From NCBI RefSeq assembly GCF_036321535.1, contig NC_087436.1:23252001-23316000 (forward strand): DNA of 64,000 nt. The letters run 5' to 3'. This DNA comes from Camelus dromedarius (taxonomy: Eukaryota). Position 1 is the first letter of the stretch; the number at the start of each line of letters is the position of its first letter. The notes under the pieces were generated by a model. The model did not search any database. It saw only the letters and a program-made list of their open reading frames with translations, and had not been told where the DNA came from. Made by a program: the position numbers and the translations under genes. Positions 1 through 64,000 of this stretch are shown here, piece by piece.

Positions 1-116
1 GTGGGAGGCAAAGGAAGACTCAAGCTCCTCCTTTCCCCCAAGAGGAGGTGGTTGTGTGAGTCTTGATAAGCATAAGTTTCTTGAAAGTGGTGAACATTTT
101 AGCAGAACCTGCCTTA

Positions 117-608
117 TCTTTTTTAAATTGAAGTATAGTTGATTCATAATGTTATATTAGTTTCTGGTGTACAACATAGTGATCCAGTTATACACATATA
201 TACTCTGATTCGTATTCTTTTCCATTGTAGGTTATTACAAAGTATTGAATATAGTTCCTTGTGCTGTACAGTAGGACCTTGTCGTTTATCTATTTTGTGT
301 ATAGTAGTTTGTATCTGCTAATCCCAAACTCCAATTTATCCCTCCCCCTCCGCCCTTTAGTAACCATAAGTTTGTTTTCTATGTCTGTGAGTCACTTTTG
401 TTTTGTAAATAAGTTCATTTGTATCATTTTCTTAGATTCCTCATATAAGTAATATCATATGATATTTGTCTTTCTCTGTCTGACTTACTTCACTTAGTAT
501 GACCATCTCCAGGTCCACCCATGTTGCTTCAAAGGGCAATATTTCATTCTTTTTTATGGCTGAGCAGTATTCCATTGCATATATACCACATCTTCGGTAT
601 CCAGTCAA
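117..608 (-). mobile_element. 5'-truncated L1 3' end
   Basis: T-run plus ATTGAAGTATAGTTGATT...CTGACTTACTTCACTTAGTATGA L1 3'UTR; degenerate TSD 103-116 / 609-622. Confidence 0.85.
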
Positions 609-869
609 CAGAATCTGGCTTAGATTAGCTCACTGAAGGATTCACAGAAATTGATCCCTTATTTTCTAGTATAATATAACTGCCGACCAGTTACCTTTGT
701 CTTTTACGGCAAAATGGCCTCCACAGCCAATTAGTTGTGGGGCGAATATGCTTGCAGCAAAGATGTTTAAGGTGAAAATACCAGACACGTGTAGAAAGCG
801 ATAGGAATAAATATAAATATTTAACTTATTCATGTTTTGTCAAACCCCAACAAGGTAAATACTCTTCAG

Positions 870-2480
870 AATCTTCAGAAAAGGAAAGAGAAGCTTCCAG
901 TGCAAGATGGTGAAAACAGTGGCTAAGAGTACTTAGGCTTCTTCAGTGCAGTTGAGTTCTTTGAGCAAAGGAAACTCCACCCAGATTGCTAGGAGTCTCA
1001 GAGCTGTAGTCAGTTATGCGGGTTGATTATAGCTAGTGGAGATAAGTGGACCCAGAAAAGAGAAATTTGGTTCAAGTCTTAAGAAACTAAAAGCATGAAT
1101 TCTGGAAAAGATGGATGAGTAATCTTAATGTCAATCCCCAGAAAGATCCCTCTAGAAATTAGTGAACAGACAGTCTATATGAAGGTAGAGATGAAGGGCT
1201 ACTATTCAAAGCCACAAATTAGCTGTACCTCCTTTTCCAGTGGTGTTGCAGGAAGGCAGCATTTCTAAACATGCTGTAGGTGTCATGATGCAGCTGGTCA
1301 TTTGACAGATAACTCGCTATACATGGAAAAGTTGGAAGGATGTGGAAGTCAGTGAGTCCATGACTGGCTGAACCCTGCACCCAGAGCTTGGTGGTCAGCA
1401 ACAAGTTTTCTAGTACCTTGGCTTGGTATTTAAGCTCTGTGGTTGTTCCCTCACTTGTAAAATAGTTCCTGTCAGGACTAAAAGAAATAATTCAAGTAAA
1501 GTTCCTACAACAGTGACTGACTCAAAAAGTGTTAAGTTATTATTGTCACTATAATTACGATGTACTGGATAGCAATTTAAACTATGAAAGTAGGGAAGGC
1601 ATACTACCCAAATGTGTCGGCTACACGAAGCTGGGAGAGACAGCCAATGCATTGGAGGACAACAGCAAGATTAAAAAATATTAGAGGAGGAAATGATTGG
1701 CAAAAACAAATTGATAGGGATAAATCATGAGTCTTAAATTTTGAGAAGTGACTGTAAAAGAACTGTATGGCTGCATAGATGGTATAGTGGTTTCAATCTT
1801 GGAATCTAGGCTCAGACAAATCTGAGTTCAAATCCTGGGCCTGCCACTTACTAGCTTATGACCTTGAGCCTATTACTTAACATCACTAAGCCTGACTTTT
1901 CTCATCTAAGTTGGGGTACTAATTGTGCCCATCTCCTACAGTTATTGTGACAAGGCAGTGAAATACATGTGGAAAGCAGTTAACATAGGCTTAACACAAC
2001 GTGAATGGTTAATAAAGGTCTGTCGTTCTCTTCATGATTAGTATTAGTGAGCATGCAGACACTCTGGGGTTTAGTTAACCATGTGGTCCGTACGAAACTC
2101 CAGAGTGAAGAGCAGGAAGAGTGGACCACAGTCCTGGGCTGCATTAGGGGAAGAGCCAAGAACAGTTCCACTATTGTCTTCAGTGGGCAAGAGGCTTCTG
2201 GAGCTCTCTGTCCAGGGGGACACTGCTGGACTAATTAATACACAAGGTGGATGTGGGTAAGAATAGGGAAAGGTGTACAAATCAGGTCACATAAGAAAGC
2301 TGAAGTATGTAGAGAGGTGTATCCTGGGGAACGTACATTTGCCTTGAAAAGATAAGCCTAAGGGGGACAGGACAGCTATCCTTAAAATCCAAGGACTGTC
2401 GTACTGAAGAGGTGAAGGACCTATTCTGTCTGACGTGAAAGGGGGAGAGGAGTTGTTCTAAAGCTTTTCTTTGAATCATG
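870..2480 (+). mobile_element. Ancient L3/CR1 LINE remnant interrupted by a MIR (~1783-2020)
   Basis: CR1-like RT-region phrases (ACACGAAGCTGGGAGAGACAGCCAATGCATTGGAGGACA; GTCCTGGGCTGCATTAG); MIR core GAGTTCAAATCCTGGGCCTGCCACTTACTAGC; boundaries approximate. Confidence 0.55.
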
Positions 2481-3492
2481 AAGTCTGAGATGTGATGAGT
2501 TCTAGGCACAGTGTCTTCCCCCAAAATGACACAGGCACGTGGACACAGCATTTCACCTTTCACACGGCCCATGAACTTGACGAAGCTGAGGCTGCAGGCT
2601 GAGGATGCTGTCCAAAGTGAAGATGGTAGAAGCACTTTCAGTGTTTGGAGAACTCCCCAGGGGCGTGAGGCGCCTCTGGTTGGGATGAGCTCCCCGTCGA
2701 TGAGGACGTTCCAGCAGGTGCTGGGTCCTCTCTTATGTGGATGTGGACGTGGATGTGTGACGAGGTCCCACGTTAAGTGGGAGGTCAGATAAGATAACCC
2801 CGATGTCCCTGCCAGCCAGTCCAGATCCTGTGATTCCTCTTTTCCCAAATCCAGTTAATCTTCAGCTAGGTGCTCTGAGAATCCGTATTTACAAAGGGTT
2901 TTCTGATTCCTGATGTACGTAAGGGCAAAAGTTACAGGATTCTTTGGGTGGAAGCAATGGTGATATAATGGCGGCTGGGTTAGGCTAAATTAAACTGAAG
3001 AAATATTTAACAGAACCTAAAAGCAGCTGAAAAGGATTTCTAAAATGAGTAATCTGAAGCACTCTCAAATATGTATTGAGATTATTTCTGAACTCTTTAC
3101 AGTAATCTGGGGTATTGAGGCCCAGTGACCTGAACTTGCTTATTGATAACACTAATTTATTTTGTGCCAGGCGCTATTCTCAGTGTTAACACCTTTAGTT
3201 CTCACATTTTATGGGTCCTGAAGTCAAGACCCCCTGGTGGAAATTTCTGTTTATCATCCTGCCTCACAGAGGGGAAACTGAGGTACAGAGAGGTTCACGC
3301 TCCCAAGGGCACATAGTAAGTACAAATCCTGGTTCCAGAGATTTTGAACAAAATGTGTCCTGGCCAGACTTTCTGTCACACAATGTCTTGGCTTCAGTTT
3401 GTGTAGGGCAGACTCTTCGGGGGGACACTACAGGCCGGAGGGGTTACCAGCACGTATGATGCATTTCACATTGGTACTCGTGTGACTCCTAG

Positions 3493-3558
3493 GTGCCGCG
3501 TGCCATGGGGACCTCACAGAGAAACTCAAACTCCTGTACAAAATGCACGTCTTGCCTG
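3493..3558 (+). CDS. TBC1D9: TBC1D9 internal coding exon (fifth from last)
   Basis: ctcctAG|GT GCC...CCT G|GTAAGT; encodes (S)AACHGDLTEKLKLLYKMHVLP, matching recalled TBC1D9; phase joins the next exon. Confidence 0.93.
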
Positions 3559-3954
3559 GTAAGTGAGCTCCACAGAGTAACATGTGTAACCCCGGCCTGG
3601 CCTGAAATCTTTTTTGGTGTGACCTGTTTGCCTGTTTGTCTCTTTGCCTCTTTTTTGATATACAAAGCCACTCATTGGTCCCCAGGAACAAACTGAACAA
3701 TACTATTTACATGAGTTCCTGAATCAGCTAGATTCAATAGTCATTTCCTGATTTTCCTATGAGTCGTGGTAACAGAAAAGAGCAGAGTACCAGAAGAGAA
3801 TGAGTAAGTAGTGTTGGGTAACCCATGAGGTACAAGGACTGAGATTCTGAGTCTAGGGGGAGCAGTTTTACCACTGACAGAAACAGTGCAAAAGATGGTA
3901 AGGTTTTGAGTTCAGTTTTAAATAAGGTTGGCCTCCAGCTGGATGTATGCAGCA

Positions 3955-4125
3955 GACACAGAGAGAGAGAGAGAGAGAAAGGAAGGAAAGAGGGAGGGAG
4001 GGGGTGGTGGGAGGAAAAGAGAGAAAGAAAGAAATGAAAGAAAGAGAGAAATGAAAGGAAGAAAGAAAGAAAGAAAGGAGGAAGGAAAGAAAGAAGGAAA
4101 GAAGGAAAAGAAGGAAGAAAATGAG
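3955..4125 (+). repeat. GA/GAAA/GGAA polypurine simple repeat
   Basis: Directly visible. Confidence 0.95.
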
Positions 4126-4503
4126 GAGGGAATGGCTCTAAGGCTAGAGATACGGTAAAACTATAGATTTGGGAATTATCATAGCACACAATTTCCTAAA
4201 ATTTGGTTTGTAAAGCATCGTTCTATAGGATTTAGGAAAGTCTCCAAAAAAAGGAATACAAAAAAAGGGATACTTTGGTGTGGGGTTGTTAAAAAGGAAG
4301 GTAGAGTTAGAAATGAAGTGAGCCCCTCCCCCATATGGTTTTAGAGGCAGGGGGCCTTCAAGGTCCCCCAGTGATGTGACCCCCCCACCCCAGTTTTGTA
4401 ACTTTAGCTTCTCCTGCTCCCCTGTCATTTCTTTAACAATTGAAGCACACTTTCACTGAGTCATGGCCCTACCAGAATGAGAATCATCTCTCACCCTCTC
4501 CAG

Positions 4504-4590
4504 AACCATCCTCTGATCAAGATGAGCCAGATTCTGCCTTTGAAGCAACTCAGTACTTCTTTGAAGACATCACCCCTGAATGCACACATG
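4504..4590 (+). CDS. TBC1D9: TBC1D9 internal coding exon
   Basis: ctctccAG|AA CCA...CAT G|GTAAGT; (E)PSSDQDEPDSAFEATQYFFEDITPECTH. Confidence 0.95.
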
Positions 4591-4669
4591 GTAAGTGACT
4601 TTCCTTCCCACAGGGCCCTCTGTTATTGGAAAAAGTTGCCTGCAAAGCTGGTCAATCAATCACATGTGA

Positions 4670-4888
4670 CAGGGTTAATCAGGTAAAATATGAGACTCCA
4701 GTAAAATCTGGATTTCAGATAGACAAAAAATAATTTGTTTAGCCTAAGTATGTCCCGTGTGGTATTTGGGACTCACTTAATGCTTCAAAAAATCATTTGC
4801 TGTTTATCTCAAGTTCAGATTCAACTCGATGTGCCATGGTTTCATTTTTGTTTCTGTTTTGTTTGTTTAGCTAAATCAGGCAACCCTA
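4670..4888. mobile_element. MER53-like palindromic hAT MITE
   Basis: Termini CAGGGTT / GGCAACCCTA; central AAGTATGTCCC...GGGACTCACTT inverted arms. Confidence 0.8.
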
Positions 4889-4980
4889 CATAGAGGCTTT
4901 TCTGTTTTCTATGACACGTGCTAAATCTATGGGTTTATCATGTGACATGGTCCTGTTTTCTTCTAAATCTTTCTTGGCAG

Positions 4981-5055
4981 TGGTTGGGCTGGACAGCAGA
5001 AGCAAACACGGTGCCGACGATGGCTTTGTTACAGTGAGTCTAAAGCCGGACAGAG
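4981..5055 (+). CDS. TBC1D9: TBC1D9 internal coding exon
   Basis: ttggcAG|TG GTT...AGA G|GTACA; (V)VGLDSRSKHGADDGFVTVSLKPDR. Confidence 0.93.
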
Positions 5056-5143
5056 GTACAGACTTTCCCTTCTCTGTATTTCCCCATACTGCTGGTTCAA
5101 CAGTTGCTTCTTGACCCTTGATTTCTAAACATCTGGGTTTTAG

Positions 5144-5247
5144 GGAAAAGGGCAAATTCTCAAGAAAATCGTAATTATCTGAGACTCTGGACTCCAGAAA
5201 ATAAGCCTAAATCAAAGAATGCAAAAGATTTACCCAAACTGAATCAG
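5144..5247 (+). CDS. TBC1D9: TBC1D9 penultimate coding exon
   Basis: ttttAG|GG AAA...AAT CAG|GTGAGT; (G)KRANSQENRNYLRLWTPENKPKSKNAKDLPKLNQ. Confidence 0.95.
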
Positions 5248-6128
5248 GTGAGTACTGAACAGTTCGAGTCATTCATTTCGAACCTTGAAGCTCTGTTTTC
5301 CAGGCATAGATACATGTAGAGTAAGTACCCCTCAAAGAGAATGGCTACTTGGGGCACTTAATTAATACCTGTTTGGGTCTGTTTTGTGCATCAAAAGTAT
5401 GCTCTGTTTTGAGAAAATGACCTCCTCAGAGAAAATGAAATACTCCATTTTGAGAGTACATGCATTCTCATCCTAATCATTAAAAACACCTTCAGAGACT
5501 CAGAAGACAAGCTCATGCTGTTTTCAAACCACTGTGCTCAGCTCTAAAGGTGTCTGACTTTTTTTTTTTCCTCAAAAAGTTGAAATGTAATGAGGGAGCT
5601 AAAACAATATAAATAATTATAACACAGGGTGAAAATGCTTTTTTCTAACAGAAGAACAGATAAGTCATCTGGGTGGGGGTGGAAGGCGTTACTTCTGTCC
5701 AGGGACCCCAGCAGATGTGTCATGGGAGACGGGATGTGAGCCGACCTTGGAAAACCTGGGCTGCATTCTGATGTGTGTGGGCGTGAGAGGCGATGAAGTC
5801 TGCGATTTACTTTAGATACTTCAAGAAAGGATAGAGTTAGTGAAACATTTGTATAATGTGGTCCTTCTTGACTCCAGACTATGGGTACCATTATGAAGGT
5901 GTATTATTTCATTCTTTCTACTTCATGGATGTTGGAAGTTTTTCCAACTTAAAAAAAGGAACCATCAATGAAGCAACTGAACTACACATCCATCTACCCT
6001 AACGTAGGACTTTCCAGGGATCTTGTAGGAGTCCTGATGTTAAATGGCATTGCAGTCCACCTTGGTCCCGCCTCTCTGCTCACCGGTGAGGCGGTCACAG
6101 TCTTGTGTTTTCCCAAATCCCTTTTCAG

Positions 6129-6851
6129 GGGCAGTTTATCGAGCTGTGTAAGACGATGTATAACATGTTCAGCGAGGACCCCAATGAGCAGGAGCTGTAC
6201 CACGCCACGGCCGCGGTGACCAGCCTCCTGCTGGAGATCGGGGAAGTGGGCAAGCTCTTCGCCAGCCAGCCTGCCAAGGAGGGCGGCAGCGGGGGCAGCG
6301 GGCCGTCCTGCAACCAGGGCCTCCCGGGCGTCCTCTTCCCCAAGAAGGGGCCTGGCCAGCCTTCCGTGCGGGAGTCCCTGGAGCCCCTCCCGGCCAGCCT
6401 GGCGGGGGACGGCGAGGAACACTCCCTGGGGGGACAGATGGAGGACATCAAGCTGGAGGACTCCTCGCCCCGGGACAACGGGGTCTGCTCCTCCATGCTC
6501 ATCTCCGACGACGACACCAAGGACGACAGCTCCATGTCCTCGTACTCGGTGCTGAGCGCCGGCTCCCACGAGGAGGACAAGCTGCACTGCGAGGACATCG
6601 GGGAGGACACGGTCCTGGTGCGCAGCGGCGAGGGCACCGCGGCGCTGCCCCGGAGCACCAGCCTGGACCGGGACTGGGCCATCACCTTCGAGCAGTTCCT
6701 GGCCTCCCTCCTGACAGAGCCGGCCCTGGTGAAGTACTTTGACAAGCCCGTGTGCATGATGGCCAGGATCACCAGTGCAAAAAACATCCGGATGATGGGC
6801 AAGCCCCTCACCTCGGCCAGTGACTACGAGATATCGGCCCTGTCCGGCTGA
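6129..6851 (+). CDS. TBC1D9: TBC1D9 terminal coding exon (Rab-GAP TBC1 domain family member 9, C-terminus)
   Basis: cttttcAG|GGG CAG; GQFIELCKTMYNMFSEDPNEQ...ASDYEISALSG*; ORF 6105..6851; frame continuous with upstream exons. Confidence 0.97.
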   Translation, partial: GQFIELCKTMYNMFSEDPNEQELYHATAAVTSLLLEIGEVGKLFASQPAKEGGSGGSGPSCNQGLPGVLFPKKGPGQPSVRESLEPLPASLAGDGEEHSLGGQMEDIKLEDSSPRDNGVCSSMLISDDDTKDDSSMSSYSVLSAGSHEEDKLHCEDIGEDTVLVRSGEGTAALPRSTSLDRDWAITFEQFLASLLTEPALVKYFDKPVCMMARITSAKNIRMMGKPLTSASDYEISALSG

Positions 6852-8245
6852 CTCCGGCGCCTTCACTGGGGACGCGGAGGTGGGGGCGGGGTGGGAAGGG
6901 TCTTTTTTATGTTCTTCTGTGTTGGGGTTTCTTTCCTTCCTTTTAAATTAAATATTTATTAGTACCCGGCTTGAAGCCTAGTGTTTTCATAATATAATAC
7001 AATGAAAACTGTTGGAGAAATATTTAAACGCCTCAATGTAGGTAGAGTACACTCTCGTTGCGGGGAGGGGGATTTACCAGAATGCAGTTTATTCAGTGAA
7101 TTCCAAAAAAAAGATGACTCTGTGATATGTGTGTATTATAACTTCTTAATCTTGCTGTTGAGCTGTCCACATGGTTTAAAAAAATACATAGTGCTGTTTA
7201 ACGCTAAAGAAGGCAGCAGCCATTGTGCATTTGGGCTTTTTTAAAAATAGAATTAGAGCTGAAAGGAAAGTGTAATGCCACAAACACAGAATGTTCTTCA
7301 ATGGAATGGGCATTGTCAGCTAAGGTAGATCTTATACCACTTTTAGGGAGCATTAAACATATTTTTTAAGATTTGAAATATATTTCATAAAAGTCCTCTA
7401 TTCAAAAATCATGTTCAACCAGTATTCCCGTTTGAGGTTCTAAGCAGTTACAGAAGTGTGAGTGATTTCTGTGTAATGCCAGAATCACACTTCTATTTGA
7501 TCAATTTGGACAAATACCAGACCAATTTTGCATTAAAAAAAATGATTAGTTAAGTCAGCTGGCCAGAATTCAGGGGATATGAACAGTCTTTTGCTGCAGA
7601 GAACCTCAAAGTGGCAGCAAAAATGATAAGCGGGCTCAGGATTTTGGGGGGATTTGGGGAAGAGTAAAGAACTGATGCTTCTCATGCTGGATTTTCAGCT
7701 TCTTGTTACTCATTGCAAATAAAGCAAAAAATAAAACAATAAACTTTATCATTTCCATACTCTCCATAGGTTCAAGAAATTATACCATGTATCACATATG
7801 ACTGTCGTTCCAGTTAAACCAATGTAGAGATAATGTAAACTGAAAAAAAAAATCTGCAAGATAACATATCTGAATGTTTAAAGCGGAACTTGTCACTTTA
7901 TATTAAAAGAATAGTATGCTCTATTTCCTGAACGGACTTGGAAGTGGAAACTATCGCACCTGCACTTTGAATTCTTCCTTCTTTTTTATTGGAGTTTTGT
8001 TTTTTGCAGATGTTGGTGTTTTTTTCTTCTTATTGTAGAATTCATAATCATGGTCACATTTCCTTTGCTTATTCAGAATATTCCTTCCACCATATTCCTT
8101 TATTTTAGTATCCATCATGTCCTTATTTTAGCTATTGCTGCTGTTTTTTATTTTGTTTACAGAATGATTTTTAAACGGTCCAATGAAGTAGTGTTAACCT
8201 CAAATAGGATAAATGTGAACAAATAAAATACATCAGATACTCAGA
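6852..8245 (+). other. TBC1D9: TBC1D9 3'UTR
   Basis: AT-rich non-repetitive sequence after TGA; AATAAA near 7718 and 7730 and at 8222-8227, the last followed by a GT/T-rich tract; 3' end approximate. Confidence 0.7.
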
Positions 8246-9949
8246 TGTGGCTTTTCTCTCGGTGCTTGAGTGCCTGCCTAAGGGAATAACATTATTCTTT
8301 TGACAACTTTGAGGGGAAATTATGTTAGGCAATTATTTTGACTAAGTAAACAAATTTTATAGGCAATATTTTGAGATAAGAAATATAGTACGTAGTGACA
8401 TGCATACGGATGAGTATATTTAAAATAAGACAATTGTTATCAGTCATCAAATTATTTAACTTACCCTACATAAGTGGTAGAGGGGTGAAAATCCCTCTGT
8501 TTAACTCTGGTTAGTACACTGTAACACCACTTGGTATGTATTTAACCAAGTAGTCGTTTTTTGATTTGACTCTTAGATTGTTACCCAGTATTCCATTGTT
8601 TCTATAAGGTCACTTAAAGATGCCTCAAGAAATAACTCTGTAAAGCCTGATACTCTGTCTCAACTTTACTTCTCCAAAATCAAAGGTGGGTTTGGGAGGG
8701 AATGAGCTTGTGTAGGGAGGAGCCCTGAGCCTTTGAGTTGATTATTTCCAACTCAACCTATGAGACAAACAGGCTTGTTGGCTCAGCCCTTCCTTCCTCC
8801 TCAGCCTCCAGAAGGTGGACAGTGCCTTTCAAAGAGCATTAAAATTCCTGTCTAGTTTTTAATGGTTGCATTATGTCTTTTTAGTATCTCCATGGATCAT
8901 TCTCCTTAATTTTAGTGTATTGTGATGGACCATCTTCTTCTCTGAAAGGTCACTTCCCATCCAGCTCTGTGATGATGAGTTTCTGATGCTGATAATCTTT
9001 ACACTGTCACAGACGATGGGCTTAATGTCCATATCCTGATAGAATTGAACCAACATCCCAGTGCACTTCTGGCTCCAGAGCTTTGGGTACTGGCCTCAGT
9101 GGAGTGCTCATGTATGAAAACTCAAAAGAGAAATCTCCTGCTGGAGGAAAGGGAGAAATGCTGTGGAGCCTGGATGCTGGGGAAGTGAGTGCTGCAGAGA
9201 AACCACAGATGCAGCCACATGATTCCATCCTGCCTGACTTCAAGTCTGATTCTGGGTGGGAGGGGGATACACTGTGCAGGAGTGGCTCCAAGGGCGCCTC
9301 AGGCCGTGAGAAGGCTCAGCTCGGAGCCACTTAGTTTATGAATCCAACAGTGGAACTCGGGGAGGAGGGGGGAGTCCCACCAGCTGCCTCCTTTCTCCTG
9401 CTCCTCCAGTTAAGGGCCCCTCTGTGTCTTCTTCATTACCCATCCTGTAAGACAGCTCTTTTGTTTCAGTATCAACTTCTCACCTGAGAAGAATAGTAAT
9501 TGATGTGGTGAGTACAAAGCACTTCACACAGTTTTCTGTTAAAATGACTCTTTTGCCTAATGTTTAGGGCTGTCTGCCTTGTGTTTAACACCTTCTTGAC
9601 AGTCTCATTCTTCAAAAAGAAAGCCTAGGCAGCCAGACAAAGGAATTCAGAGGAAGACACAGAGTGAGAAGTGGCGGCAGGGACTGGGAGATCTCCCTGT
9701 GGGTTTTGTTCCTAGGACTGGCTGCCGGGAGACGGTCTGCACGGCCAGGAGGAGCAGGCGGCTGAGGGCGGAGCTGTGGGTTATTTGGGCTTCCTGGATT
9801 CACAGCTACCTCCCCTCCTCACCTCCACGAAGAGGCCAGAGCTGCAAGTGTAAATCCTGTAGCTGTTCTTAGACCACCTCAAGGGCCAGGTATCAAGGAC
9901 TGGTGCCACATCGCGAGGACTGGGTTGAAGATAATCTACTGTCTAGTGG

Positions 9950-10810
9950 ATTCACTTATTTCAGGAATGTCCACCACCCACCGTGTGCCAGATACTGTTT
10001 GTATTAGGCACTGGGAGTACAGCAGCAAATGGTGCAAATCAGAAATCCCTGCCCTTGATACAAACTACTATATATAAAATAGACAAACAACAAGATCCTG
10101 CAGTATAGCACAGGGAACTATAGTCAATATCCTGTAATAACCTATAATGAAAAGAATATATGTATATGTATACCTGGATCACTATGCTGTACACCAGAAA
10201 TTAACACAACATTGTAAATCAACTATACTTCAATTAAAAAAAATCCCTACCCTTAAGAGAAGTTTGTATTCTGATCAGGGAGACAGACTATAAGCAAGAT
10301 AAACAGATGTTATGTTGGTGACATGGGCAATAAAATAAATAAATAAAGCAGGATTTGCAATTCTGGGCTTGGGAAGATGGTGAAATTTTAGATGGGCTGA
10401 TCAAGGAAGACCTCACAGAGAAGATGACTTTTGAGTAAAAGCTGAGGGAGAGAACCACGCCAATATGTCAGGGAAACAGACAAAAGGAACTGCAAATGCA
10501 AAGGCCCTGAGGTGGGAGGGTGCCTGGTAAGTTTGAGGAACATCCAGACAGCTGTGGATGAAGCAGAGGGAAGGTACTAGGCAGAGAGGTAACAGGAAAC
10601 CAGATCACACAGGATCTGGGATGTCAATGAAGAGACTTGAGCTTTTAACTCTGAGTGAGATGTAGAACCACTGAAGGGTTGGGAGCAGGAGAGACAAATG
10701 ACCCAACGTAAGTTTTACCAATAATTCTGATCACTCTAATGAGAATAGAGGTAGAAGTTCAAGGATAGAAGCAGGCAGACCAGTTAGAAGGTCACTGCAG
10801 TAATTCAAGT
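9950..10810 (-). mobile_element. L2 LINE remnant with a nested L1 3' end (10057-10240, +)
   Basis: L2 motifs (GTGTGCCAGATACTGTT, GCAAAGGCCCTGAGGTGGGAG); nested L1 tail flanked by TSD AAATCCCT(G/A)CCCTT 10043-10056 / 10241-10254. Confidence 0.8.
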
Positions 10811-11299
10811 AAGAGTCGGACATAATTTTTTCTCCACCCTCAATCCTGAGGTCTGGAACCAGAGGACCATACACACCCACCATATCCTAATGGTCCAAGG
10901 CCAGGCTCAAATGGAGGAGTTAGACCTCATCTCTCAGTGAGAAGGGTGTCTAAGAATTTGTGTCCTCCTTTATTCTGTCACATCTACCAAACTTCTTCTG
11001 GGTTCTCCTGAGCCTTCGCCAAAATTCACTAAATACCGAGCAGCTGGTGCACAGATTTCCTCTGCCCCAATGTTTGCTACCCTTCAGGGAACTTCATCTG
11101 TACAGAGAGGCCTGCAAATGCTCCAGCCTTGATTTCCTGGATTTCCATCCCCTGCTGTACCTTAGACAGGTGAGCCCCTCTGTCCGTCCCACTGCACCTA
11201 TTCTTGGCACTTCTAGGCTTTTAACCTTTCTATCCATTCCCAATGTCTCTCACTAACTTTCCTATTCAGATTCGATCTTCTGGTCATCTCTTCAACTGC

Positions 11300-12660
11300 T
11301 GTCTTCTCAGGTCTCTCAACTCCATTTCCCCTCATTTTCTTTGGCTGCCACTTGGGGTGACCACTCGGCAGTCCCCAGATCTCAAATCATCACAAAGTTC
11401 TGCCTTCTTCAGTCACATCTGGGCTGCTGGGGGAGAGCATACACACTCCGTACATTTGCGCTGCCACAATGTCATGTCTTCAGTCTTTAGACGAGTCCTG
11501 AATGTCACTCAACAATCCCTTTCCTGTCCCTGATTCAACCCTCCTAAACCCCTAAATAGCTATTCTTAACTAGTCTCTTCAAGTCCCCTGTTCCCACTTC
11601 CTTCCCTCTCTTAGGTGAAAATTTTGATTCTGAGTTCACAGAAATCATCGGTGCAATTGGTTGCAAGTCTCAGCTTTTAGCCCCTCGACTACCAACGTGT
11701 CTGTTCCTGCAATCTACTTTTCTCCTTCCTCCACCCTGGATAAAAATCTGGCTTCCTTTAACCCATCTCTCTTTTATTTTCACATCTCCTTCACAACAGA
11801 TTTCTTGGCCTCCTATTGTAAGAATACTTATTCAATCCCTCTGGGATACCCTGTATTTACTGACATCAACCATTTCACAGCCAAGGATCATGAAAAATGA
11901 ACATAACCTTGCTGCCTCGGTTTCTTCACTTTCAATCTAACTTCGATTCACCTTCAATATGATGCCTGGATTCAGCACTGCGTGGAAGCTGCTCCTGCTG
12001 AGGGCACCTGTGATTTCTTAACTGCTGAATCCAATAGATCCCTTCTGGTTCTTAACTAACTTACTTCTTTCAGTGGCATTTAGATATGCTGACATTCCCT
12101 CACTGAATTCCCTAAAACTCTTTCCTTTCTTGCACAGTCTCTGTGACACCAGGATCTTCCGGATTCCTTTTTCTCCCCCTCTGACAAATCCTCCATCTAC
12201 TTTCCTAGGCTGCCTTCCTTTGAATCCTTTCAACACTGGGTACCACAAAGATCTGTTCAAGGTTGTCTTCTCCACTGCTTGCCCTGATTTCGGCTCCTGC
12301 CTGTCAGCTGCTGACTCTCAAAGGGTATCTAAGCTCAGGCTTCTCTCCTGACCTGCTTCATTCAACAAGTAGACAGTGAGTGCCCTGGGTGTTTCAGGCA
12401 TGGTCCACACTCTCATTCCTGAACTTACTGTATGCACTTCAAAAACTGGACTATTTTCTCCCCAAAACTTGTTCTCCTTTGTTGTTTCTGAGCTTAACTA
12501 ATAACACCAATATCCACCCAGTTCCTGAAGCCAGAAATGTGAATCACTCTTGATTCTTCTTGCTTAAGTATGACCCACCTTGTGACTGAGACCAACCCAT
12601 TATTTCTTCTCAGCCCCTATCTCTGTTCTTCTGTCTAGTTCCAAGATACTGTCTTATCCA
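11300..12660 (+). mobile_element. Degenerate L2 LINE
   Basis: CT-rich L2-like phrases (GCTGAATCCAATAGA, GGCATTTAGATATGCTGAC, CACCAATATCCACCCAGTT); boundaries approximate. Confidence 0.6.
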
Positions 12661-13729
12661 GCCTGGTATTTGTTCATATGCGCAAGAGGCTTTTATTAGA
12701 CTTATATTATATTTGATGTATCCTCTTTGCTACAGACTGTACTTTAAAAAAAATAGGTTATCTTTAAAGTAACAAGCTTAACTCCCTGCCACATACTGGG
12801 AGAAGCTCTATTGCCTTTTACTTAAAGGAACAAAGTATGTCTCAGCCTTCGGTGATGGAGCAGGCTCACAGCAGCTTGTCTCATCTTGATATCTTTGCAC
12901 AATATCTGATGGTCCAACCCTCTGCCCCAAAGTGTGACCCAAAGGGCGAGCTTATAGGTTGATGTTCTGATGGAAGATTCCTGTGGATTTATAGTCTCTG
13001 ACACTGGCAACTCCAAGGCAACTTTCCTTATTTTTCCCTTTTCCTTTCCTTCTGTTTTTTAACAACTGGAAGGCAGTCATTCAGAATAACCCTGTGGCTA
13101 TCAGTTAGTCTGAGTGGGATATACTTACTCTTCCAATCACTGGCAAGCAAGGAAGAAATGGTCCAGGATGTAAGTGCCTGGTGCCGCACTTTCGTAACAT
13201 GTGTATGATGTTGATGGCATGTGTTTGAAAAGAATAAAGACTTGATTACAACCAAGATGGCTGGACTGTAGCCACTCTATCTGTCTGCCCCTAGGCCTTC
13301 CTCTCACACCCCCCAGTTCATCTTTTTAAGCTGCTGCTTACACACTCTTTCTAAAACTTCAGTGTAATCATGTTTTCCTCTGCTTCAAACCTCCTCAACT
13401 TCCTACAGAATAATAAACAAGCATATAAGAATGTTTATAATCAGTCACTGCCTATTCTCCATAGACTAATTTCTCAGCCCTTATTGATATTCTGTGGGGT
13501 AAGGAACCTAAACTCTATGAGGGGTTACAGTTTATTCCTTTTTCCCACTTACTGGTTTTGGTATATAATTTACAGCATCCTTTGTCACACTGTCAAAATC
13601 CATGAACCACATGCAATATGCCAACAACTCTAAACCCAAATTTAGACCTAAGAGTGAGAAATAGAGGAGAGGGTTGACTTTTGACGTTTTGGAAGTGAAC
13701 AAAACCTTGGTATAAAACAATGTATGATC

Positions 13730-13812
13730 TATGTGTGTATAAGCATGACTGGGACACTGTGCTGTACACCAGAATTGACACATTGCAACTGACGGTACTT
13801 CAATAAAAAATA
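13730..13812 (+). mobile_element. Short L1 3' end
   Basis: GCTGTACACCAGAATTGACACATTGCAACTGAC...CTTCAATAAAAAA, the same tail as at 10.2, 25.0 and 46.7 kb. Confidence 0.8.
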
Positions 13813-16800
13813 TATATATATGATCAATATTAAATTTCATCAAAAGCCAAAAAGGAAATCTTTGCATCAGATATTTGGACAATACTCCTGTATAATTTGT
13901 ATTGAAATGTCAGCTATTTCCAGAGAGAAATGAGAGACTAAAATGAAAGAAATGAAAGAAAACGGGGAAGTTATTAAATATAATAAAATGCTCTACCCTC
14001 ACTGAAGGCTAGCAACTTTCTAAATGGGAAACAAATTTTTAATTTTCTTTTTCCTTCTTCTTCTTTTTTCTAGTCTTAATAGCCACTTGTATTTGCCACA
14101 GAGCAGACCTGATGCAAAATCTCCAGTTACACCTGTTCAGTTGCATCCCAGATACCTGATTCTATTGTATCCCACTAGAGGGTAATATTGGGCTAAAGAC
14201 CATTCATTCCCTGTGACTAAATTTGAGGCCCACATTGAATACACTCTGGTTAAAGTTTTACTTCTCCAGTAAAAGCTAGAAGGATACATTCCCCCTTAAT
14301 GCTCCATACAACTAGGGCAGAAAAGGAGGGCAGAGCTTTGAATGCAAGTGTAACTCAAATAATCATCAAGAAGAGCTTGCAGAAGCACTCAGCAGAGACA
14401 ATGCACTTTATTCCATCATGAACACAGGAAGCCAAAGGATCGAAGGGAGAAATGATTATGTGGAAGACAGATGACGTCCTTCATGACGCAAACATTACTT
14501 AACATGAAATATTCCCACAGGATTTTGTTTCAGCTTAAAATGTAATTTCTTTTTGGGTCTGTGGCCTTAAACTGGCAACATTCCCCTCTACAGCCCTGCT
14601 AGGGCAAGCCTGTTCCCAGGGGCACGGAGCCTGCAGCTAGCACGCCTCGGGCACCTTCCATCCGGCTGGCCCGGTGACTTCTGGTGGCCTCCCCTGACAG
14701 TCTTAAGCTCGTGCAAAGCCTGTACAAAAATCTCATCCAAAAGCACGGTCTAGGTCAGATCCTTCAGCTTTCAAAAGCTCCCTCCCCACCAAAGTCTTCC
14801 TTCTCTTGCACTTTGTATTTTCTCCGCAAAAGAGGCAACCTCAGTTGCTCTTTTAAAAGCTTCTTTAAAAATATGGATGGCCTGAATGAAGAAATAAACA
14901 AAGGTCAACATGATCCACATGAAATGAGACAATCATTTAAGAATCCGAGGGTGCTACTTTTAAAACAATAAAGCCTTAACCTTGACAGCGGGCTCAATGC
15001 TGAGCAGGCCTTCCACCAAGAAAGCTCTCAGACAGCGACACCAGCAGACAAAACTGGGTACTGTTCTTTCTCAGGTTGGCAAGAGGGAGAAACACAGGAG
15101 AGGACGTAAAGAGTTCACTGAGTGAAAAAGCTAGGTCAAGTTTCAGAATCATTCAGGCCAGCTCCCTTAGAAAAGTCCAGGTTCTATTTCTGATTGACAT
15201 CGCTGGCTGTGAGGGGCGGGGATGGGGCAGTGCTGCCTGAGCCAGGACCAGCAGGCGAGACAACCACAGGCTCACCCTCCCTCATATGTTTCTATGGCTC
15301 TCCCTCCCCCATCTACAGATGGAGTCTTTGGAAACGGGAAGAGATACTCTACCCCAGTGCAAAATCTCTAACCTAAGAGCTCTGGCAAAAAAGAAAAAAG
15401 ATTCACAAAAAAGACAAAGCAGAAGGCAGGTCACTGGCGCCACCTCTTATGGGAAGAAGCATCTTCCCCCGCACACACCTCTGCCCTTTCCCGTGGACTC
15501 CCTCCTCTGTCTTCTCTCCCTCCTCCCCTCTGACTGCAGCTGCCATGGAAACTCTTGGGAGAAAAAAAGCAAACCTGAGGATTTTAGTGACCCCTCTGGT
15601 TCCTAAGAGGAGGAAAGGAAGAAATTCAGTAAAAACGCTCAGTGAAGCTAAGTTTGTGGGCAGACTTTACCCCAGATATCTGGCCTTCCCTCTGCCTGTA
15701 CTTTTAAATATATATTGTTTAATATAATACAACCTCAAATGCTAGGAATCAGCGAGCCATTTGGGTTCAGTGCTGGCCTCAGACCTGGGCCATTGCTGTC
15801 CTGTCTTGGGCACCATGCTTTAAGCGGGCCCCGCCTGGTCCACCCACCCAGGTCAGATAGCCTCCGACGACTGCTCCAGAAGGACCATGGACACTGTGCT
15901 GAGTGGAGCTAGGTCACCCTCACCAAGCAGACCACACTCCAACCCGGACCCTATTGTTCTCTGCCTGGTGTCCTTCCCATCCCGCTGAGAGTAGATCCAT
16001 GTACCCAGATGCGGGCATCCTAGGGTACAAAGGTGCCTGTGAGTTGCCTGTTGAGCACACTGTTCATGGAACTTTGATGTATAAGCTGGGGTGTCACATC
16101 ATGTGCACAAGGTCACTCATGGTGAGACACGGAGGGGGCCATAAGAGAAGGGGGCGAGCCTACGGCCTCCTGTGGACTCTTGCTGCACCCAAAGTGCTTG
16201 CAGTGAGCCTGCCTGGGATAAAAATCTTTCTTCAAAAAAGGATCACAGTCAGTTATTTCTAGTATGAAATCAAATTTTAAAGGAACCATTAGACCATAAC
16301 ACTTTGCATAAGCAGGGGCAGGGCAGGGATGGAAGGCAATCCTGCTGTATGACTGCATCCTGCACTAATGCTGGGTACCAGAGGATCTCTAATGAGTCTA
16401 ACCTCTGGGCTGACACCCTTATTGGCATCACTATTCACCTCATGGCAAGCGGTGCCCCATTTGCATGCCTAAGATGGGCATGGTTGATCAGTTTTATCCT
16501 GTAAGCCAGGTCCTGGCTTGTGTATTACATTTGCAAGGATTCTGAGACATTCTCTAGACTCATGAAAAAGGGTGTCATTATCTGTTACCCGAGTCCTGCC
16601 ATCTGTGCAGGATGGAGAAATAGCAGCACCTGTACCAGGTATCTGCTACCACCAGTCAAAGAGAGAACATTTTCAGACTTCCTGAGGATGTGCTTGTTAG
16701 ACTTTATCCTATTTTAAACTGGAAACATCCTAAGGAGCCTAGATAGTTGAAGATTAGACTCCCATCAGGAGTATTTGGGTTTTATTTTCTGGAAACCAGA

Positions 16801-17361
16801 GATACCTCCCTTCTGCTAACCCCGAGTTGGGCAGGTTTCGGTCATGCACTTGTTATCTTATCCTCAGCCCCTCCTTATACTGGTAGCAGCTTGCTTTTCT
16901 GTCCTCATCATGAGACATTCACATGGCACCTCCTGCTACCCCAGCCTTGCCATTTTTCTTGGCTGAGCAGCCTCAGGCCCTTGAGAAATATAGGTGGACA
17001 ACAAAGGATTCTCCGAATTCCAGACTGTCCTACTTCAGCCGAGGTGGATGGAGGAAGATCAAAATGGCCAGGTGCCAAGCTCTCAATGGTTAAGGCAGTA
17101 ATGACGGCAAAAATTTCTTCTACCCACAGTACAGCAAAACCCATCTGGATAAAATCATGCTTTAATATTTAAAGATTATCCAGTCCAAATTCCACAATCT
17201 TACAGGGGAAGAAACTAAGACTGAGAATAATTAAGCTTTACTCAGTTTGAGGGAATAAAAGTGGATCTGGTCATTTCAGTTTCAGGCTTGTCTGATTTCC
17301 AGACAAGAAACTCTGAGATATTTGGACACTTTGTGATATGTCAACACATTTGTTAGGCATA

Positions 17362-17502
17362 GGGGAAGGATATAGCTCAGTAGTAGAGTGTGTGCTTAGC
17401 ATGCACGAGGTCCTGGGTTCAATCCACAACATCTCCATTTAAATAAATAAATAAATAACCTCTAATTACCTCCCTCCTCCTCCAAAAAAAAAAAAAAAAA
17501 AA
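17362..17502 (+). mobile_element. tRNA-Ala-derived SINE (camelid vic-1-like)
   Basis: GGGGAAGGATATAGCTCAGTAGTAGAG A-box, GGTTCAATCC B-box, (TAAA)n, poly-A; TSD CAT(T/G)TGTTAGGCA 17347-17359 / 17504-17516. Confidence 0.88.
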
Positions 17503-18134
17503 GCATGTGTTAGGCACAGATATTAATGGTCAAGTTTCCCCTTTGAGAACTGCTAGTATTTCACAGTGCTTTTCACTACAGCCTTGATGGCAGCCTTCCC
17601 CCAGGCAGCCTTCCCTGACTGCTTATGTGCTGAGTGCTTTCCCTTAGCACACACTAGACAGTTGTGGGGGTGGGCTCTCTCTGTGACTACAGGTTGACTT
17701 CACCCCCTAGAAACAACAGAATTCATTTATAATGGAAATTTAAACTTCTCTGCTGCTTCTCACTATTTACAGTAAAAAGAGTTTTCTTTGTTTTTAACTG
17801 GGAGTAAAAATTACATAATTTGTACCAATGACATCGAAATATAAGTTAAATGGCTGCAGAGTACCATAAAGTTTCATATAGATTGTAATTTAGAATGCCT
17901 CTTATATACAAACAAAAAATTCAGAGAATTTGTGGGAAAAGAGATGCTTTGCTTCAGATCATTTGATATTCATAAGGATTTCCCATACAAAGCAATTTTT
18001 AAAATCCAGACAGACTAATTTACATTTAAAGGTATGAGTATATTTTAGTTTTTTAGTTTAATAATAACTTCTAATACCTTAAAGATCAAGTATCTGCTCA
18101 CTCTTCTTAATCTTCTTAAAAAATACATTGTTGA

Positions 18135-19110
18135 AGACTTCTGCTTCTAGGTACAACAGACAACCCGTGTCAGACCAATTCTATTACAAGAACAACTAGA
18201 AAAGCTGGATAAAATACCAAAAACAAAACAAAGCAAAGAACTTATCTGAAAGCAAACGGAAGCTACCCAGGCAGCCAGGACTTCAGGGACTAAGGTCTTG
18301 GGAAGAAGGAGTATGCATGGAGGTGATCCCAGTATGCATAGACCTGCTCAGCTTTTCTCCTTAGAATTTGTCACTTATTTATCAGTGCAGGGTTAAGAGG
18401 TTGAGAAGCTAAGCAAAAAGTAGTGGCAAAGAGGTAAAGGTGCAGAACAGAGCTTTGAGTAGCCCCTCAAGGCTGGAGAGATGAAAACTGGAGTGTGGGA
18501 ATGACAAGGTAGCAAGACCATGAGTCCAGATCCTGGAGAGGATGTCAGTGAAGAGGAGCAAACTCTGCACTGGGTGCTGCTTTCCCTTCAAGGTTTCAGC
18601 ATGTGGCCGGAGGTTACGAAACTGAGCAGAACCTCAGGCATTCTCACTGAACAAGGTGAGCTCAGATTCCAGGGCCTGCCAAGGAGGTGGAATTCTGGTA
18701 AACACCCCCAGGCTATTAGTTAGAATTTCTGAAAGCCTTTATTCCAAAATTAAATGTGAACCAAAATAGATCAGTCTTAAGATCAAAATCCAGAAATAAA
18801 CTTAATCTCTGGAATAAGGAAACTGTGTCTACTTTTACTGCTATCCCTCCAAAAGGTACACTTTCTCTGGATGAAGAAAGTATCATCCAAAGACTGTATG
18901 CTTTTCATATACAACATCTGGCATTCAATAAAAATAAGCAAAAAAAAATTAGTAACCACACTATGGGACAGAACTAAAGTAAAAAATAGTGGACTCAAAC
19001 CTACTATTGACACAGATATTAATGTTATTGGCATAGACTTTTTAAAGATTATGTTTAACTTATTTAATAAGATAAATGATTAAATGGAAAATTTCATGAG
19101 AAAACTAAAA
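18135..19110 (+). mobile_element. Old L1M 5'-region remnant
   Basis: GACTTCTGCTTCTAG start and ACAACTAGAAAAGCTGGATAAAATA typical of old L1M 5' ends; A-rich; boundaries approximate. Confidence 0.6.
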
Positions 19111-19799
19111 TAAAGAATCAAATGATAGAAAACAAACTTATGGTTATCAAAGGGGGAAGGAAGGGGAGAGATCAACTATGAGTCTTGGAAGCCATTCTGC
19201 CTCTATCTGAAAACCCTCTCTCTTTCTGGGACTTGGGTTCTTGGAAACAAAAGCTGGGAAGGAAGAGTTTTCAGGACACCTTATCCATTTCATCCTACCT
19301 TTTATCTCCTAAAGCAATGAGCATAAAGCCAGCTATATGCTTGAATGAGACAGAGGGAAAGGGAAAATATAGGAAGGAAAAAAACATAAAATAATTTTTT
19401 AAAATATTAAGTAGCCCTAAGCAAATTCTGTTGATTTCTTCCATCAAATCAGGTTTCCATTTGGCCCCTGAAATGTTGATGTCTCTGCATTTTTCTCATC
19501 TCCCACAGGTCCCTTTCTTCTCAGTTTGTCTGCATCTCATCCTCTTTTCATTTTCATCTAGGCATGATTTCTCTTTGGACTTTCTGCTTCTTTTTTTTTA
19601 AAAAAAATTGTGTCTTCTTTACATCATGTTTAACAGGCTACATAATTTTTCTTGCATTTTCTTCTGGCTCCTGAGGCAAGAAGTCCTCTTCACCACTGTG
19701 TTTCTTCTTTGTTTGTTTTTCTGTTTATTCATTCTTAACCCAAGGGTGACCTACCCTTGGACTTGCCAAAAGAGGCTTCTGCAGCTTGTCATTAGCACC

Positions 19800-20580
19800 T
19801 GTTATGGGCTGAATTATGGCGCCCCCCTCACCAAACTGATATGTTTAAGTCATAACTCCCAGTATCTCAGAATGTGACTCTTTTTGAGAATAGAGTTATT
19901 GCAGGTATATTTAGTTAAATTAAGATGAGGTCATTAGGTAATGTGGATGAAACTAGAGGACATTATGCTAATAAACCAGACATAGAAAAAACCTGCATGA
20001 TCTCACTTATATGTGGATACTAACAAAGTTAAGAACATAGAAGCTGAGAGTTGAAGTGGTTAGCAGGGGTGAGGAGGTGGGGGAAAAGGAGAGACATTGG
20101 TCAAAGGGTACACAGCTGCAGTTCTATGGATGAGTAAGTCTAGAGATCTAAGGCACAGGATGAAGACTAGAGTTAACAGTACTACGTGAATACTGGAAAT
20201 TTCTGGTGCTCTCACCACACACACACAGAAAAAGAGAAAAATGGTAACTTGTGTGAAGGGATGGATGTGTTAATTAGCTTGACTGCAGGAACAATTTCAC
20301 TATGTAAATGTATATCAAATCATCATGTTTTATACCTTAAATATATATACTATTTATTAGATGAAAAAAGATGAGGTCATTAGGGTGGACTCTGACCCAA
20401 TATGTGTCCTTATAAAGAGGGGCTATTTGGACACAGACACACACAGGAAGCACACCACGTGAAGGTGAAGGCAGAGACTGGGATGATGCTTCGAACTTCA
20501 AAGATGGCCAGCAAACCATTAGAAGTTAAAGGAGAGGCATGGAACAGATTCTTCTCACAGCTCCCAAGAGTTCAACCCAA
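19800..20580 (+). mobile_element. MLT1 (MaLR) LTR split by an L1 3' end (19939-20367)
   Basis: TGTTATGGGCTGAATT start; perfect 17-bp TSD AAGATGAGGTCATTAGG at 19922-19938 and 20368-20384. Confidence 0.88.
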
Positions 20581-23249
20581 CGCGACATAAATTTAGCTAC
20601 AGTATAAAATTAACATTGTCACTTCCCTAGTTAAAGCCTCCTCAATACTGAGGAGCATCTCGGACTCAATTATCTCTTGCTTTCCCCTGCCTTGCCTTTG
20701 ATAGTCCAGAAATACCAATGAGCTTTTATTTATTTGAACATATTATGCTGTTCCTTGGCTCCATGTCTTGGCTGTGCTGTCTCATCTGACTGGCATGACC
20801 TTGCTCTCCACGTCCCATGCCCCTGTCCCTTGCCTGGAAATGCCTGCTCACTTTTCAAGATGTGGATCCATCTCCATCTTCTTCAGGAAGCCTCCCAAAT
20901 GCCCAGAGTCTGGATCAGGCACACTTCTCTGCTCCCCAATCACCTGGCTGTATCTCCACATCCCTAGCACTGTGCCTACCATATTGTATCATCATCTATT
21001 CATGTGTCTGTCTCCTTAGACCTCAGCCCAGTACATGCAGTGGGTGCTCAATAAATGCACCTGGAATCCGACATTCATTGAACAAACAATTACTCCAAGA
21101 ATGTCAGAAGAGCTCCGCCCAATGGACAGATACCCCAAATACCAATCCCCTTCGTACCTAACCAAGGAATGCAGAACAAGATAATTTAGCAAAGGATCAA
21201 AACAAAGAGGGTACATCTCAAAAGAAACAGAGTAGAGCATGTGACAATTTAGAGCTTACAGCTTCTAAGTAAACTAACCTCCACGTGAGCTATTTTATTA
21301 TGAAATCCAGCTGGGCAAAGAAAGCCTTCTGGAAAGCCCTCAAAAGGTCATTCTAGAGATTACAGGAAAGTAAGGGAAAGGAAGCTTTATTCTCTCGTCT
21401 GTGAGGATCAGGGATCTTAAAATCAGTCACATGTGTGTTTCTAAATAATCATTTTAAACATACAAATAAAATGTAAAAGAGAGCGCTTTTACAGAATTCT
21501 ATGCACACACATAAATGTACGTGCACAGCACAAAGAGTGCACATACCCTGTCCTCTCACGTCAGACACAGCACTGTGGGAAGTGGGGGATGCTGAATCCC
21601 TCGGTGGGTTCCTCATGACCCGCTCCCTCAGCATTTCACACTCTGTACTCAAACAACAAAGTGAGAATGCTTAGGGGCAGTACTTCCCTTCCTTTATTTT
21701 GCCCTGCTGCATCATGCTGTGGATGAAGTAAAATCTATCTGTTCCTTAGTGTCAGAGCTTCATCCTTCCCAAATACTCGGGATCAACAGCTTGTCACCTG
21801 GGCTCACAGCGTCCACAGGCTGCACGCCAGCTGAGAGGCCCCTGGCCGGTCTCTGTTTTCCACACAGCGCTGGAAATCGGCAAACAGTGTCGAAGCAATA
21901 GCCACAGACATCACCAAGGACACTTGCAATGTAACCCCAGTTGGTCTTTGCTCCTTTCCCCAGTGTCTATATCACATTCGCACCAGGGCTGCAATCACTG
22001 ATCTCTGACCAAGTCCTCTCTGCCAGGCGGGACACACCACTCTGACATTTCCACTTGTCCAGGAGATTGGGAAGAGGAGGGGTGAGGGGAGGAGAGGGTC
22101 CTGGAACTGGGCTATGACCTCTAACCCGGTAACCACTTCCCCATCAGAACAGAGGCCCAGCACCCCCACCCCACGCACCAGGAGCGACAAGGATTTTCCT
22201 CAGCTGGAATGTCCCCATTTCACCCTCATCCCACTCCTGGCCGCCCTCAGTAAAGAGATCTGGGATCCAGCCCTGCTCCTCCTATGTAGTAACTGTTTCC
22301 CAGGATGGGTCACAGAGTCAAGGACTCATGGTCTCACAGTGTGAAGGGATCTTTCACATCTTTGAGCAAACCCTTTAGTTCAATGCTTTGGTTCCCTACA
22401 ACCTGCAAAGTGGTCATCCAACCTGTATTTAAAAATGTAATTGAAACAATCACCTATTATGCCTTTTTTAGGTGCCTCTCTGTCCTTGTTTTGCTAAGAT
22501 TTTTACTAGTGTTATTTCATTGTGTCCTCACAATATCACAGTAATTATGACTCCTGTCCCCACTTTACAGACAGGATGCATGAGGTCACATGGATTGCAC
22601 ATGACAGATTCAAATCCAGGTCCTTCTGACAAGAAATCTGATACTCTGAATTAATATGACACCAAACTACCTGAAATTTAATACCTGCAGTGACAGAGAA
22701 CTTGTTATCAAAAATAGCATCACAGACCATCTCTGATCACATGGACTAAGTAGAACGTTATTTACACTTATCTAAAATCTGTCAACCTGCACTCTCCACT
22801 CTGAAGCGCTGATTCTTTTCCTTAATCGTGTACAAAGCAAATCTAACTCTCCATTGGCTATGCCTTCAAGTTCTGAGGACAGGACTGTCCTGTTCTCCAG
22901 GCAATCACTTCCTCTTCATGCTCTGCTCTCTCCACTGGGCCTCGATCCCTATAAATTTCATTTTTCAAAATCTCACATATATTACCTTTCCCACCTCTTC
23001 CACCAGGTTCTACTGAGATCAAATGAAATAAAGTGATTTTTAGAGTAAAAGTGATATAATATTTATTCTTCTCTTTGTAAGTCCCTTGGTAATGTACATA
23101 AACCAAGTAAAGGATATGTATCTCATGTGATTTTTTGATAACCTTTGACATGACTTATAAAAAAATGTACATGAGTATATTTAACAATTATACATCTTCA
23201 AATACAGTAAAGTATCATGTCACAAATATATCGGGAAGGCAGTTTGGGT

Positions 23250-23475
23250 ATTGTTTAGTGATTGAGATCTTGGAGGTCAGACAGATCCCAAGTGTATTAT
23301 GAAATGGTCAGGTGACCTAGAAGTTACTTAACTCCGCTGAGCCTCAGAGTTTCCTCATCTGTAAAGTGGGGTCACAGCAGCGCCTACCTCAGACGACAGC
23401 GATGAGGACTACACGTGGTGCATTTTGTAAAGTGCTTAGAAAGTGTCTGGCACTTGTCAAATGCTGTACAACTAT
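23250..23475 (+). mobile_element. MIR SINE
   Basis: AAGTTACTTAACTCCGCTGAGCCTCAG...TTTCCTCATCTGTAAAGTGGGG core. Confidence 0.8.
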
Positions 23476-24610
23476 CTGTTAAGGGCATGAAATGGATGAG
23501 TCTCTCCTAGCATTAGGGGGATTGTGTTTTTCTGGTGCTAAGCACAAGGAGCGGTCCCCTAATAAGAACCACCTAACGACTCAGGAATACTCATCACCAA
23601 CGTGAAGGATCTGAGGTCAGAGAAGTCATTTGTCCCCGCTCACCTGGTTAGTAGGCATCTTAGAATCCGAACACAGGCCTGTTGCTCTCTTAATCACTAG
23701 GCTATACCACCTGAAGCAGAATGGAAATGCAATATTTTCTCTTTAATGCAGAACTTGAGGGGTTCCCTCTCTTTGGGCTGGGCTGGGCTGGACCCAGAAA
23801 ACCCCATCCTGTCCTCTCCCTACTGTTTCCCTGGTCCTAAGGGCAGTTCCTTGCCCCGCTTGCAACCAGTGCCCATCAGCAGACACCCACAGGCTGAAAC
23901 ATGCACAGCCCTTCAGACAGACCCAGACACGCAGGGCGCAATCCCAACTGAGCTTAGTACTGCCACCAATCTGCTGTTTTAAATGTTAAGCCATATAAGT
24001 ATCATCCTACATATGACTTTCTCATATTTTGGCTAATGGTTTTAGGGTAGATACCCAGAAGTAGAATTATTGGAGCAAAGAATATGGACATTTTCTTGGC
24101 TCAATGCTAACTGCCAAATCGTTTTCCAAAAGAATCATGTGACTTTATAGTGCCATCATTAATACAGCACTGATACTATAATTACCATATTTTACATATT
24201 TATAATTTATAGTTATAATAGTCATAATTTATTAATATGTATAACAGTAAATTTAAAATTCACATGTAAGTGTTATAATAATTATAATTTTGGTAGAGAC
24301 AAGTATTAATGTATTAGATGAGAAAGGTACAATTTTTTTATTAGTGATAGTAAATATAGCTCCCTATTTTAAAGGTTGTATTTCTTCTTTTATAAACTGT
24401 CTCTTCTGTCACTTGCCCATTTATCTATAAAACTACAACATGACATTTCCTACCAGTGGTTAGAAAAGTGTAGAACATTATTCAAATGCATAGCATTGTT
24501 ATTTATCACTTATTTATTTAATACAAAGACGTTTTGTTCAGAGATTCCTCCTTGACCACAGCTCATCGTTCTAAATTTTAAAAGAGGAACATAGGAATTT
24601 AGCACAGTGG

Positions 24611-24875
24611 GAACATGCTGCCACCTGTCAGCTACGTCATACAAGGTCTGCCACCCTTGCTGACACGGACCTGTTCTTTACCGCTTTACCTCTTGTGCTA
24701 GAAGAGCAGACGTCTGACCCTTTGGGGATGCCACCCTCTCCCCTACTGTTCTCTCCAACTTGGGGCAAACTTTCTCCTACTTCCCAGAGCCTCTCAGAAG
24801 TGGGTGAGGTAGCCTGGCCCTTGGAATCCAGAATCTTTCAGAACCTGGAACTCTTGTGACCTCTCAGGGTCTTCC
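24611..24875 (+). promoter_or_regulatory. UCP1: UCP1 distal brown-fat enhancer
   Basis: Colinear with the recalled eutherian UCP1 enhancer: CRE TACGTCA 24633-24639, URE1/PPRE position 24651-24663, AGAAGAGCAGA, CCCTCTCCCCTACTG, GGCAAACTTTCTCCTACTTCCCAGAG, TGACCT 24857-24862; about 4.3 kb upstream of the TATA box. Confidence 0.88.
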
Positions 24876-24985
24876 CACAGGAGGCTTTGCCTTCTGCTTC
24901 TCTGGGACCTTCCGTACTGGCGCTGTGCCTCGCACGTCTCACTCACCACTGAATAAACTGCTAGTGTCTCCTGCAGAAGGCTCTT

Positions 24986-25167
24986 TCTATCTTAATTAAG
25001 AAAAATTTTTATTGAAGTACAGTCAATTACAATGTGTCAATCTCTGGTGTACAGCACGATGTTCCAGTCATGCATAGACATATATTTATATATTTGTTTT
25101 CATGGTTTTTTCCATTAAAAGTTATTACAAAATATTGAGCACATTTCCCTGTGCTGTACAGAAGGAA
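24986..25167 (-). mobile_element. Young truncated L1 3' end
   Basis: Perfect 18-bp TSD CTCCTGCAGAAGGCTCTT at 24968-24985 and 25168-25185. Confidence 0.9.
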
Positions 25168-25669
25168 CTCCTGCAGAAGGCTCTTACCTGGCCACAGCTA
25201 ACCAGATGTCTATATGCCAGAGCAACACTGCCCGTGAACTACCTGAAAGCCATTGCAGCCTGTTCTCTGCCACAGCCTCAGACCACAAAGGTGGGGAAAC
25301 AAACTTTCACGTGCCCAGCATCCCTTGCTATCCTTTATCCTCGTGGTCTCAAATCAGTCAGCCACTCTCCCCCTCTCCCTGCGTGTCTTTACCTGGTTTG
25401 CCCCACAACCCTTCATGTTTTCTGACAGATCTTTTTCTCATATTCCCTCCCCTCCTAATAGCTCTCATTTCACCCTCTCCTCTAGTTTGTTGTACTCTGA
25501 CTTTTTAAAACATAGGAGGAAACAAAACAACTTTTAGTTTGCCCTGCTTCTTCAAAGATGTAACGTGACGTCTTTTTATAGTCCAAGTTCAAAATCCTCC
25601 AGCCACACACTGCATCCAACTCCTCATCATGAAGGTAGTGTTGGAGGAAAGGGTAAGCAGAGTGTATGT

Positions 25670-26152
25670 CACTCCCAGCTTCACAAAAGAGACAAGGTGG
25701 TTTCAGCTTAAAACCACAACCACTGCACTGCTCCTCACGAGTTCCCAGGTCAGGAATTTGGGCAGCGCTCAGCTGGACGCTTCTCCTGCCCTACCCCACT
25801 GGTGGAGATTACCTAGTGTATTCAACTGGCAGGTTGGTTTATCTGAAGAGTCCAAGAGAGCAGCCCTCTAATGTCTGGTGCCTTGGTGGGGAAGACTGGA
25901 GGTGCCTACTTGGGGCCTCCCCAGCATGGCAGCCTCAGAGAAGTTGGATTTCTTATATGGTGGCCCAGGGCTCCAAATATTACAGTGAATAAGATGAAAG
26001 GACTTTATGGTTCGGCCTTATAAACCACATAGCATCAATTCTATCTTACGCTATGGTAAAGCATTCACAAGCCTGCCCAGATGCAAAAAGAAGAGACGTG
26101 GACCCTCACCTTTTGATGGGAAGAATTTGCAATTATGCTTTAAAACCACTAT
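25670..26152 (-). mobile_element. Old MLT1-type LTR
   Basis: GGTCAGGAATTTGGGCAG...CAGCTGG, CATGGCAGCCTCAG, CACCTTTTGATGGGAAGA motifs; boundaries approximate. Confidence 0.7.
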
Positions 26153-27427
26153 AGATGGAACCACTGTGTAGGACAGTGGGTAGAGTTGGTAGGGTTGGGT
26201 TGTGGGCTGGAGACTAACCAGTTGATAGCAGAAGTTCACTAGAGTTATCAAGGAATAATGCCCCCTTTTATACATTTGGGCATACTCTACAAAACATTCT
26301 AAATCTTTGCTTAGCCATCAGCCTCACCACCTAATAATGCCTCCACAGTTGTACCCCTAAGGGGGCCAATTATGTTAGAGCCAAATCCAATAGGCTTTTC
26401 TTTGTTTTTGTCTTCTTTTGACATTTTTTTCTGAATAGTACACTTGTCAATCTTTCCTTAATTATATTCTTAAATACCACAATTCCATGACAGGGGACGC
26501 TGTTCCTTTCCTAATTGTACCTTTGACAAGGCCATTCTTCCTAGACCATAACTCTTGGTACCCCTCAGTACCCCTTGGCCTTGACCTCTTTTCCTAGCCC
26601 TTTTATACTCACTCCCATGTAATGTGTAGCCTCTGTCATCACCTCCATACTGCTGACTCTCAAGTACCTCCCAGCTCTGATTTCTCACTCTTTGCCTATT
26701 ATATGCAGTTTCCTATGGTAGCTCTATAAACAACCTTCTCTTCAAACAATTCCAAGAGTTTAAAATCCGACTTCATGTCTTTGCCCCTAAAATCACCTCC
26801 CCTTATCAACTGTCTCATGACAGTCAGTTGGCACCATCACTGAGCCTACTACCATGTTCTTAAACTTAGAGTCATATCTGAAAAATCTTTGACTCCATAC
26901 CTAGCTATTCATAAAGCTGTCTGCCAGATGAAATGTGACATGTAACGGAGGGCATCTGACAATCTGTAAAGTACGAGACAGGCATGAGTCCACATTCAGA
27001 ACAGATTTTCAGGGTCTACTCTCAACTGGCTTCACTTGGCTTCTACAGCCTTATCTCTTACCAACTTCTTACCCTGTCTCTCTCTCTCCCCCCCCTCCCT
27101 GTCTCTGTCTCTCCCCCCCCCCCCCCCGTGTCTCTGTTTCTCTTCTCTCCCCCTCTCCTTCCCATCGTCTGCTTTCCCAGTCAGGCCAACAGAATGCATC
27201 CCCATATCATCCCCCTGCTTTCCCAGACATCTTTGCCTTCCTGCCTGCCACTTACTTGCCCCAAGCATTCTTTATTTCAACAGGTTTTTCAGAGGACAAA
27301 CCCACTGTCTCCTCCATCTCCTCTGTTTATCCAGAGCCCACCTACCTTTAACGCTGACTCCCTCTACATCTGTCCCTCAACCCGGAGATCCCCTGGAATC
27401 TCCTTAGGACTGGCTTCTTGTACAGTA

Positions 27428-27981
27428 CAGTAGTCCCCCCCGCTCACTCCATCCACAGTTTTACTTTCTGCCATTTCAGTTACCCACCGTTAACCACGAT
27501 CAGAAAATTTTAAATGGAAAATTCCAGAAATAAACTATTCATAAGTTTCAAAGTGCATGCCTTTCTGAGTAGCATGATGAAATGTCATGCCATCCCACTC
27601 TGTTCCCCCCGGAACTATCCCTTTGTCCAGTATAACCTGCCTGTTAGTCACTCAATAGCCAACCAGTTATCAGATTGACTGTCACCTTATCTCACTCAGT
27701 AGCCAACCAGTTATCAGATTGACTGTCACCTTATCACCCTTATCACAGCATGTGTGCTCAAGTAACCCTTATTTTACTTAATAATGGCTTCCAACTGCAA
27801 GAGTGGTGATACTGGCAATTGGATATTCTCTTACTATGCCTAATTTATAAATTAAACGTTATTATAGGTATGTATGTAAAGGAAAAGAACATAGTATATA
27901 CAAGGTTCAGTCCAACCCTGCGGTTTCAGGCATCCAGTGTGGGTCTTGGAATGTATCCGCATCAAATTAGGTGGCCTACTA
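27428..27981 (+). mobile_element. MER44-like (Tigger7-derived) DNA transposon
   Basis: TA|CAGTAGTCCCCCC...CCTACTA|TA termini; internal AAATGGAAAATTCCAGAAATAAAC and AAGTAACCCTTATTTTACTTAATAATGG. Confidence 0.85.
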
Positions 27982-28959
27982 TACACACAACCTATTCTTA
28001 GGGATGCTTTGACAATTATTCTTATTTTCCCTGCTCCTGGACCAAAAGGAGAAATGAACACTCAAAACAAATCCTTGTATAGGAGCAGAAGTAGGAACAG
28101 CTCCTCCTCCCACAACAAACACACATTACATGGTTTCATTTATAGGTAAGTTAGCACCAGGATTTCATACCTGGGATAGATGTGGAAACACATCCCACTC
28201 GGACGGAAGCAAAGGCCGGAGTACAGATGACCTGCCCAGGGCCACAGAGAAGGGAAGCAGCGGGGCCGCACGTGAGCCAAGCGACCTGCCCCTGTCCTCT
28301 CCTCTGCACGCCCCTGCGCGTGAAATTAAAGGGAGCAAGTGATTATCTCATTTTACATAGTGCTTTAGCCATTTACTACAGATTTGCTTTCTAGTATGTT
28401 TATTATCTCATTTGATATCCTCCTACAAAAAGTATTCAAATGAAACACTTTAAAAGTTCTGAGAGCTCTTGTTTTCTGACTGGGATTTTTTTGCAGTCTG
28501 GTTTTAGTGTTTGAAAGGAGGCAGGAGGAAAAGGGAGTCTAGCTCAAAGGGTGCCTGCAAAGCTTCTGGGGAGCCAGAGAAGTAAGAGGAGCCCCATTCT
28601 TGCCTTGGAGAGCTCCGGCTGGGCGGGACCTTCCACCAGGGTCACTGAGCTCGCGCTTGTTTCAGGGTCTCCCGCCACAGCGCGCCGCGGAAGGTGCCGG
28701 AAGCCTCGGCAGCAGCCGCGCGTGCGCGGGGCGCGGGGCGCGGGGTGCCCGCTGCGATGCGCGCTCCGCGAGGCGCCGACGGCAGGGCGCAGTCGGCCAG
28801 GTACGAGCGCAGCGAGGGCTTTCGAGGTGAAGGGCGGCTCCCCAGGCGCCGAGCGAGGATGGGGAGGTGGGCGGGGCCCGGCGTCCCAGGGCACGCCCCC
28901 GTCAGGCCCACGCCCGGGTCCTTTGAGATCTGGAGCTGCTCAGCCCCCGAGCACCTCGA

Positions 28960-28965
28960 TATAAG
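28960..28965 (+). promoter_or_regulatory. UCP1: TATA box (TATAAG)
   Basis: Only AT-rich motif in the island, 167 nt before the ATG, in the TATAAGTC context recalled for UCP1 promoters. Confidence 0.8.
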
Positions 28966-29126
28966 TCACCCGGGGAGGACAGGGGCACCGAGCGGCCAGC
29001 CTGGGCGCGAGGGAGGGGAGGCCGGCGCCGCCAACTCCTTGCTGCCTCGGCGCGGAGGAGTGAGGAGCCAGGGCGAACTTCCACCTTCGGCGCTGGCACC
29101 GGTGCCTCGCTCCGCGCTGGGTCAGG

Positions 29127-29252
29127 ATGGTGGGGCTGACAGCCTCAGACGTGCCCCCGACCATGGCGGTCAAGATCTTCTCAGCCGGAGTGGCGGCCTG
29201 CGTGGCGGATGTGATCACCTTCCCGCTGGACACGGCCAAAGTCCGGCTACAG
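29127..29252 (+). CDS. UCP1: UCP1 exon 1 (mitochondrial uncoupling protein 1, SLC25A7)
   Basis: AGGATGG Kozak; [47 protein letters not shown]; first Px[DE]xx[KR] carrier motif. Confidence 0.97.
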
Positions 29253-29897
29253 GTAGCGAGCGCGATGGGGATGGAGAGGCAGAGAGCGAACCCCTAGTGT
29301 GTGCGCCTCTTTGATTCTGTCTTTGGTTTAAACATCCTTTCTCACTTTAGGTAGGGCAGGTGGCCACCCTGAAAAAGTTGGACCTGTCACAGGATGGTTG
29401 CGTTAGGGTGGGAAATTGGAATTTTTCCGAAATTAACTGAAGAACCACAGGGTCACCGAGGATGTGTTCACCATGACTGTTGCCAAACTCCCCCAAAGTT
29501 AGGGAGCGCTAAGTGTTCTAAGAGCTAAGGATATCAGCCTCTCCCGAGTTTACAAGCCAAGTTCTTTCTCCTTCCTTCTAATTAGGCGGAAGCACCTTCG
29601 GATCCTACTTCCTTGGGTTTCTGGAAAGTTCATAGGAGTGGGAATGTTCAAACATGCATAGTAGCCAGATTCTCTCTCCTTCCCCTCTTTCTCTCTGGAT
29701 AGATAGAGAGATAGGGGGAGATGATGCTGCGAAGGGAAAAGGAATTGAAAATAGTGAGAAATAATGGGAAAGAATCTTGGCTAACGGTTTCTCTACAGAG
29801 GCTAACCTGATGCCAGTATTTTTTTTTTTTCTCACCAGGTGAGACTCCCTTACTCAATTTTCACTGCCCTCTGACCTGTACCCTTTCTCATTTCCAG

Positions 29898-30096
29898 ATC
29901 CAAGGCGAATGCCAGACCACCCGAGCTGTTAGGTATAAAGTTGTCCTGGGAACAATCACCACTCTGGCAAAAACAGAAGGGCCAGGGAAGCTCTATAGCG
30001 GGCTGCCTGCTGGCCTCCAGAGACAAATAAGCTTCGCCTCTCTTAGGATCGGCCTCTGTGATACCGTCCAGGAGTTCTTCACCACAGGGAAAGAAA
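29898..30096 (+). CDS. UCP1: UCP1 exon 2 (199 nt)
   Basis: tttcc[74 protein letters not shown]. Confidence 0.96.
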
Positions 30097-30754
30097 GTAA
30101 GCAAGCATGGAGCTGTCCTGGGAGGGGCGACAGTCAGAGACTCCTCCGGGACCCAGTTCTGTTAAAAAAAAAAAAAAAGTGGTGCGCACAGAGTAGTGGT
30201 CTTCATAACAGACTGGCAAGCAAACATCAATATTTGAAATTCCTCCTCTACCCCCAAAATACTAGCTTGGTACTCACTGTTCATAGGGAGAGAAAGAAGT
30301 GTTCAAAATCGATTTTTTCAGATGCAGTTTATCACTCACTCAGGTATGGAAGGCTTGGGCCTAATTTGGATATCCATCTGGAGAAGAAGCATACTTTGTG
30401 AAATAATATTTAATTCAAAGTCCCCCCCAAGTGAATTCTGTCAGAAACACCTGCGGAACTTGTTAGACATCCAGATGCTGAGGACTGCCCTGTACCCTGA
30501 ATCTGAATCACTCGGATTAGGCCCGGGGAATCTGTGTTTATCACAAGTTTCCCTGGTAATTTTAGTATGCAACAAATCTGAAAACCTTTGGTTTGAAGAG
30601 AAGAAAACCAGAATTCCCTAACTCCAAACCCTAAGGGCTTATTTCCTTTAAGAAGACTGGGGAAGACCAGAGTAAAAGGAGTGGGCTTAAGTTGTAGTGA
30701 GTTTGTTTAGGGAAAGAAGAAACTGAGTATATACCAAGAGTTCCTGATGGCTTA

Positions 30755-31110
30755 GTTAGCATTTATTTGAGTGCTTACTATAAACCAGATACTGTTCTAA
30801 GTGCCTCAGATACATCATCCCTGCAAAGATTACTATTAATTTTATCCTTTGATAAAACAGGAAGCATAGAGCAGTTTTATAACTTGCCCAAGGTCACACA
30901 GTTGGAAAGGGGCAGAGTGAGAGTTCAAATCCAGGCAGGCTGGCCTCTGACCTCAGCTTTTAACCACAGTACAGTCTTGCCTCCTGCAATTTGCATGTGA
31001 TTCTGTGTGTCACTCAATCCATACAAAAATGCTGTTAGATGCAAAGTGCTGTCCCCATTTTCAGATGGGGAGACTGAGTATCAGAAAAGTTAAGTGAAGA
31101 CCACCCAGCT
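30755..31110 (-). mobile_element. MIR SINE fragments in UCP1 intron 2
   Basis: ATTTATTTGAGTGCTTACTA...AACTTGCCCAAGGTCACACAG. Confidence 0.75.
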
Positions 31111-32421
31111 AGCAAGTATCTGAAACATTTCCATGTAAAGCACACAATCCAGAGAGATGTACAGATGGGGAAGTGAATATGAGTGACTGCCTTGGCAGAT
31201 TTCATCATTTCTGCTTTAAATGACCTTTGGATAACGTAACTTTATGGGACACATTATAATTATTATTTATACCAACAATATAAATTTAAGTTTATCCACA
31301 CTACACTTTCAAAGTAAAGATAAAGTCTGGATGTTTCTAGATCAATACTGCATTTTCTTATTTACAAATGTAGCAAGAGAGGAAGCATAAAGGATGAAAA
31401 GCTGCCTGTTCTGGTGGTATTGTTCACAATTGACTGTTCTAACCAATTGCTGGGGTCTTTCTTTTTCTTCCTTCCTTCCTTCCCCCTTTCCATTCCATTC
31501 CATTCCTTTCCTTCTTTCTTTTTTCAGTTTTATTGAGATATAACTGAGATACAGCACTGTATACATTTAAGGTATATAGCATAATGATTTGACTTACATA
31601 CATCATGAAGTGATTATCACAGTAAATTTAGTTTAAACATCTGTCATATTCCTATTGCAAGACCCTATGTTAAGTGCTGTATTGATATTATTTTAACGCA
31701 CACAATAGATCTGCGAGGTAGACATTATTACCTCTATTATACAGATTAGGAAACAGAATTAGAGAGACTGAGAATGTCCTTGATGTGTAAATGTGATTGA
31801 CCATACTTTAATTATAGGAATGGGTCTTGGACTTCTATTTGAACTTTTACTAAATGGTATCTGTCTTGAGTGACCTAAGCTAATTTTTCAAAATTGCGAA
31901 CAAACAGAAAGATCACTTCATTAGTTTCCTTCTTGTTTTTGTCCCCTTTGTAGCCTGACACCACTTGATGTCCCATATTGGGGCAGGTTGTCCACTTGGG
32001 TTCTTCCTAAGACCCTGAAGTCCAATCATTAACATTCTCATTGATGGGAGGAAGACTGAGCATCCCTGGTGCCTCCTCCCAGTTGGGAAATACTGAAAAA
32101 CAGAGCTAAAGATAAGAAAGAACTGAGCAAAATATAGGAAAGAACTAAGACGCTATTTAAATAGGCAGTGTGTTTTCTTTTCCTTGAAAGCCTTTATTTT
32201 AAAAAATTTCAGTCACCTTTGAAGTCTTCTAGCCCTGCTATGATTTAGTACATGTTTAGTATATGATTGACACGTGTACCAGTATTAGGGAAGTACAGAA
32301 GATACAATGACACAATAATATTAACCACTAAATTAAAAAGACGGTACATTCTGGGTCTTGTTTTTTGTTTTTGTTTTTTCTTTTTTGTTTGACACATCGT
32401 TTTTCTCTCTGATAACAACAG

Positions 32422-32616
32422 CTAGTTTAGGAAGCAAGGTCTCAGCGGGCCTCACAACTGGAGGCGTGGCCGTGTTCACTGGGCAACCCACAGAGGTGGT
32501 GAAGGTCAGACTGCAAGCACAGAGCCATCTCCATGGTCCCAAACCTCGCTACACTGGAACCTACAATGCTTACAGAATTATAGCCACTACAGAAGGCTTG
32601 ACGGGGCTGTGGAAAG
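32422..32616 (+). CDS. UCP1: UCP1 exon 3 (195 nt)
   Basis: aacAG|CT AGT; (T)[73 protein letters not shown]1-diagnostic SHLHG. Confidence 0.94.
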
Positions 32617-32715
32617 GTAACTCACTTCAAGATGCATTTTACCATCTTCAGACACGTGTATCCAACTGGCACCTTATCATATAATGGAGCCATTAAGCAC
32701 TTTCTTTTCTTCCAG

Positions 32716-32817
32716 GGACCACTCCCAATCTGACAAGAAATGTTATCATCAATTGTACAGAGCTAGTGACGTATGACCTGATGAAGGCGGCCCTTGTGAA
32801 AAACAAACTATTAGCAG
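32716..32817 (+). CDS. UCP1: UCP1 exon 4 (102 nt)
   Basis: ttccAG|(G)[39 protein letters not shown]. Confidence 0.96.
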
Positions 32818-33533
32818 GTAACTTTTTTTTTTACACAGCAAGTCAGCACATTTACAGTTTCATCTTGGAGTTTCTCCAGCCATATTATACTGAATCCCTT
32901 AATTGTAATAGTTTTCTTTCTTAAAAAATTAAGTACTTTTGAACAATACAGTATAACTAAAACCCTAAGTTTTAGAAGTTTTGCTGCAACAGTTTTTGGT
33001 TTTGCAACAAAACCAAGAGGCAACTGTATTCTTACATCAGCATTATTCTCATTTAATACTAATAGATGAGATTTCTGTTAGCATCTTATGCTTTATAAAG
33101 CAGAATTCAGGAAGTGAGTCCACCCTACACTAAGTCCAGATGAGCTAGTTACATAAGGAGCTCCTCAGTGGTTTCGGCAAAAAAACAGTACCATTGAATA
33201 GGTTCCTAAAGTTTTTATTCTAACAGGTTCTGTAGACATTGAAATTCTCCTTGGACAATGACTTTAATTCAGTAAAAAAGTATTCGATGTCTATGTATCG
33301 AGCATTATGTCATGCCCTAAGGACACAGGGAAAAGTGACAGGTTATTTTCCTAAAGCACTTACAATGTAAGGTACTTATACTTAACCTTCCTTATTGTAT
33401 TTATTGATAAGACATCTGTGTTGATCTCCTGTTTACAACAGGAGGTTTACAAAGGTTTACAAAGATCTGATAACTGAAAATGAGAAGCTCCTCCCAAAGT
33501 CTGGTGTTGACCTGTTTCATTGGTCCGTTTCAG

Positions 33534-33702
33534 ATGACGTGCCCTGCCACTTTGTGTCCGCTGTTATCGCTGGATTTTGCACAACCGTTCTGTCCTCTCC
33601 AGTGGATGTGGTGAAAACCAGGTTTGTTAACTCTCCACCAAGTGTGCCCAACTGCGCAATGACGATGCTCACTAAGGAAGGACCATCGGCTTTCTTCAAA
33701 GG
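33534..33702 (+). CDS. UCP1: UCP1 exon 5 (169 nt, 12 nt shorter than the usual 181)
   Basis: tttcAG|(D)[62 protein letters not shown]. Confidence 0.96.
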
Positions 33703-34534
33703 GTAGGTCTTCCGCATCTGTAATGCTGTGGTCAGGGTATCTGTGTGCTGCGGGGTGCTGTCTCGTCTAAACAATTGACAATTAGCTGACCAGCCTTAGT
33801 ATGTGCAGTACACTTAGTGTCTACTTTTCCTCGCCATAAATTTCTCCAATCCACCAATTCCACTGTGCCAGAAAATTTAAAGCTGTGATATTAAAATTCT
33901 CCCAGGCTTTGAAGAGGCTCTTTCAAAGCCAGTGACTTCCTCCTTGGTCTTCACCTATCGGAAATGTAGACAGTATTCTGCCTTCCCTGGGCAGAAGTAT
34001 AAAATGGAAGGAAAGCATAATAGAAGGCTATGAGAAAACAAGATTTGATTTTCACTATTTTAATTTAATAGGCCCTGTTTTTTAGATTGTATTCAAGCAA
34101 AACTAGAGAAAAATCATTGTTATTGATCTAGAAAAGCTATGTAGAAAACGATGTAGTTTGGTGATTACACTTACCTAGAAACTACTATCACATAATGGAT
34201 CATATTTTTCCATAAAGCAATATTATATTAATATTATAATCACCTTCTTAAGAAAATATAGTATGAACTAATTTATGGGTATACTCCACAAGGATTACAT
34301 GTGGTAAAATAACAGAATTCTATGAACTTAAAAAATTGTAAGGCAATGCCTCAAACCTTATAAGCATAAATGCATGGCACACATTATACAAGAGCTGCTA
34401 ATTCACCATTTACGACACATTAACACAAATGGAATATATTGTAAAATTAACTGAAAATAGATGTATCAGTTATCAATCAGTAGCCATTTAACAATAATTT
34501 TATTTTTTTCAAATTTAAAAACTTCTGGGGGGAT

Positions 34535-34862
34535 ACATGCTACAAGGGTGTACTCTGAAAATGTTATACTAAACAAAATGAGCCAGATACAGAAGGACAA
34601 ACATTGTTTGAGTCTACATATATGAGGTAAAATTCATAGAAACAGGAAGCGCAGCAGTGGGTACCAGGGGATGAGGGGTGGAGGAGCAGGGAGTTGTTTT
34701 TTAATGTGTGCAGAGATTCCGTTTGGGATGACCAAAGGTTCTGGAGATGGAGAGTGATGATGACTGCTCACAATGAGAACATACTGAATGTGACTGGATT
34801 ATACACTTAAAATGGCTAAAATGATAAATTGATGCTATGTATATTTTACCACAGTTAAAACA
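34535..34862 (+). mobile_element. L1MB-type 3' end in UCP1 intron 5
   Basis: AGCCAGATACAGAAGGACAAA...TTCTGGAGATGGA...TATATTTTACCACA. Confidence 0.8.
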
Positions 34863-35549
34863 CACACAACACACACACATCCAGGAGTCAGGAGAAATGT
34901 TAAGAGAGCTGCCAAAATCTTTGGGGCTGATTTTTATGGGCCAGATTTCTAAAATATCTATACAAGGCAGACTGAACTGATGACATTTTTCTTCTGGAAT
35001 ATTTCATTGCTGTGAACAGGAATTCGAAATCAATCATTAGGCCTGCGCAGTTGGGCAGAATTCTTAAAAATAATAAGAGCAACAACAACAACAAAACGCA
35101 GTTAGATCCTGAGAATCTTAGGACAAGAATCGCCAAGATCTAGACTTGGCATTAATTTCTTGACTCCAGAAAATGGTCCTACGTACTCATCACTTTGCTT
35201 TCTCCTCTTACTTTCTCTTCTAAAGTTTCCTACTTCCCCTTCAGAAAGCAAAGCAAGACACAAAATTTCCTTTTCTCTCAAAAAAGGAGAAAAGATCACG
35301 AAAAAGGAGACAAGCTCTGGTTTGGTGGGACTGTTTGTACTGATGTGATCACCTGGGTATGGTTCTGATGCAGGATAGGGCATCTAGATGAAACTTCATG
35401 TTAGGCAGAGGAGGGAAAGATGAAGAATAGGTACTTCTGAGCATTTGCACTGGAGAAGAGTGGCGAAAGGAGACGCATGAACTGCCGGTACTGTAATAGC
35501 TCTGAGAACTTCATGCAAACTAACGGAATGCTGACATGTACTTTTCCAG

Positions 35550-35664
35550 ATTTGTACCTTCCTTCTGGCGACTCGGATCCTGGAACGTCATTATGTTTGT
35601 GTGCTTTGAACAGCTGAAACGAGAACTGATGAAGTCAAGGCAGACCGTGGACTGTGCCACATAA
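35550..35664 (+). CDS. UCP1: UCP1 exon 6, coding part
   Basis: ttttccAG|(G)[37 protein letters not shown]; spliced CDS 906 nt = 301 aa plus stop. Confidence 0.96.
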
Positions 35665-36103
35665 TCATCTTCAGTGAAGGGATGTAACAGACCAGTGGGC
35701 ATCTTTGCTAACTGCATAACTTTAAAAAGCAAACAAACCTATTGACTTTATTTCACCCTAAAAAGATCAGGGAATTCTGGTAGAGTGTTTTGGACTATTT
35801 TTCTTTTTTTCAAAGGAAAACTAATACCTATTTCTTTTGACTTTTATTCTGTGTTTTAAGGAAGGGAAAGCATACACACTGGCAAATGTAGTATCTAGAT
35901 AAGTTACTGCTAGTGATTGACCATTTTTATGGGAGGGATTTTATAATTGAATATGAAGAACTTTAAAATGTTTTAATTATTAATGCAAACTGATGGAAAA
36001 GAAAAACTGAGTGAGATGCACTTTATAAATACTTAAAAATGAAGTTACCAAAGAAAATATTACTGTCTCCTTTTTAGTAACCCAGTTGTCAGTTAATACA
36101 TTC

Positions 36104-36109
36104 AATAAA
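36104..36109 (+). terminator. UCP1: Probable UCP1 polyadenylation signal
   Basis: AATAAA about 440 nt after the stop, followed by a GT-rich element. Confidence 0.7.
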
Positions 36110-36499
36110 GTATTGCTAATACCTTTTAGTTTGTCGTTTTGGGTCTATAGTGAATGTAAGAGTTGAAGTTCACCGAGATTATAAAATTGCCCAAACAGCA
36201 AGGGAAGGTCTTTAGAATCAATAGGCATAAACTTACTTTAAACGTTATTAAGTACAGATTTTTAATTTTTAGAGTCTATTTTATGGCATCTAAGACAACC
36301 TCTCATCGAAGACACCATATTCATTTGGGCATTGTTGTTATTAGAGTCATTGTATCTGTCCTCGAATCACAGAATTTTAGAGCTAGAAGGTACCTTTGGT
36401 TAGAGGAACAGCCTGAGATGAAAATGAATGTTCACGGCATCTTTCAAGCAAAGCCAGTTGTTACAGTGTTAACCGTGAACGTATCTTGCAGCAGACATT

Positions 36500-36919
36500 G
36501 TGTGCTGCAGGTATCACTTTGCTCAGACCACTTTAGTGCCCGCTGGCTTGACTTCTTGTCAACATGTCAGCACCTGTATTTTTTTAGGGTCTTCTGGCCA
36601 CTGGAGACATCCCTGCCCACCTGTGCATGGGGCACTAGAAGAGCAGGGCAAGTAACACACCCCTGGGAGCAGCCCTTGACCAGTAACTGTGGGAGTTGGT
36701 GTGAGTATCTCAGGCCCCTTGCTGTCAGGTGGAATTCCTCTGAGGGGTCGAAATCCAGTGGCAGAGTGGTATTTTGCCTACCTCAGACACTGCTCAGGGA
36801 TGACTTCAAGTCCCTCGTTCAGTTCCATACTCTCTCACCAGGGTTTCCTGGGGTCACCTCCCAAATGAATTACAATCCTTGTTTTGATGGCTGACGCTGG
36901 GAGAATCTAAACTAAGGCC
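36500..36919 (+). mobile_element. ERVL LTR16-like solo LTR
   Basis: GGGAGCAGCCCTTGACCAGT...TTCCTGGGGTCACCTCCCAAAT...AAACTAAGGCA terminus; 5' boundary approximate. Confidence 0.6.
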
Positions 36920-37778
36920 AACCACAGCCTTAGAGTAGCATGTTTCAAGAACAAGGAAGGAAACATAAAATTTCATTTCTTTGCTGGGATCCTGGTCTGG
37001 CCATGGGCAGTAGTGACAAGTTGTTCCTCCTTGACCAAATTTTAGTCAGGAGCCTCAGTGTTTATCAATACTGTTAAGTCTTTTCAAACAACATTTTATT
37101 CTTGTTGATCCTTTATTTTTATTGTGTTTATGTTTTCTTTTTTATGCATCTAAGCTGTTGTTTTTAACATTCCCTTCTCTATTTTCTTCAAGTTTATTTT
37201 GTACTTCCCCATCAAACTCCTTGCTTCATCTTTCATTTTAAGCTCTTCTTTATTCTAATATACATTTAAAATTATAATTAGTACTAACTATAATAAGTAC
37301 TGCTTTAGCTGTACCCAGCCAATTCCATATGTAGTATTTTTTATTTAGTTCAAAATTAGATACACAAACACACACACACTGGAATGCTTTGCAGCTGTAA
37401 AAAATACAGAATAAGGAAGCTATGTGTTAATATAAAAATAGATCTTTGATACATTGTAAAGTTCAGAAAAACAAACTGCCGTACTGTATGAATATTCCTA
37501 TCCTTTCTAAGAATGAGGGAGTAGGGCGGTGGTTTCTTTTCTGTTCTCATAACCAATTGCTCTTATCCAGTAACATCTTAAATAGGTAATTGGTGGACAG
37601 TTAAAGTCACAAAAATTTTAACAATATCTATATTCTGACTTACTCTATAGGAACATGATTAAAGGATCAAATAAGAAAAGTATTATTTCATGAACATAAA
37701 TGACTTAAATAAAGGATGGGGAAGATGGGAAGAGAGCAGAAGTATTAACAGAAAGGCTTATAACAATTTCAACGTGTT

Positions 37779-37784
37779 TTTATT
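37779..37784 (-). terminator. ELMOD2: Probable distal ELMOD2 polyadenylation signal
   Basis: TTTATT on + (AATAAA on -) at the end of ~3.4 kb of AT-rich sequence downstream of the ELMOD2 stop. Confidence 0.55.
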
Positions 37785-40700
37785 TGCTCACAACATTCCG
37801 AACAAAGTGACATCACATTTCAACTATTGCTTTTACATAAGAAGTTAATTGCTTTATCCAAAGTAGACAAAAAGCTATTTCTTTAAGTTGCCAACCAGCA
37901 CTCTTTCCCCCAGGGAAAGCTACTGCTTAAATATTTTTTGAATACTGTTGTTTAGCAGAAACATAGACTTGCCCTATAACAGTGATGTAGTAGCTGGGTC
38001 TCACCTGCACTACATTTGACATTTTTCTTATCCAAAGTTGAAGCCAGGGGGAAAAAAGCTCGCTCATGGGTTCTCTCAGATTTTTACCAATTCCATTAAT
38101 CTTAATTAAAAAAAACTGCTTGTATGGAGAGGTGCATAAATATGAAAGTGGAAATTAAGCCTCCCCAGAAGTTGGGTGGACTATTTGTCCTGAGAAAGTA
38201 GCTGCTGGTCCCCAATCATTAATTCAAGAAGAAGAATAAACATTATTGCCCTCCAAGTCAAACTTCTCTTCTGTGCCAAGACAACATGCAGCCTTTTCTG
38301 CTCAAGAAATGAACATTCCACTTTCACACTCATGTAATGCTTCTCCTTTGAGCAAATCTTTGACCAAGTTCTGTTTCACTGAATGCAAAGGGGAGAAATG
38401 GTACATAAACAATCATGAACACTGGAATAAAAATGAAGAGTACATATATTCTCACATAGAAAAATACATACAAATCCAAGTAGCTCCTAAAATAGAAAAA
38501 AATCAGGAAGGGCATTTTTAAGAAAACAATTCTGTTTTCCAAATTGTAAGTGGTGCTAGCAAGACACTGAGTTTTCTATCTAACTCTATCACCACATTTA
38601 TATACAAAGAGGGGTTGGTCTAGGTTCACTGATATCCCCTGATTTCTCTCGTTTCTTTAAAGATTGTCTTTCAGAACGTATTTGAACTACAGCCACTGTA
38701 ATTATATTCTTAGACTATTTTTGTCACTGGTAGACTCTTTAGTCTGGCACATACAAAAATTCATTTCAACACTGATGCACTTTTTTGATGCTAAAACAAT
38801 TTTCCTGCTACTTCAAGTCTATCACTACTTTGGTATTTTATTAATTATTATAGAAACAGGTTAAGATTTTGTTTATGGATTTTTAGACTACCTAAAATTC
38901 TAACATACGTATGTTGAAAGCAAGGAAAAGTAGGAAGGCAGACACAATTACCACATTTTTCTTTTCATGTACATCACTATCACATAAAAGTCAGAAGGCT
39001 CATGTTACATTCTAATTTACAACTGGTGACACTTGGCTTCCAGACTATCAAACCTTAGAATCTGTTGGTGGCTTTTACTACCAATTTACTACAGAACTAT
39101 TTGAAATGGTTACTAATTATTTTAAGCAAAAACAGAACAATATCTATTTATACAAAGAGGTGGACTTAGAAGACATATTATTGAGCAAAATTTCTAATGA
39201 CATTTAAAAAACATTACTAAAAAGTTTTATTTTTCCATAGAAGGGGAAAACTTAATTGAAAAGTTTCCTCTTCCCTACTTGAAACATTCTTTTATTAAGG
39301 ACACTGACAAGGTTTAAATCAGTTCAATACCTCATCTGTTAAAAGATTAAAACATAAAAGATAAGTATTTTCTAAACAAAAATTAGAAGACTAACAAAAC
39401 TGCTTTCCATGTAATAGTAAACATTTGGATAAAATGAACTTTAATGGTTAGTACCTGATCCTTATTTCACAGAACTCTAGCTGGATGATAAAACATAGAA
39501 AACATTTAAAGAAACTAAGTTAAGATAACTCACAAGGTTGAGAAGTCTCCTACAAAAAAACAGTTTTAAAATTCCTATAATACTGAAAAGCTAAACTACC
39601 ACTATTGTAATAAAATGAGCCCAATTTTAAAGTTTTATCTTGTTGAGAAAGTAAGAATTTTAATGCATGCACTTTTAATATATGTGCTCAACAACACTGC
39701 ATCTATTATTTTCCAGTAGGATATTTTTTTTAACCACTCTTCTCCTTGGCAGGTTTGAAGAGAGAGGTTTATCGATGACATGAACAAATACTTGAAAGTC
39801 TCAGGTCTTGCTTTGTCACATAAAAGACAGTCCTTTAACACTTGATATATACCACCTTAAAGGTGTGCTAACTGTGATGTTTTAGATTAAATTACGTGTT
39901 TAATAGGCTGGTTTCTGCAGGATTTAAGGAGAATTAAGTAATCAGATGAACCTATCTTTAAACTCTTTTAGTTTTGCTATGAGTACAAATGTCTAAAGCA
40001 CACAAAGAAGAACTCATTCCCATTAGAATCTCATCACTATATAACCCTTGACAGCACTTGCTGCTCTCCTGAGGTTTGGGGGGAATAAAGCTATACAAAA
40101 TGCACAGTCATCATCCTCAGGCTACTGTGGAATCCCACAGACTGTTAACTCAAAGGATACCCACAAAGTCCACTCATCATTACCTAGAAACCCAGTGGAG
40201 TCAAAGCAAAGAAAAGCAAGACTTAACAGCAAGTAAAATGAACCAACTGATGTTTAACTGAGATATTTAAAAAGCTTTGTTTTCCTCTTGTTAAAAATTC
40301 CAACACAGCTTTATTGAACTAGCACCTGTCCTTTGAATACAATCAAGATTTTCTTAGCAAATGCATCTCTTTTCATAAACATATAGGGAAGCCTCATTAA
40401 AAGGCCCTGACACCAAGCACTAAGGTTCTTTAACTGATAAAAAGCAAATGCTGAAGATGAGAAAATGACTTTAAGCTTTAAAATAACACTGTGATATTTT
40501 AAAGTGTGGTATTAAAAAAAAAAAGCTAATCATCAATACTGTCATTCTCTGGTTATCTATTACACGAAATTATCAGAGAAACCAAAAAAGAGGCTATAAT
40601 TCTTTGTCTTCTCTGATATTTCTATATGCTCTTGTTGCTCCTACTAAGGAGACATTACGATGTGTGATTGAGATGCAAAGAAAGAAAACCATGAACTATT

Positions 40701-41153
40701 CTATTAACCTAGAAATAAAATAAGACAAAGAAAATAAAAAACAATCATTTCCAGACTAAAAAACAAAGTCGTAACAGAGCTTTGAAAAGATACCAACTTC
40801 ATGGCTACAACATATAAAAATTAAAATTGATTTTTACACATTTTAATCAACCAATTCTATAAATACCTGATTTGTACTTTTACACTAAATGGGCTAAGTC
40901 CCAAGTTCCAAACTGTAGTTCATATGACTCTACAGAGAGGATCTTTGGAAGAATAAGGTACCTTTGGAGGACAGTGTATAAACAAGTGTAAACATACACT
41001 GATTGTCCACTAGCTTTCTTAAATAGAATTTCTGAAATATTTTTGTAGGAAATTATATATAAGGAGTGTAATTGATCGGATAATTTCTATTACAACATAT
41101 AAATTCTGTCGTGTGTGCAAAATGTGGTAAAAATAGAAGATGCTACAGATGAT

Positions 41154-41299
41154 TCATATGTTTAAAGTAAGTGATACATTACAATCCAGTAAGAGTCCTT
41201 TAATCTTTTCATGAAATTTCTCTCTATACACGTTGAAATACATAATGCTTTCTGGTTTTTCTTCAAACCAAAACTTGTCAAATTCATAGACAAGATAAC
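41154..41299 (-). CDS. ELMOD2: ELMOD2 last coding exon
   Basis: ctgcAG|(C)YLVYEFDKFWFEEKPESIMYFNVYREKFHEKIKGLLLDCNVSLTLNI*. Confidence 0.96.
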
Positions 41300-44200
41300 C
41301 TGCAGTTAAAAGAAAAGAAACACACACACACAAAATATAGTGCTCAATAGGGAAATCACATCCAACCATCTCATTTCAAAAGTATATAACCATCCTTTAA
41401 ATTCCATACTAAGATTCAATAATCAGAAACCATATTAAACTACTATAAACCTGAGGAACTTCATAGGAAATATTTTTGTATGTTCAAGATAAATAGCAAT
41501 TTCAATAACATATCTAGTGAACATTTACTTTGTCTCAAAAAGTCAACAAAATCCCTTAAAGAGATACTGTCAAAGGATATCTTGAGAATAGGAAAAAAAG
41601 TTATCCCTAGAAGCCTGAAACTACAAAAAAATGTTGGACGAGGGTGAAGTACAGGGGAGCTGTTTTCTACTTGATTTATAAATCTGAGTCATTTCTGCTT
41701 TGTTCAATGAACTATCAGCACCATCTCTTTAAAAAAAGAATACATGAACTCTAAATACACTTAATATTTTTTCAATATCCTTATTACAGTAGCTAAACTA
41801 ATGCTCAGTTAAAAGCATTTAATGAAAATAAATATGTAAATAGACATATTTACCACAACAAAAAAAATGTGAATTTTAAAAGCACTCCTAAACCTTATTT
41901 GGATTCAACCAAATGTATGAATTTAATTATTTAACAAATGCTACTACAGTCCTCGCCACATGCTCATTCACTCTCACAGCAATCTTGTGATGCACTATGG
42001 CATAATTCCCATTTTTCCAAAGAGGAAACAGAGAAGCAAAAGAGGTTAAATGACTTGCCCAAATCACATAGTTTGCAAGTGGTCTCTATTATGTTATAAA
42101 TTAGACTTTGTTTCCATCAGAATCTCATTCCCTCTTCTGAAAGGCTGTTCAAGAAGGGATAGAAATGACTTAGTTCAGATAAACAGGGGGATAAAGCCAG
42201 TGACCTTACACAAAAGTGTGGCTAGACTATCATAATAGCCTAGTATGAAATAAATGGAAATTCCATTTGAAAACATTAGTCCTAAAGCAAACATTTAAGA
42301 ACCATGACATTTCAACACTGAAATATGACTTCATAAGGTCAACTTAAGAGAGAATTCAGATTAATCCCCTGATATATGATAAAATGGATTTTTATCAACC
42401 AGGACATGTGACAAAATCAAAGAATAAGGCCTCTTTGAGCAGAGGGGGGCCATCTGCTTCCTGTTCCCAAAAGACAAGCTGAGAATGCTAATCTTGTAAT
42501 TATTTTTAACTAATACTTTAAATATTTATTTCATTCTAAATTTATTTTATGTATACATCAGGACAATAGTACATCTATAGAAATTACTCATCCAGGTTTG
42601 GATGGAGTTTGTGGTCTCCCCTACCCCCATGCCCAATATACTGATAGGGATTTACAATTAAAAACTTTGGAAAGTAATGTTCTAGGTAATATGAAAAGTC
42701 AAACATCCACCTAAATTTTATAGAATACAATTTGTTTTAGTATTTCTGGCTATCAGCTTTAGCTCTTTACCATTCTTTTAAGTCCTTTAAATTGCTTTTC
42801 ATTACCTATTCAAATGATGATACAGGTCTGGAATAAACTCAACAGTAAAATATCAGAAATTACTTGCTTCAGAGTGAAGTTGTTAAAATGTAAATTGGTG
42901 TCAGAAAAAGACTGAATCAAAAAATTGAGACTGTAATGGTTAAGTTGATTTAATGAGACCTCAGGAAACTACAAGAGATAACACCAAAATTCTAGGATGC
43001 TGGCAGGCCCATACATGGCATAAGACTCCTAAAGCTTTGCAGAAAGTGACAGAAAAGAGTTGTTTCCATAAAGCACATCTATTGTCCTTTTGACTCTAAG
43101 AGGTTTAAAACATCAGACTTAGTAGAAACACCAAACAAAATTTCTAAACTTAAAATGCCCTATATGCTTCTACTGCCCCTAATCAAAACCCCAGGAGAAT
43201 TTCAGGTTTTCTGACAGGGATTAAAAATAGGAGAACCAAAGAAACAGGGATTAACTGTAACTTGGTGTAAGGGATCTTACTGGGGTGGTAAAAATGCTTT
43301 AAAACTGGATTATGGTAACGGTTGTACAACTTAGTAAATTTATTAAAACTCACTGAATTGTACACTTAAACTAGGTAAATTTTATGGTTTATAAACCTCA
43401 GTAAAGTTGTTACTAGTCATAACTTTTTGTTATACAAATTTGAGGCATTATTTTTTTGGAAGTACCAAACCAATGGTCAGTGACTTCCCAGGATGAGTGA
43501 CTATCTGCTTACATATCAGATGTACACAAGGTGACGATGGAGCCAAGAAGCTACATTACCACTCACTGCATCCAGCCTTGCCCACAGAGAACAACAACAA
43601 CAAAATGGCAGGAGGGATAAATGGGGAAAGGGGAAATGGAGACAGATCACAGGGAAATAAAAACTGTGAAAACTAATCTCTTTATAGCTCTTTCTTCTGG
43701 ACAGAAACTATGACCTTGGAACAGATCTGTACAAACGAATTGGGCTCCGTCCCTCAACAAAAAAGGGTATGTCTGTTCAAAAAATAAGGTTTTCATATTA
43801 TTTTCTAGTTAGAAAATAGGCCCCTTCTAAGAAAAGCAAAGGCTTAATTAAGACATGAAACTTTACTGGTAAAGGGTATAAAAATCAATTTGGGGGTGGA
43901 GGGGGAACTACTGCATAAATAATGGATGTGTGTGTGTCTACGTGTGTGTCTGTGTTTTTGCTTTAAATGTTTTAAGAAATTTGAAAAACATAAGCTTCAC
44001 TGTTTCCAGGATGACCCACAGCTCTTGTGGATCTGACTGACAGAAACAAGGCAACTGAGAAGGTCCTATAATGACCTTTCAATCTCAGATATTACTTTGA
44101 TGCTCCTCCTAGTCAGGAGCCAAACCATGTTGGTGTTGAGGGCACTAGAAGCAACAGCGCCCAAAGATGTCCCAGTTACCCATTTGCAGGGGGAAGAATT

Positions 44201-45460
44201 ACAGGACAGAGATCATTTTGTACTGCTTTTCTACCTATCACTCTCCTATATTTATGTAAATATAATAAAATGCTTAATTTGGGGGAGAGGAGTTTTTTGC
44301 TTGTTTATTTTTATACTTGCTTTATGTTTGATGGGCAGCATTACACAAACATGTATTTTGTAGAGACAGCAAATATCTGGAGGCAGTTAGCAAAGTCCCG
44401 GGAGTTTAGGCACTGTGCTAAAAGTCAGTGAGAGATTTAGGAGAGGAAATCAAACAAGACTAGTAAAGGGACCAGTTCCCAGCAACGAGATGAAAGAAAA
44501 TGACTAGATTTTCATTTTAAATAACTATACCTTCAGTATGGAGATCTAGAAGAGGGTCATCATTGAAAGACTGGGGAAAAGATTATTACAGTAACCTAGT
44601 AACAAAGGCCTAATGTTGTGCAGTTACAATGGGAATGGGAAAAAGCAGACAAATGCAAGAGAAATTTAGGATTTAGACAAACCCAGAATTAAGGATTAAG
44701 TAAGGGCAGAGGTGGTTGTGAGAAAGAGAGACCTGGATGACTCCTTCAAGAATGGAGCTGAAGAAGTTATGGTCTGGCCACTTATTATCTAAGTGCTTTC
44801 CTATATCCTAGCAACATGCAAAAAACCTTCTAGAGACACAAAAAGATCAAGAAAAAGTAGAATATGAAGCCAAGCTAGGTATGAATTCTTTGCTTCTGAG
44901 CAATATCTTCAGAAAATGGGTTTATTCAATTAAAACTTCAGGGATCAAACATCACAATAAAAGTTAATGGAATAGTGGTGATATGATTGCTTTAGGAAAA
45001 GTTATTAAGTAACTTACCACAAGAAAACCTGGCCTTGAAATAAGGTGGTGTGGGGTGGGGAGAATGTGTGTGAGAAGTTCCTTTAAATTAAATCCCTCAC
45101 AAGAGTAACCAAATGATCTATCCTTGACTCATAGCATTCATTAACCAGTACACAAGAAGAAAAAGTCACTTTATAGTTGACAGGAAAAAGGATGCCCACA
45201 GAAAAACTGCATAAATCCTAAATTTGCATACATGTAAAAAACTGCCTCACTGAAGTTTTTAAATTTGCAAATATATAAACTGAAATACATAACACTCTTG
45301 GATAATCTTCCATTATTTTCCAGTTTTTCAAAGATCCTAAATAATAAAATGATAAGCGTAAGTTATACATCTGATAGCAGTACATATTATATATTTTACT
45401 TTCCTAATGATTTAAAAATTCTCTTAGAGATATCTATTTTTAACTCATTTTAATACTCAC

Positions 45461-45594
45461 AATAAAACTGATGAAAGTGTTCCATTGTTGGCATTCCAGG
45501 AACAAAGTTATAGAGGTGAAATTTCAAAGCGTCACTCTTCAGCAAGCTATAAGCCATCTCTGTAAGATTGATTCCAACTATTGCATAAGAATAC
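45461..45594 (-). CDS. ELMOD2: ELMOD2 coding exon (134 nt)
   Basis: YSYAIVGINLTEMAYSLLKSDALKFHLYNFVPGMPTMEHFHQFY; AG/GTGAGT boundaries. Confidence 0.96.
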
Positions 45595-46379
45595 CTATGT
45601 CAGAAATATTATCAGTTATACCAGCTAGCCAAATAGCTCATAAAGTAAATTTTAAATTATGCAAGGAATTAGTAAAAAGTTATTTTGATCCATTTCTAAC
45701 ACAGTATTGATTTCACAATAATCTCTACATATTAAGAAAGTAAACCAGAATAGATGAAAAATTTTGTTCTTTATAGGCTGTTGATTTTCTGGATATAATC
45801 TAAGAAACAAAAATAAAGCTCTGGTCACATGAATATCTAAAACCAAAATCCTTACAAAAAACTAAAGAGTACTACATACACTCTCACTGATTTCTAAAAT
45901 ACACTGGGTAATCTGACATTTCCTCCTCCATTATCTGAGTATTTATTTTTATGATGAAATAGTGTTGTGTGATATTTTTTCAAAGATAGGGATCACTGGA
46001 ATATAAAAAAAAATGATAAGACTAATAATATGACCTCAATTTGCATTTTGCTTTACAAGTTTCAAAGCTATTTCTCATTTTCCTATTCCTATTTCAAAGC
46101 TGTTTCCTCTCTATTTTTAAATGTTTCTCAGAAAAATTTTTATAAGGTCCTTATTTCTATTTTATAGACTATATCTTGTGCTAAAAATATACTGAAATAC
46201 ATACAAAATTGGTTTATGATCACACTCAGCCTTAAAAATAATATATCATGTAATAGCCTTTATAAAGTTCTTATTAATTAAAATCTCACTTTAAAAATAC
46301 CTTGAAATAGTTTCAAATTCAGATCCTCTAATCAACTTAAATTTATGAGCTTACAGTTTCTTTAATATATCCAGCTTAC

Positions 46380-46448
46380 CCTAATTTTGGATGATTTGAA
46401 CGGGAAAGAATCTGATGAGCTTCACTGGTATAATTTTCACTGAAATAT
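46380..46448 (-). CDS. ELMOD2: ELMOD2 coding exon (69 nt)
   Basis: YFSENYTSEAHQILSRSNHPKLG; AG/GTAAG boundaries. Confidence 0.95.
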
Positions 46449-46619
46449 CTGAAAAATTTTGAGAAAAATAATGAAATTAACATGTCATTCAAATTGAAGA
46501 TATCCAGAAGCAATTTTAAAAGCTACTGTCAAAATGACAGTCCTACTGCCAAATCATCCTGATCTCCATCTCAGACCACTTCAATGACTAGAGATGCTTC
46601 TGAATCAAAACTTAATTCT

Positions 46620-46727
46620 TACAAAAATGAATATATGTGTGTATATGTATGACTGAAACATGCTGCACACCAGAAATTGACACAATATTATAAATTGACT
46701 ATACTTCAGTAAAAAAACAAAAAACAC
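46620..46727 (+). mobile_element. Short L1 3' end
   Basis: TSD AACTTAATTCT 46609-46619 / 46728-46738. Confidence 0.8.
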
Positions 46728-49691
46728 AACTTAATTCTGAGCTATCAGGCCTATCTAGTAGGCCCTTGGCTAGACTTTGAAGTATTCTGACAAACAAGTG
46801 GTCTAACAAGAGACTTTTTATCTGCCTTAAAAAAAATTTAGACTTCCATTTGTTTGTTCTAAATTTTCTATAAAATAGTCATCGTGTACCTGTTGGGACA
46901 CTTCCTTTCACCTGAGCTTATTCCTTCTGTTGCAGTTTATATCTGTATTGTTTAAAGCTACTGACAGTGCAATCAGAAGAAAGTCATTAACATTCCTTCT
47001 ACGTTACGTAACTAAAACACTGGCCATAAAACATAAGTATCAGCTGGTACAACAGAGAAATACATAAAGCTATTTGTAGGTTCATATATCCTAATACTAG
47101 TAAACTAATGCAACCTCTGAGTTCTTCAAGATAGGCATCAAATCTTCCGTTCACACTTGGAATCTCCTCGTAAGGTACTGATACTCATACACAAAAGACT
47201 GACCGCATGTTTATGTAAGAATAACAAGTAGAGTAAAACATGGATTTCGGTGGTTTATTTAAATTTTAAAGGGCATAATCATTGAAATTTCATGAAGCAT
47301 AGAAATTTCTAACTAAATGTTCCTTCTCTATTTTTCCTTCTGTAGATTAACACTACAGACTTCCATTTTTTCTTCACTGGCTCTGATTTTCAGCCCATTA
47401 AAACAGCGTATGTTAACTTAGAAGCCCACAAATAAAGGATCATTCATGAATAAAAGGGGATCCATGAACCACCTTAAATTTATTCATACATTTTTCTGTG
47501 TGTACATTTTCCAGGCAAAGAATATACACAACTTTCATCAAATTCTCAAAGGGGACCTGTAAATCCCCAAACAGAAAAACGTCCTGTTTTAGTGCAATGC
47601 TCTCTTCACACACTCTAATTTTCTACTTTATTCCTAGTCTGGCTCTAAAATGCCCTTAGTAAATAGACTATATTTAATTTTTTTACATGATACTCCTAAT
47701 ACAATTCGGTTTTACATCACTATTTCAATAATCAAGCTACCTTAAAAATATTCAGTCTGTAAAACTTTTAATTTCTTTGCTGGGCCCCTATCTTAACAGT
47801 GTCTGAGGAAAATCAGCACGTATGCAGCAAGGAAGCGTATTCCTTACAATCACCTGGACTGACTTATTTTCCTTCTTTCTTCCCTTCTCCTTCCTTTCTA
47901 CCCTCTCTCCTGTCCTATATAACATTTTTGGCCTTAACTTGTATATTTTACTTTCTGCTTCTATTTCCTCATCTATTTAGGTTTTTCTAATCTCTCTTGA
48001 ATTAATTTTTCTGTACAATATCCTCTTTGCTTCTACACCTGCCTCAGCATTCACTAGCATGGTTATCTATCAAACTACCAGCTATCCTTTAAAGCCACAA
48101 AAATTTCAAGAGATTTGATGACAAAGGCCAAGAAATTTTTAAAATTCATTATGTAAGGGTGTCTGAACAGCTCTCCTGCTTCTTGACTGTATCTTTATTT
48201 TGACCCTGAAGAGTCATAGCTCCATACACAGAACAAAAATAGTCAGAGAGGAATTAGAGCTAGTTTTATGTTTTCAACCATCTCTAGTACGTCAATGGCA
48301 ATCAAATAATACATCTGAATTCTGGTCATTTTTCAAGTTAGTAGATACTAGCTCTAAATAGAGTAAAAATACTTGTAAAGCATTTAAAGATCTATCAGAA
48401 TCCCTTTCCGGAGTCTTGAATGAAATCCTGTAAGTTATTTAAATTTTAAGCTAAATTAAATTCTCTTCTAGTAAACGCTGAAAAATCTTGATTTCTGAGG
48501 AAACGAGCCAAAAGCAAGGTTACTCAGCAAAAGTGAAGAAAGGAAACACCAGAAGAATGTGTATCTAATTGAAGTTCAATTATCTGTGTAGTTTACAAGT
48601 ACCAAGAAGACAGATGGTCTTTAAAGGCTAAGAACAAAAGATCAATATGTTCTGAACAATGAATTTTAAAATATTTTATAATTTTTCCAAGTGAAAACAC
48701 ATTGCATTTATTCTACTTAAATTCCGAATGGCAGTTTCTGTTTATCAAAGTGGAAAACTGGCAATCTCACTTTTGTAATTATAATTATTAAGACTACTGG
48801 GTTTTATCTTTGAGAAGTAGACATACAAGGAATTTTCATACTCATAAAACTTAGGTATCATGGAAAATTAAATACTTTTATAATTAAAAATAATTATAGA
48901 TGGTGAAGCCCTACTGTGTCTTCTATTTTGCCCCACAACACCCTTATCCCTACTGACCTAGGTATTTTTCCTCAATATTAACATAATCTAGCTCAGTTTC
49001 AGGATTAATTTTTTCATGGTAACAATTATCCAAACTTTGTTAATGGCTAGGGTTTCCATTCTAGGTACTACAGAGTCTATAAATCACAATTCAAGGACAG
49101 ACCCAAACACTAGAATCTTTCCATCTGCATATTCATATCCATATTAACCTTACAGTTTATTTTCTAAAACAGTTTTGACTACCAATTCTGATTTTAGTTG
49201 CATATTTTGAGATTTCATATGTGTGCCCAAGCATAAGTATTAAAGAGAAAAAAAAGAGGGAGCTCATATGGCCTCTGAAAAGTGAGATATAGATCGCTCA
49301 TCACAGATGGCAAAGAATAAGTGTGAAGAGGCTTTACTATCATCTCTGGTTATATCTCCTAACTAGAATCAGAGAGCCAAGAGAGAAGAGGCAGGAGGAT
49401 AAAAAGAGTGAGAAGAGAGTACACATAGTCCCTTAAAAGGCATCAGAAAGGAGGTCAGGAAGAGAAAGAAAGAGGAAAGTTACTGGTAAGTAAAGCAGTC
49501 ACACACACACAAAGTATGTGGTCAACATCTTCATATTGTTGCCAGCACATTAGTAAATACTTTAAGCACAACAGCTATTAAAATTCAGAGATAGTATGAA
49601 ACAACTGGATTAATTCTTACTAGAATTTAACAAGATTGGAGATTACATGTAATTTCATTTACAGAAGAAAAGAAAGTTTATTTTCACTTAC

Positions 49692-49825
49692 ACAAGATTG
49701 ATTAATCCAAGCAGGCCCATGCCTCTGAAGTCTGTTTTGGGATCATCACCCTGGAAACCAATGTCAGCCCACTGCTTGGAGATTCTGGCCTTCAACTTTT
49801 TCGTGGGCATTAGAAGATTCCAAAG
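49692..49825 (-). CDS. ELMOD2: ELMOD2 coding exon (134 nt) with the ELMOD GAP motif
   Basis: LWNLLMPTKKLKARISKQWADIGFQGDDPKTDFRGMGLLGLINLV; WxxxGFQxxxPxTDFRGxG motif with catalytic Arg. Confidence 0.97.
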
Positions 49826-50943
49826 CTGTACAAACATGCTTCCATATTACAAATAATAGTGATGCTCTTCATTTACCAAGACATTTTCCTTCTCATAGCT
49901 GATGTACTAGTAACTTGAACGCTTTCAACTAAGCAACTTTTGTAGACAAATCATAGGCTCAATGAAGGCTGTATTTAAAGAACTTTTCAATTATCCTAAA
50001 AAATGTAACATACTTATTCCAATTCAAAAGATTGATATAAAGAACAGTAGATTTTAAAAAGGCAACAAATACACAAAATTCTAAGACAATGAGATGTCTT
50101 TACTGACTAAGTAACATATATATATCAGAATTGGTAAACTGCTTCCTGGAGAAGAACACAGTGCTAGCCAGGCACTGCTGGCAACTGGCTCTTCACCTCT
50201 AAAGGAGTTTCATGATGAATCACCAAGATGAAAATTCCCTTGACTGAAATGCTAGGACTTGTGTCTTACCCCTTCAAAAGGGAAAGTACTGCACAGAAAG
50301 GGTCTGAAGTTAAGGAAATAGTGATGACAAGGAGGATATAAAGAGTGGTCCAGCCTCAGGGAGTGCCAGGCACTATTCTAACACTTTAAATACAAAAATT
50401 CAATCCACAGCAACAGCCCTTTAGTTACTTTTATTATCCTCATTGACAAAATCAAGTTTTATTTTTAATTTTAAAATTAGTAGAAGTGTATATTTATACT
50501 CTTTCTGAAAAAAAGTAAAAGGTTTTATTGTTCTTAAGCTTGTCTCTTACTGTTACTCAGATGCTATCAACATACTTTTCCCCAGCACTTTTAGTTCTAG
50601 CAAATGCCTAACTCCAGGAGCAATGTGCCATTTTCCCTAATTTTAACCATTTAAAAACACAACCAGAATAGGTGAAGTGGATGGGCAGGTGACTCAGCTG
50701 TATTTCAGAATTCACCATTCTAGGACCTTCTAAAGCAAATTACTTCATCTCCTCTAGGCCCTAGAACTGACCTCATCCCTAAAATGAACGTTCTAGATCA
50801 GATGATCTGGAAAGCTTACTCCAGGTCTAATATTCTCTCATTTCGGCATCTCACTGGCCTTATGCACTCATACTTCAGGAACAAGAAACAGGAAGGTTCA
50901 GGTAAATTTATTTACTCTCCAAACATACAACACCAAAACTTAC

Positions 50944-51073
50944 CTTGAGAAGGAGCTTTTCATGTTGCAGGTTATCGGAATCATACGGCCTTTTTCTCAC
51001 ATTCTCTACAGACAGATAGAGCTGTTTATAACCGGATATCTGCAGTAAGCATGCCTTCATGCAGATTTTAAAA
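50944..51073 (-). CDS. ELMOD2: ELMOD2 coding exon (130 nt)
   Basis: FKICMKACLLQISGYKQLYLSVENVRKRPYDSDNLQHEKLLLK; AG/GTAAG boundaries. Confidence 0.96.
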
Positions 51074-52622
51074 CTGAAAATGATAAAATTATTAATTTCT
51101 AAATCATACCTTCTTACCACAATAAAGTAATGCCTTCCCCAGTCTGTGGGTCATATGTTTATTTAGAAAGCACTTCCTAGCCTGCACTTTAACACAATAA
51201 GCATCAAGAGCTTCTGTAAACACAAAACATTATACAAAGTATTATCACGAGGATACCATCAAATAGGGCCTAGAAAGAGGGCAAGACAGGGTAGGAAAGG
51301 CAAACCTTGCAAATCCTTGATTTGTCCTCTTCTTTTCATGTTTTCTCTGGGCAATTCCAGGCATTCCCAAATCTCTATTACCAGATGCTACCAACAGACC
51401 TAAGTTTCTAAGTATATAGAAGCACACAGCACACACGCAACAGCTTATCTGCCCTGAAGAAACATGCCCTTTTTTAACTGAGGCTTTACATCTATTAATG
51501 GGCTCACTAAGCATGTAGTTCCCCAAGCTAGAATGCTCCGAGTTCTGAACTTCCTCTCCATCAACAAGACATCAACAGGTCCCCAAGCCCTTATCCTTTC
51601 TATCTCTGAAATGTCCCTCAAAGCCCTCATCATATATCCTCTTACCCTGGTGTATTTATGGCTTCATTGTCTCATACCTGAATGACTCCGTTTCCTAACT
51701 GTTCTGTCTTTATTCCTTCTACCAGCCTCCAACATCCTCAAATTTACCCTCCATCTTCCTAAAAGATTTATCTGATAATATATCAAGTTTGTTCGCTTGA
51801 AAAAAAAACAAATCAGAGGACAACATCTAAATCTCAGTGTGGCACACGAGACTCCTTGCAGTGGATCTCCAAGCTCAGACTCCACTCACTTCTCCAACCT
51901 CTTCTCTGCACCTATTCAATGCTCCAGCTACAGAGGACTCCTTGTCATTCCCAGATACTCAAGGACTCTGTACCTTGTTGGCACTGTTCCTCTGCACGGA
52001 ATGTCCTCCTCTACCCATTCAACAAGATCCAGCCTCTGTGGAATTATAGTCTCAGTTCCCTCCTGTACCCTTCCCTGTTCCAGCCAAAATAAATGACTCC
52101 TTCCTCAATATTTACATAGAAAATAGAGAATGAAGAAAAAAATTGCTCAATACTATCTCAATATACTTGAGCTGGTAACACAAAAATGGAGTAAGTCCGG
52201 TCCTTCAACTACAGAACTTAGAATTTACTGGGGGAAGAACAAGAGCAAATCAATGCCTACAGGACAACGGACTAAATGCTATGATCGAGGACCTTCCTGG
52301 AGGAGGACAGAGGAACTGAATCTTGAAGGACAAGAAGGACACAGGAGCCAAAGTTATTTAACTTTGGGAAAGTGATGGTAAGTTTCCTTAAAGAAGGCAG
52401 GTGACTAACCGGCAAGAGTACTGGGTTGGGAACTAAAAGATAGAGCCTTTAGTCCTACTTCTATCACTCACTTCTCTGGACCTCACTTCCTCAGTGAGGG
52501 AGGAAAAGGGATAAATTTGATGACCTTCCAAATCTTTCGCTCTAATGTTTCACAACGTGTGTGATCTCCAACCTCACAGGATGCGAGTGCATGAGAAACA
52601 AGAAAACTGTAAAAACACATAC

Positions 52623-52720
52623 CTGATGTCTTTCTCAGGGTTAATATTCTTTTCCTTCATTATATCTTCTACACATCTGTCCACTTCACTCTGAACAACA
52701 TGTGTTGCTTTCTGTAAAAT
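52623..52720 (-). CDS. ELMOD2: ELMOD2 coding exon (98 nt)
   Basis: ILQKATHVVQSEVDRCVEDIMKEKNINPEKDI(S); AG/GTATG boundaries. Confidence 0.95.
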
Positions 52721-54364
52721 CTATATATGGGGAAAAAAAGCTGAATGAGAAAAATTCCTTAGAGCTGAAAAACAACAGTAAGTTTGAGGTGTTTGGCCAA
52801 CTTTATAATGCATGCATTAAAATGCAAAAAAAAAAGAAACCAAATTTGTTTCAAATTTTCAGTAGAGCTAAAATCATAGATATATACGTATATACATTCA
52901 TAAGATAGAAGAAAGCAGCATGATGTATCAGATGAAGTCCTTTTAACTGAGAATCAACAGGTTCTCAGCTGATAGTTCTTAGCAAATAAGCTACCCCAAC
53001 ACTGTGCTTATGAAGCAGACACTTTTCATAAAATTTAAGTTCCATGATAAAAATATATGTACAAAAATGATGCAGAAGTTAAAAAAAAAAAGTAATGCAG
53101 AAGAGCAAAGAGAAGAAAAGTCAAGTAATCCTGTAAATCCTACCATGAGAGACAGCTACTAGTAACAAATCAGCATATGTCCTTCCAGTCTTTTTTTCTA
53201 TGCATATAAAACAGACTTCTTAAATAATACAGCCTGTAAATGTCCACCAGATCCTTCCTTTCAACAAAAGCAAATTCAGGCTTTCCTTACCCTTAAAAGG
53301 TTTCTTTAACTTTTATGCCTCTGTAAGCTACTATGAAAATTCCCTGATATTCTTTATACTCCAGGCAGAATAATCTAATCCTACCTGGAGTTCAGCCTCT
53401 GCATATCCTGGGCCTTTCTTCTGAATGCTCCTTTCCCCAATCTCTAAACATATTAATCCCTCCCGGTTTTAAGCTAGCTCACTTACCAGATCCAGGAAGC
53501 ATTCCCTGATTCTATTCAAGTGGAATTAATCTCTCCTCTCTTGGAATTCCCATAATAATTTATCTGTAACCTTTCTATGACTCCTACCACTTTCTATATT
53601 ATAGTTATTTGTATATATTAAGTGGAAAATTCTCTGAGGACAGAGACTATACCTAGCTCATCTTTTCACATCCTGTATTTAAGAAATAACTGACAAATAA
53701 TTATTGAACAGAAACATTCAATGGATGAAAACCTTAAGAAAGGCAACTGTTTCAGTGAAAGACATGTACAGCAATGCATAAGATTATTTTAAAAGAAGGA
53801 AGAGACAGAGAAAGGAAGGGAGGGTTGGAGGGAAGGAAGGAAACTTAGGGTTGGAAGGAAAGGAAGGAAAAGGAAACAAAAGCAAACTAAAAAAGTGAGA
53901 AGGAAAATGATCAAAGACTTATAATCAGTAGGATGCAGATATGGTCACCAAGGTCTAGTTGGTCAAACCCTGGGATAATATGGCTAAAGGAAATGTCCTG
54001 AAGCTAAAAACACTAGAACCAGTAAAAGGGTTACCTTCACCATGGGTAGAAACTTTTGCACAAACTACAAACACCTAAAACATGAAAAACCCAGTCAAAC
54101 GTCCCCTCCTCTGTGAAGTCTTCCACCCTGGAGTTAACTGCCACCCTGACGCTCACCCCTCAGGTAGAGAGCACTTGCTACACCATAGCTGTTTACTCTT
54201 CAGTAGACTTTGTGTCTTTTATTTGCTCTTATATTGTGAATGAACGACTAGCTAATTGAATGAACTTGCCCAAAACACATAAATTTAGAGACAGAGTTCA
54301 GACTAGAAATGATGTCTTATCTCTCAGGAAATTCTTTTGCCTATATACACTATTCCATTCCTTT

Positions 54365-56404
54365 TCTTTAAATTGAGGTGTAATTTTAATACAATGAAAG
54401 GAACGGATGTCATATTCAGTTTGATCAGTTTTGACAGATCCACATACCCCAATAATCAACATCCTGATCAAAATACAGAATACTTCCATCGCCCCAGAAA
54501 GTTCCCTCATGCCCCCTTCCCAATCAATCCCTCCTCCAAAAAGCAACCACTGTTCTGATTTCTATCACAACTTTGTAGTGTGCATATAAATAGAATCATA
54601 AAGTACATACTCTTCTGTGTCTGGCTTCTTTTGTTCAACATGTTTCTAGGATTCATCCATACTCTTGCTTTCATCAGTAATTTGTTCCTTCCGATTGCTG
54701 AGTAGTACTCCACTGTATGAATACACCTCAGTTTGCTTATTCATTCTCCTGGTGATGGGTATTTGCATCATTTCCAATTTTAGACTATTACAAATAATAT
54801 TTTTTTTCTTTGTGAAGTGACTATTTGAGGCTTTTGCCCTTTTAAAAACTGTTTTTTATTACTGAGTTCTAAAAGTTCTTTACTAGGTATAAGTCCCCAA
54901 TCAGATATATGTGCTGCAAATACTCTGTCTGTCGCTTGCCTATTCATTTTTAAAAGGCATCCTTGATAGGTAGTTTTTATTTTGATGAAGTCTAATCTCT
55001 CTTAAGCGATAGCACTGTGTCTTCTCCAAAAGAAATTTTTGCTTAACTTATGGTGGAAGATACATATTCTCCTGTGCATTCTTTGAGAAGCCTTAAAGTT
55101 TTAGTTTAAACATAGGTCTAAACTCCATATCAAATTAATTTTTACATGTGGAGGGAGACAGGAACTAAGCCTCTCCACCCCACCCCCAATTTGGGTATCC
55201 AGTTGTTCCAGCATTATTTCTTGCTTTTCCAATACTTTCCTGTCCTCACTGAATTAACTTGCTTTAGTATCTTTGTTAAAAAGTATGCATGTATTTCTGT
55301 TCTCTCATCTGTTATATTTATCTACTTGCCTAGAAAGTCTTGAAGTCAGGTAGATTAAGTCTTCTAACTTTATTCTTTTAGAAGTTTATTTGGGCTAAAC
55401 CAGGTCTCTTAAAATTTTGTATAAACTTTAAGTGACCTAGCCACTCTCTTCAAAAATAGCTTGCTATGATTTTGATTGGAATTGCATTGAAACCATAGGT
55501 TTAGTTTGAGGATTAGCACCTTAACAATATTGACTCTTCCAACTGATGAATACAATAATATGTTTCCATTTTAAGTTTTCTCAGGAAAAGTTTTATTGTG
55601 TTAGTCTTGCATATCTTTCATTAAATGTATCCCTGAGTATCTTATGTTTCTGGATGCTACCATAAATGGAACTGTTCTTTTTTTTTGTTTTCCAAGTTTG
55701 TTTTTAACGTATAGAAGTAGACTGTGCCTCATGACATTGCTAAATTCACTTAATAATGATAGTAGTTTTTGTAGATTTCTTAGGATTTTCTATACTCACA
55801 AACTGTCATCTGTTAGTAAAGACAGCTTTCCCTCTTTCTTTTCAATTATTACGTCTTAGATTTCTTTTTCTCGCCTTATTACGCTGCCTAGGACCTCTAG
55901 AACAATGCTGAACAAAAGGAGAGTAAACATTCTTGCCTTGTTCTCAACTGAATGTGGACAGCATTCAATATTTTAGCGTCGTCTATCATGTGAGCCGCAG
56001 GTTTTCCATAGACAGCCTTTAATAGGATGAGGAAGTTCCTTTTATTTCCTAGTTAGTTGGGTGTTTTTAATCATGAATGGGTATTGAGTTCTGCCAAATA
56101 GTTTTCCAGTATCTACTGAAATGATCCTATTTTTCTAATTTACTTTGTTAATGTGGTAAGTTGCATTCATTGATTTTGAAAACTTAATCATGATATATTA
56201 TTCTTTTCATACATTACTAGGATCAATTTGCTAATGAAGAATTTTTGCATCTATATTCATGAAGGATATTGATTTGTAATTTTCTTTTATTATATTGTCC
56301 TTGTCTGGTTTTAGTATCAGGATTTAACTTGCCTCATAAAATGTGTTGCTTCCTACTTGATGTTCTAGGAGTTTATGTAATAGCTCTATTATTTTTTTCT
56401 TTTA
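54365..56404 (-). mobile_element. Old L1M, 3' part (ORF2 RT region to 3'UTR, internally deleted)
   Basis: Minus strand reads as degenerate FYEAS..LIPKPDKD..ENY..ISLMNIDAKIL; L1 3'UTR near 54.4-54.8 kb. Confidence 0.85.
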
Positions 56405-58349
56405 CTGATTTAGTCTTTTACTTAAGAATGGTCAATATAAGAATAACATATACATGAGTGAATTTTTAAGGGGGAAGAGTCTAGAGTCCTACTCTTTTGT
56501 TCAAAATCTTATAGAGTGATTACTGTTTTGTTTTTTTTAAATGAGATTGTAGGGATCTAGAAAGTTAACAAGTTGCTGGTTCCAAAATTTTGTTTATATG
56601 TATCTACCCCTATAGTTCCACTAATTGAAGTTTAGGATGCACTTTCACAAAGTAACAGTATCATAAATTGTAGCTGAATCTCTGGAGAGGTTCTGGAACT
56701 GGGAACTCAGTTTCAGATTTTTGGAGGGCATACTCCAAAAGAAATGTCAACAAGTGGGTAGTTAAATACTTACTGAATTAAGTAACAGGAGCTTTGTTTC
56801 TCAAAGTTTTAAATCTAAGGTAAACTTGTCAATAAGCTAATGGAGGAAGTCTCATCAGTTTAAACATGTACTTTATGGTGTGTATTGCATCTCATTTGTG
56901 TATTTCATTTATTTTGTAGAGTAAAATTGAATTGATTTTGTGTTTTTTTATTAATCTGATCTACTTTTTTATTTCTATGAAAAGTCTGGGTGCAGATTCT
57001 GATTTTATTATTTCTCAGTTGTTTGACTTTGTACAAGTTACTTATTTTCTCATGGTAAAAGTATTAATACCAACATGGTTGTTTTAGGATTAGTCTAAGA
57101 GAATGCCCAGCATTTGATAGGTATCCAAAAAATAGGAGTTACTAGTAATATTAGTGATGATGGGATTAAATCAATATATACTACACAGTTTTTAGAAGTT
57201 TGAAATATACATGAAAACCTCTTAGTTATTTAAATACTTTACTGATGATTGCTGTGCATAAATGTGATTTTAATCTATTAAGGCCAGTTCCTAATGCAAT
57301 GGTAGCGTGGTCCTATGGAGTTGTGAACTGTTCCATATGGGGATTCTTTCTTTGATTGTTAAAGATTGAGTTTCACTTGCTTGTATTTTAATTAGGACCA
57401 CTCATCAGTTGTTATTTAGGGTTATTAAACTTTGGGATTTATCAATGAAAATGAAAACCTTATTAGAACTTGAGTCTAGTTCAGTATTCTTCTAAGAGGT
57501 CTGGCTGCTAGTCAATGTATACTTTTGCAAAGCTCCACTGTACTTATGGTTATATGAGTATTTGAAAAATCTGAAATTTAGGAAAAAAATACTTTGTCAG
57601 TCTAATAGTGTTTTTGATTGGTTGTTTTTCGATTGCAGCTGCTGTATTAGCTCTTAAATATTAATGACAACATTCTAGCTACTGAATGATAAATTAGTTT
57701 TATGGCATCAGTTTAGTGTTCCGTGGTTTGATGGTATAGTAATACACATTTGCATATTTTTTGTCTCTATAATTTTCAAAAAACTAGATTTTAAGTACCT
57801 AATCTTCAAGTATATAACCACATAGGCATTATGATTCAAAAATGAAACATTCACATTCTGTGAATATATGAATACAAATGTATATGTAATTTCCCCAAAT
57901 TTGCTTGCAGAGTGAAACTCACTGTTGATGCTATAAATGTGTGCTAGCCATATAATTTGTAACCTACCATCAGGGCAGGTGTAATAAAAGACTATGTTAC
58001 TTTTATGTTCATTGAATGTTGTTTTATAATCAAATCATATGCATAAGCATGTATTATTTTCTTATAAAATATATGTGAGTTGTGTATATTGCTCTCTTGT
58101 TTATTATCACCTACTTTTTCTTCAGCTCAAAAGTAAACATTGTTGAGAAAAGGGTCTTTGAGTGCTTACATAGTTTGAGATTAAGAAAGAAAGTTTTAGA
58201 ATTGCTGACCTGCGTTACTCTATATTCCAGTATTGAATGAGATTCATGAGAACTTAGACAGTGTTGTAATGGGTTATATTTCTCCTCCATTCAGCATGTT
58301 AATTTGTTTTTGATTGGGAATCAAAGACCTACCAAAAGTTTAGAGAATA

Positions 58350-59645
58350 AACTGGAGATTGACAGTTGAATAAAAAAGCAAGACCTAACTAACTGCATGT
58401 TGTTTCAGGAAGCATATTCTAAAGATAAACACACAAACGTATAGAAAGTAAAAGCATATACTATGCAAACGATAAGCATAAAAAGGCTGCTGCAGCTTTC
58501 TTTCAGAAAGTATAAACTTGGAGCATTAACAGACACTAAATCTTTTTTGTTGTTATTGTTGATTATAGAAGGGTTAATTTATCAAGAACATGTAACAGTG
58601 TTAAAAGTGTATGCACTTATTAACAAAGCTGTCAAATACTTGAAGCAAAAACTGACTTAACCAAAGGGAGAAATGTATGAATCCACAATCGTAGCTGGAA
58701 ACTTTAACACACTTCTCTCATTAATTGATAGTACAAAAAGAAAAAAAAATCAGAAGGGTCTATATAATTTGAACAATACTATTAACCATCTTGACCTATT
58801 AACATTTATAGACTGCTACACCCAACAAATGCGAAATACATATTCTCAAGTACACATGGAACATTCACATAGATACATCATATGCCAGGTCTTTAAACAA
58901 GTCTCAGTAAGTTTCAAAGGGCTGAATGTTTACAGAGTATGTTTTCTGTCCCCAATAGTACTAAATTAGAAATAAGAAAAATGTAACATCTAGAAAATCC
59001 CTAAATACCTGCAATTTAAAAATCTGAGTAACCCATGTATCAGAGAAGCACTAATAAGGGAAATTTACAAAGAAAATTGAGCTGAATGATAATGAAAACA
59101 CAACATATCAAAATTTGTGAAGTACACCCAAAGTAGTTTTTAAAGGCCTGAAATCAGTGAGCTATGCTTATTCCTTAAGAAACTAGAAGACAGAAAACTA
59201 AATCCAAAGTAAATAAAAGGAAGGACATAAGAAAAATAGGATTAAAAAATTAACAAAATAGTAAACAGATAAAAATAGGAAATATCAACAAACTCAAATT
59301 GTGATTCTTTGAAAAGATTAATACTACTAATAACCCTCTAGCAACACTGATCAAGAAAGAGAGGAAACCCAAATTGCCAATATCAGGAATGACAGAGGGG
59401 GCATTACTACAGCCTATAGTCACTAAAGTATAAGGAAATACTATGGACAACTTTATGCCAATAAATTCGATAGCTTAGATGAAAGAGATAAAGTGCTTTT
59501 AAAAAACATAGTTTATCAAAACTAACACAAAAAGAAATGTAAGAAACCTAAATAGTCATATGCCTAATAAATGGAATCTGTAATTTTAAAATTTTGCATT
59601 AAAAAATCCTCTGATATTAGCTTTGCTAGTGAACTCCTATCAAAC
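58350..59645 (+). mobile_element. Old L1M, ORF2 endonuclease/linker part (opposite orientation)
   Basis: ORF 58673..58969 STIVAGNFNTLLSLID is L1 endonuclease-like; ends in degenerate GFxxExYQT. Confidence 0.88.
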
Positions 59646-60019
59646 TGATATGCCTGTGACATTCAACAATGTCCATTTTCTTTCTGGCATGAATCAGTGA
59701 CTTGTATCAATACCACTAGACAGCAGCAAGTCAATATTTTTTAACCCTACATTCTTGATCCACAATGTACACCATGACCAAATACAAACATACATATGGA
59801 TATCTAAAATACAGACGCACACACATATAGATAACTAAAATTAAATTTTCATAAAATAGTATTTAACCTTACTATGACCAGTGTTTCTAATTATTTTCTA
59901 TTCCATTCCTTTTGTTGTGATTTACTATGGGATTTCAAACAATGGTCTAGATGACCCATACTCCACCTTTGCCACAGCAAATTGAGAGAAAAATATTGTG
60001 AATTACTACAGGGAAATAC

Positions 60020-60420
60020 AGCATGAATTACTGGTCCCCATTTTTCACTCCTCTATAATTGAACTATATACCCACATGCCTAACACGGCCTTATGGTGGG
60101 GATAATGCATTTCCACCCTGTGACTTGGGCTTGGCCATGTAACTTACTTTAGGGATATTAATGGCCATGACACAAGGAAGCTCAAAATATGTCTGTGTGG
60201 TTGGACCCTCAATGATCCACTGTGAGAAGAACGTTTCCCAGGTACCTTTTCAACCTGGGTCCCAGAATGAGACAGCTGGAACAGACCTAAACTTGGCAAC
60301 AGCTTGAAGAAGAGCCTCTCCAGTTGGCCCACAGACACAAGAGCAAGAAATGAATCATATGTTGTTATAAGCCCTGAGATTGTATAACTTTGTTACACAG
60401 CATCACCTGATTGATAAATA
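60020..60420 (+). mobile_element. MLT1-type LTR
   Basis: GGGCTTGGCCATGTAACTTACTTT; TTATAAGCCCTGAGATT...TTTGTTACACAGCA. Confidence 0.75.
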
Positions 60421-60860
60421 GCATGAGGTATAATTTATTTTGGATTAAAAGGAACATGACCCAGGGTTTTCTATAATTATCCAAAATTCGTTGCTTTTCT
60501 CTCACATAAGAACCTACCCTAAGGACACAGTCCATGAGAAGGTTTTCCCAAGACCCTGCTTTCCCAAAAGCTATCAATTTTTGAAGTCAAAAAACAAGCA
60601 AAACTTCAGAATAGGACAAATTATTCAAATACTTTCTTTGTGCAGGAGTAGCACACATGCACACACACATACAAAGAGAAAAACGTTTTAAACATAGAAT
60701 ATTACTTCTAAAGTGTGAAGGTTTCATTCAATACTCTTTATAGCAAAGACTCTTCTAGTAGGACATTTAAAATAATTAATTCTAAAAGTGAGGCATTCTT
60801 TTAAAGAAAATGTATCTTCAAGTTAAATTTTCTAGAATTGTTACCTTGATATGATCCTAC

Positions 60861-60889
60861 CTTATTCTTGGAGCATGTCAAGGAATTTT
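60861..60889 (-). CDS. ELMOD2: ELMOD2 small coding exon (29 nt)
   Basis: tttcAG|(E)NSLTCSKNK|GTAGG; needed to keep frame; total CDS 882 nt = 293 aa plus stop. Confidence 0.92.
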
Positions 60890-62022
60890 CTGAAATGAAA
60901 AAGGAAAAAGAATATTATTACTTAAATGCTATTTGTGATTTACTCCATAAACAAATAGTATAAATATCAAGCTAGTAGTAAGTTAAGTTCTAGAAGACAT
61001 AATTTCTACATGAATAACATAGAAAACAGTTTACAATTTTATCCTTACAGTATTAGTATAATTCCAAAATCTTCAACCCTACACAACATACCAGAGCCAA
61101 AGAGGTGAGACCAACCTAATTTCCCCAGAATCATGTTTCTGTGCAGACTCCAAAGTGTCTACCAACATGGCTGCCTCAGAATAGCTTGGGTTCCAGAAAC
61201 TCATCTTAAGAACAGTGAGAGTGCTCTATATTACATTTTATTCACGTGTTAGCCTTAGGAAGTAAGCATTTATTTTTGAGGAGCTAGCAAATGAAGCACA
61301 CAACAATAAAGGGACAAAAATGAAGACTTTAAATTATTTGGACAACCATCCTCTAATCAAAGAGCAAAATAGCTTTTCTGTTCTTGTTTTCTGCTTCAAG
61401 AATAACAAGAATAGTTTTTACTGGTCTATTTACAAATTTTTCTGGCAAATAGTAAACAGTCTCCTTTTCTCAGCAATTCGAGAAATTCAAGAAAAAATGC
61501 TCTTGCCACAAAATAAAGCCTTAATATGTTCTTCCCCCATGCTATAAAACACTAACCGATGTTGCTAAGATTTCTTATCAAGAGGTACTCTGTTCTTCTC
61601 AGAGCAGTCAAAAGGGCAAGAGGAGGCGATAATTTCAGTCAGCCACAAAGTTGTGAAAAACCTAGGGAAGGAATTAAACTTCAATCATCCAGCTGCCCTG
61701 AGGCTTACTCCCTCTTTATGTCTGTCATTTGTCTCCTGTCATCTTGGATACCAACACCCACTCCTCAGATCTTACAGGGGTGGATCTCTTACTTGAAGCA
61801 CACTTATTCAACACAAAAGAGGCTCTGGTTGAGTCATGATTTTTCATTTAACACAGTGAACATGAACTGTAGCTGATCCCTGGGATTCCTGACTCTGGCC
61901 AAAGGGAAATGACCTCCATCCTACTTCTCACTCATCTGTGTTCTAATTTACAGCACTGTTTTCAAATTTAAAGCAATATTTTCTATCAAGCATTAAAAGC
62001 CGATAGTTTAGAAGGTCCTGGA

Positions 62023-62318
62023 GCAGTACCGTTCAACAGAAATATCACACAAGCCAAATGTGAATCACATATATACTCTAAAATTTTCTAGTAGCCATGT
62101 TAGAGTAAAAGAAACATAAAATTAATATTAATACATTTTAGCCCTATATATCCAAGTATTATTTCAATATACAATGAATATAATTACTGAGATACCTTTA
62201 CATTCTTTTTTCATATAAAGCCATTGAAATCCAGCGTATATCTTACACTTCTGCACATCTCAATTCATATTAATCACATTTCAGTGTGGCTACTGGCTAC
62301 AGTACAGGACACAGCAGA
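62023..62318. mobile_element. MER33-like hAT-Charlie DNA transposon
   Basis: AAAATTTTCTAGTAGCCA...GCACATCTCAATTC...GTGGCTACTGGCTAC...GGACACAGCAG. Confidence 0.7.
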
Positions 62319-62790
62319 TTTTGAGTTTAATCATCTTTCCCAGGGATCACTAGATATCTACTATTGTTCTTTTATGAATTACATAAGAGATTACAAGACT
62401 CTCTGATGAAAGATGAATATAAAAATGGATCTAGATCCAAATACTCTCTTCCCCCTCACTTGAGTAAAAATTTCAAAAGGCTTATATAAAGCGCAGAGAT
62501 TTTTCTCTAGAAAGTTGGCTGCAAGTATAATCTAAGGTACAACTGATGAATTTCAGGAGCCAGAAAAGATAATGCTTTGCATGGATGAATAATCAAATAA
62601 TAATTCGCTTCTTTTATATAACCAGTTTTAGAGCTGGAAGGATTCAAAGCTAGATTTCAAAGATCATGAAACTGAGATTAAGTGCCTTGCTCATGATACA
62701 CAAGTGCATCTGTCACTATCAGTACTGAGAAAAAAATATTCATTCAGAGTTAAATTTTTATTTTTTTAATTATTTTTTGAAAAACATTAC

Positions 62791-62932
62791 CTATCCTGTG
62801 TGTCCTTTGTGCACCTACATAGGTATCAAAAATTCGCTGCAATTCACATTTTCCAGTCATCTGTCGTAAGAGCCATTTCATCCAAAATCGAAAAAAGTGC
62901 CCATAGAAGAACTCCCACAAAGAAATAAACAT
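62791..62932 (-). CDS. ELMOD2: ELMOD2 first coding exon (ELMO domain-containing 2, ARF/ARL GAP)
   Basis: MFISLWEFFYGHFFRFWMKWLLRQMTGKCELQRIFDTYVGAQRTHRI G|GTAAT; acceptor 9 nt upstream of the ATG implies a non-coding exon 1. Confidence 0.97.
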
Positions 62933-63789
62933 TTTTTTTTCCTGGAGAAGGAAATATATGACAGGTTTAATGACCTTATATTGGATTTTTAAAAAAGGAA
63001 AAGTTACAGTTTATCCAACTCATTAAATCCCCAAGTTATATTAATATCTATCATATCATTCCATCGTGTCTATTTTGTAGTAGTGTTAAGTCATCTAAGG
63101 AAACGATAGGTGTAATATATACTACTTAGGTTGATTAAATGATGGCTGGTCAAATGGTCAATTTATCACTTTTAAACAATTTATCTGTAAAAGTCAAACT
63201 AGTTAGATTCAAGCTCTCAGTTCTCTATCTTAATTTCTCATTCTTTGAGAATGGGGCTCAAGAACAAAAGGACCCCAACTAAGCAACAATTAAACCAAAT
63301 ATACGATATCTAAGAATTGTTTGTAAAAGGAGTAAGTCTTCATAACCCCTCTGGATAATTCCAGTTATATCTGTCCCACGGCCAGGTGATCCCAGCAAAT
63401 AAGAACACTACATACGGCTTACAGGTCGAAGTACACAAGTTGAACACGGAGTAGATTACACCCTGGCTAATTGCTGGTTTTCCATTCAATAGGGGAAAGG
63501 CAGAAATGCTAAGAAGAGTAATAAACAAAACTACACCCTCTATAAAACTAAACCTTTATGCCATAAGAAAAATCTTCAGCTCCTAAATGAAGCGGGGTCG
63601 GGGAAATCCAAGTCAGGAGGAGTTACTTAAAAACAAACAAAAACAAAAATGACCATCTCCTTCCTGCCTTTTAAACATTCCCATAGATACGTCATCTCTC
63701 CTACGGACTGTCAAACTCGAAATCCCAGCAGGTCAGTGCAGAATCAGTGCAATCAGAGACAGGCTGTGACTTTAAAATGAATCCAACTG

Positions 63790-64000
63790 GTCCGCGCTCA
63801 TCAGGACAAAAGAAGCCGGACTGCCAAGCGGAGGGAACGCAACCCTCGCGGCGCCTGAGCTCCTCAGCCCTCGGGGAGTCGCTGCGCCGAGCCCCCCTTC
63901 CGAGCCTCCCGCCGAACCCCTCTTCCAAGCTCGCACCCGGCCGCGAGTGGGAGGGAACCGCTCGCACAAAGCCCCGCCGGCCCGGGCGCCCCGCGGACTT
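63790..64000 (-). promoter_or_regulatory. ELMOD2: Edge of the ELMOD2 5' CpG island (continues beyond the window)
   Basis: Abrupt CpG/GC-rich sequence about 0.9 kb upstream of the first coding exon. Confidence 0.85.

Follow-up and report, generated by a model that had tools for sequence, protein, structure and literature searches.

UCP1, the heat-making gene of brown fat, has probably been freed from selection in the stem of Camelus: judged from its sequence, the dromedary gene is likely to be weak or dead, and its frame would have stayed open by chance. Relaxed selection on camel UCP1, the core of this idea, was already published in 2017: the available text of Gaudry et al. (PMC5507634) reports that the camel branch evolves neutrally and that four residues are deleted, in the dromedary as well. 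Both findings having been in print since then, our analysis is of little weight as a discovery. What is new here is the invariance of G57, Y96, Y248 and L276 in a panel of placentals, changes on conserved columns at a random rate, and the loss of cardiolipin motifs and of a tyrosine brace.

We will start with the gene itself, in the window (the whole stretch of 64,000 nucleotides analysed). It has six exons, with GT donors and AG acceptors throughout, which give 906 nt: 301 amino acids and one terminal stop. The initial annotation had described it in the same way, and the spliced translation agrees. All six exons are free of frameshifts and premature stops, the start codon is kept and no splice site is broken; the exons are the following:

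29127..29252, + strand: UCP1 exon 1, coding part, 126 nt
29898..30096, + strand: UCP1 exon 2, 199 nt; S50T at 29919-29921, G57V at 29940-29942, Y96C at 30057-30059
32422..32616, + strand: UCP1 exon 3, 195 nt; lacks human residues 110-111; I130T at 32478-32480
32716..32817, + strand: UCP1 exon 4, 102 nt; E200A at 32787-32789, a variable site
33534..33702, + strand: UCP1 exon 5, 169 nt; in-frame 12-nt deletion of residues 246-249, its junction (33640/33641) placed from the protein alignment
35550..35664, + strand: UCP1 exon 6, coding part to the stop, 115 nt; L276W at 35566-35568

The product shows 0 differences from the dromedary record KAB1282774.1, which possibly comes from this very assembly. 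Its nearest match is UCP1, not UCP2 or UCP3, and the genome has one six-exon locus of this kind; two weaker paralogues of the six-exon type are adjacent to each other on contig C12. The gene is an SLC25 carrier (PF00153 in three stretches, 203.8 bits), with three Px[DE]xx[KR] motifs whose nine motif residues are those of human. It lies in the position expected for UCP1, with a TBC-domain gene on one side and an ELMO-domain gene on the other: RabGAP-TBC exons are found about 50 kb upstream on the + strand and an ELMO_CED12 exon at 49685-49837 of the window on the - strand. We take these neighbours to be TBC1D9 and ELMOD2.

Compared with human UCP1 (NP_068605.1, 307 aa, also used for residue numbering), the dromedary protein differs at 55 positions. 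The changes listed at first (del246-249, G57V, Y96C, I130T, E200A and L276W) are each present, and all 20 residues said to be retained match human (11 named singly and, in each of three signature motifs, the P, D/E and K/R). The length of 301 aa is also correct, but the list omits the missing residues 110-111, as 307 - 4 gives 303. They are absent because intron 2, past its pyrimidine tract, has its first AG at 32420; alpaca, sheep, cattle and whales also lack them, and we have rejected this gap as damage. E200A was rejected as well: 2 of 67 other placentals also have A at residue 200, 14 have G and 7 have D, which is ordinary variation.

The distribution of these changes among camelids is informative. 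Records of C. ferus and C. bactrianus also show the deletion, Y96C and I130T, with Y96C in all Camelus records, so these three changes are not assembly errors; the deletion is moreover reported in the available text of two papers (PMC5507634 and PMC5611445). G57V is found in both dromedary records and in none of the three Bactrian or wild-camel records. This speaks in favour of errors of assembly or annotation, since the two records are possibly not independent of assembly GCF_036321535.1. A run search listed 24 sequencing runs, which we compared with 751 words sampled from the stretch: six runs not labelled as RNA, from five studies, hold 0.99-1.00 of the words, although one of them may be the source of the assembly and a single differing base would escape detection. 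Overall, errors are an extremely improbable explanation.

The alpaca protein (XP_031548092.1) is the nearest sister. Only five substitutions and one deletion separate it from the dromedary; E200A, L276W and the 110-111 gap are common to both. It keeps residues 246-249, G57, Y96 and I130, so four of the six listed changes are missing and the erosion is limited to Camelus. The two-humped line has A89P and A255S, with A24T also in Bactrian records. All three differences between dromedary and wild camel fall on conserved columns, thus erosion went on after the species split. The reading frame is open in all five Camelus records, one of them modelled with an extra 8-residue gap.

The branch dN/dS comparison that had been called for is in print for C. 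ferus. According to the available text of PMC5507634, its UCP1 branch has an omega of 1.03 against a background of 0.16 (LRT p=0.031), a marginal value measured in C. ferus, not in the dromedary; pseudogenic UCP1 branches have 0.94. In the free-ratio model of the same source, C. ferus has 1.26, alpaca 0.051 and the camelid stem 0.083. The camel branch has 0.0001 and 0.30 in matching trees, which from their order and taxa we take as UCP2 and UCP3. Relaxed selection, or an early-stage pseudogene, is thus supported by published omega values, but the initial annotation extended it to camelids, which the alpaca and stem values show to be too wide.

Our own comparison uses 67 non-camelid placentals and the columns of a 307-residue alignment. 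G57, Y96, Y248 and L276 are invariant in all 67, and none has a gap between residues 112 and 295. Four camelids differ among themselves in 8 columns; of these, 6 are conserved at 95% or more and 3 are invariant. Among other species, 33 disjoint pairs give 753 differences, with 102 on such conserved columns and 23 on invariant ones (Fisher p=0.00016 and 0.0018 for the camelid excess). The camelid shares fit random placement, as 180 of the 307 columns are at least 95% conserved (P=0.29) and 119 are invariant (P=0.66). At the protein level this is what neutral coding evolution gives; the comparison, made pairwise among living species, is a proxy for neutrality and distinct from dN/dS. Its counts are small, the 95% threshold was chosen after the data had been seen, and three of the six camelid matches are barely above it (0.96-0.97). 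The fox has 7 departures at conserved sites and the dromedary 5, so that their number alone is not extreme. In a neutral model with assumed rates, the frame is still open with probability 0.40 after 4 amino-acid changes and 0.20 after 7.

Several features count against decay, besides the open frame and the intact splice sites. The regulatory elements are present:

24630..24820, + strand: UCP1 distal enhancer, approximate limits, from the consensus motifs of PMC5611445
28600..29250, no strand: CpG island across promoter and exon 1, from base composition
28958..28964, + strand: TATA box, exact match to the cow/camel/giraffe form in the available text of PMC5611445
36104..36109, + strand: AATAAA, probable polyadenylation signal, the sole such motif from the stop to 37000

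In the enhancer we find a CRE-3 core (24635), a URE1-like motif (24651, 3 mismatches in 13), CRE-2 (24673, 1 in 8), and exact RARE-3 (24715) and PPARG/PPRE (24766) motifs; dnTRE has no ungapped match there, the best one having 5 mismatches in 16. The CpG island has a GC content of 0.71-0.76 and CpG observed/expected of 0.77-1.08 (200-base bins, 28600 to 29199). Such enhancers are also found beside several UCP1 pseudogenes, as the accessible part of PMC5611445 describes. With regard to expression, the share of words is 0.21-0.33 in four runs recorded as RNA (one study) and 0.16-0.32 in ten that are presumed to be RNA; mature UCP1 mRNA would give about 0.18, and word shares do not separate spliced mRNA from intronic RNA, repeats or DNA carry-over. 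Brain immunostaining for UCP1, including a dromedary, appears in the available text of PMC7970898; we discount it because the same paper stains whales, whose UCP1 is reportedly inactivated.

The predicted fold is also UCP1-like. Human UCP1 (SLC25A7; PDB 8G8W, 8HBV) is the best PDB match in sequence and in structure (TM 0.87, rmsd 2.5). The mean pLDDT is 74.6, against 77.4 in a sheep control; block 241-250 has 69 against 83 and block 281-290 has 56 against 74. This last drop, and the fact that only one of five dromedary models is above 70, mean that the pLDDT differences say nothing on function. The loop ahead of the third matrix helix has 4 residues in the dromedary model and 8 in sheep.

The nucleotide pocket is intact. 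Among the cavity residues listed in PMC13173328 (R84, R183, R277, Q85, K38, K138, R92, N188, E191, N282, D28, W281 and others), 16 of 16 have the human or panel-majority form; the arginine triplet, the nucleotide contacts, the matrix network, E135, Q100, E101 and F289 are as in human. The dromedary protein could still be an ordinary heater: the deletion would merely trim a loop on the matrix side, the substitutions would do no harm, and the high omega would reflect small numbers on a short branch. The intact pocket and matrix network, the regulatory elements, the UCP1-like fold and the open frame in five records are in its favour. L276W also helps it: the site is otherwise invariant and the alpaca bears the change at an omega of 0.05, so that invariance is no proof of indispensability. 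However, three further invariant columns are altered in the dromedary (G57, Y96, Y248), the share of conserved columns is far above background, the loop gap occurs in 0 of 67 other placentals and the published omega departs from its background. We consider an ordinary heater unlikely, although it keeps some weight.

The altered sites deserve attention. Three motifs of the [YF]xG type at cardiolipin sites precede the matrix helices (PMC5395090): in the dromedary the first is altered by G57V, the third lacks Y248 and only the second is intact. Y96 and Y195 are the tyrosine braces of the cytoplasmic gate (PMC10413660); Y195 is kept and Y96 is a cysteine. A tryptophan, L276W, adjoins R277. In the available text of PMC5507634 and PMC5611445 we did not meet G57V, Y96C, L276W or any mapping to cardiolipin motifs or braces; the deletion alone is discussed. 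As a description of G57, Y96 and Y248, the claim that damage clusters on structural motifs is valid, but unselected change would give the same share of conserved columns. Similarly, the pocket is spared, as had been claimed, yet 4-8 random events would miss 16-26 listed pocket residues with a probability of 0.49-0.81. We have rejected this sparing as a signal of selection.

These observations bear on a rewired function, for which we have found no positive evidence. The changes might have been selected, with UCP1 retuned for lower leak, altered lipid control or a transport role, which would fit a desert physiology that saves water and energy: cardiolipin anchoring and the cytoplasmic gate would be weaker and the nucleotide pocket intact. 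The altered sites do belong to one class of elements, two cardiolipin motifs and a brace, with the pocket untouched, and a 2026 paper on Kazakh Bactrian camels names UCP1 in its text as one candidate for a sweep. Its supplementary tables, however, contain "UCP" 0 times, against 18 for FGF6, 118 for PPARGC1A and 62 for PDGFRA. An omega near 1 may also come from a mixture of positive and purifying selection, which is compatible with retuning. Against it stand the chance sparing of the pocket, the random placement on conserved columns and the different later changes of the one- and two-humped lines, one of which, A89P, puts a proline inside helix H2 (residues 78-104 in the model). Such retuning is very unlikely. 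It is doubtful, too, that camel UCP1 is a natural separation-of-function variant, still made and folded, with pocket and matrix gate intact and two cardiolipin motifs and one brace gone. If it were, and fatty-acid-controlled leak or another transport were kept, the series alpaca, wild camel and dromedary would probe the need for the cytoplasmic gate (m-state) and bound cardiolipin in heat-making, a need which PMC13173328 calls open.

Decay is favoured by precedent. The elephant seal, also a large-bodied lineage, has a transcribed UCP1 pseudogene with an in-frame deletion and few substitutions; its frameshift-repaired form, with seven substitutions and a two-residue deletion, has no palmitate response (PMC11050727). 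The camel gene differs by having no frameshift. In pigs, equids, cetaceans, elephants and others, pseudogenic UCP1 has an omega near 1, as the camel does, but it is broken by frameshifts, stops, splice mutations or deleted exons, of which the camel gene has none (PMC5507634, available text). PMC5507634 and PMC5611445, in their available parts, describe this gene with its 12-bp loss from exon 5 in both C. ferus and C. dromedarius, and read it in the same way: an intact frame, neutral evolution, a possibly compromised protein and regulatory elements present. We found no activity test of dromedary or camel UCP1 in the literature: PMC9187634, PMC12292770 and PMC11295981 mention UCP1 only in passing, and camels are absent from PMC11899873 and PMC11050727.

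The decay that we favour would have proceeded as follows. Purifying selection on the single UCP1 gene would have lapsed on the Old World camel stem, after the alpaca lineage had split. Changes would then have accrued regardless of constraint: at first the shared deletion, Y96C, I130T and S50T, later G57V in the dromedary and, in the two-humped line, A89P and A255S (with A24T in Bactrian records). The frame would still be open because neutral changes have so far been too few to make a stop or frameshift likely. The protein, if made, may be less stable and bind cardiolipin poorly, with little or no fatty-acid-activated proton leak. The probable cause is a large body and birth size, which would lower the worth of brown-fat heat.

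A gene of this kind is scored as intact by automated gene-loss screens, and the alpaca offers a close and apparently constrained control for the dromedary gene. In camels, brown-fat heating would have been lost independently once more, and the gene would be at a stage that precedes any stop or frameshift.

UCP1 in Camelus is probably a gene under lapsed selection, whose product would be weakened or inactive. The feature is real, it was correctly seen in the initial annotation and it is largely published already. The gene model proposed there is confirmed: six exons with GT-AG boundaries splice to 906 nt and code for 301 aa, with one stop, at the end.

29127-29252, + strand, UCP1 coding exon 1
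29898-30096, + strand, UCP1 coding exon 2
32422-32616, + strand, UCP1 coding exon 3
32716-32817, + strand, UCP1 coding exon 4
33534-33702, + strand, UCP1 coding exon 5
35550-35664, + strand, UCP1 coding exon 6

The translation is identical to the dromedary record P0115 (KAB1282774.1, 301 aa). In the PDB human UCP1 is the top match for exons 2 and 5, with a four-residue gap in exon 5. Searched against proteins, exon 2 matched 105, with UCP1 of the Bactrian camel at the top; six sequences, from dromedary, Bactrian camel, wild camel and alpaca, make up its cluster. A genome search found one such locus. Upstream, at a distance of about 50 kb, lie TBC-domain exons, and downstream on the opposite strand there is an ELMO-domain exon; we take these genes to be TBC1D9 and ELMOD2. 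The ELMO_CED12 match (49685-49837, - strand) includes one stop codon, probably located at the edge of the exon. Elsewhere in the genome (G000) there are five long stop-free matches with 25-34% identity to UCP1, either other carrier genes or retrocopies:

C16:19745713-19746087, UCP1-like stop-free match
C14:60565282-60565674, UCP1-like stop-free match
C5:89921866-89922390, UCP1-like stop-free match
C36:6088076-6088537, UCP1-like stop-free match
C14:32577214-32577738, UCP1-like stop-free match

We aligned 18 sequences, numbered as in human UCP1 (P0131, NP_068605.1). The six changes first listed (del246-249, G57V, Y96C, I130T, E200A and L276W) are all present, and every residue described as retained is so. 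The absence of residues 110-111 had been overlooked. This gap, E200A and L276W are common to alpaca and camels. S50T, Y96C, I130T and del246-249 are found in all five Camelus records, G57V only in the two dromedary records, A255S and A89P in the three Bactrian and wild-camel records, and A24T in the two Bactrian ones. From this distribution the erosion, first called camelid, belongs to Camelus but not to camelids as a whole, and the one- and two-humped lines have been eroded further separately. That the changes are an artefact is extremely improbable. Two camel models of 303 aa (P0114, P0007) have two residues at 110-111, probably a modelling choice; the window (at 32410-32425) has no canonical acceptor supplying them, and the AG at 32420 is the sole one ahead of exon 3 in the stretch scanned. 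Alpaca and cattle models of 309 aa have an exon 1 four codons longer and would thus use another donor, lying 12 bases inside intron 1; in the window (29253-29270) there is no GT at that place.

The affected columns were studied in a panel of 67 non-camelid placentals, with one near-full-length UCP1 per species, chosen from the proteins of the exon 2 search and the cluster. Short isoforms, fragments and further close relatives were omitted, as were whales, sirenians, elephant and elephant seals, which are known pseudogene lineages. No panel species departs from G57, Y96, Y248 or L276, and G246 is kept in 66 species. Position 130 is isoleucine in 64 species and valine in 3. Position 200 varies: 41 species have E, 14 have G, 7 have D and 2 have A. 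Gaps are found at 110 in 14 species and at 111 in 19, including sheep and cattle; between 112 and 295 none of the 67 has a gap. L276W (35566-35568) adjoins R277 at an invariant site and is also present in alpaca, where purifying selection acts on UCP1; it may be a tolerated change or camelid tuning.

In a leave-one-out count the dromedary has five departures at conserved sites, alpaca one and 36 of the 67 species none. The dromedary count is not unique by itself, since fox has seven and hedgehog and owl monkey four each. Red fox (P0109) is the panel maximum; a long canid branch has been noted (PMC5611445). Walrus (P0162), a large-bodied species with an intact gene, has P11Q and C254Y at conserved sites. 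The proportion of changes on conserved columns is more telling. In 33 disjoint species pairs, which cover 66 of the 67 species, there are 753 differences; 102 of them are at columns conserved to 95% or more and 23 at invariant columns. For the columns with residue differences within camelids the values are 6/8 and 3/8 (Fisher p=0.00016 and 0.0018), as would be expected if changes were placed at random (P=0.29 and 0.66); the counts are small and the 95% threshold was chosen after the data had been seen. Compared with alpaca, dromedary has 3/5 and 2/5 (p=0.021 and 0.0098), wild camel 4/6 and 1/6 (p=0.0043 and 0.18).

Some features are those of a gene with ordinary UCP1 function, which we consider unlikely. 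The frame is open, and an enhancer core, a CpG island and a TATA box are present upstream, as also reported for camels (PMC5611445). The same source describes multiple mutations in the camel dnTRE/NBRE region and enhancers adjoining several true UCP1 pseudogenes. Upstream of the promoter we noticed by eye a near-perfect tandem duplication of about 45 bases (~27648-27736), probably within an old transposon. A neutral model of the coding sequence (assuming a transition bias of 4 and, for every eight substitutions, one indel, with a frameshift in 80% of indels) gives 0.23 disabling hits per amino-acid change, and the frame stays open with P 0.40 after four changes and 0.20 after seven; the open frame is thus weak evidence of function. 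If the rate is taken as 1-2.2 x 10^-9 per site per year, some 3-7 million years are needed for four changes.

The [YF]xG motifs ahead of the matrix helices are part of cardiolipin sites, with three listed in human (PMC5395090). The first is altered by G57V; in the third the tyrosine is gone through the deletion and the serine is kept. Y96 is, with Y195, a tyrosine brace (PMC10413660), and the extent to which proton leak uses the carrier gates is called unclear (PMC13173328). The cavity residues listed in the latter source are all normal (16/16). The sparing of the nucleotide pocket is no signal, because the probability that four to eight random events all fall outside a list of 16-26 residues is 0.49-0.81. 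In an AlphaFold model the fold of UCP1 is retained (pLDDT 74.6, TM 0.87 to 8HBV); compared with a sheep control, the loop is shorter by four residues and confidence is lower locally. Such a prediction neither proves nor rules out function. This analysis adds the map of changes by species, shows that they affect two cardiolipin motifs and one brace of the gate, and attributes the pocket sparing to chance.

Gaudry et al. 2017 (PMC5507634) described the loss of the four residues and neutral evolution of UCP1 in C. ferus, with omega 1.03 and p=0.031 against a background omega of 0.16 (Table S2). In their free-ratio tree the C. ferus branch has omega 1.26, the alpaca branch 0.051 and the stem of the two 0.083. 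The deletion was extended to the dromedary in PMC5611445. UCP1 is named as a sweep candidate in Kazakh Bactrian camels (PMC13564503), which points the other way from lapsed selection. Searches of that paper's tables detected three other named genes but neither UCP1 nor its presumed neighbours; an unnamed locus label could mask UCP1. A selected rewiring of the gene appears quite improbable to us.

Lapsed selection with a weakened product has a parallel in the elephant seal, whose UCP1 activity was abolished by a few substitutions and an in-frame deletion; the same source considers UCP1 function unexamined in most large mammals (PMC11050727). The literature matches listed, with most subscription journals outside their scope, contain no camel UCP1 assay or fat-expression study. 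UCP1 activity may have been lost in Camelus, and this loss would be linked to body size.

Follow-up and report, generated by a model that had tools for sequence, protein, structure and literature searches.

Our analysis indicates that UCP1 of Camelus is probably in decay although its reading frame is still open, and that the protein has been structurally damaged rather than retuned in its redox control. The camel UCP1 orthologue lacks three structural properties of a working UCP1, namely a repeat-3 loop of normal length, an intact [YF]x[GS] motif before each matrix helix and two tyrosine braces at the cytoplasmic gate. It also lacks the marks of a classical pseudogene, as no stop, frameshift, splice-site or exon loss was found in the dromedary gene analysed.

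The window is a stretch of 64,000 nt from the forward strand of Camelus dromedarius (GCF_036321535.1, NC_087436.1, 23,252,001-23,316,000). All positions given here are window positions on the + strand, and residues carry human UCP1 numbers throughout. UCP1 lies at 29127-35664, and its best match to UCP1 together with the six-exon layout identifies it as the UCP1 orthologue (SLC25A7). The coding part of exon 1 (29127-29252, 126 nt) is followed by exon 2 (29898-30096, 199 nt), exon 3 (32422-32616, 195 nt), exon 4 (32716-32817, 102 nt), exon 5 (33534-33702, 169 nt) and the coding part of exon 6 up to the TAA (35550-35664). Exon 5 encodes H5, the shortened loop, the matrix helix h56 and the FKG motif. 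All six exons have canonical AG/GT splice sites, the frame is open over 301 aa, and the spliced product is identical to the dromedary record KAB1282774.1. The 64-kb window yielded no further copy of UCP1.

Two further features of the gene models were observed. Exon 3 is two codons shorter than in human, as in the aligned alpaca, sheep and cattle records and unlike the hippopotamus and tapir records. Its acceptor (32410-32422) lies 6 nt downstream of the human-length position, the upstream position reads AA, and where exons 2 and 3 meet two older camel models bridge the missing residues differently. In alpaca and some bovid records exon 1 ends with four extra residues (309 aa; window 29253-29264); this fits models that extend 12 nt into intron 1 and is probably due to annotation or to an alternative donor.

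In exon 5 the codons AAC TCT CCA CCA are directly followed by AGT GTG CCC AAC TGC, and P245 (33638-33640) and S250 (33641-33643) are adjacent. A preliminary description of the window had placed an in-frame 12-nt deletion of G246-Q247-Y248-x249 in matrix loop 3, with its junction at 33640/33641 in an exon of 169 nt, and the bases, the codons and the AG/GT ends agree with this. The sole gap in exon 5 against human UCP1 (PDB 8G8W, 8HBV) is GQYK, and the alpaca has GQYT at the same place, as expected from the typical GQY(K/T) given there. The ancestral exon length of 181 nt follows by arithmetic (169+12). We rejected a cryptic intron or a displacement of the four codons as an explanation: no displaced or cryptic-intron DNA encoding GQYT was found in the 64-kb window. 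Among repeats that could explain the break, only 6-nt chance pairs were found within exon 5.

The deletion was followed across eutherians. With exon 5 as the query, 166 proteins were obtained from 262 candidates (120 listed), and cluster look-ups added members for two large clusters (15/54 and 15/47). In total 123 eutherian rows were collected, of which 121 were aligned after two dog models of more than 600 aa had been dropped; since isoform models are included, the rows are not all independent. Pseudogene-lineage labels were taken in part from PMC5611445. A gap at 243-251 is limited to the five Camelus rows, which represent wild camel, domestic Bactrian and dromedary. Full length at these positions are the alpaca, 105 intact non-camelid rows and 10 pseudogene-lineage rows, and Y248 is present in every one of the 105 intact rows. 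Judged from these protein records, the gap is not a chance feature. As it is found in all five Camelus rows and is absent from alpaca, the deletion arose on the Camelus stem, and this distribution places it after the alpaca split and before the dromedary-Bactrian split. The stem spans roughly 16 to 4-5 million years ago.

An error of the assembly or the annotation is very improbable as the origin of the gap, because the five protein records of three species share it and because of the word content of sequencing runs. All 337 sampled words of 32400-35700 occur in 14 of the 24 runs listed, a measure taken over the stretch as a whole, and 8 run rows are flagged as possible source of the window DNA. 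Two runs recorded as RNA and four guessed to be RNA have a word share of 0.35-0.40, which is word content alone and not evidence of expression. Moreover, the gap has been published from the assemblies of two species. Gaudry et al. 2017 (PMC5507634) described a four-residue UCP1 deletion in C. ferus, and Gaudry and Campbell 2017 (PMC5611445) reported the 12-bp exon-5 deletion also for the dromedary. Hence the deletion is real, was correctly described and is already published, and the preliminary description was right that it had been reported for camels. That description knew of no functional test, and in the mostly non-subscription literature searched we found neither a functional assay of camel UCP1 (fatty-acid-activated, GDP-inhibited proton leak) nor a test of UCP1 expression in camel brown fat, and PMC7970898 and PMC9187634 contained nothing usable on camel brown fat.

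Our reading differs from the Gaudry papers, which describe the same four-residue deletion, in its location relative to the nucleotide site. There, the deletion was set beside a putative GDP-binding domain. Cryo-EM contacts of GTP in the central cavity are K38, R84, Q85, R92, K138, R183, E191, R277 and N282 (PMC10413660), and all nine residues are unchanged in dromedary UCP1. Since GTP is held in the cavity by other residues, the deletion is not at the nucleotide site, and we rejected damage to the GDP site as its effect. The matrix and cytoplasmic salt-bridge networks of the dromedary protein are unchanged as well. In the available parts of the two papers we found Y96C, G57V, I130T, a loop-length limit and a second Bactrian deletion unmentioned.

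The lost Y248 is indeed the repeat-3 counterpart of the carrier [YF]xG motif, as had been proposed (Y55-K-G57, Y154-T-G156, Y248-x-S250). The proposed link to cardiolipin holds in part. The motif lies at the cardiolipin site; the ligand, as described for the ADP/ATP carrier, is bound by backbone atoms at the matrix helix's N-terminus and at the glycine position, not by the aromatic side chain (PMC5988563). In simulations of that carrier the motif aromatic tethers the two ends of the loop (PMC9502086). S250 (33641-33643), which fills the third place of the Y-x-[GS] motif in repeat 3, is retained just N-terminal to h56, and in an AlphaFold model of the camel protein it still directly precedes this helix, so that the glycine position of the cardiolipin motif is kept. 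The model retains all helices, with h56 beginning at V251 as in the tapir control, and the loop between H5 and h56 has 4 residues in place of 8. Local pLDDT is 68-76 instead of 88-93, and mean pLDDT 78.6 instead of 83.2; the rmsd to human 8HBV is 2.8 for the camel model vs 1.7 for the control, where each model is a single run and the compared proteins differ at further sites too. These values only suggest a strain of the loop.

Firmer than the models is a comparison with the natural range of loop lengths. As an anchored measure we used the spacing in repeat 3 between the signature proline and the glycine that precedes H6 (P-to-[YFW][KR]G); a measure based on the motif alone gave values of 15-19 from false anchors and was discarded. 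We scored 154 other carriers, drawn from the best 150 representatives at 50% identity (123 scored) and from the other UCP-like proteins (31/31). The repeat-3 spacing is 34 in camels vs 38 in human, alpaca and all 31 other UCP-like proteins, and the camel value lies below the minimum of 36 among the 154. The measure could be applied to 416 of 543 repeats overall. Outlying spacings all belong to repeat 1, two at 29 and 31, which look like broken gene models, and two at 35. An aromatic near the Y248 position is absent in 9/154 carriers, which counts against a strict need for the tyrosine.

The deletion is accompanied by several substitutions. The cytoplasmic gate has two tyrosine braces, Y96 and Y195 (PMC10413660; also PMC13173328, PMC12410006), and Y96C (30057-30059) is present in all five Camelus records. 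I130T (32478-32480) is likewise found in all Camelus records, the site being I or V in the 91/91 intact rows that cover it. G57V (29940-29942), restricted to the dromedary, removes the glycine of the repeat-1 YxG motif, which is G in 104/105 intact rows, the single exception being a garbled model. With G57V in repeat 1 and Y248 missing from repeat 3, only repeat 2 of the dromedary protein keeps the [YF]x[GS] motif intact. A89P and A255S occur in Bactrian and wild camels, and A24T in the domestic Bactrian. The domestic Bactrian record XP_074234356.1, a single annotation, shows V139I and is short of 8 more residues in exon 5, among them the matrix-gate residues P232 and D234. If this gap (~window 33587-33610) is genuine, it probably marks a null allele in camels. 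The preliminary description had missed Y96C, G57V and I130T and read the deletion as a single tuning change; these changes and the published omega near 1 together point to decay.

Six of the seven Camelus-derived substitutions fall in columns that are at least 90% conserved, which make up 69% of all columns. In the reference, 14 disjoint pairs of intact species, the share is 47/180 differences (Fisher p ~0.002 at thresholds of 90, 95 and 99%; 0.002-0.008 with close relatives removed from the reference), and in 18 overlapping intact pairs it is 59/217. Two garbled models were excluded from the reference. The test is a protein-level proxy with 7 changes, and the 90% threshold was chosen after the data had been seen. 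Within these limits the pattern is neutral-like, as is the published omega of 1.033 for C. ferus vs 0.159 for functional placental branches (p 0.031; PMC5507634).

UCP1 pseudogenes of pig, whale, horse, elephant and sirenians change conserved sites at a similar rate as camels. In the elephant/manatee pair 33/52 differences lie in conserved columns. Of the 10 pseudogene-lineage rows, 8 have a changed G57, seven from whales and one from the manatee, whose valine is also that of the dromedary, and I130T of Camelus recurs in the elephant record. These pseudogenes are described as broken by stops, frameshifts or exon loss, whereas in the camel gene the frame stays open and the splice sites are preserved. 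As a separate observation on this part of the protein, both hippopotamus records carry G60E in a column that is G in 102/104 rows, and hippopotamus newborns have been reported to be without brown fat.

With assumed indel rates, a neutral gene that has gathered 7 missense changes should on expectation have taken 1.1-1.6 frame-breaking hits, so that seeing none (P about 0.2-0.33) is still likely under neutrality. Several observations nevertheless speak against decay. The two exon-5 deletions seen in Camelus both preserve the reading frame, a somewhat unlikely outcome for neutral DNA, and in the dromedary the frame, splice sites, GTP contacts, salt bridges, C254 and promoter elements are all kept. 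The number of private radical changes in the dromedary, four, exceeds that of 75 of the 76 intact full-length rows; the Etruscan shrew has five and the hedgehog three. UCP1 of both the shrew and the hedgehog is regarded as functional.

Upstream of the gene we found the eutherian enhancer core (24715-24782), in which the RARE-3 and PPAR-gamma consensus sequences given in the literature are matched exactly. No match to the URE1 consensus was found in the enhancer region at 2 mismatches. A CpG island (28527-29327; 81 CpG, GC 0.70, o/e 0.85) encloses an artiodactyl-type TATA box (28958) that matches its consensus exactly. Several UCP1 pseudogenes also retain enhancers (PMC5611445).

With the regulatory core, the frame and the splice sites preserved, the protein might instead be weakened yet used, the deletion being tolerated as the S250 helix cap and the nucleotide site survive under weak purifying selection. 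We consider this possible, at rather less than even chances. The retained fold of the model and the GTP contacts fit such a protein, as do the binding of cardiolipin through backbone atoms, the carriers that manage with no aromatic at this place, and two observed indels that are both in frame. The changes on conserved columns at a rate expected with no selection, the omega of 1.03, a spacing under the minimum of the sampled family and the missing P232 and D234 of one Bactrian record all speak against it.

The deletion ends five residues before C254 (mouse Cys253; 33653-33655), which has been reported to be oxidised in thermogenesis (PMC7245117). The closeness noted in the preliminary description is thus correct; C254 itself is intact, as in 105/105 intact rows, and nothing points to altered redox control. 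An adaptive retuning in desert camels, with altered gating, stability or redox control through C254, appears improbable to us. It would draw on the position of the deletion, on the clustering of the lesions on gate and cardiolipin motifs and on a sweep scan of Kazakh Bactrian camels that names UCP1 in one of its windows (PMC13564503), a listing that also counts to some degree against decay; moreover, an omega near 1 can be a mixture of positive and purifying selection. Yet the dromedary and Bactrian lineages alter different sites with no common direction, two of the changes recur in known pseudogene lineages, no finding bears on the reactivity of C254, and the sweep listing, in the available text, is one gene in a window.

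From the deletion, its distribution and the companion changes at conserved sites we infer a loss of activity and an order of events for the favoured explanation, a gene decaying behind its open frame. The deletion halves the loop between H5 and h56 and removes the tyrosine that would tie its ends. Domain 3 and the cardiolipin tether may thereby be strained, leaving a protein that is less stable or unable to cycle between its states. On the same stem, Y96C would have taken away one of the two braces of the cytoplasmic gate. Selection would then largely have lapsed, and each camel lineage gained more hits at conserved sites. The expected phenotype would be little or no proton leak activated by fatty acids.

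Human UCP1 (8G8W, 8HBV; SLC25A7) is the best match to the camel protein in sequence and structure. Both share the arginine triplet, the gate networks, Y195 and C254, while the camel protein is without residues 246-249, Y96 and, in the dromedary, G57, has two residues fewer where exons 2 and 3 join and carries L276W. This last change (35566-35568), adjoining the nucleotide-binding R277, is common to alpaca and all camels and was found in 0/97 intact rows. L276W is older than the deletion, because the alpaca has it too, and alpaca UCP1 may itself be altered. The alpaca protein (XP_031548092.1), from the nearest relative seen, also has the short exon 3 and is 5 substitutions away from the dromedary. 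As it retains GQYT, Y96, G57 and I130, it provides a natural control for camel UCP1.

As only five substitutions and one deletion separate the camel and alpaca proteins, nature supplies at little cost a set of mutants with which to study the tyrosine of loop 3, the brace Y96 and the glycine of the cardiolipin motif; the roles of these residues in UCP1 are deduced from structures. Should camel UCP1, against long odds, still be made and selected as a re-geared carrier, the shortest matrix loop sampled, a single tyrosine brace and the damage to two of the dromedary's cardiolipin motifs would alter its gating and make it leakier, less stable or less sensitive to redox state. Such a carrier would suit a swinging body temperature and be a natural probe of proton conduction by UCP1.

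The deletion was published eight years ago, and what our data add is a sharper case for a hidden loss of UCP1. Comparative studies count camel UCP1 as intact, and the sweep study (PMC13564503) lists it as selected. Camels may represent one more lineage in which brown-fat thermogenesis was lost independently, concealed behind an open frame.
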